Source of the DNA: a virus
DNA length: 64,000 nucleotides
IMG/VR virus record: IMGVR_UViG_3300044675_001825
Location: 13,457 to 77,456 of that record
Strand: one strand, 5' to 3'
Shown here piece after piece: positions 1 to 64,000 of this stretch; positions within the stretch are counted from its first letter, which is position 1, and each line of letters starts with the position of its first letter. The notes beneath the pieces were generated by a model that was given only the letters and a program-made list of their open reading frames with translations, had not been told where the DNA came from and did no database searches. The translations under genes and the position numbers were made by a program.

Positions 1-470
1 TCTGAATATATCACCACTTTCTTTGGTGTATCAGTGAATGAAACAACACTTGCAGGCACTTCAATACCTATTTCTGCAGGTTGTCTTTCAATGTCAGGAT
101 GAATAATTTCTTCACAGATCTCTTGTACAACAGGTACTTGTTTTGCATCAATGTCTGCAGCAATCTCTTCCATTCTCTTATCAAAGTTATCCCATAGAGA
201 GCCTGGCATAGGTTCAAACTCCATTGTAACAGGTTCTTGTATAATAGCTGGTCTTGGTGCTTTCTTTCTTACATAAGGTCTTTTAGCTGGACCTGAGTAA
301 GTGTTAACAATCTTTCTTGTCATCTTGGACAATCTTAGCACTTTGTGATAAACTCCATTAACTGGTCTTTTCCATTCTTTTGCTAATTCATCAGCGATGA
401 TAGCTACAGGCTTTCCTGTTCTAATTTCTTGTTTGATTTGATTAATCTGCTTTGGTGTGTAATGTTTCAT
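1..470 (-). CDS. Partial (runs off window) HTH-like hypothetical protein, paralog of 492..812
   Basis: Not in ORF track. ATG at 470 reads MKHYTPKQINQIKQEIRTGKPVAIIADELAKEWKRPVNGVYHKV...QPAEIGIEVPASVVSFTDTPKKVVIYSE, open to base 1. Confidence 0.8.
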   Translation of the reverse strand, partial: MKHYTPKQINQIKQEIRTGKPVAIIADELAKEWKRPVNGVYHKVLRLSKMTRKIVNTYSGPAKRPYVRKKAPRPAIIQEPVTMEFEPMPGSLWDNFDKRMEEIAADIDAKQVPVVQEICEEIIHPDIERQPAEIGIEVPASVVSFTDTPKKVVIYS

Positions 471-491
471 GATTTAAAATTTATTTAGTTA

Positions 492-812
492 TTAAAAGTA
501 TATTCTAAAGTGGTCAGAGTGTAACATAATCTTTTTAGGTGTTCCTTCGAATGTCATACCATGTGGTACTTCTACACCTATGTCTGCAGGTTGAATTCTA
601 GTAGTCACCTTTTTTATTTCTCTAACTGTATCAGGATTCATTTTTCTATTTAAAGTGTACAATTTATACTTAATACCATTTACACTTCTACCATATTTGG
701 CAGCTAATTGAATGCCTATGTTATTTATATTTACATTCTCATCTTTTAAGAGAGATTTCATCTCTTGTATTTGTTCTCTTGTGTAAAAATCTACTTTTGA
801 TTGTTTTTGCAT
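492..812 (-). CDS. HTH-like hypothetical protein
   Basis: YTREQI...LAAKYGRSVNGIKYKL resembles a helix-turn-helix; C-terminal QPADIGVEVP..F..TPKK is shared with 1..470. Confidence 0.75.
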   Translation of the reverse strand: MQKQSKVDFYTREQIQEMKSLLKDENVNINNIGIQLAAKYGRSVNGIKYKLYTLNRKMNPDTVREIKKVTTRIQPADIGVEVPHGMTFEGTPKKIMLHSDHFRIYF

Positions 813-817
813 GTTTT

Positions 818-1363
818 CTAAATTTTAGCAAAGCAACACATAGCTGATGTGTCCCAATACTTGATGAATAAATAATTTCCTTGTTTTGTTTTGTAAATTG
901 TGTGAGGCATAGGTGATGAATAATCAACACTGGCTATCACTTTCTCTTTTCTAGCTTTGAAGAATGTATCAATTGTTTCTTGTAGTCCTATTCTATAACT
1001 AAATGTCATAATGAAGTTCTTTTTGAACTTAGCAATGTGATCTGTTAAGAATCTAACAGAAGCACAAAAGTCAAGATCAAACAATACATTCTCTTTATCT
1101 GGGTTTGCTTTAATAATATCACTGCATATCAATGCCACCTTAGATTTTGATCTTATCTTGGATAGTTGTTGCAATGCTACCTGTGAGTTATTCTCATAGA
1201 TTTCAAATTGTGTACATCCTTTGGATTCTAGATATGCTAGATATTCATTGATGTCTGGACCTGCTAATCCAACTACTGATTCAAATTGGAATCTTTGGAT
1301 TAAGAACTCTCTAACAGCATGTTTGTTACTTGAGTTTATATAAGTTTTCTTTCTTTCTGCCAT
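818..1363 (-). CDS. Hypothetical protein, possible SAM-dependent methyltransferase-like fold
   Basis: VVGLAGP / FEIYENN / SDII / LFDLDFC are spaced like class I MTase motifs I-IV; function tentative. Confidence 0.45.
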   Translation of the reverse strand: MAERKKTYINSSNKHAVREFLIQRFQFESVVGLAGPDINEYLAYLESKGCTQFEIYENNSQVALQQLSKIRSKSKVALICSDIIKANPDKENVLFDLDFCASVRFLTDHIAKFKKNFIMTFSYRIGLQETIDTFFKARKEKVIASVDYSSPMPHTIYKTKQGNYLFIKYWDTSAMCCFAKI

Positions 1364-1365
1364 GA

Positions 1366-1815
1366 TTATTCTTCTTCTAATCCATCGTTTAGTGTTACAT
1401 CCCAGTCATCAAGCTCTTCGTCTGGTACTAGAGATAACACCACTTTATCTTCCATAAAGACTATTCCTTCATCTTCATCATATTCAATATCAATATAACC
1501 ATCAAACTCTCGTAATAGGTAATTGATATCATCTAATGTGATGTCTCTGAGTTCATCTGTATGTTCTCCTTCATCCCACCAACCTATTTCATCATGTGAA
1601 GCAAGTAAGTTACCACTCTCATCAATAATGACTAGTTCTACAGGAACACCATGTCTACTCATAAATGCATCTGGGTCTTCAGGAATCTCTTCAAGCTCAA
1701 AGAGCTCAATGAATGGTTCTATTACACCAACAGAAATTCTGTTAGTGAAAAGCATACCTACCTCCAATTCTGGAGGCAGATAGCTCTTTACTGCAATTTC
1801 AGCTGGATACCACAT
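1366..1815 (-). CDS. Acidic hypothetical protein
   Basis: 149-aa ORF tightly packed with neighbours. Confidence 0.75.
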   Translation of the reverse strand: MWYPAEIAVKSYLPPELEVGMLFTNRISVGVIEPFIELFELEEIPEDPDAFMSRHGVPVELVIIDESGNLLASHDEIGWWDEGEHTDELRDITLDDINYLLREFDGYIDIEYDEDEGIVFMEDKVVLSLVPDEELDDWDVTLNDGLEEE

Positions 1816-2171
1816 TAGAAATCTTTTTTAGGTGTTGGTTCAGCTATCTGATAGACACAATGTACACTTGCTAGTCTTAACAATATATGAAGCTGCTCAG
1901 CTTCTAAATAGTCAATCTCTTTCTTAGTGCACAGACCAATGATTTGTATTCCATCACCTGTGTCTACTAATTGCATAGCCACTGATTTTCTAACAACATC
2001 ATCCCATTCATCATCATCACTGAAGTATAATGTATGTACTGTTGCATTTCTTGCAGCTTCTAGTTTGTGATAATCATATTCATGTTTACCATTAATGTAG
2101 ATCTCTTCTCTGTATAACACATCACTTGTGTTATCAATAATGTCTTGAATTTGTTTACTCAGTGTTGCCAT
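1815..2171 (-). CDS. Hypothetical protein
   Basis: 118-aa ORF, stop overlaps the next start. Confidence 0.75.
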   Translation of the reverse strand: MATLSKQIQDIIDNTSDVLYREEIYINGKHEYDYHKLEAARNATVHTLYFSDDDEWDDVVRKSVAMQLVDTGDGIQIIGLCTKKEIDYLEAEQLHILLRLASVHCVYQIAEPTPKKDF

Positions 2172-2490
2172 AATTTCCTTTTTTTATAAAATTAATTGCT
2201 TTTTGATGTCCTTCAATAGCTTGTTCATAAGATGCATATCTCTCTTGATACGCTTGATCATTTTCTCCTCCAAATATCATAGTTTCCCATAATATTGGTT
2301 TTCCACCACCATAAGAATGATCTAATCCAAGAAACACTGTTGATACACGAACCTCATCACCATTGAGGTCTGTTAGTTCGTCATATCCAACTTTCTTTCT
2401 ATTTGGATTATCTTCCATCCACTTTGCTGATTCTAAAACTGGTTTATGAACAGGCTTGTGATTGTTGTCTAGTATATACCATTTACTCAT
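2155..2490 (-). CDS. Conserved phage hypothetical protein (VSTVFLGLDH...ETMIFGG)
   Basis: VSTVFLGLDH / WETMIFGG / RY..A..GH pattern that I recognise from many phages. Confidence 0.8.
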   Translation of the reverse strand: MSKWYILDNNHKPVHKPVLESAKWMEDNPNRKKVGYDELTDLNGDEVRVSTVFLGLDHSYGGGKPILWETMIFGGENDQAYQERYASYEQAIEGHQKAINFIKKGNYGNTE

Positions 2491-2783
2491 AGTTTTGATA
2501 TTAAATGTTTCATTTGATTAATAATGTCTTCGATACTCATTGCTTCTTCCTTTTCTTTCTCCTCAAGTTGATCTTTTATCATTTGTAATGGATAATAGTT
2601 TTCAATTTTAGTTGTAGAACTTATATTAATTCTACAAAATGCATAAGGAAGATTGTGATGTAAATGAAGCACCTGAGCTTTTTTTCCAAATGATTCTTCA
2701 TATTGAGAACTATATTTAAGATGTGTATCATCAAACTTGAATGCAATGAATGTTTTTCCTATTACATCTTTGTCTTCCATCAA
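2487..2783 (-). CDS. Hypothetical protein
   Basis: ORF with overlaps at both ends. Confidence 0.65.
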   Translation of the reverse strand: MMEDKDVIGKTFIAFKFDDTHLKYSSQYEESFGKKAQVLHLHHNLPYAFCRINISSTTKIENYYPLQMIKDQLEEKEKEEAMSIEDIINQMKHLISKL

Positions 2784-3013
2784 TAACCTGCTAGTTTAGA
2801 TATCATACCTTCTTGCTCTAATAAATAAGCAAGGTCACTTTCTTCTTTTAGTGTAAGTCTTCTTATAGAAGACATAAGATTGATTCTGTCGTAGGTAATC
2901 TTCTCACCATACACTGCTTTCACTTTCTGACCTATTTCTAGGAGCTGTGAGACATTAAAATTATCTACAGGATCTTGGTTAACATCCTGCCATTTACCAT
3001 TGATTATACGCAT
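2780..3013 (-). CDS. Hypothetical protein
   Basis: 77-aa ORF with A-rich leader, coupled to the next gene. Confidence 0.7.
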   Translation of the reverse strand: MRIINGKWQDVNQDPVDNFNVSQLLEIGQKVKAVYGEKITYDRINLMSSIRRLTLKEESDLAYLLEQEGMISKLAGY

Positions 3014-3034
3014 GTTTTTTTTTTTATTTTTATG

Positions 3035-3235
3035 TTAATATTTATTTGATTTATAATTTGGTTCTTCTTCTAATATAGATTCCATTATAGGAGATTTAGT
3101 ATTCTCCACATGTTGTGTTAACACCTTCCATTTCTTAAAAAGCTTGTTTGCTATATTAACATCAAGTTTAGTGATTTTGTCTTTATAGAAAATGTTTCTA
3201 ATTGTGTATTCTATGGTGCGTATTTCATCTTCCAT
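3035..3235 (-). CDS. Hypothetical protein
   Basis: 66-aa ORF with A-rich leader. Confidence 0.6.
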   Translation of the reverse strand: MEDEIRTIEYTIRNIFYKDKITKLDVNIANKLFKKWKVLTQHVENTKSPIMESILEEEPNYKSNKY

Positions 3236-3345
3236 GTCTTATTTCTTTTTAAATTGTTTAAAATAACTTTTTTACATAATACCTATATTCTAAAAAATAA
3301 TAGTGTTTATGCCAACCATCGTCCACTGTATAAAACATTCTCATA

Positions 3346-4047
3346 TTATTTTTTAAATTGTTCAAACCATTCTTTAAATAAATCTTTACCCCAATATTTA
3401 GTAGCTTTTCCTTGATGTGTATAGTAAAACATTGCAAAATCAATCATATCTTCCTCACTATACATTCTTTCAGCTTGCCATTTAGCACCTTCATATAATC
3501 CTACTTTAACATTATTCAAATCATTTTCATAATTTGTAGGAAATGGTTTTTTTGGATAACCAAAAGTGTATAGATGTTCCCATTTACTTTTAAGTTTATC
3601 CATTGCTATTTTTTCTATTTCAGCAGCTTCTTCTAATAGTTCTTGTTTAGGTTCTAACTCATAAGAATGTTTTTCTAAACCTTGTTGTTCATATTCTTGA
3701 ACTGTTTGTTTAGGTTCTTCTTTTGGAATGATTATTTTGTAAATTGGCTCAACTTCATTTTCTCCTTTAAATTTTTTAAATGGTCTAATATTTACAAACT
3801 CACAACTTGGATTCTTAACAAACCATTCTAAAAATTCATCATCAATAGCTTGTACGCCATCTTTGATAAGGTCTGTATCTGTTGTTAGGATGATTGAAAA
3901 ATAGTCAGTATACACAGGAGTTCTCATTTTCATAAAATCTCTATATTTGTATATTTTACCTTCCCAAAAAACATAACCTCCTTCTTTAATTTCTTCATCA
4001 TTAGTGATAAACAATTCTTTTCCTATGTTATAGATATTTTTTGCCAT
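3346..4047 (-). CDS. Conserved Bacteroidota-phage hypothetical protein
   Basis: Contains IILTTDTDLIKDGVQAIDDEFLEWF, EPKQ repeats and GAKWQAERMYSEED; start moved to MAKNIY at 4047. Confidence 0.75.
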   Translation of the reverse strand: MAKNIYNIGKELFITNDEEIKEGGYVFWEGKIYKYRDFMKMRTPVYTDYFSIILTTDTDLIKDGVQAIDDEFLEWFVKNPSCEFVNIRPFKKFKGENEVEPIYKIIIPKEEPKQTVQEYEQQGLEKHSYELEPKQELLEEAAEIEKIAMDKLKSKWEHLYTFGYPKKPFPTNYENDLNNVKVGLYEGAKWQAERMYSEEDMIDFAMFYYTHQGKATKYWGKDLFKEWFEQFKK

Positions 4048-4622
4048 GATGTGTTGTTTAAAATATGTGTTATACAAGATTCACTTACATTATACTCTTT
4101 TGATAGCTTTTTAGCTGAATACTTATAAGGAATATACTTTTGTTTTATTTCTAAAACTTGTTCTTTTGTTAATAATGACCTACCATTTTCTTCTCCTGAA
4201 TATGCAACTCTATGTAAATGAAGTTTGTTTAATCCATTTTTAGTAGCGTGTATGTGATTTTGTGAGTTAGTACACCATTCAAGATTGTTTGTTTTATTAT
4301 TGGTTTTATTACAATCTATATGGTTTACTTGTGGATAATCATTAATGTTGTCAACAAATACCTCTGCAACTAATCTATGAACATACTTATTTACTTTTAC
4401 ATTATTAACAGTAAAACCAACAGTCATATATCCAAGATTACTTTTAGATTGTTTGCACATCTTACCTTTTCTCCAATAAGGAACTCTATTGTTTGGAGCA
4501 ACTTCTCTATCTAAAGATTTTACATTACCAAGATTAGATACTTGATATAAACCTTCGTATCCAATTACATTTTTCCAAACTTCTGACGTTGGTAATAAAT
4601 GTATGTTTTTATTTGCTTCCAT
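4023..4622 (-). CDS. NUMOD4 + HNH homing endonuclease
   Basis: WKNVIGYEGLYQVSNLGNVKS (NUMOD4); VHRLVAEVF..VNHIDCNKTNNKTNNLEWCTNSQN (HNH); C-terminal HTH-like tail. Confidence 0.92.
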   Translation of the reverse strand: MEANKNIHLLPTSEVWKNVIGYEGLYQVSNLGNVKSLDREVAPNNRVPYWRKGKMCKQSKSNLGYMTVGFTVNNVKVNKYVHRLVAEVFVDNINDYPQVNHIDCNKTNNKTNNLEWCTNSQNHIHATKNGLNKLHLHRVAYSGEENGRSLLTKEQVLEIKQKYIPYKYSAKKLSKEYNVSESCITHILNNTSWQKISIT

Positions 4623-4803
4623 AATCAAAATCTGGTATATAATTAGGGTTAACTATAAGACTAATGCTGTCTATTGATTTAAACACATTGTCTGCTGTAA
4701 ATTTTTTAAGTGCCTCCATAATGTTATCTGCTTCTACAATTTCTTCTAGATCTGTAGCTTCATCATTACGCTCTGTCCAATAACATATTAAATATCTTCT
4801 CAT
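4609..4803 (-). CDS. Hypothetical protein
   Basis: 64-aa ORF in packed operon. Confidence 0.65.
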   Translation of the reverse strand: MRRYLICYWTERNDEATDLEEIVEADNIMEALKKFTADNVFKSIDSISLIVNPNYIPDFDYGSK

Positions 4804-4806
4804 AGC

Positions 4807-5187
4807 TTAGTCTTTATGAAATTCAATAAACCATCCCTTGTCTATAATCACTCTAAGACACGTGTCATCATCAAACAATTGAATAGCCACTCTGTCTCCT
4901 GATTCATCTAAACATTCTACAATTTGATATTCATCACCATTGGTTGTAGTGTCTTTTGTCATATCAGTTATTTGATGAAATGTTCTTATAGATCCATTTG
5001 GATAATAGAACACAATGTCTGTAACTCCCTTGGGATTGAATACAACAGTCATATCTGTTGATTGCCATTCACCTTTTACGTTATTACTCACAGCAATCAT
5101 TGATGTGTATTTCTTAACGAATGTTTCTTGTGCCATGCACACAAAACTGCTCAATAGTAGTAGAGCTCCTAATAGTAGTTTTTTCAT
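4807..5187 (-). CDS. Secreted/periplasmic hypothetical protein
   Basis: Sec signal MKKLLLGALLLLSSFVCMA followed by Q, the typical Bacteroidota +1 Gln. Confidence 0.8.
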   Translation of the reverse strand: MKKLLLGALLLLSSFVCMAQETFVKKYTSMIAVSNNVKGEWQSTDMTVVFNPKGVTDIVFYYPNGSIRTFHQITDMTKDTTTNGDEYQIVECLDESGDRVAIQLFDDDTCLRVIIDKGWFIEFHKD

Positions 5188-5633
5188 TATTTCTTTAATT
5201 TTACAATTTCAATTAGTTTTTCAATACAAGCTGTATTAGCTTTATAAGAATCAAATTCTGAATAATCTGCAGGTAAATCTATTTTCCATGTACCATTAAT
5301 AGAATGAATATAATAATCCATACTCATCACTTCATTTACAGAACACATAGTTTGTCTGTCAACAAACAACCCATAAGTGTTCTCAAACCATTTGAAAGCT
5401 TGTTGAAATAGTGGTACTGCATAACTGTAATCATACAATTCTTCTTCAAATTTAATTTGATCTTCGTTTAGTTCATCAGTAATTTTATGAAGTTTACTAT
5501 TTGTTATACCATCTTCATGAAATTCTGTGAACAGTTCATTATTTTCAATTTGATAGTCTATTAAACAAGGTTCATCAAAACCCAATTCTTCTAAGGCCAA
5601 TGCTATCTCATAGCTAACAAACTCATTTTTCAT
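5187..5633 (-). CDS. Hypothetical protein (EF.YE.ALAL.ELGFDE.C family), paralog of 10214..10564
   Basis: Shares EFxxYExALALxELGFDExC, PLxQQAFxWF and CxxKLIEIVK with 10214..10564. Confidence 0.85.
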   Translation of the reverse strand: MKNEFVSYEIALALEELGFDEPCLIDYQIENNELFTEFHEDGITNSKLHKITDELNEDQIKFEEELYDYSYAVPLFQQAFKWFENTYGLFVDRQTMCSVNEVMSMDYYIHSINGTWKIDLPADYSEFDSYKANTACIEKLIEIVKLKK

Positions 5634-5748
5634 TGTTTACAGGTTTAGGGTTACACGTATGACCATCGCTCCATTTGATTCCTGGAGGTGGTGTTGTTTC
5701 TGGTGAGCGATATATTGTACCACACTCACTACATTCAAATTTGTTCAT
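5623..5748 (-). CDS. 41-aa rubredoxin/zinc-ribbon-like microprotein
   Basis: Not in ORF track: MNKFECSECGTIYRSPETTPPPGIKWSDGHTCNPKPVNNEK; fills the gap and overlaps the next start. Confidence 0.6.
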   Translation of the reverse strand: MNKFECSECGTIYRSPETTPPPGIKWSDGHTCNPKPVNNEK

Positions 5749-5761
5749 ATCTTAGTTATTT

Positions 5762-6103
5762 TTAAATTCTTTCCATATAGTCTAATGTAATTGGTAATCC
5801 AGTTAGTAAACTTTCATTTATAAAAACTGATTTATTATTTTTAGTTTTATCATGCCAAACTTCAATTACATTTTTATTTACAAAAACACAAGTAAAATCT
5901 TTTACCATTACTCTTTTTCCTAAAACATAATTCATTGTATAACCACGTTTTTTTAACCAGTCTTCAATGGATTTTTCATCAATTTCCTTTACACTTTCTT
6001 TTGAAATTTTGCTTTTTGCTTGAATGTAAAGCATTTCAATGTGTTCATTAAAATTATGCATAACAGTTTGATATAAACATTCTATATATGTTTCTAGTGT
6101 CAT
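5762..6103 (-). CDS. Hypothetical protein
   Basis: 113-aa ORF with A-rich leader. Confidence 0.65.
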   Translation of the reverse strand: MTLETYIECLYQTVMHNFNEHIEMLYIQAKSKISKESVKEIDEKSIEDWLKKRGYTMNYVLGKRVMVKDFTCVFVNKNVIEVWHDKTKNNKSVFINESLLTGLPITLDYMERI

Positions 6104-6124
6104 AATCTTATTTGTTTTAAGTTA

Positions 6125-6156
6125 ATAAGAAATAAGGGCTCCACTACAGAGCCCTT
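6125..6156 (-). terminator. Intrinsic terminator
   Basis: AAGGGCTC-TGTAGTG-GAGCCCTT followed by ATTTCTTATT on the minus strand. Confidence 0.65.
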
Positions 6157-6168
6157 GAATTTCCCTCC

Positions 6169-6315
6169 TTAATAACCCAACTGTTCAAGTTGGTCTATAC
6201 TGGCTTCTACAATATACACACCCTGTGCCATTGTACATACAAATGCAATAGACATTGCAAATGCTAATTTTCTAAATTCATAAAACTCAGTTGGAATTAA
6301 TTTAATTGTTTTCAT
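6169..6315 (-). CDS. 48-aa hypothetical microprotein
   Basis: Not in ORF track: MKTIKLIPTEFYEFRKLAFAMSIAFVCTMAQGVYIVEASIDQLEQLGY; preceded by CCTTAATAACAA and followed by a terminator. Confidence 0.6.
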   Translation of the reverse strand: MKTIKLIPTEFYEFRKLAFAMSIAFVCTMAQGVYIVEASIDQLEQLGY

Positions 6316-6345
6316 TTCTATTGTTATTAAGGATTAATACAAATT

Positions 6346-6380
6346 AAAAAATCCCTACACACTTGAGACATGTGTAGGGA
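6346..6380 (-). terminator. Intrinsic terminator downstream of tmRNA
   Basis: TCCCTACACA-N9-TGTGTAGGGA followed by TTTTTT on the minus strand. Confidence 0.75.
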
Positions 6381-6419
6381 AATGGTAAAAGTTATGTACA
6401 ATGCAAAAGACATAACTAG

Positions 6420-6786
6420 TGGAGATGCTGAGACTCGAACTCAGGTCTTTAATACTCAAATAGTTACAATTTTATACAGCTTATATTCCTACACTTATTT
6501 AAAGAGTCTGCAGGAGATACTCTGGGGCCAACAGTTATGTTAGCGAAACCACCATCTTGTTTAATCTAACAAGAAAATCTTTGAATGTTTAGGCTGCTAC
6601 AACAAGATCAATATCCTCAGTTAATAATGAGAACACTTTGTTCATGTTAGCTTCGATTTGTGCGTTGTCTCCTTGAGATACTACACGAGAATTGTTTTTG
6701 CCATTTATTATATTCACCTTAGTTTACAGTTATCTCTCTGGCTGAATTGTAACCCATGCTTATTAAATCAATTCCATGTCATCCCC
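6420..6786 (-). ncRNA. ssrA: tmRNA (367 nt)
   Basis: 5' GGGGATG pairs with 3' CATCTCC-A, giving the G3.U70 Ala identity pair. T-arm CTGAG-TTCGAGT-CTCAG. Helix 2: TTTAATA/TATTAAA, GGTTACAATT/AATTGTAACT, CAGC/GCTG. Tag ORF 6702..6589 ends LVVAA-stop. CCA not fully encoded. Confidence 0.93.
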
Positions 6787-6985
6787 AAATGTCCCTCGTG
6801 TGAGGGCACAGTTCAATTAGTTGTGTTGACCAATGATCAACTTTTAAAAATGTATAATATAGGTAAGTTCAGTGATACGCAGCACATACATTGACTATTT
6901 AAACTACTTTGTGGCGATTATAGTCCCCAGTGATTATACAAAATCCCTGCAAATATACTTCACAGGGATTAATAAAACAAAAAAA

Positions 6986-8353
6986 TCAATACTTAAGTTC
7001 TTGCTTTCCTGCTTCAACAGAATATGTAAACACTTTGTCATCTTCTGTAACTTCAATCTGTTTACCACCTGTGTTAAGACACAAGTCTTTCAATTGACTA
7101 CTGAATGACATCAATGATACAGCATTCACCTTGTATGGGAATTTATCTGTACCAATATCATCTTGACCATCATTGATAACTAAGATCTCTGGCTTCTCTT
7201 CTGATAGATTTACATCAAGATTACATAATGTACCTCTTGTTATCTCATCAGAGATGTGTGCAACCATATCACCCACCTCTGTCATACCACCATTTGGATT
7301 ATTAGAGAATGTTTGCCAAAACTTAATGACATCTTCTCTATCCTTGATATGTTGGAACTCAAGATCAGCTGTACTGTCAACAAAATAACTGAAGAACACT
7401 TCAGCTTCTCCTTTCATGACATACTTGAATCTGTCGATTAATATAGCATTAACCCATATCTGTTTCTGACGATAATCCATACTACCTGAATAGTCAAGAA
7501 TGATAATAATCTTCTGAATCTGTTCTTTTCTATCAACTGGGACACTAACTGTCAAGTCTTTAGTTAAGAACTTACTTCTGAAGTTTGGATACACCTTCTG
7601 CATTAGATTCATCATATGGATTTGAGAATAGTCTCTCATAATCATAGTAGAATACTCATCAGAATTAGCTACAATCTTCTCACTGATTTCTTTCTCCACT
7701 TTAAACTCACTACCAAATTGACCAACAAGAGATAGATGGTTCATAATCTCCATCTTTCTATCTCTACTAAGATCATTAAGATCTAGTTGCTCATTAATAG
7801 TTGGGTCACTGTAAAGCTTTCTATCAAAGTCTAAGCCTTTCTTCATGTCCAATTCATCATCATCTTCTTCACTACGTTCAGCATGTTCTTTACCACTCTT
7901 CATTTTCAAGAAAATAGATATGGCTTGTTCCAATGGTGTGAATCCAGGAATGTATTGCTCAAATATACTATCGTATAGAGCTTTTCTTGCTTGATGTTCA
8001 CTGTCTTCAGAATCTATAAACTGCTCAGCTACAAAATCACGCTCATCAATCATCTTGAAATAACACACACGTGCTAGTTCTTTGATTGTATCAACAGATG
8101 TTTGCTTTGGAGCATGCACTTTCTTTCTGATCTCTGATGTAGTTGGTGTTAGATATGTAACAGGATCTTTAACAAATAGATCATCGTTATTATCTGTGTC
8201 ACCCCATGAGAAAGAGAATGAACCCCATCCACTCTTGGACCAACCACCACTATATTTACTCTTCCAACCACCTGTACTCTTTGTAGGAGTATAGGTTGGG
8301 GCATAACGACTACCATAGTAATCGTCATACCCATCATCCCATAAGTTTCTCAT
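6986..8353 (-). CDS. VWA (MIDAS) domain protein, partner of the MoxR-type ATPase
   Basis: IIIILDYSGSM (DxSxS), GGMT and VINDG MIDAS residues; aromatic/Gly-rich N-terminus. Confidence 0.85.
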   Translation of the reverse strand: MRNLWDDGYDDYYGSRYAPTYTPTKSTGGWKSKYSGGWSKSGWGSFSFSWGDTDNNDDLFVKDPVTYLTPTTSEIRKKVHAPKQTSVDTIKELARVCYFKMIDERDFVAEQFIDSEDSEHQARKALYDSIFEQYIPGFTPLEQAISIFLKMKSGKEHAERSEEDDDELDMKKGLDFDRKLYSDPTINEQLDLNDLSRDRKMEIMNHLSLVGQFGSEFKVEKEISEKIVANSDEYSTMIMRDYSQIHMMNLMQKVYPNFRSKFLTKDLTVSVPVDRKEQIQKIIIILDYSGSMDYRQKQIWVNAILIDRFKYVMKGEAEVFFSYFVDSTADLEFQHIKDREDVIKFWQTFSNNPNGGMTEVGDMVAHISDEITRGTLCNLDVNLSEEKPEILVINDGQDDIGTDKFPYKVNAVSLMSFSSQLKDLCLNTGGKQIEVTEDDKVFTYSVEAGKQELKY

Positions 8354-9669
8354 TAGATAAATGAAGCAATAGTTAAGTTCTTAGTAAACTTGTCTACAGA
8401 AGATGTAGCTGCTTTTACAAGCTGTGCATGTACATTAGCAACATCATCACCCACTGTCAAGCCTTTGATGTCTTTCAATTGCATGCTAAGACTGTTAAGA
8501 GCTTCTTTGTAAGTCTTCTCATCTTCTCTTGATCCTAATGGAAGAGTGTTCAATGTCTCAATCATATGTGTAATACCTGAAGACAACTCTCTAAACTTCA
8601 TTGTAGCCTCAAACTTCTTAATTGCTTCAGCAATAAGAGATGGTTTCTTAGCAAACTCAGCAATAAATGCTAATGATTCTGGACCACACTGATCATACAC
8701 TTGATATGCTGTAACAGCAACACGAGGACTAATGGTAATACTATTCTTAGCATACTCTTGTAACAAATAAGGAATAACAGGATCAACTTCTCCTTCACCA
8801 AATTTACTCTCCAATAACTTGTTATAGCTGATCTCTGTGTAGTTATCCCAGATAACATTCAATTCAAGAGGAAAACGCTCCATCAATGCCTTCAATGACA
8901 TGTTCTTAGAGAATTCATCACGAGTTCTGTTAGTACAACAGATGATGAACTTGGTGTTGATAGGAAATATCTGTGTACCATTTCTAAATACACCACTAGA
9001 TAGAATATCCTTCAATTGCTCTAGGATAAAATCAGGAGCATCGAATAACTCTTCGAAGATAACATACTCGTGGTTCATAAATGAATTCTCAACAAGATAT
9101 TCAATCTTACCTGTTGTTTCGAATGTAGGAATGTCAAGACCACCAAACAATCTGTCTGTAGTCATACCTGTACCCATGGTTTGTATGAATGGATCAATAC
9201 CTTTTGATTTAAGAAAATCTAATGTAATCTCTGACTTGCCATGTCCCCCAGGTCCGAAAAGTACTACATTTTTACCTGTAGAATATCCTACGTTTAGAAT
9301 GTTAACTGTCTTATCCATGAATACAAACTTGTCTCCCACTGGATTTTTCTTTACTGATTTAGTTTTTGTCTTCATCTTTTCTTTTGTTATTAAGGAATTA
9401 TTGTTTTTTACTTGGTTTAAAATTTCTTTTGTTTCTTCTTCTGATAGCTCTATTGAGTTTAAAATGCATTGATTAGCTCTGAATGTCCAATCATCATGAT
9501 TGAAATCATGTCCTGCTTCAATTTGTTTAATGAATTTGTCAGGAATGTCTTGTCCCATAAAATGATTCATGTCACCCTCTTCATTCCAGAAGTAAGGACA
9601 GTCATAATCTTCATTCCAAAGATCAACATCTTCAAACTCTTCTTGTGTCTTAAATCTATATTTTGTCAT
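8353..9669 (-). CDS. MoxR/RavA-like AAA+ ATPase with extra N-terminal domain
   Basis: Walker A GPGGHGKS, Walker B VIFEE, sensor-1 CCTN, Arg finger ALMERF, ISPR; coupled to the VWA gene. Confidence 0.88.
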   Translation of the reverse strand: MTKYRFKTQEEFEDVDLWNEDYDCPYFWNEEGDMNHFMGQDIPDKFIKQIEAGHDFNHDDWTFRANQCILNSIELSEEETKEILNQVKNNNSLITKEKMKTKTKSVKKNPVGDKFVFMDKTVNILNVGYSTGKNVVLFGPGGHGKSEITLDFLKSKGIDPFIQTMGTGMTTDRLFGGLDIPTFETTGKIEYLVENSFMNHEYVIFEELFDAPDFILEQLKDILSSGVFRNGTQIFPINTKFIICCTNRTRDEFSKNMSLKALMERFPLELNVIWDNYTEISYNKLLESKFGEGEVDPVIPYLLQEYAKNSITISPRVAVTAYQVYDQCGPESLAFIAEFAKKPSLIAEAIKKFEATMKFRELSSGITHMIETLNTLPLGSREDEKTYKEALNSLSMQLKDIKGLTVGDDVANVHAQLVKAATSSVDKFTKNLTIASFI

Positions 9670-9677
9670 AGCTTTGA

Positions 9678-9707
9678 TATAAAGAGAGAGCCATTACAGC
9701 TCTCTCA
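9678..9707 (-). terminator. Hairpin / probable terminator
   Basis: GAGAGAGC-TGTAATG-GCTCTCTC followed by a short T-run. Confidence 0.5.
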
Positions 9708-9716
9708 ATTAAACAT

Positions 9717-10208
9717 TTAATCATCATCTCCATCACCATTAGGATCTATACCAAACTTACCCTTGATAAGACCATCAAGAAACTTCTTAATTTCAGGTGG
9801 AAGAGAATTAGCATCAATAGCATCATCCATACTGTTTCCTGATTCCATGTTAGTGAGAAACTCTCTAACATTTGGTGGAAGATCATCAGCAGCATCTAAT
9901 GCTATCTTTCTAATACCATCTTTAAGACCATCTATTTTCTTCTCTAACTTCTTAGCAAATCCATCTAACTTATCTTGTAGAAAGAACGATGCTATAATTA
10001 CTAATTGAGAATAGCTAAACTCATTAAGAGCTGCTTCTACTAACATACTTGGTGATAGATCATCTTTAAGATCTTTGTTTTCATCAAAGAGATGATTCTT
10101 TAATAGGTTAGCAATTTGTTGTTGAAGATCATCCATATAGGATTCTTCGATACCAATAGCTTTGTTAAGCTTTCTTTGACCATGGTCAAATGTAAAAATA
10201 CTGTTCAT
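9717..10208 (-). CDS. Hypothetical protein
   Basis: Start reassigned to MNSIFTF at 10208, directly after CCTTAATAACA; this removes overlap with the upstream gene. Confidence 0.75.
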   Translation of the reverse strand: MNSIFTFDHGQRKLNKAIGIEESYMDDLQQQIANLLKNHLFDENKDLKDDLSPSMLVEAALNEFSYSQLVIIASFFLQDKLDGFAKKLEKKIDGLKDGIRKIALDAADDLPPNVREFLTNMESGNSMDDAIDANSLPPEIKKFLDGLIKGKFGIDPNGDGDDD

Positions 10209-10213
10209 TGTTA

Positions 10214-10564
10214 TTAAGGATTTAAATTGTTTTTTACTATTTCTATTAATTTCTTTAAACATTCAAGTTCTGCTTCTTCATATGAACCTGATCCAACGGT
10301 AATCCATGCTGCACCTGTCCAATAAAATCCAAAATACAAACCTTCAGATTCTTTTTGAACTTTAACATCATAACCTTTCTCCCTAAACCATCTAAATGCT
10401 TGTTGGTATAGTGGTGCTAAAACTTGTTCTTTTGCTCTCAATAATCCATAATGATGTAAAAAAACTGTTTTACTAGGAGGAGCATATAAACCAAAACACA
10501 TCTCATCAAATCCTAATTCTTTTAAAGCTAATGCTTGTTCGTAGGGTATAAATTCTTTTTCCAT
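10214..10564 (-). CDS. Hypothetical protein, paralog of 5187..5633
   Basis: MEKEFIPYEQALALKELGFDEMC...APLYQQAFRWF...CLKKLIEIVK. Confidence 0.85.
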   Translation of the reverse strand: MEKEFIPYEQALALKELGFDEMCFGLYAPPSKTVFLHHYGLLRAKEQVLAPLYQQAFRWFREKGYDVKVQKESEGLYFGFYWTGAAWITVGSGSYEEAELECLKKLIEIVKNNLNP

Positions 10565-10583
10565 ATTATTTAACTTAAATTGT

Positions 10584-10739
10584 TTATTGTTCTATTGATG
10601 ATCTAACATCAATTGTTGTCTCTTTTACAATCCCATGTCTGAAATTGTATAACACCTCAACCACTAACCTCTTAGAAACTATTTTTCTAAGAGGATTAGT
10701 TGAGCCCACTAATGTGCCTTTATATATCCTACGTCTCAT
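10584..10739 (-). CDS. Small basic hypothetical protein (51 aa)
   Basis: MRRRIYKGT start overlaps the upstream stop (ATGA). Confidence 0.5.
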   Translation of the reverse strand: MRRRIYKGTLVGSTNPLRKIVSKRLVVEVLYNFRHGIVKETTIDVRSSIEQ

Positions 10740-10978
10740 AATATATATGATAATAATGATCCTATTGATATTGCACCAAGACATACAAATAACCAAAACA
10801 TTAATCTATGTAATCTACTAACCTCTTTTTTATAAAGAGCTGTTTCTTGTTCACATAACTCAATTAATCTATTCTTCATAGATATGATTTCATTAGCACA
10901 TTCTAATGCTTCTTGATAACTACGAGAAAGCTCTATAAGCTTCTCAATTGTCTCTTCGATGTGTGGATGTTTACTCAT
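10736..10978 (-). CDS. Coiled-coil protein with C-terminal TM anchor (80 aa)
   Basis: Start at MSKHPH; heptad region then LMFWLFVCLGAISIGSLLSYIL. Confidence 0.65.
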   Translation of the reverse strand: MSKHPHIEETIEKLIELSRSYQEALECANEIISMKNRLIELCEQETALYKKEVSRLHRLMFWLFVCLGAISIGSLLSYIL

Positions 10979-11147
10979 TGTCTTTAGTTTTTTCAGATAT
11001 AGACATACCAATAAATATTGGACAAAAGAATGGACTAAGTGCATAAATAAACCAAGCACTTGCTGGAATACTATCTTCTTTACCATATGCTTCAAGCATC
11101 ATTCCTAACATTACCATGTAGGAGATGAAAATGTATAACAAAATCAT
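10971..11147 (-). CDS. 58-aa two-TM membrane protein
   Basis: Not in ORF track: MILLYIFISYMVMLGMMLEAYGKEDSIPASAWFIYALSPFFCPIFIGMSISEKTKDNE; overlaps both neighbours. Confidence 0.6.
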   Translation of the reverse strand: MILLYIFISYMVMLGMMLEAYGKEDSIPASAWFIYALSPFFCPIFIGMSISEKTKDNE

Positions 11148-11335
11148 AGTCCTATAAGATTATCAAAAGAGCTCTCTAACAATTCCATTAGAGAGTTTCT
11201 TTCTGTTATTAATGAATCGATTTGATCTTCTATACAATGTGTATTCACATCATCATAAGAATCTTTAAGACTGTCCAAAGAATGTATTTCATTCTTTAAG
11301 TCTTGAATACGTTGTTCTATTTGTTCTATTCTCAT
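11144..11335 (-). CDS. Coiled-coil hypothetical protein
   Basis: 63 aa with heptad pattern. Confidence 0.7.
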   Translation of the reverse strand: MRIEQIEQRIQDLKNEIHSLDSLKDSYDDVNTHCIEDQIDSLITERNSLMELLESSFDNLIGL

Positions 11336-11338
11336 GAT

Positions 11339-11461
11339 TTATACACATCTATGATTAGACCAATATCTTTTTGTTCGTGTACATTTAGATGCACAACTCT
11401 CAGTCAATAAGACCAAGACCAATAATGCTACAATAGCATAGGAAGTTTTAAAATGTTTCAT
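11339..11461 (-). CDS. 40-aa putative lipoprotein
   Basis: Not in ORF track: MKHFKTSYAIVALLVLVLLTESCASKCTRTKRYWSNHRCV; preceded by CCTTAATAACAA. Confidence 0.6.
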   Translation of the reverse strand: MKHFKTSYAIVALLVLVLLTESCASKCTRTKRYWSNHRCV

Positions 11462-11486
11462 ATTGTTTGTTATTAAGGGTTTATTT

Positions 11487-11507
11487 AAAAGGGCCCAAGA
11501 AGAGCCC
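11487..11507 (-). terminator. Intrinsic terminator
   Basis: GGGCTC-TTCTT-GGGCCC-TTTT on the minus strand, after 11512..11691. Confidence 0.55.
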
Positions 11508-11511
11508 ATTA

Positions 11512-11691
11512 TTATTCTGCTAATGAATACATCTCTCTTTCTATAAACTCACATTTCTTAATGAGAGAAGAAGCTAATAGTTTAATAGAATCTATATTAG
11601 ATATAATATCTTCTACTCCTTGTGTATCTAATTCTAATAGTCTAACTATATAATGTATTTCTTTTGCTTGTACTTTAGTGTTTGCATTCAT
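11512..11691 (-). CDS. 59-aa hypothetical protein
   Basis: Not in ORF track: MNANTKVQAKEIHYIVRLLELDTQGVEDII...EREMYSLAE; followed by a terminator. Confidence 0.55.
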   Translation of the reverse strand: MNANTKVQAKEIHYIVRLLELDTQGVEDIISNIDSIKLLASSLIKKCEFIEREMYSLAE

Positions 11692-12024
11692 AATGCTATA
11701 TATATTTCGTTATTATACGTTGTTTGTTGTTTGTCAAGTTGACCTATTTATTACGTGATGGTCCTCACGTTCATATCTTTACACTCACAAAAAGTTTTTT
11801 TCTCCCTCGTAAAAAGTTTTATATACACCAACCTGATATTTTTGCACTCCACATGGTATGGACTAACTACTTATTGCTAAGCACTGCATATTTCCTGGTT
11901 ATATAAACTTTTCCACTAGGAAGAATTAAACTTTTATACCTATATATATATAAAGTTTGGAGATGTTTAGGATTTTTTCACCCACCCAGACATCTCCACC
12001 CTTGATATATAAGAAAAAACAGGG

Positions 12025-12378
12025 CTATTCTAGCCCTGCAAATTCTGTTGGATTACTGATCACTTCAGGTTGGAAGTTCTCAATAGTCATTGCTTCCAAT
12101 GTCAATTGATTTCTTCTAACACCAATCAGTTTCTTAAATGTTAAGTAACCTACCATAGCAAGTTTACCTTCATCATTAGGTTCAATCTTAACACTTTCAA
12201 CGCCACCTGCTTCTAATGTTTCATAAAAGGTGTCATCGTTGCTGATAAATACTTTACCTTCGAAAATAAATCTACGATAAAATTGTCCTGCCATTTTTGT
12301 GTCTGCTTTGTAAGGAAATAATTTCCCATCACATTGAATCTCTGCTACTTCGTTAGCGTTTAATTTTTGAATTGCCAT
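12025..12378 (-). CDS. Hypothetical protein, first gene of the minus-strand block
   Basis: 117-aa ORF with A-rich leader. Confidence 0.8.
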   Translation of the reverse strand: MAIQKLNANEVAEIQCDGKLFPYKADTKMAGQFYRRFIFEGKVFISNDDTFYETLEAGGVESVKIEPNDEGKLAMVGYLTFKKLIGVRRNQLTLEAMTIENFQPEVISNPTEFAGLE

Positions 12379-12513
12379 TTTGTTCTGTTTTAATGGATTA
12401 ATGGGGGAGCACCCTGCTCACCCAAACGTAGGTGGGGTAGCGAGTTGGAAGTACTCTCAAACCCTACATACATGGGGGGTCTTACTATTTGGAAAAAAAT
12501 TTTGGGAAAAAAA

Positions 12514-12546
12514 TTTGGAGCACACCAGTTTTTGTTTATACATTTG
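12514..12546 (+). promoter_or_regulatory. Bacteroidota primary-sigma promoter
   Basis: TTTG (12514) - N21 - TACATTTG (12539), matching TTTG/TAnnTTTG. Confidence 0.55.
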
Positions 12547-12646
12547 GTGGGTGGGTGGGTTTGTCTGTATAAGAACAGATGTTGTCTTTATAGGTCTAAA
12601 AAAAGTTCATAATATAGCATAGGAATAAAATATTTGTCTCTTATGT

Positions 12647-12677
12647 GTTGATTATGTTTTTTTATTATATATCTTTG
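12647..12677 (+). promoter_or_regulatory. Bacteroidota primary-sigma promoter for the packaging/virion operon
   Basis: GTTG - N19 - TATCTTTG, 19 nt before ATG 12697. Confidence 0.7.
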
Positions 12678-12696
12678 TCAGTATTAAAACTAAATT

Positions 12697-13086
12697 ATGA
12701 TCGTACAGAGTCTTAAGAAGGTTGTCGATACAGACATGCAATTAGCTGAGAAGTACTATAGTATATTGTTCACGATAAACAATCTTCATCTCACAGAGAG
12801 AGAAATACAGCTCATAGCTTTTACAGCTATTAAGGGTAACATTACATATGCTAATGTAAGGGAGGAGTTCTGCAAAACCTACAACAGTACATCACCCACA
12901 ATCAACAACATTGTTTCTAAGCTTAAGAGGTTAGGTATATTTATTAAGGAGAATGGTAAGGTGAAGGTAAATCCTAAGATTATCATAGACTTCAAGAAAG
13001 ACTTAATGTTGAATATAAAACTTATACATGAAGAAGCCCCAATCAATGTCAGTGAAAGAGTGGATCATCAAGAAGATGGCAATTAG
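12697..13086 (+). CDS. Winged-helix DNA-binding protein
   Basis: LTEREIQL...TINNIVSKLKRLGIFIKENGKVKVNP fits a wHTH pattern. Confidence 0.7.
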   Translation: MIVQSLKKVVDTDMQLAEKYYSILFTINNLHLTEREIQLIAFTAIKGNITYANVREEFCKTYNSTSPTINNIVSKLKRLGIFIKENGKVKVNPKIIIDFKKDLMLNIKLIHEEAPINVSERVDHQEDGN

Positions 13087-13390
13087 TATGGTGGTGCCAG
13101 AAAAAACTATCGATGCTGTTGTGACACATCAGTTTGATTCTGCTAATGATGCTCTCAATATAAACAAGAGTGTAGAAATATCTGGGTTTGGGAAGTTTCA
13201 TTTCAACCAGAAGAAAGCTCAAGGACAATATGACAAACTCAATAAGATAAAACAGGCATATGAAAGGATGCTGTTAGACGAGAACATTACAGAGACAAAG
13301 AAAAACGCTGTAGAGCTTAAACTACAAATCATCGAATCCAGTATTAAAACATTAAAACCAAAAATAAATGAGTCTGGGACAAATATTTGA
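13028..13390 (+). CDS. HU/IHF-like DNA-binding protein
   Basis: ALNINKSVEISGFGKFHF HU/IHF signature; typical crAss-like position. Confidence 0.75.
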   Translation: MKKPQSMSVKEWIIKKMAISMVVPEKTIDAVVTHQFDSANDALNINKSVEISGFGKFHFNQKKAQGQYDKLNKIKQAYERMLLDENITETKKNAVELKLQIIESSIKTLKPKINESGTNI

Positions 13391-13637
13391 GGGATGGAAG
13401 AATCACCTTCTTCCTCAAGAGAGAGAAAAAGCTTTTATTCAACATGTAAGCAATGAAAGACTTGCTATATGTGAAGCATGTGACAAGCATTCTAAAAATC
13501 ACACATCAGTAAGACCAGATGCACATTGCACAGAGTGTGGATGTACATTATCTGCTAAGACTAAATGTTTAACATGTGAATGTCCATTAAAGAAATGGGT
13601 AGCACAACCAATGCCAGAAGATAATGAATCTACGTAA
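13368..13637 (+). CDS. Cys-rich Zn-binding protein
   Basis: RLAICEAC...CTECGC..AKT...CPLKKW. Confidence 0.75.
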   Translation: MSLGQIFEGWKNHLLPQEREKAFIQHVSNERLAICEACDKHSKNHTSVRPDAHCTECGCTLSAKTKCLTCECPLKKWVAQPMPEDNEST

Positions 13638-13899
13638 AATACCATTAGGACCATTCATAGAAATCCTTACAGACCTGTTTGAAAATGGGGCTGATTTCAT
13701 TGATTTATCAGGTAATGAGGACAATGGAACAGAAGCACCAAGAGACACTCTTAAGATTACTGTGAAGCCTGAGTATTTATCTCCTGATATTGAGGAGGAA
13801 GAGGAAGTAATAGATCATGGAATGGATTTTCTAATAGACAATACAAGTGATTTACCACCTTCTCCTCTTTCTAAAGATGACATTGAAGATTTAATATAA
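13624..13899 (+). CDS. Acidic hypothetical protein
   Basis: Packed ORF. Confidence 0.7.
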   Translation: MNLRKIPLGPFIEILTDLFENGADFIDLSGNEDNGTEAPRDTLKITVKPEYLSPDIEEEEEVIDHGMDFLIDNTSDLPPSPLSKDDIEDLI

Positions 13900-13905
13900 T
13901 ACAGC

Positions 13906-14184
13906 ATGAGCAGACAGCCAAATTATTATCGACAAATCCTACATGTGTTAGAGAGTCTACGCAAGGCCCATCCAACATATAATATAGGAAGACATATTTC
14001 TACAGCATTGGATGGATATGACGATATATGGGGTGTCACAGATAAGGAGTTTCTTTTTGCTTTAGAGAAATATGAACTAGAATTAAACATGGATGTAGAT
14101 CATATTGATCAGGAGGAGATAGAAGAGATAATAAAAGATGGCATGAATTTGGAGAGAACATTGTTCGAAGAAGAGGAGGAATAA
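13906..14184 (+). CDS. Acidic hypothetical protein
   Basis: Packed ORF. Confidence 0.7.
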   Translation: MSRQPNYYRQILHVLESLRKAHPTYNIGRHISTALDGYDDIWGVTDKEFLFALEKYELELNMDVDHIDQEEIEEIIKDGMNLERTLFEEEEE

Positions 14185-14199
14185 ATTAATAACTACATA

Positions 14200-14532
14200 A
14201 TGGCAGTAAAAAAGAACACATACATCAATACAGAACTTGATTGGGCAGAACAGCAACTATCAAGTTGGAAAGAATATGTTGATGCTAATCCTTTACATAC
14301 ATTAGAGGATAGAATCAAGTGGAAAGAAACCAAAGCTGGTGGTGCTATGCCTATGGTGATTGCAAGCATTGAAGCTCAGGGTAAGTTTGTCCAAGAGACA
14401 ATGAAAAACTACCTAGCTTTATTAGAGCAAGTGGATAAGTTACGTGAGAAAGAAGAAGCTAAGAAGGTGGAAACACGTGGTGGTCAAGAACTTGGTTCTA
14501 TGGCAGAAGAATTCTTAAAAGGTAGAGGATAG
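14200..14532 (+). CDS. Hypothetical protein, candidate terminase small subunit
   Basis: Helical protein coupled to terL, ends ETRGG...; role inferred from position only. Confidence 0.5.
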   Translation: MAVKKNTYINTELDWAEQQLSSWKEYVDANPLHTLEDRIKWKETKAGGAMPMVIASIEAQGKFVQETMKNYLALLEQVDKLREKEEAKKVETRGGQELGSMAEEFLKGRG

Positions 14533-16553
14533 TGAACTTACATAATATAGAGTATAAGGATTGGTTTATCAATCAAAGACGTATTCCAGATGAAACATCT
14601 AGTGAATACAAAGCATTCTTCAATTTCCATAAGGAACTTTGTATGAATGGCTGTATGATGGATGGACAATACATCAATCCATTTCTATATTGGCATTTAA
14701 ACATATGGCATACAGAGGTGGACACCATAGATGAATATGGACGTATCAACCAGAAGTATGCTAACCCACTGCTCAGAGATAATGAGTGGTTAGTAACAAA
14801 TGAAATAGACAGAGCTCATAAAGAGAAGAAAGGCCTAGTTATACTAGGTATTCGTCGTTTTGCTAAGTCTGTTATTGAAGCATCTTACATAGGACAAGGA
14901 GCTACGTTTGATGAGAACAGTCAGAACATTATTGCAGGACTGAATGCTCCTGATATTAAGCTGATTACAGATAAGATTGACAAAGGACTTAACTTCCTAC
15001 CTAAAGCTTGGAGATGGCAGAGGGTAGAGGATAACTGGAAGAACCAAGTTACCCTAGGGATTAAGACCAAGGCAGGAGAGAGAATACCCTTCTCTCAGAT
15101 TCTTATAAGAAACTTAGATGGTGGTAACAATGAAGAGGCTATTGCAGGTACTAAACCTCGTAGACTAATCATTGATGAGATTGGAAAAGGGTCTTTTCTA
15201 CGTGGTCTTCAAGCTGCTATACCAGGTTTTACAACACCATTTGGTTGGGGATGTTCGCCCATACTTACAGGTACAGGTGGAGACATGAAGATGTTCATGG
15301 ACGCAAAGAGCTTAATGTTCGATGTAGAAAACTTCAACTTTCTAGAATACAACAATGCAAAGGATGATAAGAGAGTGCATGGCTTATTCATCTCACATAA
15401 ATATAGAATGGAAGCCAAAGAGGAAAGTTCTCTTGGTGCTTTCTTAGAAAAACCAGAAGGATCTTCTCTATATCAAGTGAAGATGATGGTCAGTAATGAA
15501 GAGAAAGCTACAGAGATAACCAATGGTAATCTAGAAAAGCTTAAGAAAGCTGGTGATAGAATGGCCTATCTGAAAGAGAAGATGTACTACCCACAAGAAG
15601 TGGATGACATATTCTTAAATGAAGATACTAATATATTTGATATTGAATCAGCTAAACGTCAGAAAGCCAGACTGTTAATGCAAGAAAGAACAGGAACGCC
15701 TGTTATTCTATATGATGATGGCGATGGAGTGAAACATCAATTCACTGATAAGCTTCCTATATCAAACTTCCCTCTGAAGAATAGTGATCAAAAAGATGCT
15801 CCTGTAGTGATATACGAGTTTCCAATTGAATCTCCTCCATATGGACTTTATGTTGCAGGAATTGACCCTTATAGACAAGGAAAGTCTGCCTACTCAAGCT
15901 CATTAGGATCTGTGTACATATATAAACGTATGCATGCTATTGCAGGAGAGAAATACCAAGATATGTTTGTGGCCAGCTATTGTGCTAGACCAGACAAGAA
16001 AGAAACATGGGAAGAGCAAGCTCGCTACCTCATCAAGTATTATAATGCTAGAGCTCTATGTGAGAACGATGAAATCTCTTTCATAGACTACATGATAGCC
16101 AAGGGCGATCAGCATTATTTAGAGAAACAACCTGAGTGGTTAAAGGAAATTGTTCCAAACACCACAGTGAGAAGGGATTATGGAATACATAGGTCTTCTG
16201 ATAAAATACGAGACTTTCTTCATGGATGTCTTAAGAAGTATACAGAGGAAGCTATACACGTAGAGAAAGATGCTGATGGTAACATCACATCAGAGATAAA
16301 GGGTATGTCAAAGATATTTGACCCTGTTTTATTAGAGGAGATGATCCAGTATAATGAACAAGGTAACTTTGATAGAATCATTGCTGCAGAATTAGCTGTG
16401 GCATTAGCTATGAAGCTAGATCCCATTATGGGAAAAATAGGTGGAGAGGAAGATGTAAGAATCAAATCAATGTTCACAAAGAGCAAAAAGAATATGCTTT
16501 TCACAGAGAGCAGAACAATGTTTAACACACCAAAAAGTAAATTGTTTAGATAA
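14532..16553 (+). CDS. terL: Terminase large subunit
   Basis: Walker A-like GIRRFAKS, Walker B LIIDE, TGTGG coupling motif, RNase H-like nuclease AGIDPY and NFDRI; adjacent to portal. Confidence 0.93.
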   Translation: MNLHNIEYKDWFINQRRIPDETSSEYKAFFNFHKELCMNGCMMDGQYINPFLYWHLNIWHTEVDTIDEYGRINQKYANPLLRDNEWLVTNEIDRAHKEKKGLVILGIRRFAKSVIEASYIGQGATFDENSQNIIAGLNAPDIKLITDKIDKGLNFLPKAWRWQRVEDNWKNQVTLGIKTKAGERIPFSQILIRNLDGGNNEEAIAGTKPRRLIIDEIGKGSFLRGLQAAIPGFTTPFGWGCSPILTGTGGDMKMFMDAKSLMFDVENFNFLEYNNAKDDKRVHGLFISHKYRMEAKEESSLGAFLEKPEGSSLYQVKMMVSNEEKATEITNGNLEKLKKAGDRMAYLKEKMYYPQEVDDIFLNEDTNIFDIESAKRQKARLLMQERTGTPVILYDDGDGVKHQFTDKLPISNFPLKNSDQKDAPVVIYEFPIESPPYGLYVAGIDPYRQGKSAYSSSLGSVYIYKRMHAIAGEKYQDMFVASYCARPDKKETWEEQARYLIKYYNARALCENDEISFIDYMIAKGDQHYLEKQPEWLKEIVPNTTVRRDYGIHRSSDKIRDFLHGCLKKYTEEAIHVEKDADGNITSEIKGMSKIFDPVLLEEMIQYNEQGNFDRIIAAELAVALAMKLDPIMGKIGGEEDVRIKSMFTKSKKNMLFTESRTMFNTPKSKLFR

Positions 16554-16554
16554 C

Positions 16555-19140
16555 ATGGCAATAATTAGATATACAAAAGATGCTACCATCAGGTATGCAT
16601 ACTTAAACATCTTCCCTGATCAGTTCAAAACTGAAAAGGAAAAGCAAGATGAGAGTTGGATAAAGAATACAATGGACTATTTCTCCAACAAAGCATATGC
16701 TGAGTATGTAAAGAATAGAGACACATTTGTTAAGAATTATGATCTTATGAAAGGTATTCTTCGTATGGAGGATTTCTATCAAGAACCAGAGGTGAGAAGC
16801 TTTACAGATGTTCTTACAGGAGATCTAGAACTTCCTGCTTATGTAAAAATGTATTCTATTGTCACCACTCCTGTTAATGAGTTGGTAGGAGAGATCTCTA
16901 AACGTCCAGATACATTTAGAGTGAAAGCTTTTGATGATGACAGTCAGGCAGAAGAACTACAGTTTAAAACAGATACGTTACAAGAATATGTAATAGGTCA
17001 AGTTAAACAACAGTTTGCACAGAAAGCTGCTATGCGAGGGGAAGAGATTGATGAGGAGCAATTACAGCAAATGACAATGGAACAGGTTAAGGATCAGTTA
17101 GATAGCTACACATCTGTTGCTGAGAAATGGGCTAACCACATCCTTACATGTCAAAAAGCTGAGTTTAATTTAAAAGAAAAATCAGAGGATGCGTTTAGAG
17201 ATATGCTAATCTCTGCTAGACAATTTTACCATATATATGAAGACAACTCGAAACTTGGTTTCAACATCGAAGTGGCGAACCCAAAAAACACTTGGTTTCT
17301 TACTACTCCTGATAGAAAGTGGATATCAGATCCCACTGGTAGAGCTCAAGGAGCCTATGCTGCTGGCACAGTACAAGTTATGGAGCTATCAGAGATCATT
17401 GAAAGCATACCAGATCTTACGAAAGAGGAGATTGACCACTTACGCTCATCGCTCCAAGACTATGGACTGATCAATGTACGTGAATCAAACTTAGGTAATC
17501 CAGATGCTATTCCTGGACAAGACTCTGTAATGTATGATACGTTTGACCCATTAGTGTTACAGACACGTATGATCATTGAATCAGAAATGAAAGAGAACAA
17601 CGATGGACTTAAAGACTTCTTAGGACTAACTAATAACGTTAGCTCATTTGGTTATAAGTATGTTGTTGTTAGATCATATTGGATTTCTAAGAGAAAGATA
17701 GGTAAGCTTATATACATAGATGATATGGGTAATGAGCAATCTTTACTTGTTGATGAAAGTTACAAATCAGGAAGTATACCTACTCAACAATCATTAGAAT
17801 GGGGATGGGTAAATGAGTGGTATCAAGGAACTAAGATTGGGCCAGACATATACCACATCAAACCATTCAAGCTTTTAAATTACTGTCCTATTATAGGTAC
17901 AACATATGAGGTGAAGAATACAGAGGCTAAATCTCTAGTAGATCTTATGAAACCTTTTCAAGTCCTTTACAATGTATGTATGAACCAATTGTACAAACTT
18001 CTTGAAAAAGAGATGGGTAAGGTTCAGCTTATGTCATTGAGACATGTTCCTATTCCTAAAGATGGAGATGCACAAGATGCTCTTGATATATGGGAAATGG
18101 AAGCACGTAACAGAGGTGTAGTATTTGTGGATGACAGCCCAGAGAACTTAAAAGCTCCTAGCTCATTCAACCAATACACAGCTCTTGATCTTACACGTAC
18201 ACAGGAGATACAATCTAGATATACACTAGCTCAACAAGTTAAGAATGAATGTTGGGAACTTGTAGGTATGTCAAGACAACGTATGGGATCAGTGGCAGCA
18301 TCAGAAACTGCAACAGGGACTAATACAGCTATGCAACAGAGTTATTCTCAGACAGAACCATTGTTTATTGCACATGAATATGTGATGGGACAACTATATC
18401 AAGCTATCATTGATGCTGCATTATATGTAGAGAGTTCTAAACCTCAATCTACGCTTTCATATATCACTTCTGAGGGACAATCTGCGTTCGTACAAGTGAA
18501 TGGATCAGATCTTAAATTTCGTGACTTAAAAGTGTTCTTAACCAATAGACCTGAAGATCAACAAATGTTTAATGAGCTTAGACAACTTTCTCAAGCTATT
18601 ATTCAGAATGGTGGCACACTTTATGATGTAGTGGAACTATATAGTTCTAAGTCTCAAAGAGAACTTAAGAAAGCATTCAAAGATCTTAGAGATAGACAAG
18701 TTACTCTACAAGAACAACAACAAAAACTTGCTGAACAACAACAACAAGCTCAACAAGAACAAGCTCAAGCTCAGTTACAACAAGCTGCTCAGATGGCACA
18801 AGAGCAACAAGCTAACGATAATTACCAAAAAGAACTTGATAGATTATCTAAAGAGAAGATTGCTATCATACAAGCAACAGGCTTTGGTAAAGTGGAAAGT
18901 GAAGATGTTAATGCTAATGCTGTTCCTGATGTATTGGAAGTGAGTAAGTTAAATATGGAGCAACAGAAAGTTACTAAAGACTATGGAGTGGAAATGGCTG
19001 ATATTCAAGCTAAGAATAAACAAGCAGCTGATAAAATGTCCATAGAAAAAGAGAAATTACAAGTGGCTAGAGAGAATATGGCAAACGATCTTGCAGTGGC
19101 AAAAGAGAACGCTAAGGGAAGAAATAACAAAAAAAGTTAA
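16555..19140 (+). CDS. Portal protein
   Basis: 861 aa following terL, with Gln-rich coiled-coil C-terminal barrel; crAss-like gene order. Confidence 0.88.
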   Translation: MAIIRYTKDATIRYAYLNIFPDQFKTEKEKQDESWIKNTMDYFSNKAYAEYVKNRDTFVKNYDLMKGILRMEDFYQEPEVRSFTDVLTGDLELPAYVKMYSIVTTPVNELVGEISKRPDTFRVKAFDDDSQAEELQFKTDTLQEYVIGQVKQQFAQKAAMRGEEIDEEQLQQMTMEQVKDQLDSYTSVAEKWANHILTCQKAEFNLKEKSEDAFRDMLISARQFYHIYEDNSKLGFNIEVANPKNTWFLTTPDRKWISDPTGRAQGAYAAGTVQVMELSEIIESIPDLTKEEIDHLRSSLQDYGLINVRESNLGNPDAIPGQDSVMYDTFDPLVLQTRMIIESEMKENNDGLKDFLGLTNNVSSFGYKYVVVRSYWISKRKIGKLIYIDDMGNEQSLLVDESYKSGSIPTQQSLEWGWVNEWYQGTKIGPDIYHIKPFKLLNYCPIIGTTYEVKNTEAKSLVDLMKPFQVLYNVCMNQLYKLLEKEMGKVQLMSLRHVPIPKDGDAQDALDIWEMEARNRGVVFVDDSPENLKAPSSFNQYTALDLTRTQEIQSRYTLAQQVKNECWELVGMSRQRMGSVAASETATGTNTAMQQSYSQTEPLFIAHEYVMGQLYQAIIDAALYVESSKPQSTLSYITSEGQSAFVQVNGSDLKFRDLKVFLTNRPEDQQMFNELRQLSQAIIQNGGTLYDVVELYSSKSQRELKKAFKDLRDRQVTLQEQQQKLAEQQQQAQQEQAQAQLQQAAQMAQEQQANDNYQKELDRLSKEKIAIIQATGFGKVESEDVNANAVPDVLEVSKLNMEQQKVTKDYGVEMADIQAKNKQAADKMSIEKEKLQVARENMANDLAVAKENAKGRNNKKS

Positions 19141-19220
19141 AAAAAGTTCTTCCACAGACAAGGGTAAAACATATTAATGCTATATTATCTAGAAAATTGG
19201 ATCACATTGATCTATAACCC

Positions 19221-19251
19221 TTTGATATTCCAAACCCTTATTATACTTTTA
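19221..19251 (+). promoter_or_regulatory. Probable promoter of the scaffold/capsid operon (variant -7)
   Basis: TTTG - N19 - TACTTTTA in the 145-bp intergenic gap. Confidence 0.5.
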
Positions 19252-19284
19252 CATAAATAAAACCAAACATAAATACAACTACAT

Positions 19285-20547
19285 ATGGCTGATAATTTAG
19301 ATAACTTTAGTATCCAAGGTACTATGGAAATGGGAATGGGTAACCAAGAACTATTAAATGACTTGTTTTCCCCTGAAACATCAACATCGAATCCAGAAGA
19401 TGTTACACCTATTATTAAAGACGCAGATGCTCCTGAAGCTCCAGAAGTTCCAGCAGTAAAGAAAGGTAAGGATATTATTCCTCCTAAAAGCGTTGATGGT
19501 AAAACAGATGAAGAGAAAGCAGAAGGACAATCAATGATTGCTGATTTCTTAAGTGATGATGAAGATGACACTGAAGATGATGACACTCCTGCACCAGCAA
19601 AACCTGCAGAAGCTGCAGAAGCTGCTGCTGACGTTGATGCTGATGATGACACTCCACAAGGTACACAATTCACTGCTCTTGCAAACGATCTTTATAAACT
19701 AGGTGTATTCACCAATGATGATGATGAAGATCCAGAACCAGTATCCACTGCAGAAGAGTTTTTAGAAAGATTTGAAAATGAAAAGAAAAAAGGTGCCTCT
19801 GAAATGGTACAAAACTTCATAGGACAATTTGGAGAAGATTATCAAGAAGCGTTTGAAGCCATATTTGTGAAAGGAGTTAATCCAAAAGATTACTTTGGTA
19901 CTTATAATCAAGTAGTTAACTTTGCTGAGATGGATCTCAATGATGAGAACAATCAAATAAGAATAATGAAACAAGCATTAGCAGATCAAGGATTTGAACC
20001 TGAAGATGTAGATACAGAAATCGAAAGACTTCAAAACTATGGTGATCTTGAAAGCGTAGCTACAAAGCATCATAAAGTGTTGGTTAAAAAAGAAGCAGCC
20101 AAGTTACAACAACTAGAACAGAAATCTGAAGCTGAGTTAAGACAAAAAGCTCAAATCAGAAATCAATATATAGCCAACGTACAGAACATCTTACAAGAGA
20201 AGGTGAAATCAAAAGAGTTTGATGGTATTCCTATCAATCCAAAATTAGCAGGTGAACTACAAGACTTCTTATTAGTTGATAAGTGGAAAACTCCATCAGG
20301 AGAAACACTAACAGACTTTGATCGTGCTATTCTGGATATGAAAAGACCAGAGAACCATGCAATGAAAGTTAAGTTAGGACTTCTTATGAAGATGTTAGAA
20401 AAAGATCCAACATTATCAACCATACAAAGAACAGGTGTGACTAAAAAATCTAACCAGTTATTTGGAGAAGTTGCAAGACAAGTAGAAAAAGCTAAAACAG
20501 CTGGATCTACTGGTTCAGGAGCTAAACCTAATTCATGGTTTCTATAA
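19285..20547 (+). CDS. Scaffold-like/capsid assembly protein
   Basis: Acidic disordered N-half and helical C-half; lies between portal and MCP. Confidence 0.7.
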   Translation: MADNLDNFSIQGTMEMGMGNQELLNDLFSPETSTSNPEDVTPIIKDADAPEAPEVPAVKKGKDIIPPKSVDGKTDEEKAEGQSMIADFLSDDEDDTEDDDTPAPAKPAEAAEAAADVDADDDTPQGTQFTALANDLYKLGVFTNDDDEDPEPVSTAEEFLERFENEKKKGASEMVQNFIGQFGEDYQEAFEAIFVKGVNPKDYFGTYNQVVNFAEMDLNDENNQIRIMKQALADQGFEPEDVDTEIERLQNYGDLESVATKHHKVLVKKEAAKLQQLEQKSEAELRQKAQIRNQYIANVQNILQEKVKSKEFDGIPINPKLAGELQDFLLVDKWKTPSGETLTDFDRAILDMKRPENHAMKVKLGLLMKMLEKDPTLSTIQRTGVTKKSNQLFGEVARQVEKAKTAGSTGSGAKPNSWFL

Positions 20548-20585
20548 CAAAAAAATAATTAATAATTAACAAAAACGAATAACAA

Positions 20586-22148
20586 ATGGCAATTCAAACA
20601 ATCCCTGGGTTAACAGGTTTTACTTATGCTCGTGTTGCGTCTATGGACAAGCGTGCAGTAGGGAAACTTACAGACTCAAATCACTTAGAGAGTTTTCACT
20701 CAACAGAGCCAGCTGATTATGATAAAAAGATTATATCTTTATATACTCAGAGCTCATTGTACAGTAATGACTTCTTGGACATGATCAACAAAAGCACACC
20801 TTATTACATCGATAATAATAGTGATGCATGGAAATGGCAAGTAGCAGTTCCTTACAAATTCCCAAAAATTATTGACATTCCTGCTTCTACGCAAGAATTA
20901 ATTGATGCTGGTAAAACAGGTATCGATGGTCAAGAATTTAGTTTAGTATTAGATACTAATGAGTTTTCTAAAAATGCAATTGTATCTGTAGGTACACGTC
21001 AGTATGGTCCACGTTTCTACGTGATCAAAGATCCACAACCATGGAACATGGGTTATCTTTATTCATTTACATTAGTAACTGACAATCCAACAGTTGACTT
21101 TGTAAACCCTACATTCTTACAATATGGTGTTGAATTAGAATTAGTTGATGCTGCTATTGGTGAGTTTGATCAAGACTTATTAGGTCTTCCAAGATTAGGT
21201 GAGCAAATCACTATGTTCGAATCATTAGGTTCTGCATATGGATATGAGCACAAAATCACTGAGTGGGCTGATGACAAAATGATGAGAGATGCTTCTGGTA
21301 AACCATTAGACATTTTAGTTTATGCTCCACAAAGACGTAACCAATTACCTTTAACTCGTAATGATGTTAAATGGGAACCATTCATTGAGTTCTGGATGCG
21401 TAAGTCAATGTTAGAATTGAAAGTTAAACGTATGATCTGGGCTAAACCAGGTACAGTTAAAACTAATGGTTCTAAACAAGAATTGAAACGTACATCTGCA
21501 GGTGTATACCACAGAATGCGTAACAATGGAAACTTGGTACAATACAACAGAGGTGAATTCTCTGCTAACTTGATTCGTTCAGTATTTGGAGACTTGTTCT
21601 ACAGAAGAGTGGATGTTAAAGACAGAAGTGTAAAAATGTATACTAATGAGGCTGGATTCGACGTATTCCAACAAGCTTTGAAAACAGATGCATTAAACTC
21701 TGGTCTTACGTTCATGGCAGATTCTGGAAACAGATACTTACAAGGAGAAGGACAACATATCACTTACAACTTTGCATTCGATGCAATGGTAACTCGTGAG
21801 ACTGGTAGAGTTGAATTGATTCACTTGAAAGAATTAGATTTACCACAAACTAACTTAGAGTTTGGACAAAACAAAAAATCTACGCCAGTATTTATGGTGT
21901 TTGATGTGTCTCCAATGTCTGATGGTTCAATGGTAAACAACATTAGAGAAGTACGTATGAAAGGTGCTCCTTCTATGACATGGGGTTATATTGATGGTAC
22001 TCGTCACCACTTAGGTTTTGCTAAGTCTCAAGGTATGAGTTCAGCTAACAAATTCCCAGGATACGAAATCTGGATGAAAGACAGATGTGACGTATTTATC
22101 GAAGATCTTTCTAGAACTGTGTTGATCGAGGAAATCCCACAATTCTAA
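20586..22148 (+). CDS. Major capsid protein (crAss-like)
   Basis: 520 aa with strongly biased codon usage; position and size match the crAss-like MCP. Confidence 0.88.
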   Translation: MAIQTIPGLTGFTYARVASMDKRAVGKLTDSNHLESFHSTEPADYDKKIISLYTQSSLYSNDFLDMINKSTPYYIDNNSDAWKWQVAVPYKFPKIIDIPASTQELIDAGKTGIDGQEFSLVLDTNEFSKNAIVSVGTRQYGPRFYVIKDPQPWNMGYLYSFTLVTDNPTVDFVNPTFLQYGVELELVDAAIGEFDQDLLGLPRLGEQITMFESLGSAYGYEHKITEWADDKMMRDASGKPLDILVYAPQRRNQLPLTRNDVKWEPFIEFWMRKSMLELKVKRMIWAKPGTVKTNGSKQELKRTSAGVYHRMRNNGNLVQYNRGEFSANLIRSVFGDLFYRRVDVKDRSVKMYTNEAGFDVFQQALKTDALNSGLTFMADSGNRYLQGEGQHITYNFAFDAMVTRETGRVELIHLKELDLPQTNLEFGQNKKSTPVFMVFDVSPMSDGSMVNNIREVRMKGAPSMTWGYIDGTRHHLGFAKSQGMSSANKFPGYEIWMKDRCDVFIEDLSRTVLIEEIPQF

Positions 22149-22161
22149 TAATAGTAATAGT

Positions 22162-22317
22162 AGTTACTACGCTACCCATCATAGAACAGCGTCCCAGAGT
22201 AACTCATTTATTCGAGATGAATCCCCTCACCTCCTCTCCCTCCTAGAGGGGATGATTCTCAAACAGAGTGATGGATCAGGATTTCCTGATAGCCAGACCC
22301 TTCGATGGGACCACTCT
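22162..22317 (+). ncRNA. Candidate structured RNA (three helical domains)
   Basis: GC-rich intergenic island. Helices AGTTACT/AGTAACT + ACGCT/AGCGT; ATCCCCTC/GAGGGGAT; AGAGTG/CACTCT enclosing ATCAGG/CCTGAT and CCC-TTCGAT-GGG. Confidence 0.6.
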
Positions 22318-22351
22318 ACTAAATAAAACCAAATTATTAAATTAACTACAT

Positions 22352-23320
22352 ATGGGTAAAACAGGCAAAATCTCTACGATAAAACGTGAGTATAATAGTT
22401 CGCAATTGCAAACTATGGATAGTGGGTTAGCACAAAAAGGTATGACAAGAATTCCTGGAACAGGAGTATTCAAATATCCTTACAAGGAATTAGATGGTAA
22501 ATACAGAACAGGACTTGATCCAGACGCTGCTTACATTAGACGTATCAAAGATGATACTGAAAGAGAACTTGAAGTTGAAAGAGTGACAGCTCTTAGAAAA
22601 AGACTTGAAGCTGAGATTGGTGATATTGACTTAGGTCCACGTTCTAAATTCTGGAACTATGGATTATCATTATCTCCAGACGATCAGACTCACGTACAAG
22701 CAGTTAAATTGATGGATGGTGATAACTTTTTTGATTTATCAAATGCTTTTCAAGAAATAGCCTTTTCATGGTTGAGAGTACATCCTACTATTGCATCTTC
22801 TTACCAAGCATGGGAAAGAGGAGAATATCCAGCAGATACACAGTTTTATGTGGTAGATGATGAGATAGAGAATGCAGTGATCTTCAAGAAAAAACAATTG
22901 ATTAATAAAGCAATTGTTAAGTTTGATTCAATGACTCCTGAGAAGAAACGTAAAGTTGCAAGACTATTAGGACTTCCAGTATCAGAAGATTCAAAAGAAG
23001 AAGTAGTGTACAACTTAGTAGATAATGTATTGAAACAAACAGAATTCAAGAATGGTAAGTATTCAGGATTGAATCCAGTTGAAGTGTTCAATAGATTTGC
23101 TGACATGAAAGAAGCTTTACTCCATATTAAAGATTTAGTAAAACAAGCTATAACACATTCTATTTATAGAGTTAAACCAAATGGTAAGGTTTATGAAGGT
23201 GAATTTGAAGTAGCTAAAGATGAAGAAGATTTAGTAAAATTCTTAGCTGATGATGATAACCAAGATGAGTTATTAGTATTAGAAGGAAAATTAAAAACTA
23301 AAAAACTAGCTGCTGTATAA
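22352..23320 (+). CDS. Conserved crAss-like capsid-module protein
   Basis: 322-aa ORF directly after the MCP. Confidence 0.75.
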   Translation: MGKTGKISTIKREYNSSQLQTMDSGLAQKGMTRIPGTGVFKYPYKELDGKYRTGLDPDAAYIRRIKDDTERELEVERVTALRKRLEAEIGDIDLGPRSKFWNYGLSLSPDDQTHVQAVKLMDGDNFFDLSNAFQEIAFSWLRVHPTIASSYQAWERGEYPADTQFYVVDDEIENAVIFKKKQLINKAIVKFDSMTPEKKRKVARLLGLPVSEDSKEEVVYNLVDNVLKQTEFKNGKYSGLNPVEVFNRFADMKEALLHIKDLVKQAITHSIYRVKPNGKVYEGEFEVAKDEEDLVKFLADDDNQDELLVLEGKLKTKKLAAV

Positions 23321-23333
23321 GTGGCTAGTTTTT
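23301..23333 (+). terminator. Intrinsic terminator overlapping the stop codon
   Basis: AAAAACTAGCTGC-N7-GTGGCTAGTTTTT. Confidence 0.65.
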
Positions 23334-23349
23334 AAAAATATAAAAGAAT

Positions 23350-24081
23350 ATGATTCCAGTAGATAGTTTATTATACAAGATCGATCAAAAACTAAATAAA
23401 CTATCGACTAATTCACATCAACAGATTCAATTAGAAGATAAGATTTTAGCTCTTAATGAAGCTCAAATCAAGTTGATAAAACAGAAAGTTGATGGTATTA
23501 GTACTACTAGTCAATTAGGTCTTGATTCATTTAAGAAACGTTATGAAGACTTACAGAGTCTTATATTAGATTATAATCATCAACCATTGCCACTAGTATT
23601 AGAAGATGATAACTTAAATCAATGGTCTGCTAATGTTCATAATCTTGAGCCAAAATATATGTTCTATGTAGATTCATATGTTTTAGCTGATAAAGGAAGA
23701 TGTAAAGACAGAAGAATTTGGATCAATCGAGATCTTGCAAAGCATGGTGATCTACAGTTTATATTAAACAACGATCATTACAAACCAAGCTTTGAATACC
23801 AAGAAACATTTAATGTTCTTGCTTCTGATAAAATATCTATATATACTGATGGAACGTTCACTCCTAAGAATATACAGATAATGTACATGAGATATCCAGT
23901 TTATATAAACAAAGCAGGATATATAATGTTAGATGGGACTCCATCATTTGATCAAGATTGTGAACTTGAATTATATTTAGAGGATGAATTGTTAGACTTA
24001 ACAGTACAGAATCTAGCAATGTATACTGAGAATGCTGCAGCAGTACAAAGTGCTCAGTTCAGAATACAAACAAACGAGTAA
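23350..24081 (+). CDS. Tail ring/head-tail adaptor-type protein
   Basis: LNEAQ..., YMRYP..., CEL...DELLDLTV pattern as in crAss-like ring proteins; gene order. Confidence 0.65.
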   Translation: MIPVDSLLYKIDQKLNKLSTNSHQQIQLEDKILALNEAQIKLIKQKVDGISTTSQLGLDSFKKRYEDLQSLILDYNHQPLPLVLEDDNLNQWSANVHNLEPKYMFYVDSYVLADKGRCKDRRIWINRDLAKHGDLQFILNNDHYKPSFEYQETFNVLASDKISIYTDGTFTPKNIQIMYMRYPVYINKAGYIMLDGTPSFDQDCELELYLEDELLDLTVQNLAMYTENAAAVQSAQFRIQTNE

Positions 24082-24106
24082 ATTTTTAACTTAATAAATA
24101 AATAAA

Positions 24107-25279
24107 ATGGCTGATTTTTCATTAACCACAGTATTCGTGGTTCCAGTGGGGCAAACTGCACTCCCTAGCTCTGGCTCAACACAAAACTTGACTGCAGGAC
24201 AAGTAGGTTTCTTTAGAAACGATTATTCAATAGCTACTTCTGCTAACATTGCTGCTGCACCTTATTTCTACGTAGCACAAGGTAGAACAAACACTTATTT
24301 ACAAGGATCTAAAAGATCTGACAAGATCAAAGGATGTCCTTCTGGATCTGGTTGCAACTCAAACGTAACAGAATGGTACAAAGTATCAGGATGTCCTACA
24401 GCTGCTAACCAAATCACTGATGTAACTAATTTCACTGTACAATGTGGAGAAACTATCACGTTAACTTTACGTGCTCACTCTTCTTACATTGATACATTGT
24501 ATTTTAATGGTTTCACTCGTTCAGTAACAATCCAAGCTCCATGCTGTGGTTGTGATGAAAATCCATGTGCTGATGTAAGTGACAACACTATCATCAACTT
24601 ATTGATTGCTAAATTAACACAACAAGCTCCTGGTATCAACCCTGATAACATTAGCTTTAATACATTCTTTACATTTGAAAATGTAGGTGGTACAATCTTA
24701 CGTATTACAGGAAAACCATTAACTCAATATGGACAACCTTGTGATATTGCAGCGTTCCCTTTTGAATATGACAGAATGTCTTTCAGAACATTTGTATATG
24801 CTGGTCCAGCTACAACTGCTGACTTCATTGTAGCAGATGCTTGTAACATTGTTGCTAACCCAATCATCACTCAACGTGCTTCTTACGCTACTGGTACATC
24901 TGCAGAAATTGCTCAATTAGAGAAAAACTTCTACAGCTACCAAGCAGGTTACTTGAAACATTTATATAGAATGAATGGGTATAACGAGAACTTTGAATCT
25001 TGGGTTTCTGCTGGTACAACTTATGATACATACTACATTAGATTTAATGAGTATAATAAATCTGAGTACCAATGGGGTGATTACATTATGGAAGATTCAA
25101 CAGTAATTATTGCTGCTCCGAACTCTGTAACAAGTGGTATTTCTGCTGCAATCACTACTGTGTTAGAAGCTGCATTAGGTACTGTAGTAGATCAAGGTGT
25201 TCCTTGTATCACAACTACAACTACTTCTTCTACTGCTGCTCCATCAACAACAACTACTACTTCTACAAACATTCCTTAA
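24107..25279 (+). CDS. Abundant virion protein (auxiliary capsid-like) with Thr-rich tail
   Basis: MCP-like codon bias, beta-rich, ends CITTTTTSSTAAPSTTTTTSTNIP. Confidence 0.65.
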   Translation: MADFSLTTVFVVPVGQTALPSSGSTQNLTAGQVGFFRNDYSIATSANIAAAPYFYVAQGRTNTYLQGSKRSDKIKGCPSGSGCNSNVTEWYKVSGCPTAANQITDVTNFTVQCGETITLTLRAHSSYIDTLYFNGFTRSVTIQAPCCGCDENPCADVSDNTIINLLIAKLTQQAPGINPDNISFNTFFTFENVGGTILRITGKPLTQYGQPCDIAAFPFEYDRMSFRTFVYAGPATTADFIVADACNIVANPIITQRASYATGTSAEIAQLEKNFYSYQAGYLKHLYRMNGYNENFESWVSAGTTYDTYYIRFNEYNKSEYQWGDYIMEDSTVIIAAPNSVTSGISAAITTVLEAALGTVVDQGVPCITTTTTSSTAAPSTTTTTSTNIP

Positions 25280-25367
25280 GAATAAAAGAAGTAAAATTTA
25301 AACAATAACCTATGCCAGGGGAAAGAGGATAAATCTCATATTCCTCTGGCATAATTATTATAAAAAC

Positions 25368-25931
25368 ATGGCAAACTTACAATTAGATATATTAGTAATC
25401 CCTACTTATAGTGTACTTACACTTGGTGTTACAGATGCTTCTGTATATCCTACCAATCCTCCAGTGGTGTCAGCACCTACTATTGAGATTGATATTCCAG
25501 GATTTGGAACAACGACATTACCATTCGTTCCTAATGAAATCAATGTATTTACATCGTCTAATTTAGGAATCACAGAACCAGATTGTAATCAACCACTTCC
25601 AGATGGAATATACAGATTAAGATATTCTGTAGCTCCTGCATATGCAAATTATGTAGAGAGAACAATATTACGTGTTGATAGACTTCAAGAGAAGTTTGAC
25701 AATGCGTTTCTTCAATTAAACATGATGGTGTGTGATAGAGCTCTTAAAACACAATCTAGTGTTATGTTAAACACTATAAACTTCTTTATACAAGGAGCAA
25801 TTGCAGCAGCTAATAACTGTGCAGAATTTGAATCAAACACATTATATGCTCAGGCAGATAATATGTTAAACAACTTTTTAAGAACCAACTGTGGTTGTTC
25901 TGGTAACAACTACTTAATAAACTTTTATTAA
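25368..25931 (+). CDS. Virion structural protein
   Basis: LPDGIY motif, C-terminal CGC; in structural operon. Confidence 0.7.
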   Translation: MANLQLDILVIPTYSVLTLGVTDASVYPTNPPVVSAPTIEIDIPGFGTTTLPFVPNEINVFTSSNLGITEPDCNQPLPDGIYRLRYSVAPAYANYVERTILRVDRLQEKFDNAFLQLNMMVCDRALKTQSSVMLNTINFFIQGAIAAANNCAEFESNTLYAQADNMLNNFLRTNCGCSGNNYLINFY

Positions 25932-25933
25932 TT

Positions 25934-26029
25934 ATGGCACAATGTTCAGGATGTGGAGCTAATGTAGGCTGTGGATGTCAGCTGAAAAATGGAATGTGTG
26001 CAGCGTGTGCTGCAAAAGCAAATAAATAA
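25934..26029 (+). CDS. 31-aa Cys-rich metallothionein-like microprotein
   Basis: Not in ORF track: MAQCSGCGANVGCGCQLKNGMCAACAAKANK; starts 2 nt after the upstream stop. Confidence 0.7.
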   Translation: MAQCSGCGANVGCGCQLKNGMCAACAAKANK

Positions 26030-26039
26030 AATTGTTATT

Positions 26040-26528
26040 ATGTTATCACCAAGACTAACCAACTGTCCTGAATGCTCGGACATTCCATCTTTACTTAAAA
26101 AAATAGATTGCAAGTTAGCAGAACTTGGTAACAACTTGTACAACAATATTTCATATATGTTGAACAAACCTGTGCCTGCTGATGACATAACTCAATTAAT
26201 AGGATATAGAAGAATATTAATGTACAAGCTTATTAATCCAAACTATGCACATAAATATTCTGTAGCTATGATATCTAGTAGAGTGATACGTCTTACAGTG
26301 GGATGTATAAGTAGATGTAACACACCAGAACCTTGTATAGAGGAACGTTGTGATATAACTATTGTACCAAATCCAACTACCACTACTACTAGCAGTAGTT
26401 CTACTAGCTCAACAACAACAAGTACCACTGCAGTACCAACTACTACCACTACTAGTTCTAGTAGTTCAACTAGCACAAGCACGTCTACTAGTAGTTCTTC
26501 TACAACAACCACTACAACAACAATTTAA
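26040..26528 (+). CDS. Cys-rich structural protein with ~50-aa Thr/Ser tail
   Basis: Start reassigned to MLSPRLTNCPEC. Confidence 0.75.
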   Translation: MLSPRLTNCPECSDIPSLLKKIDCKLAELGNNLYNNISYMLNKPVPADDITQLIGYRRILMYKLINPNYAHKYSVAMISSRVIRLTVGCISRCNTPEPCIEERCDITIVPNPTTTTTSSSSTSSTTTSTTAVPTTTTTSSSSSTSTSTSTSSSSTTTTTTTI

Positions 26529-26549
26529 AACCTTTTTAAAATAAATAAT

Positions 26550-27662
26550 ATGTCAACATGCTCAAATTGTTACAATGGATGTACAGAGATTGTCTCTGAC
26601 AGATGTGTAAAATATACAGGAATAGATGTTCCTGTCCTAGGAATACAAACAGGTGATTCTTTATCATTTGTAGAACAAGCATTAATTACATTTCTTACAT
26701 CTACATTAGATGGCACAGGAGTAAAAATTGATCTTGCACCTACAGTGGTATGTGAGCTTGTACAGCAATATCTTCCAACATGTAAAGATCTTTCTATTGT
26801 AGATATATCAAAAGCTCTTGTACAAGCTGCTTGTAATCTTCAATTACAAGTGAATGCCATTAATGCTACACTTGCTACATTGAATGCTGATTATACAATT
26901 GGATGTTTAACAGGTGTTACAGCATCTTCAGATACACATGCTATTCTGCAAGCTGTAATTAACAAGTTGTGTCAAGTACAAGTTGATTTAACAGCATTAA
27001 CTTTAAACTTATCTACTAATTATTCTAGCAATGGTGCACAACTAGATGCTTATATAGCTAACTATCTAGCTACAAATACTCCTAGTTCTAATCTTATAAG
27101 TAATAGAATGGTTCCTTATGCTGTGGTTGAATACTATGGTCCTATTGCTGGTAATTTTGATGGAACAGGTAAAGGACTTGGAATTTGGGATAATATATAT
27201 TTATGTAATGGATTAAATGGTACACCAGATAAAAGAGGAGTCGTAGGAGTAGGTGCTACAAATGGTGCAATGTTAGGACTTACAATGCCTTCAGCTACTA
27301 ATCCATCATTAGGAAATCCTACATATAGTGTAGGTGGATCAATAATAGGTAGTAATAATATTGTGTTATCAACGCTCCAAATGCCTAGCCATACACACCT
27401 TACAACAGTAACAATTAATGATCCAGGACATGGTCATATTTTTAGTAATTCTAGTGGAACATCACTTGGAGGTGGTTATATAGCAACAGGAGTTCCAAAT
27501 GAAGGACCAGGTGCTTTTGGATTAGTTAATAATCAAACAGGATTAAAAGGAACAGGATCAGGACAAAATGTTTTTGTTACTAATTCTAATGAAGGAGGAG
27601 GACTAGCACATCCAAATTTCCAACCTGGATTAGGTTGTTTATATATTCAATACAGACCTTAA
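26550..27662 (+). CDS. Tail fibre/needle protein with tail-collar-like domain
   Basis: Coiled coil followed by LCNGLNGTPDKRG...QMPSHTH...AHPNFQP collar-type motifs. Confidence 0.75.
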   Translation: MSTCSNCYNGCTEIVSDRCVKYTGIDVPVLGIQTGDSLSFVEQALITFLTSTLDGTGVKIDLAPTVVCELVQQYLPTCKDLSIVDISKALVQAACNLQLQVNAINATLATLNADYTIGCLTGVTASSDTHAILQAVINKLCQVQVDLTALTLNLSTNYSSNGAQLDAYIANYLATNTPSSNLISNRMVPYAVVEYYGPIAGNFDGTGKGLGIWDNIYLCNGLNGTPDKRGVVGVGATNGAMLGLTMPSATNPSLGNPTYSVGGSIIGSNNIVLSTLQMPSHTHLTTVTINDPGHGHIFSNSSGTSLGGGYIATGVPNEGPGAFGLVNNQTGLKGTGSGQNVFVTNSNEGGGLAHPNFQPGLGCLYIQYRP

Positions 27663-27674
27663 TAAATCAACACG

Positions 27675-28313
27675 ATGTCATATCCTTTTTTACCAGTTAA
27701 TCCTTGCTGTACAGACGTAGTTTTAAATACTCCTTGTGGATGCACTTCTACACTTCCTAATACTGGATGTGAACAAACCCAATGTGGTACTAATGTAATT
27801 CTATCTAGCAATGTACTTTATAATGGTCCTGTATTGGATTGCATTATAGCTGAGCCATGTGATACACTTAATGTGATATTACAAAAGATCGATGAGATTA
27901 TATGTAATCTACTTGTTCAGATTAACACATTGAATATTCAAGTAGCAAACATCACTGGTCAAATAATTAATATTAATAGTCAGATAATTAATATTAATAA
28001 TACATTAGATGTATGTTGTAATGTTACAACTACTACCACAACCACTGCAACACCAACTACCACAACAACTACCACTGTAGTAGAAGAATGTCGTTATTAT
28101 ATTTTAGAAGGAAACATAGCTCCTGGAGTATGGATTGCAACTTTATGTGGTTCTAAAGTAGATGATCCAGTTTATGTTGGAGGAGAATTAACTCCAGGAC
28201 AAACTGAAGAGACACCTTGTATTATACCTTCTACATTAGAACTGTATGGCGTAAGTATTAAAGTAGACAGAGGAGTATGTCCAACAACAACAACCACCAC
28301 TACAACACTATAA
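27675..28313 (+). CDS. Fibre-like protein (Cys-rich, coiled coil, Thr tracts)
   Basis: VLYNGPVLDC..DTLNVILQKID domain, Ile/Asn coiled coil, poly-Thr. Confidence 0.75.
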   Translation: MSYPFLPVNPCCTDVVLNTPCGCTSTLPNTGCEQTQCGTNVILSSNVLYNGPVLDCIIAEPCDTLNVILQKIDEIICNLLVQINTLNIQVANITGQIININSQIININNTLDVCCNVTTTTTTTATPTTTTTTTVVEECRYYILEGNIAPGVWIATLCGSKVDDPVYVGGELTPGQTEETPCIIPSTLELYGVSIKVDRGVCPTTTTTTTTL

Positions 28314-28322
28314 ATATAAAAC

Positions 28323-28997
28323 ATGGCTGATTGTCCTCAAATAAATAACACAACAATACTAGGAACGAGTGCTGTCACATACGATAGCACTCCACTTCCT
28401 TGTACAGATATAAAAACATGTGATGATCTAAACACGATCCTTGCTAAGTTTGATAATGTTATATGTTCTGCTATAGATAGTGTAAACATTCTTATAGAAG
28501 AAGTAACAAATATCACTGAGGACTTAATGCTTATTACAGAGGATGTAGAGACTATAAACAATCAAATCTTTATATGTTGTCCTATTTGTAGTTTTACAAT
28601 AACTGCTACTGAATTACCTGTGTGTGAGTTTACTGGAACTGCTAATCAACTTCCAGATCCTACAACAACTACAACCAGTAGTTCTTCAACCAGTACTTCT
28701 ACATCAACAAGCACATCTACTAGCACTAGCACATCTACAACAACTAGCACTAGTAGTTCAACCACTACAACTACAACTACAAGTATACCATTACTTTGTT
28801 TTCAAGCAGAGGTTTATCCTCCAATACTTAATCCAGGAACATATCACGTAATACAATATTTAGATTGTAATGGAAACATTCAAGTTGAAAGTGTTCCAGA
28901 TGGTGGAGAAATGGTAACTATTTGTTATACAGGAATTGTATCAGATAACAATAATGGTGTAACCATTCCTTTATATACTTATTGTATAGCAACTTAA
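28323..28997 (+). CDS. Fibre-like protein (Cys-rich, coiled coil, Thr/Ser tract, YxDCxG module)
   Basis: N-domain paralogous to 27675; YLDCNG. Confidence 0.75.
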   Translation: MADCPQINNTTILGTSAVTYDSTPLPCTDIKTCDDLNTILAKFDNVICSAIDSVNILIEEVTNITEDLMLITEDVETINNQIFICCPICSFTITATELPVCEFTGTANQLPDPTTTTTSSSSTSTSTSTSTSTSTSTSTTTSTSSSTTTTTTTSIPLLCFQAEVYPPILNPGTYHVIQYLDCNGNIQVESVPDGGEMVTICYTGIVSDNNNGVTIPLYTYCIAT

Positions 28998-29010
28998 TAA
29001 ACCAAATAAT

Positions 29011-29559
29011 ATGACAGTATTAATAACATTAACAGTAGCAGGTTCAGATTCTGGACCATTTAATCTCTATTCAAATCTTGATGGATATACATCAGCATTT
29101 GAAGCAGGAGTACCTAAAGCATCATTGCTTGCAGGATATTCTTCTGCATTAGTTCCTGACTTTACAACAACTATTAGAATACAATCTGTAGGGGATTGTA
29201 CTAACCACATTGACATACCACTGTATGCCACTACAACAACAAGTAGTAGTACAAGTAGCACAAGTAGTACAACAACAAGTACTACTACTATTGCTAATAC
29301 TTGTTATGCATTCCAGAGTGATCCATACACTACAACATTTACAGCTCAATATATAGATTGTAATGGTGTTATTCAAACAGTTAATGATACATGTTTCTCT
29401 CCACCTTGTACATATACACTGTGTGGATTTTCTGTTTTATCTAGTAGTGAACTTATGAGTATTATAGGAGTTTGTACAACAACCACAACAACCACAGCTG
29501 CACCTACTACAACAAGTACTACTACAGCTGCACCAACCACAACTACAACTACTACTTAA
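29011..29559 (+). CDS. GPFN-domain virion decoration protein with Thr tracts
   Basis: MTVLITLT..GSDSGPFNLYS domain; YIDCNG. Confidence 0.75.
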   Translation: MTVLITLTVAGSDSGPFNLYSNLDGYTSAFEAGVPKASLLAGYSSALVPDFTTTIRIQSVGDCTNHIDIPLYATTTTSSSTSSTSSTTTSTTTIANTCYAFQSDPYTTTFTAQYIDCNGVIQTVNDTCFSPPCTYTLCGFSVLSSSELMSIIGVCTTTTTTTAAPTTTSTTTAAPTTTTTTT

Positions 29560-29578
29560 TTATATAATAAATAAAAAC

Positions 29579-30175
29579 ATGACAATATTAATAACATTGG
29601 TTTTACCACCTGGTGGGGACGCAGGTCCTTTCAATCTTTATTCAGATACAGATGGATACGTTGTTGCATTTGCAACAAATATATCTGCTTCAGCTTTAAT
29701 TGCTGGATATACAGCTACAAACGTACCTGATGGAACAACTATAATTAAAGTACAGTCTGTAGGAGTGTGTACAAACTTTGTTAATGTACCAGTGAATGTG
29801 CTTCCTACTACAACTACAACAAGTTCTAGTAGCACATCTACCACTACAAGTACTAGTACCACTGCTGGTCCAACTACCACTACAACTAGTAGTAGTTCAA
29901 CAAGCACAAGTACTTCTACAAGCACAAGTACATCAACTAGCACTTCTACAAGCTCAACCACCAGTACATCTACAACATCAGTTCCTACCACTACTACCAC
30001 AACTAGTCTTGGTGCATGTACAAAATATAACACTGATGGTCTAGATACAATAAATTATATAGATTGTAATGGTGATCCTCAAACAATTGTAAACATTGAA
30101 ATTGATTTTTGTGCACAAGCTGGTACAGTAACAGGTACTGGTGTAAGTATAATTACACCAAACGATTGCGTATAA
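29579..30175 (+). CDS. GPFN-domain virion decoration protein with long Thr/Ser tract
   Basis: Paralog of 29011; YIDCNG. Confidence 0.75.
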   Translation: MTILITLVLPPGGDAGPFNLYSDTDGYVVAFATNISASALIAGYTATNVPDGTTIIKVQSVGVCTNFVNVPVNVLPTTTTTSSSSTSTTTSTSTTAGPTTTTTSSSSTSTSTSTSTSTSTSTSTSSTTSTSTTSVPTTTTTTSLGACTKYNTDGLDTINYIDCNGDPQTIVNIEIDFCAQAGTVTGTGVSIITPNDCV

Positions 30176-30222
30176 TAATTTTATAAAATAAAAAATCATA
30201 GTTTGTTGGTTTTCTGTGATTT

Positions 30223-30254
30223 CTCCTCAAGATCTTCTTGGGGAGTTTTTGTTT
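30223..30254 (+). terminator. Intrinsic terminator
   Basis: CTCCTCAAGA-TCT-TCTTGGGGAG-TTTTTGTTT. Confidence 0.75.
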
Positions 30255-30255
30255 C

Positions 30256-30331
30256 TAACTAATTTAGTTATAAATAATTAGAGCTCTAACTAGAATTATT
30301 TGGAATATATAAAAACTATTATTTATCTTTA
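30256..30331 (+). promoter_or_regulatory. Palindromic site plus promoter
   Basis: TAACTAA-T-TTAGTTA at 30256; TTTG (30299) - N21 - TATCTTTA (30324). Confidence 0.6.
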
Positions 30332-30359
30332 CAATATTTTTTAACTAATATGAATATAT

Positions 30360-31580
30360 ATGTCTGAAAATCAAAGCTTATTAGGTCAATTGGAGGAATT
30401 GCTGACAATGAAAAGAAGTAAAAAATTCTATGCTGAAAGACTTGGAATAAGCGAATTTGAAGTTAATGAGCTCTTAAAGGAGCTTAGAGAAAAGGACAAT
30501 TATCAAAACGTAGAAGGAAAAAACTACACAGAAGAACGAAAAGTAAATGTTGAAAAGGGTACAATAGAAAGTACAATCATATCTGATTTTGATCCTAAAG
30601 ATGATCTTGAACTAGCTAAGCTACACAAGATAAACCTAGACAAGTATGTCATCACAAACTACTGGTCTAAGATGCTACCAAGTGGGAAGTTCACTTCCTC
30701 AGTCTTTTCTAAGAGAAAAGAAGCAAAAGATTACTCCCCTGAAGACTTTGCTAAATTTTTAGAGAATTATATTCCTAATAACATAAGAGTTATTAATAAA
30801 CCAGTATTAGATGAAGAAAGTTTAGTGGATGTTGAATTATCTTTATCTGATTATCATTTAGCTAAAAAAGTTGTAGATGGAGATAATTGTCCATTTAAAA
30901 GAGCTTCAAACTATTTAAAAATAGTGGAAGATTTAATTACCAAAATAAGAAAAAATTATAGTATTGAACATATAGTTTTTCCTATAAGTAACGATTTTTT
31001 TCATACTGACAATTATCAAAACCAAACTACAAATGGAACTCCTCAAGATACCATCCTTGAATATCATTCTGAATATGAATTAGGATTTTCTTTATTAGTA
31101 GATACTATTAATACATTAAGAGATCATTGTAAAAGTGTTACAGTAGTTTTAGTACAAGGTAATCATGACAGGACTAAATCTTTTTATTTAGCACATGCAT
31201 TAGAAGTTTTCTTTAAAAAAGATTATGATGTAAACTTTATAAGAGAACATAGTGTAGTAAAAGCAGTAGTATTAGGAAATACATTTATAGGATATCATCA
31301 TGGTAACTGTAAAATAGATGATTTGCCTTTATTATTTGCAACTCATCCTGAATATAGTTCTTATTTTGGAGAAGCTAAATATAGAGAAATCCATACAGGA
31401 GATAAGCATCATTACATGGCTAAAGAAATAAAAGGAGTAAGAATACAACAAATGCCAAGTCTTTCATTTACAGATAGATGGCATATGGATAATAACTTTG
31501 TACATTCAATTAGAGCAGCATTAGCACTTGTTTATGATAAAGAAACAGGAAAAATTGCAGAATTTGAATCAAGAATATAA
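30360..31580 (+). CDS. Calcineurin-like metallophosphoesterase with N-terminal HTH
   Basis: SDYH, NDFFH, GNHD, HHG and GDKHH motifs; YAERLGISEFEV HTH. Confidence 0.88.
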   Translation: MSENQSLLGQLEELLTMKRSKKFYAERLGISEFEVNELLKELREKDNYQNVEGKNYTEERKVNVEKGTIESTIISDFDPKDDLELAKLHKINLDKYVITNYWSKMLPSGKFTSSVFSKRKEAKDYSPEDFAKFLENYIPNNIRVINKPVLDEESLVDVELSLSDYHLAKKVVDGDNCPFKRASNYLKIVEDLITKIRKNYSIEHIVFPISNDFFHTDNYQNQTTNGTPQDTILEYHSEYELGFSLLVDTINTLRDHCKSVTVVLVQGNHDRTKSFYLAHALEVFFKKDYDVNFIREHSVVKAVVLGNTFIGYHHGNCKIDDLPLLFATHPEYSSYFGEAKYREIHTGDKHHYMAKEIKGVRIQQMPSLSFTDRWHMDNNFVHSIRAALALVYDKETGKIAEFESRI

Positions 31581-31585
31581 ATAAT

Positions 31586-32314
31586 ATGGCAACATTAAGA
31601 AAGTTAGTATCAGATGTTAGAAGTGTCCACAAGATACTTTCGACTGACTCATTAATAACAGATCGTGCAATTGCATCTGAAATAAGAAATAACTCTTTGT
31701 TATTAATCAAACGTGAGACAAACCTTAGAAAACTTTGGGCAACTGATACATTGTTCACTACAATTCCTTGTTTAGAGATGGTAGAAGTACCCATCTCTGA
31801 ATGTTGTAACTATGTAGATGAGTGTAGTATTGCAAGAACTAAGTTTAAACTTCCACGTATATCAGAAGGTAATTACCAATATGTAATACAAGGAGTTTAT
31901 TCTATCAATGCATTAGGTGGCCAAGGAAAGAAGTTAAAAGAGATCACTGTCAATAGATATATCAATCTACTAAAGCTTCCTATAATTAAGAAAGAAGAAT
32001 ACTTCTGGATATCTAATGGATATCTATACGTAAATAATCCATTGCTAAAATCAATCAGGTTTGTAGCATTGTTTGAAGAAGATGTAGAGAATGAAATCAT
32101 GTATCCAGAATGTGGATGTGGTTCTCCTGATTATACAAATGAACAACTATGTATGAACCCATTAGACAAAGAGTTTGCTCTTCCAGGATATCTAGAACAA
32201 CAAGTGTTACAGCTTACATCACAAAAACTTCTTTCTACTTACTTCAATATTAAAACAGACATAAGTCAAGAAGGAATAGATGGCCAAGCACCAAACTCAA
32301 AACCAACTAATTAA
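31586..32314 (+). CDS. Tail ring-type structural protein
   Basis: Gene order and size of the crAss-like tail module. Confidence 0.65.
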   Translation: MATLRKLVSDVRSVHKILSTDSLITDRAIASEIRNNSLLLIKRETNLRKLWATDTLFTTIPCLEMVEVPISECCNYVDECSIARTKFKLPRISEGNYQYVIQGVYSINALGGQGKKLKEITVNRYINLLKLPIIKKEEYFWISNGYLYVNNPLLKSIRFVALFEEDVENEIMYPECGCGSPDYTNEQLCMNPLDKEFALPGYLEQQVLQLTSQKLLSTYFNIKTDISQEGIDGQAPNSKPTN

Positions 32315-32793
32315 TGAGAACAAAGGTTGATTGGAGAAGTTCTAGCAAGGACAGTTATAATAGTTTCTGTAAAAAACATCCATCTGTAAAACTAACATAT
32401 GATGAATGGAGAAACGTCTTATACACCTACAATGAATCTTTTAAAGAATACATATTAGAAACAGGAGAGAAGGTAAAGCTTCCTTTTGGATTTGGAGAGT
32501 TCTCAATCAACAAGAAGAAAAGAAGAAAACTAAAGAACAATGTAGATGGTAAAGAGTTTGTTAATCTTCCCATAGATTGGCAAAAGACCAAAGAGAAAGG
32601 AAAGGTGATATATAACTTCAACTACCATACAGAAGGTTATTTTTTTGGTTGGATGTGGTTTAAGAACACAGCACGCTTCAAGAACTCTGATCTATGGTAT
32701 TTCAAACCTTCTAGACTAACATCAAGACTTCTGTCACATTACTTAAAGACCAACGACAAGTATCAATACATCTACAATGAATGGAAAAAATAA
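32314..32793 (+). CDS. IHF-like basic protein of the crAss-like tail module
   Basis: GEKVKLPFGFGEFSI and IDWQKTK. Confidence 0.75.
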   Translation: MRTKVDWRSSSKDSYNSFCKKHPSVKLTYDEWRNVLYTYNESFKEYILETGEKVKLPFGFGEFSINKKKRRKLKNNVDGKEFVNLPIDWQKTKEKGKVIYNFNYHTEGYFFGWMWFKNTARFKNSDLWYFKPSRLTSRLLSHYLKTNDKYQYIYNEWKK

Positions 32794-32799
32794 TGAACT

Positions 32800-33774
32800 A
32801 TGTCATACTACTATAAATACAATTTCGTATCCCCAGAGCCTGTCTATTCAACAGTTAAAGAAGAATTAAAGTCTTACTTTGACACTGGTGCAGTGGATGA
32901 TCTTTTATTCCCTACCTACTTAGACAAATGTCTCAAGAAGTTAGGAAGAACTACATTTGTAATAAGTGAAGAGATCTTATATATAGAAGACTTTGAAGCT
33001 AGACTTCCTGATAACTTTTATGCTGTTAGAGAAGCTTGGATGTGTACAGCAGTGAATGGTTTTCCATATCAAGATGCTAACTCATTCTATTCACAAGCAG
33101 CCAATGCAACAACTATTCAGGTGTCTCCATTAACTATTGGAGGTACTCCTTGTACTAATCCTGGTTGTCAGAATTCAGCTTGTGATGGTACATGTATGCC
33201 AACATTAGTACAAGCTGTATACAAAACAAATAATAGTACACCTAGACAGTTTGTTCATGAGTATTTACTTAGACCTGGTAATATATCTGCAAGACAAAAC
33301 TGTGGTGTAGATTATACAAGTGCTTGGGAATTCTATGCTGAAGCTCCTCCTATTCATGAATTTACTCCTGGTGCTGCCAGTTATGACTCATTTGATATTA
33401 GAGACAATAAGTTTGTAACCAACTTCAGAAATGGTGTTGTTCACTTGTTGTTCTATGCTACAGAGTATGATGAGATAGGGAACCAAATGATTCCTGATAA
33501 CTATCGTATAAGAGAATATGTAGAAGCATTCATTAAGTTCAAAGTGTTTGAGATGCTTACTAACCAAACTAATGATGAAACATTCAATCAGTTACAACAA
33601 AAGATGTTATATCACAAGCAAGCATATGAAGAAGCATACATCATGGCTGAGATTGAAATGAAGAAACAATCTCCTTGGGAAAAACAAAGAAGAATCAAAA
33701 ATGATCTTAACAGATTTAATATGTATGAGCTTCCTAATCGTACTAACAGGTATGGTAGAAGACGTAATAATTAA
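32800..33774 (+). CDS. Tail tubular/ring protein
   Basis: ARLPDNFY...YATEYDEIGNQMIPD; lies between the IHF-like gene and the muzzle gene. Confidence 0.7.
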   Translation: MSYYYKYNFVSPEPVYSTVKEELKSYFDTGAVDDLLFPTYLDKCLKKLGRTTFVISEEILYIEDFEARLPDNFYAVREAWMCTAVNGFPYQDANSFYSQAANATTIQVSPLTIGGTPCTNPGCQNSACDGTCMPTLVQAVYKTNNSTPRQFVHEYLLRPGNISARQNCGVDYTSAWEFYAEAPPIHEFTPGAASYDSFDIRDNKFVTNFRNGVVHLLFYATEYDEIGNQMIPDNYRIREYVEAFIKFKVFEMLTNQTNDETFNQLQQKMLYHKQAYEEAYIMAEIEMKKQSPWEKQRRIKNDLNRFNMYELPNRTNRYGRRRNN

Positions 33775-33782
33775 TACACATC

Positions 33783-36700
33783 ATGGCTGAAGAACAATCA
33801 AAAAATAACATAACTCAACATCTTGGCACTGCAATTACTGGTTTAAACTTAGATAGCTCTGTAAATCAAGTTAAACAGGGTTCATTAACCTATGCGTTAA
33901 ATGCTGCAATTGAAAATTTTGATGGTAACATAGTTAACTATCAAAATGAAATGGGTAATGATTTATGTGTCACTTTTCCAAAATCTTATTTACTAATTGG
34001 TACTCATTTCATTAATGAGAAGAATAAACATATATTCTTTCTTGTAAATCCTTTGACATCAATGAGTCAAATTGGATACATGGAAAACAATGATTGTATC
34101 TATCACGTATTAGTAGAAGCTGCATGTCTTAATTTTAATGTTAATAATCCTATACATAAAGTAGTACATAAGATTACAAACTGTACTATAGAGATATATT
34201 GGACAGATGGTTTAAACCCAAGAAGATGGTTAGATATAAATAACATTCCTTATTTATTGAAACCTGGAGCAGACCTTTGTGATCCTGAATATACAGACCA
34301 ATTAGATTGTAACCAACTTAAGATACAACCTAATTTTAGTATTCCTCAACTTAAAGTTGTAGATGTTAGATCTGGAGGAGAACTTGTATCAGGAACTTAT
34401 CAGTTTGCTATACAATATTGTGACCCTGTTGGTAATCCATATACTTCTTACTACTCAGTAACAAACCCTACTCCTATAGCAGATTTAACAATAGCCACTG
34501 TAAATTTCAACACTCCTGTAAGTAAATCTATTGTAGTGGATATAACAGATCTTGATGTTACAGGACAGTTTCAATATTATAATGTAGCTGTAATCAAAAC
34601 AATCAATAATGTTTCATCTGTTGAGTTAGTAGGTACCTATTTTATTGAACAAAACTACGATCAAATTATATATACTGGAGAGGATCAAACTGCAATACAA
34701 TTAACTATTGCTGATATATTTGAGAAGTTTCCTTATTATGAAATAGCACAAGATCTTACATCTGTACAAGATATTCTTGTATGGGACAACCTTACATCTA
34801 TTAATAGAATCAACTATCAATCAATAGCTAGTCAAATAGATGTTCAGTGGGAAACATATAGAATACCTGCTAATGAAAGTTATGAAGATGAATTGAACGC
34901 AACCAATCTACGTGGGTACCTACGTGATGAGGTGTATGCACTTGAGATTGTATTCCTATTAAAGAATGGAAAACAAACAGATGGTTTCCACATTCCTGGA
35001 AGAGAACAAAACTTTAATGAGTTCTCTCAACCAGATATACCTGATACAAGTGCTGACTTTATTGGTGAGCCTGATTACTATTCAGGTGGTGTAGGATATA
35101 GTCCTTATTGGAAAATATATAACACTGCTTCTGTTACTGGATTTTCTCCAGGATATTCTCCTAGCCCTACTTACAAAGGAGCATATCAGTATGGTCAAAT
35201 GGCTTATTGGGAATCTACAGAAGAGTATCCTTGTAATGTAGATCTTTGGGGTGATCTTGCTGGTAAAAATATCAGACATCACAAGTTTCCAGATGTATTA
35301 GTTTCTCCTATAAATGAATCACAGATATTTTCAGGACCTACATCAATGGTGATGGGTAATGATGCTGTATTTCCTATTGGTATTAAAATAGACATTGGTC
35401 AGATATCAAATCTTATATACAACTCTAATTTAACTGATGATGAAAAGAGTGAGATAGCAGGGTTTAAAATCATTAGAGGTAACAGAGGAGTACATAAATC
35501 TATCATAGCTAAAGGGATACTTCGTAATGTTAACTCTTATATAAGAGAAGACCAGTACTACTACTATCCAAATTACCCATATAATGAAACAGGTCCTGAC
35601 GTTGATCCATTCTTAAATGAGGTGAATAACGCATGGACAGAAATATGTGAACCATGGGAGATTAATGTAATGGAATTTAATTTACCTGAAGGTCCTGGTC
35701 CATATACATATGCAGAGGTTGAATTTACCAATTGTAATAATGATAAACCTGATAAACAAAAGTTTACTACATTAGGTAAACATACATTGTGTTCTATTAG
35801 TAGACCTATACCACAAGGTGTTGGTCCATTCAATAGAATGAAGCTTAGAAGAGGAGATACTGAAGAACCTACTCCTGGAACAAAAGTGAATGTGTCTCCA
35901 ATGAATTATGATGTTTATAAACTTGAAGTTAAGAAAAATAGACTTGGACTTCCTAGAGCTGGATGGAGAGCTCAATGGGAAGACACAGTGACAGGAGTAA
36001 CTGATTTTTGGGTATGCTGTGGAAGAAGTTATTTTGTTAATTGTATAAAAGGAACTCGACCAGTTAGCGTACAGAATGATACTGATATAATTACTTTAGA
36101 TAAAGAAGTTAGAGTGCCTGATTGTAAAACTCCAGTTCCTCAAAAACCTATATCTGATAAACCAGAACTAGCATACAGACAAGTATTTAATTCTCCTGAA
36201 ACATCATTTGGACAACCTTTCTTAGGTGATATATTAAAGATTGAGAATGTGATGTTTGGTAAAGGACTTGGTCACTTTGTTGAAGTGAGAGGTAATGCTA
36301 AATATAAACTTCTTACAGAAGAAGCACAAAGAGATGCTCTTCAGGCTTCACAAAATATTGGTAGTATTTCTAGTGGATTCAATGCAACAGCAATGTTCAC
36401 TGTATACCAATCATATCTAACTATTTATATCAATGGTATTACAAGAAGAAACTATGCTTATTCATATAACTCAATAGCTGATTATAATTATAATGTAGGA
36501 GTGGGTAATGATATTACAGTGAATGGTGTTAGAGGTATTAAGCAAAGACCACTTGACATTAAGAGATATCTTATCCCTGGAGTACAATCTGTTGGTGATA
36601 CAATTAATGTTACTGTTGGTGGAACAACTGTAGTTAAAAACGCTCCTATCAACAATTATAGAAGAGAGTCAACAGTTTATTTAAGAACAGATCTTGATAA

Positions 36701-46174: not shown

Positions 46175-48904
46175 ATGGCTTCATATACAGATAAAATCCC
46201 AACCTTTAATCCTTACGTAGAGCAACAACCTGTTGATGCTATGCTTAAGGTTGGTATGTACAAACAACAAAAGTACGAAGAGGGGGTAAAGAAAATACAA
46301 ACCAATATTGACAATATTGCAGGATTAGATATTGCTAATGAGGTTCAACAGAAATATCTACAGTCTAAACTCAATGCTCTTGGTAATAACTTGACATTCT
46401 TTGCTGCTAGTGATTTCTCAGACTTCTCTTTGGTAAATTCTGTTAATGGAATGACTAAGCAGATAACTAAAGATGAGGATATTATAAATTCTGTTAGTTC
46501 TACAGCTAAGCTTAGAGCAGGTTATAAGAAGAAAGCTGAGTTAGCAAAGAAAGGATTAACAGATAAAAACAATGATGACTACTATGATATGTTTGCTTCA
46601 GAGTATGTCGATAGTAAAGACTTGAAAGCTTCTTTCAACGCTGATTATGTTCCTTATACAAACATTGTTAAAAAACTACAAGATGCTCTTAAGGATGCAG
46701 GTCAAAGTGAAACTATAGCAGAACAGATATTTGTTACTGGTCCTGATGGGAAACCACTTATTACTAATGGACAATTTACATATGCTGATTCAAAAGCTAT
46801 TGATAAACTTGTTACAAACAAACCAGCAGTGATAGCTGCTATAGGTAATGTATTAAATGAAGGAAATGTTAAACGACAATTAGCAATTGATGGGTGGGCT
46901 ACATATAGAAACACAGAAGCTACAGAGTTACTAGAGCCTTTAAAGAATCAATATGATGATGAGAGAGATAGACTAGAACAACAGTCAGTAGAAATTACTG
47001 CTATGTTGAATAGTACAAACATATCTCCTGAAGAAAAAGAATTATATACTAAAGCTGCTGCTGAAATAGAAGCTTCTTTATTAAAGAATGATAATACATT
47101 TATGACACTTTCTAAAGAAGCTGAGGAAAATCCAGAATCATTTAAACAAAACTATTACACTCAAGAGTTCAAACAACGATTGATGAATCAGTTTGTTAAA
47201 GAAAATGTATCTAGAACATATGGAAAGAACGATGCTCTAGAAGTACAAATGACAAGAGATAAAAATAGATTTGATCAGGCAATGAAGAGAAGAGAGCTAT
47301 CTATTAGTGAATCTAAACTTAATCTGGACTACATGACATTTTATAGAGATTCTGAACAAGATCCTGTTACAGGAAATTGGAATAAAAAACCTGATCCAGA
47401 TAAAAAACCAACAACAACATTTGATGCAAACAAACCTTTATTTACTGGATCCACTTCAGGAGATAAAGTGGATGCTGTATATCTAATGAAAGAAGATATA
47501 AATGTATTAAGCACAGATAAAAACAAAATGGCATTATCATTATATGCTGATTTTATTAGAACAGCTAAAGATAATCCTTCACTTTCAGATCAAGCTATAT
47601 TAGCACAAGCTGATAAATATGCGCAGAAGTTAGGAGTTACAACAGAAGCATTTTTAGATAGATGGGCAACTAACATCAAAAACAAATATGATGAGAATGG
47701 ATTAATCCCTCCACCTAATTTAAATGAGAGCTTAATAGAGTATAATAACACTGCATTTTCATTAAACAATAAAGTTAACTCAGATAGAACAGCTTATGAA
47801 TCTGCCTCTAGAGAATCTGGATTAGCTGAATTAGAAAAGAAAGCATTAAAAGGAGCAACAGGTCTTAAGTTTAAGTATAAAAATGAAACAGTTCAACTTT
47901 CTGCTAAAGAACTTATGGATGTTTCATTAGCATTAACTCCTACCAAAATTAAAGATAATGCAGGTCATGAAAAAACTGTAAACTTATTAGATATTGGTAA
48001 ATTAAATGATAGACAATTAAAATATGCAGAAGGTACTTATGGAAGAGGATTATTTGGAAAAATGATAAATGGTAAAATGACATCACTTGGTTATAAAGGT
48101 TATCCAACTTTAGATGTGGGAGTAAGAATGGATATTGATAAAATAGTAAGACCTACGTATATAGCTGCAAACCAAATACGTGAAGCTCGTAAAAAAACAG
48201 ATGTAATATATAATCAAAAGCTAGCTAAGATAGTTGGTGTCTCAGATAATGTTACAGGAACTTTACCAACAACAGAAGCTTCTCAAAGAGAAGTGAGTGT
48301 AGCTAAAGTGGCTACATATATAACTGAAGGTGTAAGAAATTATGCAAAAGGGTCAGATAAAGAAAAAGTATCAAAAGCTTTAAAAGATCCAACTTCTATA
48401 ACTTGGTCAGCTAAAAAACCTACTAACTCAAGAGAAAGCTGGACAGCTACTATAACAGTTAAAGATAAAGATGGAAAAGATTACACCATAACTAATATAA
48501 ATCAAACAGACTTAGCAACTTTTACAGATGCTAAGTTTACTCAATATGAAGAGAAACCTATTCAGGATGCTTTAAATATAAACACTAATACAAAATCTAC
48601 AAATGCTGTCTATATGCCTAACTCTCCTAACGCATGGCGTACAGCTTATTTTAAAGGAGGTCAAATAAATCCTGAAATTCAAAAACAAGGATGGTCATAC
48701 AGAGCAGATGTTGTACAGACAGGTGTAGGATATAGACTTGTTCACTATGTTAGAAAGCCAGGATCTAAAAAATTTACTACTATATATGGGGATGCAATAG
48801 CACTTGATGAACGTATTATAGATAATACAGTAAGAATGACTACTCCAGCACAATTAAATGCTATGTACTTAAATTATGAACATAGTACTAAATCTAAAAA
48901 ATAA
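46175..48904 (+). CDS. Cargo/ejection protein
   Basis: 909-aa helical protein (FNPYVEQQP N-terminus) before the vRNAP gene. Confidence 0.75.
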   Translation: MASYTDKIPTFNPYVEQQPVDAMLKVGMYKQQKYEEGVKKIQTNIDNIAGLDIANEVQQKYLQSKLNALGNNLTFFAASDFSDFSLVNSVNGMTKQITKDEDIINSVSSTAKLRAGYKKKAELAKKGLTDKNNDDYYDMFASEYVDSKDLKASFNADYVPYTNIVKKLQDALKDAGQSETIAEQIFVTGPDGKPLITNGQFTYADSKAIDKLVTNKPAVIAAIGNVLNEGNVKRQLAIDGWATYRNTEATELLEPLKNQYDDERDRLEQQSVEITAMLNSTNISPEEKELYTKAAAEIEASLLKNDNTFMTLSKEAEENPESFKQNYYTQEFKQRLMNQFVKENVSRTYGKNDALEVQMTRDKNRFDQAMKRRELSISESKLNLDYMTFYRDSEQDPVTGNWNKKPDPDKKPTTTFDANKPLFTGSTSGDKVDAVYLMKEDINVLSTDKNKMALSLYADFIRTAKDNPSLSDQAILAQADKYAQKLGVTTEAFLDRWATNIKNKYDENGLIPPPNLNESLIEYNNTAFSLNNKVNSDRTAYESASRESGLAELEKKALKGATGLKFKYKNETVQLSAKELMDVSLALTPTKIKDNAGHEKTVNLLDIGKLNDRQLKYAEGTYGRGLFGKMINGKMTSLGYKGYPTLDVGVRMDIDKIVRPTYIAANQIREARKKTDVIYNQKLAKIVGVSDNVTGTLPTTEASQREVSVAKVATYITEGVRNYAKGSDKEKVSKALKDPTSITWSAKKPTNSRESWTATITVKDKDGKDYTITNINQTDLATFTDAKFTQYEEKPIQDALNINTNTKSTNAVYMPNSPNAWRTAYFKGGQINPEIQKQGWSYRADVVQTGVGYRLVHYVRKPGSKKFTTIYGDAIALDERIIDNTVRMTTPAQLNAMYLNYEHSTKSKK

Positions 48905-48919
48905 TAATAATAATATATT

Positions 48920-51900
48920 ATGCCAGATCCTACTAATGTTAATTTTGCAGGAAGACCTTACGTAAGAGGACCTCTTGATCCAAATCTTCCACCATCTCGT
49001 TTAAATACAGGATTCCCAGGACAAAGCTCAGGAAAAGCTTTGACTCCAGATGATATGATTAATATGCAGAATCGTCAGCTAGATCCTAATGAGATTAGAC
49101 CAGGTAAAACTTATTTAGCTGATGTTGCAGGAGACTTAACTGGAAGATACGATACAGTTGTATATGGAGCTAACAACGAAGATGCTTGGGGAGCACAACA
49201 ATCTACAATATCAAAAGGTGTAAATGGTATATTAAAAGGTACTAGCCTTGCTGCTACAACTGTAGTTGGTGGGTTTGCTGCACTTGGTGGAGCTGTTGCA
49301 TCTTTGTTTACAGGAAGAATGTCAGACATTTGGGATAATCCTGTAATGCAAAACATTGATAAATGGAACGAGAAGCTGGATCAAGAATACCTACCTAACT
49401 ATTATACAGATCAAGAAAAGAATGCTGAATGGTATTCTAGTGATAACTGGATGACAGCAAACTTCTTATTCGATAAAGTGATTAAGAACTCAGGATTTGC
49501 TGTTGGTGCTGTTATATCTGGTAACATGGCTTCTGGTTTTCTAGGTGCTGCAGGTACTGGTATTGGTAGAGGAGCAGCTGCATTAGAAGCTAACCAAGCA
49601 TTTAAAGCATTCTCTCCATTATTAAAAGGTACAGCTAGAGCTTTCTCTGCAGGCAAGAATGCTGAGGCTGCTGCTATATTAGAATCACGAATCTCTTCTA
49701 TTGCAGACATTACAGAAAGAACTTCTAAGCTAGCTCAAATTGCACAACAAACAAATCAGTTTGGAAATATCAATAATATTGGTAGAAGAATTGGTATTGC
49801 TGTATACTCTCAAGGTGGTGAAGCTGCATTTGAAGGATTGCAAACATCTAATGAGTTTAGAAGACAATTAATAGAAAAACAAACAAGAGAGAACTTTGGT
49901 GTAGCACCAAATGAAGAACAGTTAAGAAAAATTGATCAACAAGTAGAGAAGGTAGGGAAAGCATCCTTTCTTACTAACATGGCATTATTAGCTGCTACAG
50001 AATATGTACAGCTTCCTAAGTTATTAGGAAGTTCATATGCTGCTGAAAGACAAGCTGCAAATAGCTTAGCTGGAATGGCTGGTGATGTTGTATTGAAAGA
50101 TGGTAAGTATGTTGCTAGAGAGGCTGCTAAAACTGGATTTGGTAAACTATACAATAGAGTTAAAGGTGTAGGTAAATTTGTATTTGATCCTAAAGAGATG
50201 GGTCAAGAGATTGGTCAGTATGCTTTACAAATAGGAGCACAAAACTATTACAATAAAGCGTTTCAAGGAAAAGATGCTAATGTATTAGTTGATGGTGTAC
50301 TATATGGTATGTTTGGTACAGATGAATCTGGTAAAGATGTTGGAGCATTAGTATCTAAAGAAGGTATTGAGGGTGGTATTATTGGAGGTCTTACTGGAGG
50401 AGTTATGCAAGCTAAGGCTAATTATAAAATGGATAAAGCCATTAAGACAAACACTGCAGCATTTTTAGAAGAACTTAACACTACACCTACATATAAAGAA
50501 GCAGTTCAATATAAAATGGATGCTGTAAATAGAGGTGTGGCACTTCAAGAGCAACAACAAGATGCTATTGAACAAGGAGATAAGTTAGAAGCAAAAGATC
50601 TTAATGCTGATATGATGCATAACTACTTGTCACCACGTATCAAGTATGGTAGAATGGACATGGTGATGGATGATATTGCTGACATGAGAAAAGAATCTAT
50701 GTCTGAGGAAGGAATGGCATCTCTTAAACAATTAGGACTTGCTAATGCAAACGATACATCTATAACATTCAATGCTAGACTTTCTAAGTTTGAAGAAACA
50801 GCTAAGAACACAGAACAAATATTCAAGTCTACAAACCTTAGATACTCTGGAGAGATATTAAGAAATTATACTATTCCTACAGAAAATGGTGATAGAGAGA
50901 TTACTCCAGAAGAATATAATAAACTTAGTAAAGAAGATAAAGCAAAAGCAAAAGCTAATGGTAAACCCATCTTAAACGAAAAAGGAGAACAACAAAGAAA
51001 ATACTCTGATCAAGCAATTGATCAAATGGTTTATGCTGCTAGTAAAGTGGCAGACTATGATATTCGTATTCCTGAAGTATCTATGCTTCCTGTTTCAGAA
51101 GGTATTCTTGTACAAGATATAATTAATGAAGAATTAACTAACCCAGAATCTACAGCACTTAACGACAAGCTTGCTGAACTTGATGCTAATCCACAGGTCA
51201 ACACTCCAGAAGTTAAACAAGACTTGATAGACTCTGTTGAGTTAGCAATGAGAAGAAAAGAATATCTTAAAGAATATAACGACATTATTAATAATCCTAA
51301 GGAATACAGTCAACAAAGAGAAGAGTTTAAAGATCCTGAAGATATTGCAAACGCTAAAGAAACAATCTCTATTAAGACTAAAAGAGGACCTAGAGATATT
51401 GAAATAGGTACTGAATACTTCTTAGGTAAGGTGGTTGACTTTGATGAGAAAGGACATGAAGTATATCGTGCTCCTAGAATGATTGTGTTGGGTAAAAATG
51501 AAGATGGTACAATTAAGGTGCAAGACTCAGATGGTGTTATACACGATATAAAAGAATCTACATTAGCAAGATATAATCTTGGTAAAGTAGATTCTACATT
51601 AAAGAATAAGAAGGCCAAGTTCTATATGGAGAACTGGAACACTGTTTATGAATTTAACTTTGGTAAGAAGTATGGTAAACAAAAAGGTAGAATAGAATAT
51701 GATCCTGAGACTGGTCAAATGCTCTTCAAATACAGAAATAAAAAAGGAGAGATTAAAGAGATTGAAGTTACAGGAGATCAATTCAAATTAACTGAAGCAG
51801 CTAAAAAGAAAGGATACACACAGCCTATGATTAAAGCTGTTGGTGAATTAACTGCAGTGCAACAAAAAGCAGAAGAAGACTTTGCTGCTGAAGTGGACCC

Positions 51901-54900
51901 ACGTTTAGAAGCTAAGCGTGAGGCACGTCTTAAAATATTAAATGATTTGTTTGATGAGTTATCTGATAGACAAGATAAGGTTGATAGACTAATTGATCAA
52001 AAACAAAAAGAGGTTGCTAAGGCCAAAGAAGAATATGAAAAGCTGACTAAAGAAATTGAAGCAGCTGAGTTAGATAAACGTAATAAAAAAGTTGACAAGT
52101 TCAAAGCTACTACATCAAGAGCTATTGATAACGCAATGCGTCTATCTAGAATGCAAGATCAATTAGAAAGAGAGATTGAAGATTTAAAGACAGACTCAGA
52201 AGAGATTGAAGCTACCCTTAACTATATTACAGACATGGCTGTTAATATAGATGAGTACTCAACCAACTTCAAAGACTTCATGGATGAGTTACAAGATGAA
52301 ATCTTAGATCTTGAAATCTTACAAGAGACAACACAAAGACAAATTACCACTCTATCTAAATTAGCAAGAGAGACACAGAAAGCATTAGATTCTACTATTG
52401 ACTATCTGACTAAATTGATAACAAACTTTGAGTCTAGATATCCAAATATTCCTAGACTTATGGGACAAGACTGGGTTGACTTCTTAAAAAACAATCCAAA
52501 CTTCCTTAAGCTTAAACCTAATTACAAATCAGATTTACAACTCATTGATGATATTGTTTCTGAGATGGAAGATGCTGACATTGCTCCTAATGAACAACAA
52601 TTGAAAGAATTGATTGAGCATATGGATATTATGCAAGGGGAGATGGAAGAAGTTCAGAAAGAAATCGAAGCTAAAGAGATTATTCTAAACAAGTTCCAAA
52701 GAGTTGCTGATAAGTATAAAGAGCAACAAGCACAAGAAAAAAGGTTACAGAACGATAAAGCTCTTCAAGCAGAATATTTAGGAACTAATAGCCTTGATGT
52801 ACAAAGTTTCTTTAGTAATGCATACTATGAAGCATCTTCTAAGAAAGAAGATCTTGATGTAGTTACAGGAACTGTTGCTGTTACTAAGGGTAGACCAGGT
52901 GAACAGATAAGAGAACATCATGCTAGAGCCAATCGTTTTGGCTTTAAGATGAATAAGTTTGAAAATAGAACTTCTCTTCGTGGGATGATTGTCACTGCTG
53001 CTACAGAAGCTGCAGCTGGTGTACCAGGACTTATGAACTATTTAACTGATGGAGGTAGAGCAGTTGATGCTAAAGGTAAACCTATCAATCCTAATAAGAT
53101 CATTGCTCTTGTAATGGTAGAAGATAATGATGATGGTACATATACATTAGTTGATGAGAATGGTGTTCCTTTTACACCAGAACAATTAGCTGATCCTATC
53201 AACAATGCTATCTATCAAGTGTTTCCTAACGAAGAACTAGAGGCTAATTACATTAATAAAGAAGGTAAGTCAGAAAGAGGTTCTATGTTCAGAAAAGGAA
53301 CTGAAGATGGAAAATTAACTGAAGCACAAGAATCGTTAAAGAAACAATATGCTAAATGGAGAGAAGATCGCTTGAAAGAAGTTACTTCTCCCACTCCACA
53401 AACTATTGCTGAATCATTTGGTATTCCAGACTATGTTACACGTTTAGATGAGAAAGGAAAAGAAGTAAGAGATTATGACGCTAGAGTGGCTGTAGAAGAA
53501 ACAGGATTATTATCTGAAGGAGCTCTACTTGAAGATCCTGTATTAATGGTTGCTACAAAGAATGACTCTGTTACATATGGTAAAGTGACATTCAATACTC
53601 CAGAAGGTAGAGTGTTCTTGAAAGTTCCTGGTGGATTAGTTAAGTTAAACAATAGAAAACTTACTGAAAAAGAAGTTAACACTATCTACGATGTTATGCT
53701 TCAAGTGACTAAGAACGTTGATAGAGATGGTACTACTAAAACACCTGAGACACAATATTTATTCAACTGGTTAAAGACTGTTGTCTACTGGGGTATTCCT
53801 AGAAATACACAGACAAAAGAAAGAAAAGAGTCTGGATATAACAGTATCTTTTTTGAAGATGTTATAGAAGGTAATAAAGCATATCCTAAATTATTTATTT
53901 CAGGACTTAAAGCTGCACCATTTAGTTTTACAAGAACTGGATTAGAGAATAACGAAAATGAAATCAAAGGTATTCTTAGAGGTATGTACAATAACGTAAA
54001 TGCTACTAAGGTTAATACAGATTCATTCAAAGATAAATATACAGAGATTATTGGTATAGATGAGAATGGTAACCCTATCAAGAGAGATTGGGATAACTAC
54101 CAAACATATCTATTATCAGCTGAAGGAAGAACTAACGAAGAGATTCCTTTAGTTACACAAATTAGACCATTAACTGATCCTGATCTTCCTAATAAGAAAG
54201 GGATATATTTTACATTGGTAGAAACTGCTGATGATTATGAAATCCCAGTTCCTCCTCCTGTAGTTACAAAAGCTCCTGCACCAGCAGCTACAGCTAAAAC
54301 TCCTACAACTAAAGAAGCTTTAGAAAAAATCAAAGGAGCAATCAATGCTGAAGAGAACATTGCAGAAATGATGGATAGTGTATTCAAAGTGATTGACGAG
54401 AAAGATTATCTAGCTTGGCAAGAAACATTAAATTCAGAAGAACTATCAGCAGACTTAGAAGCAATCCTTACAGGTAATCAAGGTGATGAGTCTACTATAT
54501 TCAATCTTACTAGTAAATACTTATTAAATAAATACATTGATGAGAAGATTGCTATATTGAATAAGACAGCTCAAACAGCAGCACCTGCTGCTGCTACTAC
54601 TCCATCTCCTAATGATAAAGTGTATGACTTAGAGGGTGGAGAAAATGTATTCAAACTTAAGTATGGTAACGTTACTTTCAAGATAGATGCTCAGAAGTTT
54701 ATAGATACAAATGGAAAAGAAGGATTTAGTGCAGTGTTTACACCAGACACGATGGCTGCATTAATGGTTGATAAAGGTATAGAAGATATTAAAAAAGCCC
54801 AATCACTTGTATATGGTGCTATAATGGCTAAGCTTAGACCACAACTAGATGCATACCAAACTAAATCTAAAGTGCCTGCTGCAGATGCTCCACAAACTAC

Positions 54901-57900
54901 ATTTGTATTAGATGGAATAGCAGAGAACATTGTACAGATAGATGGATATGGTAAAATCATATTTACATTAGATGGTAAGAAGTTTAATGAAACTAGACAA
55001 GGATTTAACATTCAGTTTCAATCTTTTAACACAGAAGTGTTAACAGCAGTGATGTCAGCTGAAGGTATTACACAAGCACAAGCTCAACAAAAAATTGGTA
55101 ATGAGATATTTGCTAAAGTTTTTCCACAATTGGAAGCAATGAAAGTTCCAGTTGCTCCACCACTTGCTACACCTTTTGTACCAAATGTTCCAGCTGATGT
55201 AATTGAAGCAGATGAGTATGCCAACTTTATTGATAATGGAGTGGTGACAGATGAGAGAATCAATTCTATTGCTGAGAAGATTAAGAACAACGAACAGTTA
55301 TCTCCAAGAGAAATGGAGATGTTTACTGATAAAACTTCTGAGGTAAATGCAAAACTTGCTGGTGAAGAAGTGGTACCACCTGATCCTACTCCTGAACCAC
55401 AACCTGGAAAACCACTTACTGGAGCACAAAGACTTGCTAATAGACAAAGAACACAAGCTCCTGATGATTCATCAATGCGTGTTGCTTTAGCTAAACAAGC
55501 TAAGAAGTTCCAAGGTGAAGACTGGGCCAAGTTAGAAGAAGGTATTAAAAAGATGCTTCCTAATGTTCCTATATACAGAGTGAAGAATATTATTCAAGCT
55601 AGTAATGGTAGACAAGCTTGGGGTATGCTTCACAATGGTGCTATCTATATATACGAGAATGCTGAGGTGGGTACTGTGTATCACGAGGTATTTGAAGCTG
55701 TATGGAAAATGTTTGCTGATGCAAATGAGAAAGAAGCTATCCTTAAAGAGTTTGTAAGCAGAAAAGGAACATTTGTAGATAGAGAAACAGGCAAGACTGT
55801 TGAATATAAATATGCTACAGCTCACCAAATCAAAGAAGAGCTTGCTGAAGAGTTTAGAGATGCTGTCCTTAATGATAAGTTAGGTATTCCAAATGAATCT
55901 AAAAGCTTAATTGGTAGATTGTTTTCTCAATTGATTGACTTCATCAAGTCTTTCTTTACAGGAAGAAATGCTCAACGTAATACAAGAGAGTTATTCAACA
56001 AGATAGGTAATGGATACTATGACACATTCAATCCTTACATGTCTCAATTGGCATATGCTAATGTAGGTGTAATTGATATAGAGAATGCGTATGCTGACGA
56101 TCGTTCTGAGTTTAGAGTGAAAGGTATACCTGCTGTTCAATTACATGAGTTGATTGATGAAATGACATTCATCACTCTTAAAGATCTTATGAAAAAGAAA
56201 GAAAGCTTGTTCACTATAGTTAAACCTAAACAGAAAGAGCTTTACCAGATGCTTCAAGTAAGAATGGAACAAGTTATTGGTCATCAATTAGATCTTGTAC
56301 AAGATAACATGGATGCAGGAATAACTAGTGAAGAAGAAGGAACTAAACAAAAGAATGATTTAGATGCTCTTTACATTAGTTTATTTGATCAATGGGAAGA
56401 TATCATTGTAAGACACAAAGAAAAACTTAAAACGTTCAATATAGAGTTTGATGAGAATGATGAAATAAACTATGAGGATTATGAGAAAGGTAAAGATGAA
56501 GGATTTGGAGATGCTAGAAAGATTGATTCATTCAGAAAAGCAAATGGTGCTATTAAGTTATTACTAGGAACTCTTCCTGTATCATATGTAGGTGTTAATG
56601 AAAAAGGAGAAAGAGAATTAAAAAATAAACGTTCTTCTATTGGGGGTGCTATTCTTATGCCTGCAGATGAAGTGTTCATTAAGTTAAAAAACAAACTTTT
56701 TGACTCTGTGAATCTTGATGACATGATGGATAGACTTAGAACTATGGCTAAAGGAGATCCTAATTTTGAGAACTTATATGGAAGACTTACAGGTTCATCT
56801 GTTGTTTCACCAATTGACTACAAAACAATAAATGATAAATCATGGCAACTTATCACTGCTTTCTGGAAAGCAATGAAGAGTCAAAATGCTGATGCTATTT
56901 CTGTATTTATTATGAATAATGGAGAAGTGGTAGTTAGTGATTCAACATTAACTAGTGCTGCTAAACAAGCTAAGCGTGAAATGACTAATGATATGATTGA
57001 TAAAATCAAATCAAATTCTGCATTCTTCTCATATGAACCTAAGACAGGAAGATATTTTGCTACAGATAAGATTAAGTCTATGCCATTGAGTGGTTCAGAT
57101 TTATCAACTTACACAGCTCTACTTAAAGAACTAGGTATTGAGTTCAATATCAAAGACATAAAGAGATTAGAAAAAACAAGTGCTGATCAATTACTAAACT
57201 TTACAGATGCTGTAGAAGGTATCAAGAAAGAATTTTCTAGATTAAGTGATAAAGGTAAAGCTACCACTGATGAACAAATAGCAGAAGATGAAGCTAATGG
57301 AGAAGTTGCTAGAGGTATAGTAAACTTAACTCCTAAGACATTAAATATAGAAGGACGTTTGTTTCAATTAGGACTTACAAAAGCCATCTTTGAAAACAAA
57401 TCGTTTGAGAGTACGTATTTCAATATGAATGGAGAACGTACCCAAACCTATATTGGTGTAAATGCATTGAGTAGTTTACACACTGTTCTTTCTAAATTAA
57501 ATAACATCACTGAACTATCAAGCAATCCTGCTTACAAACAATACGAATACTTACGTACAGATGTATTTACTAAAGGAAGTGTAATGTTACAAAGAATGTT
57601 TAACTTACATCCTACAAAAGGAACAGGTAAACGTATTGCAGGAACAGAAGACTACATGAAATCTGTATACATTGATGGTATGGATAACCAACGTATTGGT
57701 AAGAAAAAAGAATCTTCTAAGCTTTCAGCTAAAGAAAGAATTGTTCAAGAGATAAATCTTAACTTAGAAGGATACTTTTTAAATCTAGTTCCTGGAGATG
57801 CTTCTATTGAGTGGGCTGTTAAGATGACTCAGTTTATAAACAATGAAACTTTCTTAGATAAAGACTACTATAATATATTCAGAGATTATTTTATATCTGA

Positions 57901-60900
57901 AGTGGAACTTGCCAGAGATGATCGTTTTATTGTTGAAGGAAAGGATAGAAAGTCAACAGACCTTCGTTTCTTTAAAGCTATACTTGGTGAAGAACTTAAT
58001 AATAAAATCACAAAAGAAAGCAATAAAAAATACACAGCTGAAGAACTATACAATGGAAAACCTTCAGAAGGATTCAAAGGATATGCAGCTGAAATAAATG
58101 CTGCTGTAGATGAGTTTATCAAACAAGATGCTGCAGATACAGAAGCTCTTCTTAAAGATTTTGGTATTGTATATTATGGTGCTGAAGGATTAACTATTGA
58201 TGATATAGTGTTTGATGACAACATAGATTTAACAGAGAAAACTTTAAAAGACAAACTTCAAGTGCTATCTGTAAACTATATGATAGCTAACATTGAGATG
58301 CACAAGCTTCTTTATTCAGATCCTTATCAATATAATGATGAGTTGAAACGTATCAAAAACTTCAACTCTCCTAGACAAGCTCTTTTGGTTGGATCTCAAG
58401 ATGTAAATGCTGCACTTGATGCTATATACAATAAAGGATTTAATCCTAAAGATCTTGGTTACACTGATATGACAGTAGATTATTTCAAAGCAATTGCTCT
58501 TGGTGATGTACTAAGTGTTAGTGATCTTAAAGGATATGACCCATATGAAGAGACTGATGGTGGTGGATACATCACATTAAAAGCTAATCGTATCTTTGGA
58601 ATACGTTCTGGAGAATGGACTGAAGCTAATGAAGCTCAGTACAGACATGACATAGCATATGAAGAGTTGGTTAAGTCAGGAGCAAATAAAAGACAAATAG
58701 AATTATTTGATAGAAATAGTCCTGAGGTGGCAAGTACATACACTGCTAGAAAACCTATTGTATCTGGTAACAAACAAGATGGTAGAAACTATAATGATGT
58801 TGTACTACACAAGTTTGCATTACTTCCTCTATCATTTAGATTGTTACATAAGATGAACCCTGACTCAAATGCTATCAAGTTGTATAACAAGATGCAAGCT
58901 GACAACATTGACTATGCTGTATATGAATCAGGAGTTAAAGTGGGTATAGAAAAGGTTTCTCCTTTATATGATAAAGATGGTAACTTTGATGAGACACCAT
59001 TCGAAGATCCTAATGCTCTAGTAAATATTTATGAGAAACAAGCTGTTTCTAAAATACCATTTAGCATCATGGGTGTACAGGCAGAGGTTCCTTCTAAGGA
59101 TGCTCCTTTTGTAACACAAGGATCTCAGGTTACAAAACTTGTTACAATGGACTTCATGCAAGCTGGTGTGCCAATTGATTTTGATTCTACTACAGAAGAT
59201 TTTAACACTAGATTTGTTAAATGGATAAAACTAACTCCTGAACAAAAACTAGAAGCATCTGAACTATATAGAGACATCAAACATAATCAAGCTATATTAC
59301 AAGCTAAGATAGAGCAAGGATATAAAACTCTTCTTAACAAACTTGGTATCAAAGAATCAATTAATGATCAAGGTGAAAAAAGTTTTAGAATAAGTGATAA
59401 AGCTAAACTGATTAAAACATTAGAAGACGAAATATTACAACGAGAAGTTAATGATAATATTACAGATGCACTTGATGGATTTAAAGATGGCGATGTTGTA
59501 TTAGAAGCAACACCTGCATACCAACAAATCAGAAACGTTCTTTATTCTATTGCTGATAAGAAAGTTGTATCTCCTAAAATATCTGGAGGTATGAAAGTAC
59601 AAATTCCTTCTACATTATTAGAATCAAAAAGACCTGGTCAACAAGTAGTTAAAGGTAAGAATGTTTTTAGCTCAGATCTACTTAAGTTCTATACTAGAAA
59701 TGAAAATGGTAAATCAATAAACGTTTGCCAGATAATGGTAGGTAGATGGTTTAAATCAAACATGTCTGATGAAGACCTTATAAACTATTTCAATACTGAC
59801 CCACAGGGTAAGAAAGAGTTCGAAGCTATAATGGGTGTGGCATTTCGTATCCCAACACAGAAACAAAACTCTATCGATGTATTTGAGATAGCTAAATTCC
59901 TTCCTGAAGGATATAAAGATGCTGTAGTTATTCCATCAGAACTTGTTAAGAAAGCTGGATCTGACTTTGATATTGATAAGTTGTCAATCTATTTGAAAAA
60001 CATCTATCCTAGTAATGAAAAGACACCTAAGGTGGTTCCTTACTTAGGAATAGGTGAAGAAGCTATTAAGAAGTTTGGTGAGTTATATGACAAAGGAGAA
60101 TTCAATGAATACTTGAAGTCTAAGAAACTTGAAGTGAATACAGAATCTGTAGATAAGTTAATGTCTGCAATATTCTCTAATGAATCATTCCAAAGAGAAG
60201 AAGTGATTAATGATCTTTACAGACAGTCATTAGAGAATGAATACATCCAATCATTACAGAAGTTGGTATCTAACGATCTTAACTTTGATAACTTAATCAA
60301 ACCTAACTCTGCAGATGATCTTAAAGGATTAGAAGATAAGATACGTGAAAAACTTGGCGAAACTAAAGTGGACTATAGTTCTGTAGGAAACATGTTAAGT
60401 AGAAGATTCATGACAACTCTGAGACATTACTTTGTTACAGGTAAGTATGCTATTGGTATTGCTGCTGTAAATCAAACTAACCACGCTCAAAGTCAACGTA
60501 GTCTTATTTATGTTGATCCAGAGAAGTTAGATGACTTAGCTGATGAAACTGATAAAAAATGGTTAGGTGATGCTAAGGTTAACTTTAAAGAATACAATTC
60601 TGTTATGGTTAATGGTATGAAGCGTGCCACTCTATCCATGATTGAAGATGCTAATAAAGATAAAACTAAAAGAAATTCTATTTCTGATATCATTGGACAG
60701 TTCATTGATGGGTATGTGGATATCTCTAAAGATCCTTGGATCATGAGACTTGGGGCTAACCCTAACGTTGCTTCTACATGGTTGTTCTTAGTTAAACTTG
60801 GTGTACCTATTGATACAGTTGGATTCTTTATGAACCAACCAATTGTTCGTGACTATCTAAAAACAATTCAGAATAATGGATATTCATGGTTGTTCATTGA

Positions 60901-62815
60901 GAAATTTGTCGATGATGTAAAATATGATTACCTAGCAGAAGATAACATACCTGTAGATGGAATTCCTAGTGAGACAGAGTTGTTTGATATGATAGGTAAG
61001 TCTGTTGACAACATGAGTCCTGTAGAATTAGCTCAACAAAACTATATACTAGATGAGTTCTTGAAATATGCTATGATGGCTAGTCACGTATTCCAAGTTA
61101 CACAAGGATCTAACTTTGATACAGCTACGATCAATGACCCATACTTAGTATTCAAAAAACAAGTACAGCTTGCTAAAGCACAAAAGACTATACTCTCTTC
61201 TATAAACGATAAGAATGAAGTGATACCTGCTGTAGATAGTATTCTTGAAAACTCATTTATAGGACCTCTTGCTGAAAGTATATATAAAGTACGTGATGCA
61301 TTTGCTGAAATTCTAATCTCTGATAGAAAGAACATTAGAAAGGTGATGGAAGAAGTATTACTTCCTTATACAGATCTTAATGATAGAGATTTTATCAAAG
61401 TGTCTCAGAAAGCAGTGAACGATCTTTTTGACTGGGCTGTACAGAATAACAGAAAGCTTAACACTTCTGTTGAAAGAATACTATTAGGTAACTCAACTCA
61501 AGCTAGTGCAGCTAGACAAATCATTGAGTTTAGAGATATGGTATTGAAAGATAAAAGTCATCCATTATTTAATAACATGATTCTTAACTCATTACAATTA
61601 GAAAGTGGTAAAAAGATTATACTAGATGAGTATACACTAAAAGATGGTAAGAAATATCAAAAAGAAGTTATAACTCCTGAACTATTACTTAAAATAGGAT
61701 ACTCACCTAAGCAAACTAGAAAGATGATGAACATGCTGATTCCTAGTCCAGATAATATATCTATTAAAGGAAAAAGTAATAAGGTGTATGATCAAAACTT
61801 AATCATCTATGGATTCCAAGAACTGAAAAAGAAACTTGGAGATGAGAACAAAGACCTATATGGTAAGATTGTTAGACTTGCTGTTATACAGTCAGGACTT
61901 ACTAACTCTCCTATTGCAATTACTAATCTTCTTCCTTATAATGATTTCAAAGAATTTTATAATCAGACGTTGTCTAACTTAGAAAATATGCCTAACTTAG
62001 CTGACTTCAAACAATTAGATACAATAGAAAGAAGCAACTGGAACAATTCTGATTTTGTTACATATAAGAGAGGAAAGTTACAAGAAAGTAAAACAACTCC
62101 TGGAAGATGGTTCTATCCAGAAAGACAATTCTTAAGTAGAGTTTTAGAAACAAGTATGCTCAATGGAAAACTTCCTGAAATGATTGCAATTCCTATGTAT
62201 TCAAGAGAAGGAAAAGATGACTTTATTGCATATAGTTATGAAGGCGAAATCACTAAGGCTCAAAGAATTAAAGCTAGAAAAACAGGAGATACATCTCATG
62301 TGTACAAAGGATTGTTCAAGAAAGTGTATAGAAAAAATGAAGAGGGAGTAAGAGTTCCTTTAGTTCAAACATCTACGTTCAAAGGTAAAGATGGAGTTGA
62401 AAGAACCTATTTCAATTTTATATATAAAATGGTTAATGCATGGGGAGATTCATTCAGAGCTCAAGAGTTTTATGGTAAAACATTTCCAGATCAACCTTTA
62501 TCAACTGTATCTAGACCATCTGTATTAGACAATGGATTCATGAAAGTGGCAAGAGAGGTAGAAGATAGTGAGATTGAATTAACTCTGTTAGGACAAGAAG
62601 TTGTATCTGCTGAAGTTACACCAACTGAAACAGCACCTGCTCCTGCTAAAGTAGTAGAACAACCTCAAGAGAGATCAACCAAAGAACGTGTATTGAAAGA
62701 TGGTAAGTCTTATAATCTAAGTGATATCAATTTAGATATGTTGATTAAGATGGGGTATGCTGATACTGAGATTGGCCAAGTATTAAAAGAAGTTAGACGA
62801 GAAATTTGTAAATAA
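48920..62815 (+). CDS. Giant virion RNA polymerase (crAss-like, double-psi barrel) with zincin-like domain
   Basis: RIPTQ and AGSDFDIDKL (DFDID at 59963-59977); ETDGGGY; HEVFE..EELAEEF; hydrophobic Gly/Ala N-terminal segments. Confidence 0.9.
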   Translation: MPDPTNVNFAGRPYVRGPLDPNLPPSRLNTGFPGQSSGKALTPDDMINMQNRQLDPNEIRPGKTYLADVAGDLTGRYDTVVYGANNEDAWGAQQSTISKGVNGILKGTSLAATTVVGGFAALGGAVASLFTGRMSDIWDNPVMQNIDKWNEKLDQEYLPNYYTDQEKNAEWYSSDNWMTANFLFDKVIKNSGFAVGAVISGNMASGFLGAAGTGIGRGAAALEANQAFKAFSPLLKGTARAFSAGKNAEAAAILESRISSIADITERTSKLAQIAQQTNQFGNINNIGRRIGIAVYSQGGEAAFEGLQTSNEFRRQLIEKQTRENFGVAPNEEQLRKIDQQVEKVGKASFLTNMALLAATEYVQLPKLLGSSYAAERQAANSLAGMAGDVVLKDGKYVAREAAKTGFGKLYNRVKGVGKFVFDPKEMGQEIGQYALQIGAQNYYNKAFQGKDANVLVDGVLYGMFGTDESGKDVGALVSKEGIEGGIIGGLTGGVMQAKANYKMDKAIKTNTAAFLEELNTTPTYKEAVQYKMDAVNRGVALQEQQQDAIEQGDKLEAKDLNADMMHNYLSPRIKYGRMDMVMDDIADMRKESMSEEGMASLKQLGLANANDTSITFNARLSKFEETAKNTEQIFKSTNLRYSGEILRNYTIPTENGDREITPEEYNKLSKEDKAKAKANGKPILNEKGEQQRKYSDQAIDQMVYAASKVADYDIRIPEVSMLPVSEGILVQDIINEELTNPESTALNDKLAELDANPQVNTPEVKQDLIDSVELAMRRKEYLKEYNDIINNPKEYSQQREEFKDPEDIANAKETISIKTKRGPRDIEIGTEYFLGKVVDFDEKGHEVYRAPRMIVLGKNEDGTIKVQDSDGVIHDIKESTLARYNLGKVDSTLKNKKAKFYMENWNTVYEFNFGKKYGKQKGRIEYDPETGQMLFKYRNKKGEIKEIEVTGDQFKLTEAAKKKGYTQPMIKAVGELTAVQQKAEEDFAAEVDPRLEAKREARLKILNDLFDELSDRQDKVDRLIDQKQKEVAKAKEEYEKLTKEIEAAELDKRNKKVDKFKATTSRAIDNAMRLSRMQDQLEREIEDLKTDSEEIEATLNYITDMAVNIDEYSTNFKDFMDELQDEILDLEILQETTQRQITTLSKLARETQKALDSTIDYLTKLITNFESRYPNIPRLMGQDWVDFLKNNPNFLKLKPNYKSDLQLIDDIVSEMEDADIAPNEQQLKELIEHMDIMQGEMEEVQKEIEAKEIILNKFQRVADKYKEQQAQEKRLQNDKALQAEYLGTNSLDVQSFFSNAYYEASSKKEDLDVVTGTVAVTKGRPGEQIREHHARANRFGFKMNKFENRTSLRGMIVTAATEAAAGVPGLMNYLTDGGRAVDAKGKPINPNKIIALVMVEDNDDGTYTLVDENGVPFTPEQLADPINNAIYQVFPNEELEANYINKEGKSERGSMFRKGTEDGKLTEAQESLKKQYAKWREDRLKEVTSPTPQTIAESFGIPDYVTRLDEKGKEVRDYDARVAVEETGLLSEGALLEDPVLMVATKNDSVTYGKVTFNTPEGRVFLKVPGGLVKLNNRKLTEKEVNTIYDVMLQVTKNVDRDGTTKTPETQYLFNWLKTVVYWGIPRNTQTKERKESGYNSIFFEDVIEGNKAYPKLFISGLKAAPFSFTRTGLENNENEIKGILRGMYNNVNATKVNTDSFKDKYTEIIGIDENGNPIKRDWDNYQTYLLSAEGRTNEEIPLVTQIRPLTDPDLPNKKGIYFTLVETADDYEIPVPPPVVTKAPAPAATAKTPTTKEALEKIKGAINAEENIAEMMDSVFKVIDEKDYLAWQETLNSEELSADLEAILTGNQGDESTIFNLTSKYLLNKYIDEKIAILNKTAQTAAPAAATTPSPNDKVYDLEGGENVFKLKYGNVTFKIDAQKFIDTNGKEGFSAVFTPDTMAALMVDKGIEDIKKAQSLVYGAIMAKLRPQLDAYQTKSKVPAADAPQTTFVLDGIAENIVQIDGYGKIIFTLDGKKFNETRQGFNIQFQSFNTEVLTAVMSAEGITQAQAQQKIGNEIFAKVFPQLEAMKVPVAPPLATPFVPNVPADVIEADEYANFIDNGVVTDERINSIAEKIKNNEQLSPREMEMFTDKTSEVNAKLAGEEVVPPDPTPEPQPGKPLTGAQRLANRQRTQAPDDSSMRVALAKQAKKFQGEDWAKLEEGIKKMLPNVPIYRVKNIIQASNGRQAWGMLHNGAIYIYENAEVGTVYHEVFEAVWKMFADANEKEAILKEFVSRKGTFVDRETGKTVEYKYATAHQIKEELAEEFRDAVLNDKLGIPNESKSLIGRLFSQLIDFIKSFFTGRNAQRNTRELFNKIGNGYYDTFNPYMSQLAYANVGVIDIENAYADDRSEFRVKGIPAVQLHELIDEMTFITLKDLMKKKESLFTIVKPKQKELYQMLQVRMEQVIGHQLDLVQDNMDAGITSEEEGTKQKNDLDALYISLFDQWEDIIVRHKEKLKTFNIEFDENDEINYEDYEKGKDEGFGDARKIDSFRKANGAIKLLLGTLPVSYVGVNEKGERELKNKRSSIGGAILMPADEVFIKLKNKLFDSVNLDDMMDRLRTMAKGDPNFENLYGRLTGSSVVSPIDYKTINDKSWQLITAFWKAMKSQNADAISVFIMNNGEVVVSDSTLTSAAKQAKREMTNDMIDKIKSNSAFFSYEPKTGRYFATDKIKSMPLSGSDLSTYTALLKELGIEFNIKDIKRLEKTSADQLLNFTDAVEGIKKEFSRLSDKGKATTDEQIAEDEANGEVARGIVNLTPKTLNIEGRLFQLGLTKAIFENKSFESTYFNMNGERTQTYIGVNALSSLHTVLSKLNNITELSSNPAYKQYEYLRTDVFTKGSVMLQRMFNLHPTKGTGKRIAGTEDYMKSVYIDGMDNQRIGKKKESSKLSAKERIVQEINLNLEGYFLNLVPGDASIEWAVKMTQFINNETFLDKDYYNIFRDYFISEVELARDDRFIVEGKDRKSTDLRFFKAILGEELNNKITKESNKKYTAEELYNGKPSEGFKGYAAEINAAVDEFIKQDAADTEALLKDFGIVYYGAEGLTIDDIVFDDNIDLTEKTLKDKLQVLSVNYMIANIEMHKLLYSDPYQYNDELKRIKNFNSPRQALLVGSQDVNAALDAIYNKGFNPKDLGYTDMTVDYFKAIALGDVLSVSDLKGYDPYEETDGGGYITLKANRIFGIRSGEWTEANEAQYRHDIAYEELVKSGANKRQIELFDRNSPEVASTYTARKPIVSGNKQDGRNYNDVVLHKFALLPLSFRLLHKMNPDSNAIKLYNKMQADNIDYAVYESGVKVGIEKVSPLYDKDGNFDETPFEDPNALVNIYEKQAVSKIPFSIMGVQAEVPSKDAPFVTQGSQVTKLVTMDFMQAGVPIDFDSTTEDFNTRFVKWIKLTPEQKLEASELYRDIKHNQAILQAKIEQGYKTLLNKLGIKESINDQGEKSFRISDKAKLIKTLEDEILQREVNDNITDALDGFKDGDVVLEATPAYQQIRNVLYSIADKKVVSPKISGGMKVQIPSTLLESKRPGQQVVKGKNVFSSDLLKFYTRNENGKSINVCQIMVGRWFKSNMSDEDLINYFNTDPQGKKEFEAIMGVAFRIPTQKQNSIDVFEIAKFLPEGYKDAVVIPSELVKKAGSDFDIDKLSIYLKNIYPSNEKTPKVVPYLGIGEEAIKKFGELYDKGEFNEYLKSKKLEVNTESVDKLMSAIFSNESFQREEVINDLYRQSLENEYIQSLQKLVSNDLNFDNLIKPNSADDLKGLEDKIREKLGETKVDYSSVGNMLSRRFMTTLRHYFVTGKYAIGIAAVNQTNHAQSQRSLIYVDPEKLDDLADETDKKWLGDAKVNFKEYNSVMVNGMKRATLSMIEDANKDKTKRNSISDIIGQFIDGYVDISKDPWIMRLGANPNVASTWLFLVKLGVPIDTVGFFMNQPIVRDYLKTIQNNGYSWLFIEKFVDDVKYDYLAEDNIPVDGIPSETELFDMIGKSVDNMSPVELAQQNYILDEFLKYAMMASHVFQVTQGSNFDTATINDPYLVFKKQVQLAKAQKTILSSINDKNEVIPAVDSILENSFIGPLAESIYKVRDAFAEILISDRKNIRKVMEEVLLPYTDLNDRDFIKVSQKAVNDLFDWAVQNNRKLNTSVERILLGNSTQASAARQIIEFRDMVLKDKSHPLFNNMILNSLQLESGKKIILDEYTLKDGKKYQKEVITPELLLKIGYSPKQTRKMMNMLIPSPDNISIKGKSNKVYDQNLIIYGFQELKKKLGDENKDLYGKIVRLAVIQSGLTNSPIAITNLLPYNDFKEFYNQTLSNLENMPNLADFKQLDTIERSNWNNSDFVTYKRGKLQESKTTPGRWFYPERQFLSRVLETSMLNGKLPEMIAIPMYSREGKDDFIAYSYEGEITKAQRIKARKTGDTSHVYKGLFKKVYRKNEEGVRVPLVQTSTFKGKDGVERTYFNFIYKMVNAWGDSFRAQEFYGKTFPDQPLSTVSRPSVLDNGFMKVAREVEDSEIELTLLGQEVVSAEVTPTETAPAPAKVVEQPQERSTKERVLKDGKSYNLSDINLDMLIKMGYADTEIGQVLKEVRREICK

Positions 62816-64000
62816 TGGTAAGTTGTATAAATACTAGTTCAAAAGAGTGGCAGTCCTTAGTGGCTGCCAGAGGTGAAGACATGGCTCATTATCTGTGGGA
62901 GGTACATCAAGGTGATGTTCCTGAATCAGAAAGTAGATCAGAAATTGTAAAGAGTGGGTTAAAAGCTACAAACATTTTACAATCTCCTAAAGCTGATCAG
63001 TTCTTTGCTGCTGTAGCTAAGAATAAAATCACTGGTGATTTCTTTTGGAGAAAGATGCAGTCTGATCTTGGTATTCCTAAAGATCAAATAGATATATTAA
63101 AATCATTTGATACAGAAGATAAAGGAGAACTAATCTCCTCTCTTCTTGCTAATTATAGTTATGCTATTGAGATTAACACTTCAAAACAATCTAATTTAGA
63201 TAGAGAAATAAGAATTGATGAAAAATATAAAATAAAACCTTATGGTGTTTATGATAAAACTACAGGAATGCCTCTTAAAAGTTTTTCTACTAAAGAAGAA
63301 GCTGAAAGTTTTATGTCTACACCTTCTAAATATTACTCTAATCTAACAGTTCCAGGAGGAACTAATTATACAGAGAATGAAATAGCAACACCAGCTATTA
63401 CACCAAGTATAAAAGGACATGCTCAGTTTGCTACAGATCAAGGTATAGGTTGGTTTAGAAGTGATGAAGAAGTTGAAAATGGTAAATATTATCCTGGAGG
63501 AGTATTTGAAGGAGAAATGATACCATCTTCTACAGAAGGTGGTACACCTACTAAAACTCGTAGAATACTAGAAGTACAATCTGATTTATTTCAGAAAGGT
63601 AGAGATAAAGAAGATTTGATAACCAAAGAAGGAAGAGGAGATATACCTATAAAACAATTAAAAGAATTAAATGAAGGTACTATTCCTGACTTTTTTAGTA
63701 CTTATAGTAATTTTAATGGATTATTAGAACAAAAGGAGAATATATTTAAATTACCTAGTGGTAACATTGGTTTATGGCAAAATGAAAGATATGATGATAA
63801 AATTAAACATTTAATAAGTGGAGAAGAACAAAATATTCATGGAGTTAAATTTTGGAGATTAAAAGATAATGTAGCTAAACAATTTATTGATGAATATAAG
63901 AAAAAACTTGAAGAAGAAGTTGAAGAACAGAAATTAAAAAAATCTGAAATAGATAAAAACCAATTTCTACAACTTCTAAACAAAGACAATAATTGGGTAA
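62815..64000 (+). CDS. Partial large cargo/polyvalent protein
   Basis: Not in ORF track. ATG overlaps the vRNAP stop (TAATG); MVSCINTSSKEWQSLV... open to window end; VPGGTNYTE..GHAQF..GWFRSD..ILEVQSDLFQ. Confidence 0.85.
   Translation, partial: MVSCINTSSKEWQSLVAARGEDMAHYLWEVHQGDVPESESRSEIVKSGLKATNILQSPKADQFFAAVAKNKITGDFFWRKMQSDLGIPKDQIDILKSFDTEDKGELISSLLANYSYAIEINTSKQSNLDREIRIDEKYKIKPYGVYDKTTGMPLKSFSTKEEAESFMSTPSKYYSNLTVPGGTNYTENEIATPAITPSIKGHAQFATDQGIGWFRSDEEVENGKYYPGGVFEGEMIPSSTEGGTPTKTRRILEVQSDLFQKGRDKEDLITKEGRGDIPIKQLKELNEGTIPDFFSTYSNFNGLLEQKENIFKLPSGNIGLWQNERYDDKIKHLISGEEQNIHGVKFWRLKDNVAKQFIDEYKKKLEEEVEEQKLKKSEIDKNQFLQLLNKDNNWV

Follow-up and report, generated by a model that had tools for sequence, protein, structure and literature searches.

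A phage-encoded tmRNA with a predicted 37-residue tag in an uncultured crAss-like lake phage

tmRNA genes carried by phages have been described in the mycobacteriophage Bxz1 group, Bacillus phage G and Melnitz-like pelagiphages, with 402 of 18,146 phage genomes counted as carriers (PMC4131195, PMC9004378), and one Cellulophaga phage has already been listed with a tmRNA (PMC8776804). Such phage ssrA genes come without smpB; maintaining a supply of free ribosomes or recycling host proteins has been suggested as their role (PMC4131195, PMC9004378). The tags encoded by tmRNAs are usually treated as short, interchangeable degrons. In Mycoplasma pneumoniae, the SsrA tag is 27 aa long and is read by Lon, the extra length accompanying Lon recognition; the Mollicutes tags are thus a precedent for tag lengthening alongside switched or added protease specificity (PMC8403727). 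The bipartite SsrA tag of E. coli and Caulobacter, which contains an SspB site, illustrates that an additional binding site can precede the C-terminal degron. In E. coli tmRNA, the frame is set by U85/A86, with A86 located four nt before the resume codon and the codon itself 12 nt past PK1, and the pseudoknots are dispensable (PMC2481249).

The tmRNA analyzed here resembles the other phage tmRNAs in being a phage-borne ssrA without smpB, but it differs from them in its conserved long tag with an invariant core, a feature not described in PMC4131195 or PMC9004378. A full-text literature search also found no description of the present long-tag family. According to our main reading, to which we assign a probability of roughly 85%, the sequence encodes a functional one-piece tmRNA of a crAss-like phage of Flavobacteriia-type hosts, with a long tag whose helix we guess to serve in docking.

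The sequence originates from an IMG/VR virus record of 77.5 kb that is estimated to be 67% complete; the 64-kb part of it that was analyzed is referred to below as the window. The record encodes a large terminase of the crAss type (phrog_6681, 4e-80), its closest cultured relatives are Cellulophaga, Flavobacterium and crAss-like gut phages, and the habitat of this phage is represented by lake and freshwater metagenomes. ARAGORN reported a single RNA gene in the window, a tmRNA at 6419-6786 on the (-) strand, which also carries all other window features described below. Rfam model RF00023 matched 6417-6786 (-) with the whole model (1-374) aligned, and its 63.2 bits (E 2.6e-22) exceed the gathering score, which is 47. 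The gene (6419..6786; 368 nt) is further supported by covariation in the alignment of its relatives, and we can confirm that its product is a complete one-piece tmRNA of an uncultured crAss-like lake phage. The 3' end reads UCCAC followed by UA, the CCA end being incompletely encoded, and an intrinsic terminator with an 11-bp stem and a T run (6352..6380) lies 39 nt past it. A scan of the tmRNA strand for sigma-70 promoters, which does not cover Bacteroidota promoters, gave nothing above shuffles. The window contains no tRNA genes; in the close relative L003, a tRNA-Tyr gene (5904-5978) is located 86 nt upstream of the tmRNA.

Both the Ala-tRNA-like domain and helix 2, which had been recognized in the first-pass annotation made from the letters alone, were borne out by RNAalifold analysis of an alignment of 30 family members, the window included. 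The acceptor stem has 7 bp, with its 5' strand GGGGAUG (6780..6786) pairing with 6421-6427; the alanine identity pair G3.U70 is present in 30/30 aligned members and likewise appears in every acceptor variant listed, and compensatory changes occur at pairs 4, 5 and 6 (3/7; alignment columns 1-7 pair with 424-430). The T arm is present, with compensatory changes in 3/5 pairs, and helix 2 is long (~22 pairs, most of them with compensatory changes). As far as can be judged from its sequence, the RNA has every element required for alanine charging, through G3.U70, and for entry into stalled ribosomes. The element at the PK1 position (6713..6744; tmRNA nt 43-74), placed by the Rfam alignment, is a 32-nt word identical in 104 viral contigs. 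These 104 IMG/VR contigs with the exact word define the family set used here, across which the word is invariant even though the tags differ at up to ~65% of residues. RNAalifold additionally proposed a long-range pairing of PK1 with codons K22-S25, which we took to be chance, since it shows no variation and is absent in VVHNIL-type tags.

Further structure is found within and past the tag template. A hairpin at 6660..6686 (nt 101-127, codons R6 to Q15), with 89% of cells paired, contains one pair that changes from U:A to G:C in 10 sequences, making Ser9/Asp12 Ala/Ala, and part of the N-terminal tag module is thus constrained as an RNA hairpin too. As read from the sequence, a small helix-5-like hairpin, GUUG-UAG-CAGC, lies just 5' of the stop (6593..6603; alignment columns 194-196 pair with 203-205). 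Past the open reading frame, a hairpin UCUUGUU/AACAAGA with compensatory changes in 5 pairs is followed by an invariant UGGUGG (6552..6578). A hairpin CUAACA/UGUUGG and a pseudoknot-like element, AGAGU/ACUCU with UCCU/AGGA (6487..6543), were read by eye from the alignment, the pseudoknot-like element being present only in some relatives. The register of hairpin 3 derived from the window did not fit the other aligned sequences (51% paired) and was discarded. In total, 170 nt follow the tag stop, ~64 nt of which are the 3' strand of helix 2 and the tRNA-like domain. The region between the stop and helix 2 spans ~106 nt in the window and ~65 nt in many relatives, the pseudoknot region being much reduced. 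Insertions of 40-150 nt just past the stop or in the pseudoknot region distinguish family members, as in the tmRNAs of L017, L102 and L075 (359, 438 and 470 nt, respectively), and we therefore regard the RNA body of the family as modular.

The tag template (6592..6702; RNA nt 85-195) is predicted to comprise 37 codons, from the resume codon GGC to GCC, and to encode GKNNSRVVSQGDNAQIEANMNKVFSLLTEDIDLVVAA, identical to the translation in the first-pass annotation; it is followed by the stop codon UAA (6589..6591). The resume codon at nt 85 is preceded by AUAAAU, and the Rfam RF00023 alignment puts the consensus resume codon on the same GGC (6702). Directly 5' of it, the frame-setting context UAAAU (6703..6707) provides U at -5 and A at -4. 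At this base composition, chance alone would produce an open frame of 37 codons with a probability of ~0.065 (about 6.5%); the window sequence alone is therefore weak evidence for the long frame, and its acceptance rests on comparative data, which we consider decisive.

Starting from the conserved resume context, U-A-N-N-N followed by G, the frame is open in 104/104 related phage contigs. Frameshifts or stops in the upstream part of the tag, which had been named as possible evidence against the long frame, occur in none of them. Tag length ranges from 26 to 45 codons (mode, 35) among 72 distinct peptides, and the stop is TAA in 83 members and TAG in 21. The other two frames are open in 0/75 unique nucleotide versions. 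The stretch between the first codon and an invariant AUG comes in 7 length classes (24-57 nt) and the stretch between the AUG and the stop in 12 (45-93 nt), each of them a multiple of three. A test blind to frame placed the first UAA[AU][UC] site followed by G[GA] past PK1 in frame with the core of the tag in 79/79 unique sequences. The context has A at -4 in 104/104 members and U at -5 in 102/104, the resume site is spaced 9-13 nt from the PK1 word, and the resume context of both the family and the window agrees with the E. coli U85/A86 rule. A matching context also precedes the GGC, GGA or GAC resume codon in 18/20 sampled Flavobacteriales chromosomal tmRNAs. At the other end, the window tag terminates in LVVAA-UAA; the final residue is A in 72/72 unique tags and the penultimate residue in 67/72. 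Judging from this comparison of sequences, the open frame of 37 codons that runs from GGC (6702) to TAA (6591-6589) is genuine.

The pattern of substitutions argues clearly that the 37 codons of the window tag are under selection as a peptide. Pairwise differences are in excess at third positions (41,632 versus 27,096 and 25,502). Six columns are invariant among the 72 unique tags (Q15, A18, N19, M20, V23 and the last A), and invariant residues are specified by synonymous codons, with all four Ala codons used at A18 and at A37, both Asn codons at N19 and three Val codons at V23; position 26 is Leu or Ile, encoded by seven different codons. The conserved peptide core, codons Q15-L26 (6625..6660), reads Q-x-x-A-N-M-x-x-V-[FHY]-[SN]-[LI] and has a pN/pS of 0.42, compared with 0.59 overall; the N-terminal module is at 0.73 and the variable C-terminal part at 0.80. 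Selection at the level of the peptide is moderate rather than strong; it is clear for the core and weaker elsewhere. The window copy is an ordinary family member with a unique C-terminal part.

Structure prediction yielded a single helix covering residues 10-36, with a pLDDT of 87 in mid-helix, in line with the helix previously suggested for the middle of the tag. The conserved residues Q15, A18, N19, M20 and V23, plus hydrophobic residues at positions 16, 26 and 27, would occupy one face of this helix, and such one-sided placement of invariant residues is the pattern that a binding surface would be predicted to have. The tag layout is that of a host-like N terminus (G-K/N-N), a ~25-residue predicted helix and a hydrophobic xAA C terminus, and comparison with host tags agrees with the earlier view that both ends are host-like, with the extra residues placed between them. 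A search with the tag profile gave no match at E <= 0.01 among proteins of 80-2000 aa, and a Pfam scan with all 72 unique tags gave chance-level matches only. ESM Atlas scores were all < 0.9 and thus provided no lead on the tag. The conserved core may resemble flagellin C termini, a possible likeness that plays no part in the reading given here.

Three readings of the same RNA dispense with the 37-residue tag. ARAGORN reports only the last nine residues in the window, EDIDLVVAA, with a start at nt 169. If translation resumed there, at an internal GAG (6618), the upstream open frame would be untranslated RNA and peptides such as VVSQGDNAQIEANMNK would not be joined to truncated proteins; this GAG is preceded by UAACU, which likewise provides U at -5 and A at -4. 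However, the GAG site is not conserved, and it would lie ~95 nt from PK1, compared with 9-13 nt in the family and 12 nt in E. coli, while the codons upstream of it hold the frame over 7 length classes and encode invariant residues via synonymous codons. ARAGORN finds 62 of the 104 family members and misplaces the tag start in most of these. Among close relatives, its starts jump between nt 85 and nt 170, always in the frame of the long tag, with the full tag reported in 9 cases. We therefore rejected the short call as a software artifact, and resumption at the GAG seems most unlikely. The AUG at M20, invariant in 75/75 unique sequences, might also be an ordinary start, in which case the RNA would double as an mRNA for a free 18-residue peptide, MNKVFSLLTEDIDLVVAA. 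Bacteroidota initiate translation without strong Shine-Dalgarno sites, and such a start would be compatible with this. Yet Q15, A18 and N19, whose codons precede the AUG, are no less invariant and vary synonymously, and the frame is kept back to the resume context, making the free peptide extremely unlikely. Constraint at the RNA level only, on an RNA that is never decoded and acts, for example, as an SmpB decoy inhibiting host trans-translation, would be in keeping with the covarying hairpin inside the tag template and with the strong nucleotide conservation of the PK1 word. The TLD-only RNA of mycobacteriophage DS6A, which has been proposed to be an SmpB decoy against host trans-translation, would be its precedent (PMC4131195). 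What it leaves unexplained are the indels in multiples of three, the four Ala codons at invariant Ala positions, the third-position excess and the xAA end followed by a stop, which is kept in 104/104 members, and we consider an undecoded RNA very unlikely.

Templates for such long tags recur among related phages. A blastn search against cultured phages revealed 76% identity to the F. psychrophilum phage FpV4 group (Fipvunavirus, 29 records) and a short match in Cellulophaga phage phi14:2 (Crassvirales). FpV4 and phi14:2 are cultured and lytic, and both carry tmRNAs of the long-tag family that are unannotated in their GenBank records (KT876724 and KC821624, respectively). At the FpV4 tmRNA locus (L006 2965-3379), ARAGORN finds nothing and Rfam gives 58 bits; the phi14:2 locus (L137 about 2460-2930) is overlaid by three 33-42-aa "hypothetical proteins" (gp012-gp014). 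Since these two phages are also laboratory-tractable, the gain that a phage derives from its own tmRNA is directly testable. When 1.84 billion protein representatives were scanned with HMMER, 79 clusters (P0001-P0079, at 50% identity) were recovered, each consisting of 28-94-aa ORF calls that end with the tag; these are read-throughs of tmRNAs, with no genuine larger protein among them. Some tags in public gene calls reach about 50 residues, e.g., P0027. The family thus amounts to at least 104 viral contigs and to 79 clusters in public protein calls, and it matters for annotation practice, given that ARAGORN misses 42/104 members and that gene callers put spurious small proteins over these RNAs.

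Among 185,579 species genomes, the PK1 word was found in one, on a 4.9-kb phage-like contig of a Flavobacteriales metagenome-assembled genome (MAG). When 401 genomes of the class were searched in six frames with the tag profile, the same MAG contig alone was recovered (0/400 others). In the genomes searched, the long-tag tmRNA is therefore located on phage DNA only, this 4.9-kb phage-like contig apart. Four freshwater RNA libraries contained contigs of relatives' tmRNAs at a depth far above that of flanking genes. These contigs cover the tmRNA body, not the acceptor ends or flanks, and do not reveal where the RNA starts or stops, none is the exact window RNA, and DNA carry-over is possible; they provide a weak hint at expression in relatives.

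Compared with the chromosomal SsrA of Flavobacteriales, the phage tmRNA shows the same overall plan. Each of 41 Flavobacteriales genomes yielded one strong tmRNA match (393-409 nt, 118-181 bits). The chromosomal and the phage RNAs have in common a tRNA-like domain in which G3.U70 is present, helix 2 and an element where PK1 is expected, as well as the resume context [AU]UAAA[UC] followed by GGC and a tag ending in xAA. The first codons are also similar, GGC AAA AAC in the phage versus GGC GAA AAC in the hosts. In contrast, the phage PK1 sequence, in the window as across the family, is unrelated to that of the hosts, the Rfam score is lower (63 versus 118-181 bits), and the length of the RNA is reduced, to 368 nt in the window and to 302-330 nt in many relatives versus 393-409 nt in the hosts, as is its pseudoknot region. 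The tags differ as well. In 20 Flavobacteriales tmRNAs inspected, it has 9-10 residues and is mostly GENNYALAA, so that the GENNYALAA-like form given for Bacteroidota in the first-pass annotation is correct for this order. The phage tag has 37 residues (26-45 in the family), and family tags are three to five times the host length. The description of the window tag as exceptionally long consequently holds against the hosts and against Mycoplasma (27 aa, PMC8403727), but not within its own family, where 35 is the mode.

How the phage tmRNA might work can be proposed from these features. The first-pass annotation had seen no smpB in the window, and none was found across the whole 77-kb record (67% complete) or in three relatives with complete genomes (FpV4, phi14:2 and G043); because no phage smpB was found, the phage tmRNA presumably relies on the SmpB of the host. 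Host AlaRS, EF-Tu and SmpB would load the phage tmRNA onto ribosomes stalled during infection, possibly following anti-phage RNase or tRNase attack, as had been suggested at the outset. Translation would resume at GGC 6702, and the unfinished protein would gain Ala plus 37 residues. Recognition by ClpXP is plausibly retained, since the tag keeps a host-like start and the xAA end, and this end would still permit ClpXP degradation of tagged proteins. The helix would then be a docking site that alters how or where tagged proteins are handled, in keeping with the original proposal that the tag may redirect products to a different adaptor or fate. Candidate partners of the helix would be an adaptor, a phage factor or an additional protease, for which Lon and FtsH are examples.

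Our best guess from the predicted structure is that the helical core is a docking face added to a retained C-terminal xAA degron. We favor a docking function because the invariant residues lie on one side of the helix and because Mycoplasma provides a precedent in its long, Lon-read tag. Unusual length and a hydrophobic stretch in the interior are common to the phage and Mollicutes tags; that of the phage is the longer one, however, and retains the ClpX-type xAA end. Mycoplasmas are also without ClpXP, whereas ClpX is present in 40/41 sampled Flavobacteriales, so that the phage tag does not match the Mollicutes situation in this respect. It differs as well from the SspB-type tag, in which the second determinant is a 7-residue extended motif rather than a ~25-residue predicted helix. 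SspB (PF04386) was detected in 0/41 sampled Flavobacteriales genomes, with E. coli and Caulobacter controls positive, which speaks against SspB-assisted delivery. The long tags with their invariant helical face lead us to argue that the tag peptide itself has a selected function in infection. Because the tag family is phage-only and has an invariant helical core, these phages probably alter the fate of unfinished proteins. We only tentatively suggest, as somewhat less probable than its opposite, that they use trans-translation as a delivery device, with the invariant helix face recruiting a non-ClpXP protease, an adaptor or a phage factor. Were this true, the phage, rather than the tag of the host, would set the fate of the host's truncated proteome, and the tmRNA would carry a functional peptide module beyond a longer degron.

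Two further readings place the origin or the partner of the tmRNA elsewhere. tmRNA genes are common integration sites (PMC11590407), and the gene might accordingly be host DNA, either an attP or integration remnant or a recently acquired passenger without a role for the phage. Against this, the gene is full length and not just a 3' part, the record yielded no integrase, the RNA is unlike the sampled host tmRNAs outside the resume context, as its lower Rfam score reflects, and its conservation, with compensatory changes, extends over more than 100 phage contigs and to cultured phages that are lytic. We regard the chance that it is host DNA as almost negligible. The other reading arises from the genes directly upstream of the tmRNA, which are co-oriented with it (6986-9669) and encode a MoxR-like AAA+ ATPase of 438 aa (PF20030 at 2.9e-13, plus PF07728) and a 455-aa protein. 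Together with the tmRNA, the ATPase and the 455-aa protein, a putative VWA protein, could form a protein quality-control module, in which the VWA/MIDAS site would grip the tag by its acidic patch. These three genes follow one another directly, and their order recurs in 12 of 55 loci with at least 3 kb of upstream sequence, with the proteins being 63-95% identical. Nevertheless, the pair is absent upstream in the remaining 43/55 loci, the 455-aa protein has only a sub-threshold VWA_CoxE match (E 0.087), and the acidic patch shows no conservation among family members. FpV4, phi14:2 and G043 each have a long-tag tmRNA, yet a search of their complete genomes gave no MoxR homologue, and we conclude from its absence there that the MoxR pair is not an obligatory partner of the tmRNA. 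It is common to one sublineage only, and we give the module a slim chance.

With a decoded long tag on a phage-borne tmRNA as the preferred reading, two observations on the surroundings and relatives of the gene may be added. No gene neighbors conserved family-wide were found; in the window, the same leftward gene block contains an ORF (4023-4628) that resembles a NUMOD4 plus HNH homing endonuclease (phrog_59, 6e-50). Flavophages also harbor a second tmRNA lineage, represented by L002 994-1327, L004 1580-1913 and L005 775-1108 (334 nt, Rfam 103 bits), in which the T-arm and 3'-end word is exactly that of the window and the tag, GNYNTYNVAYA, has an ordinary length of 11 residues.
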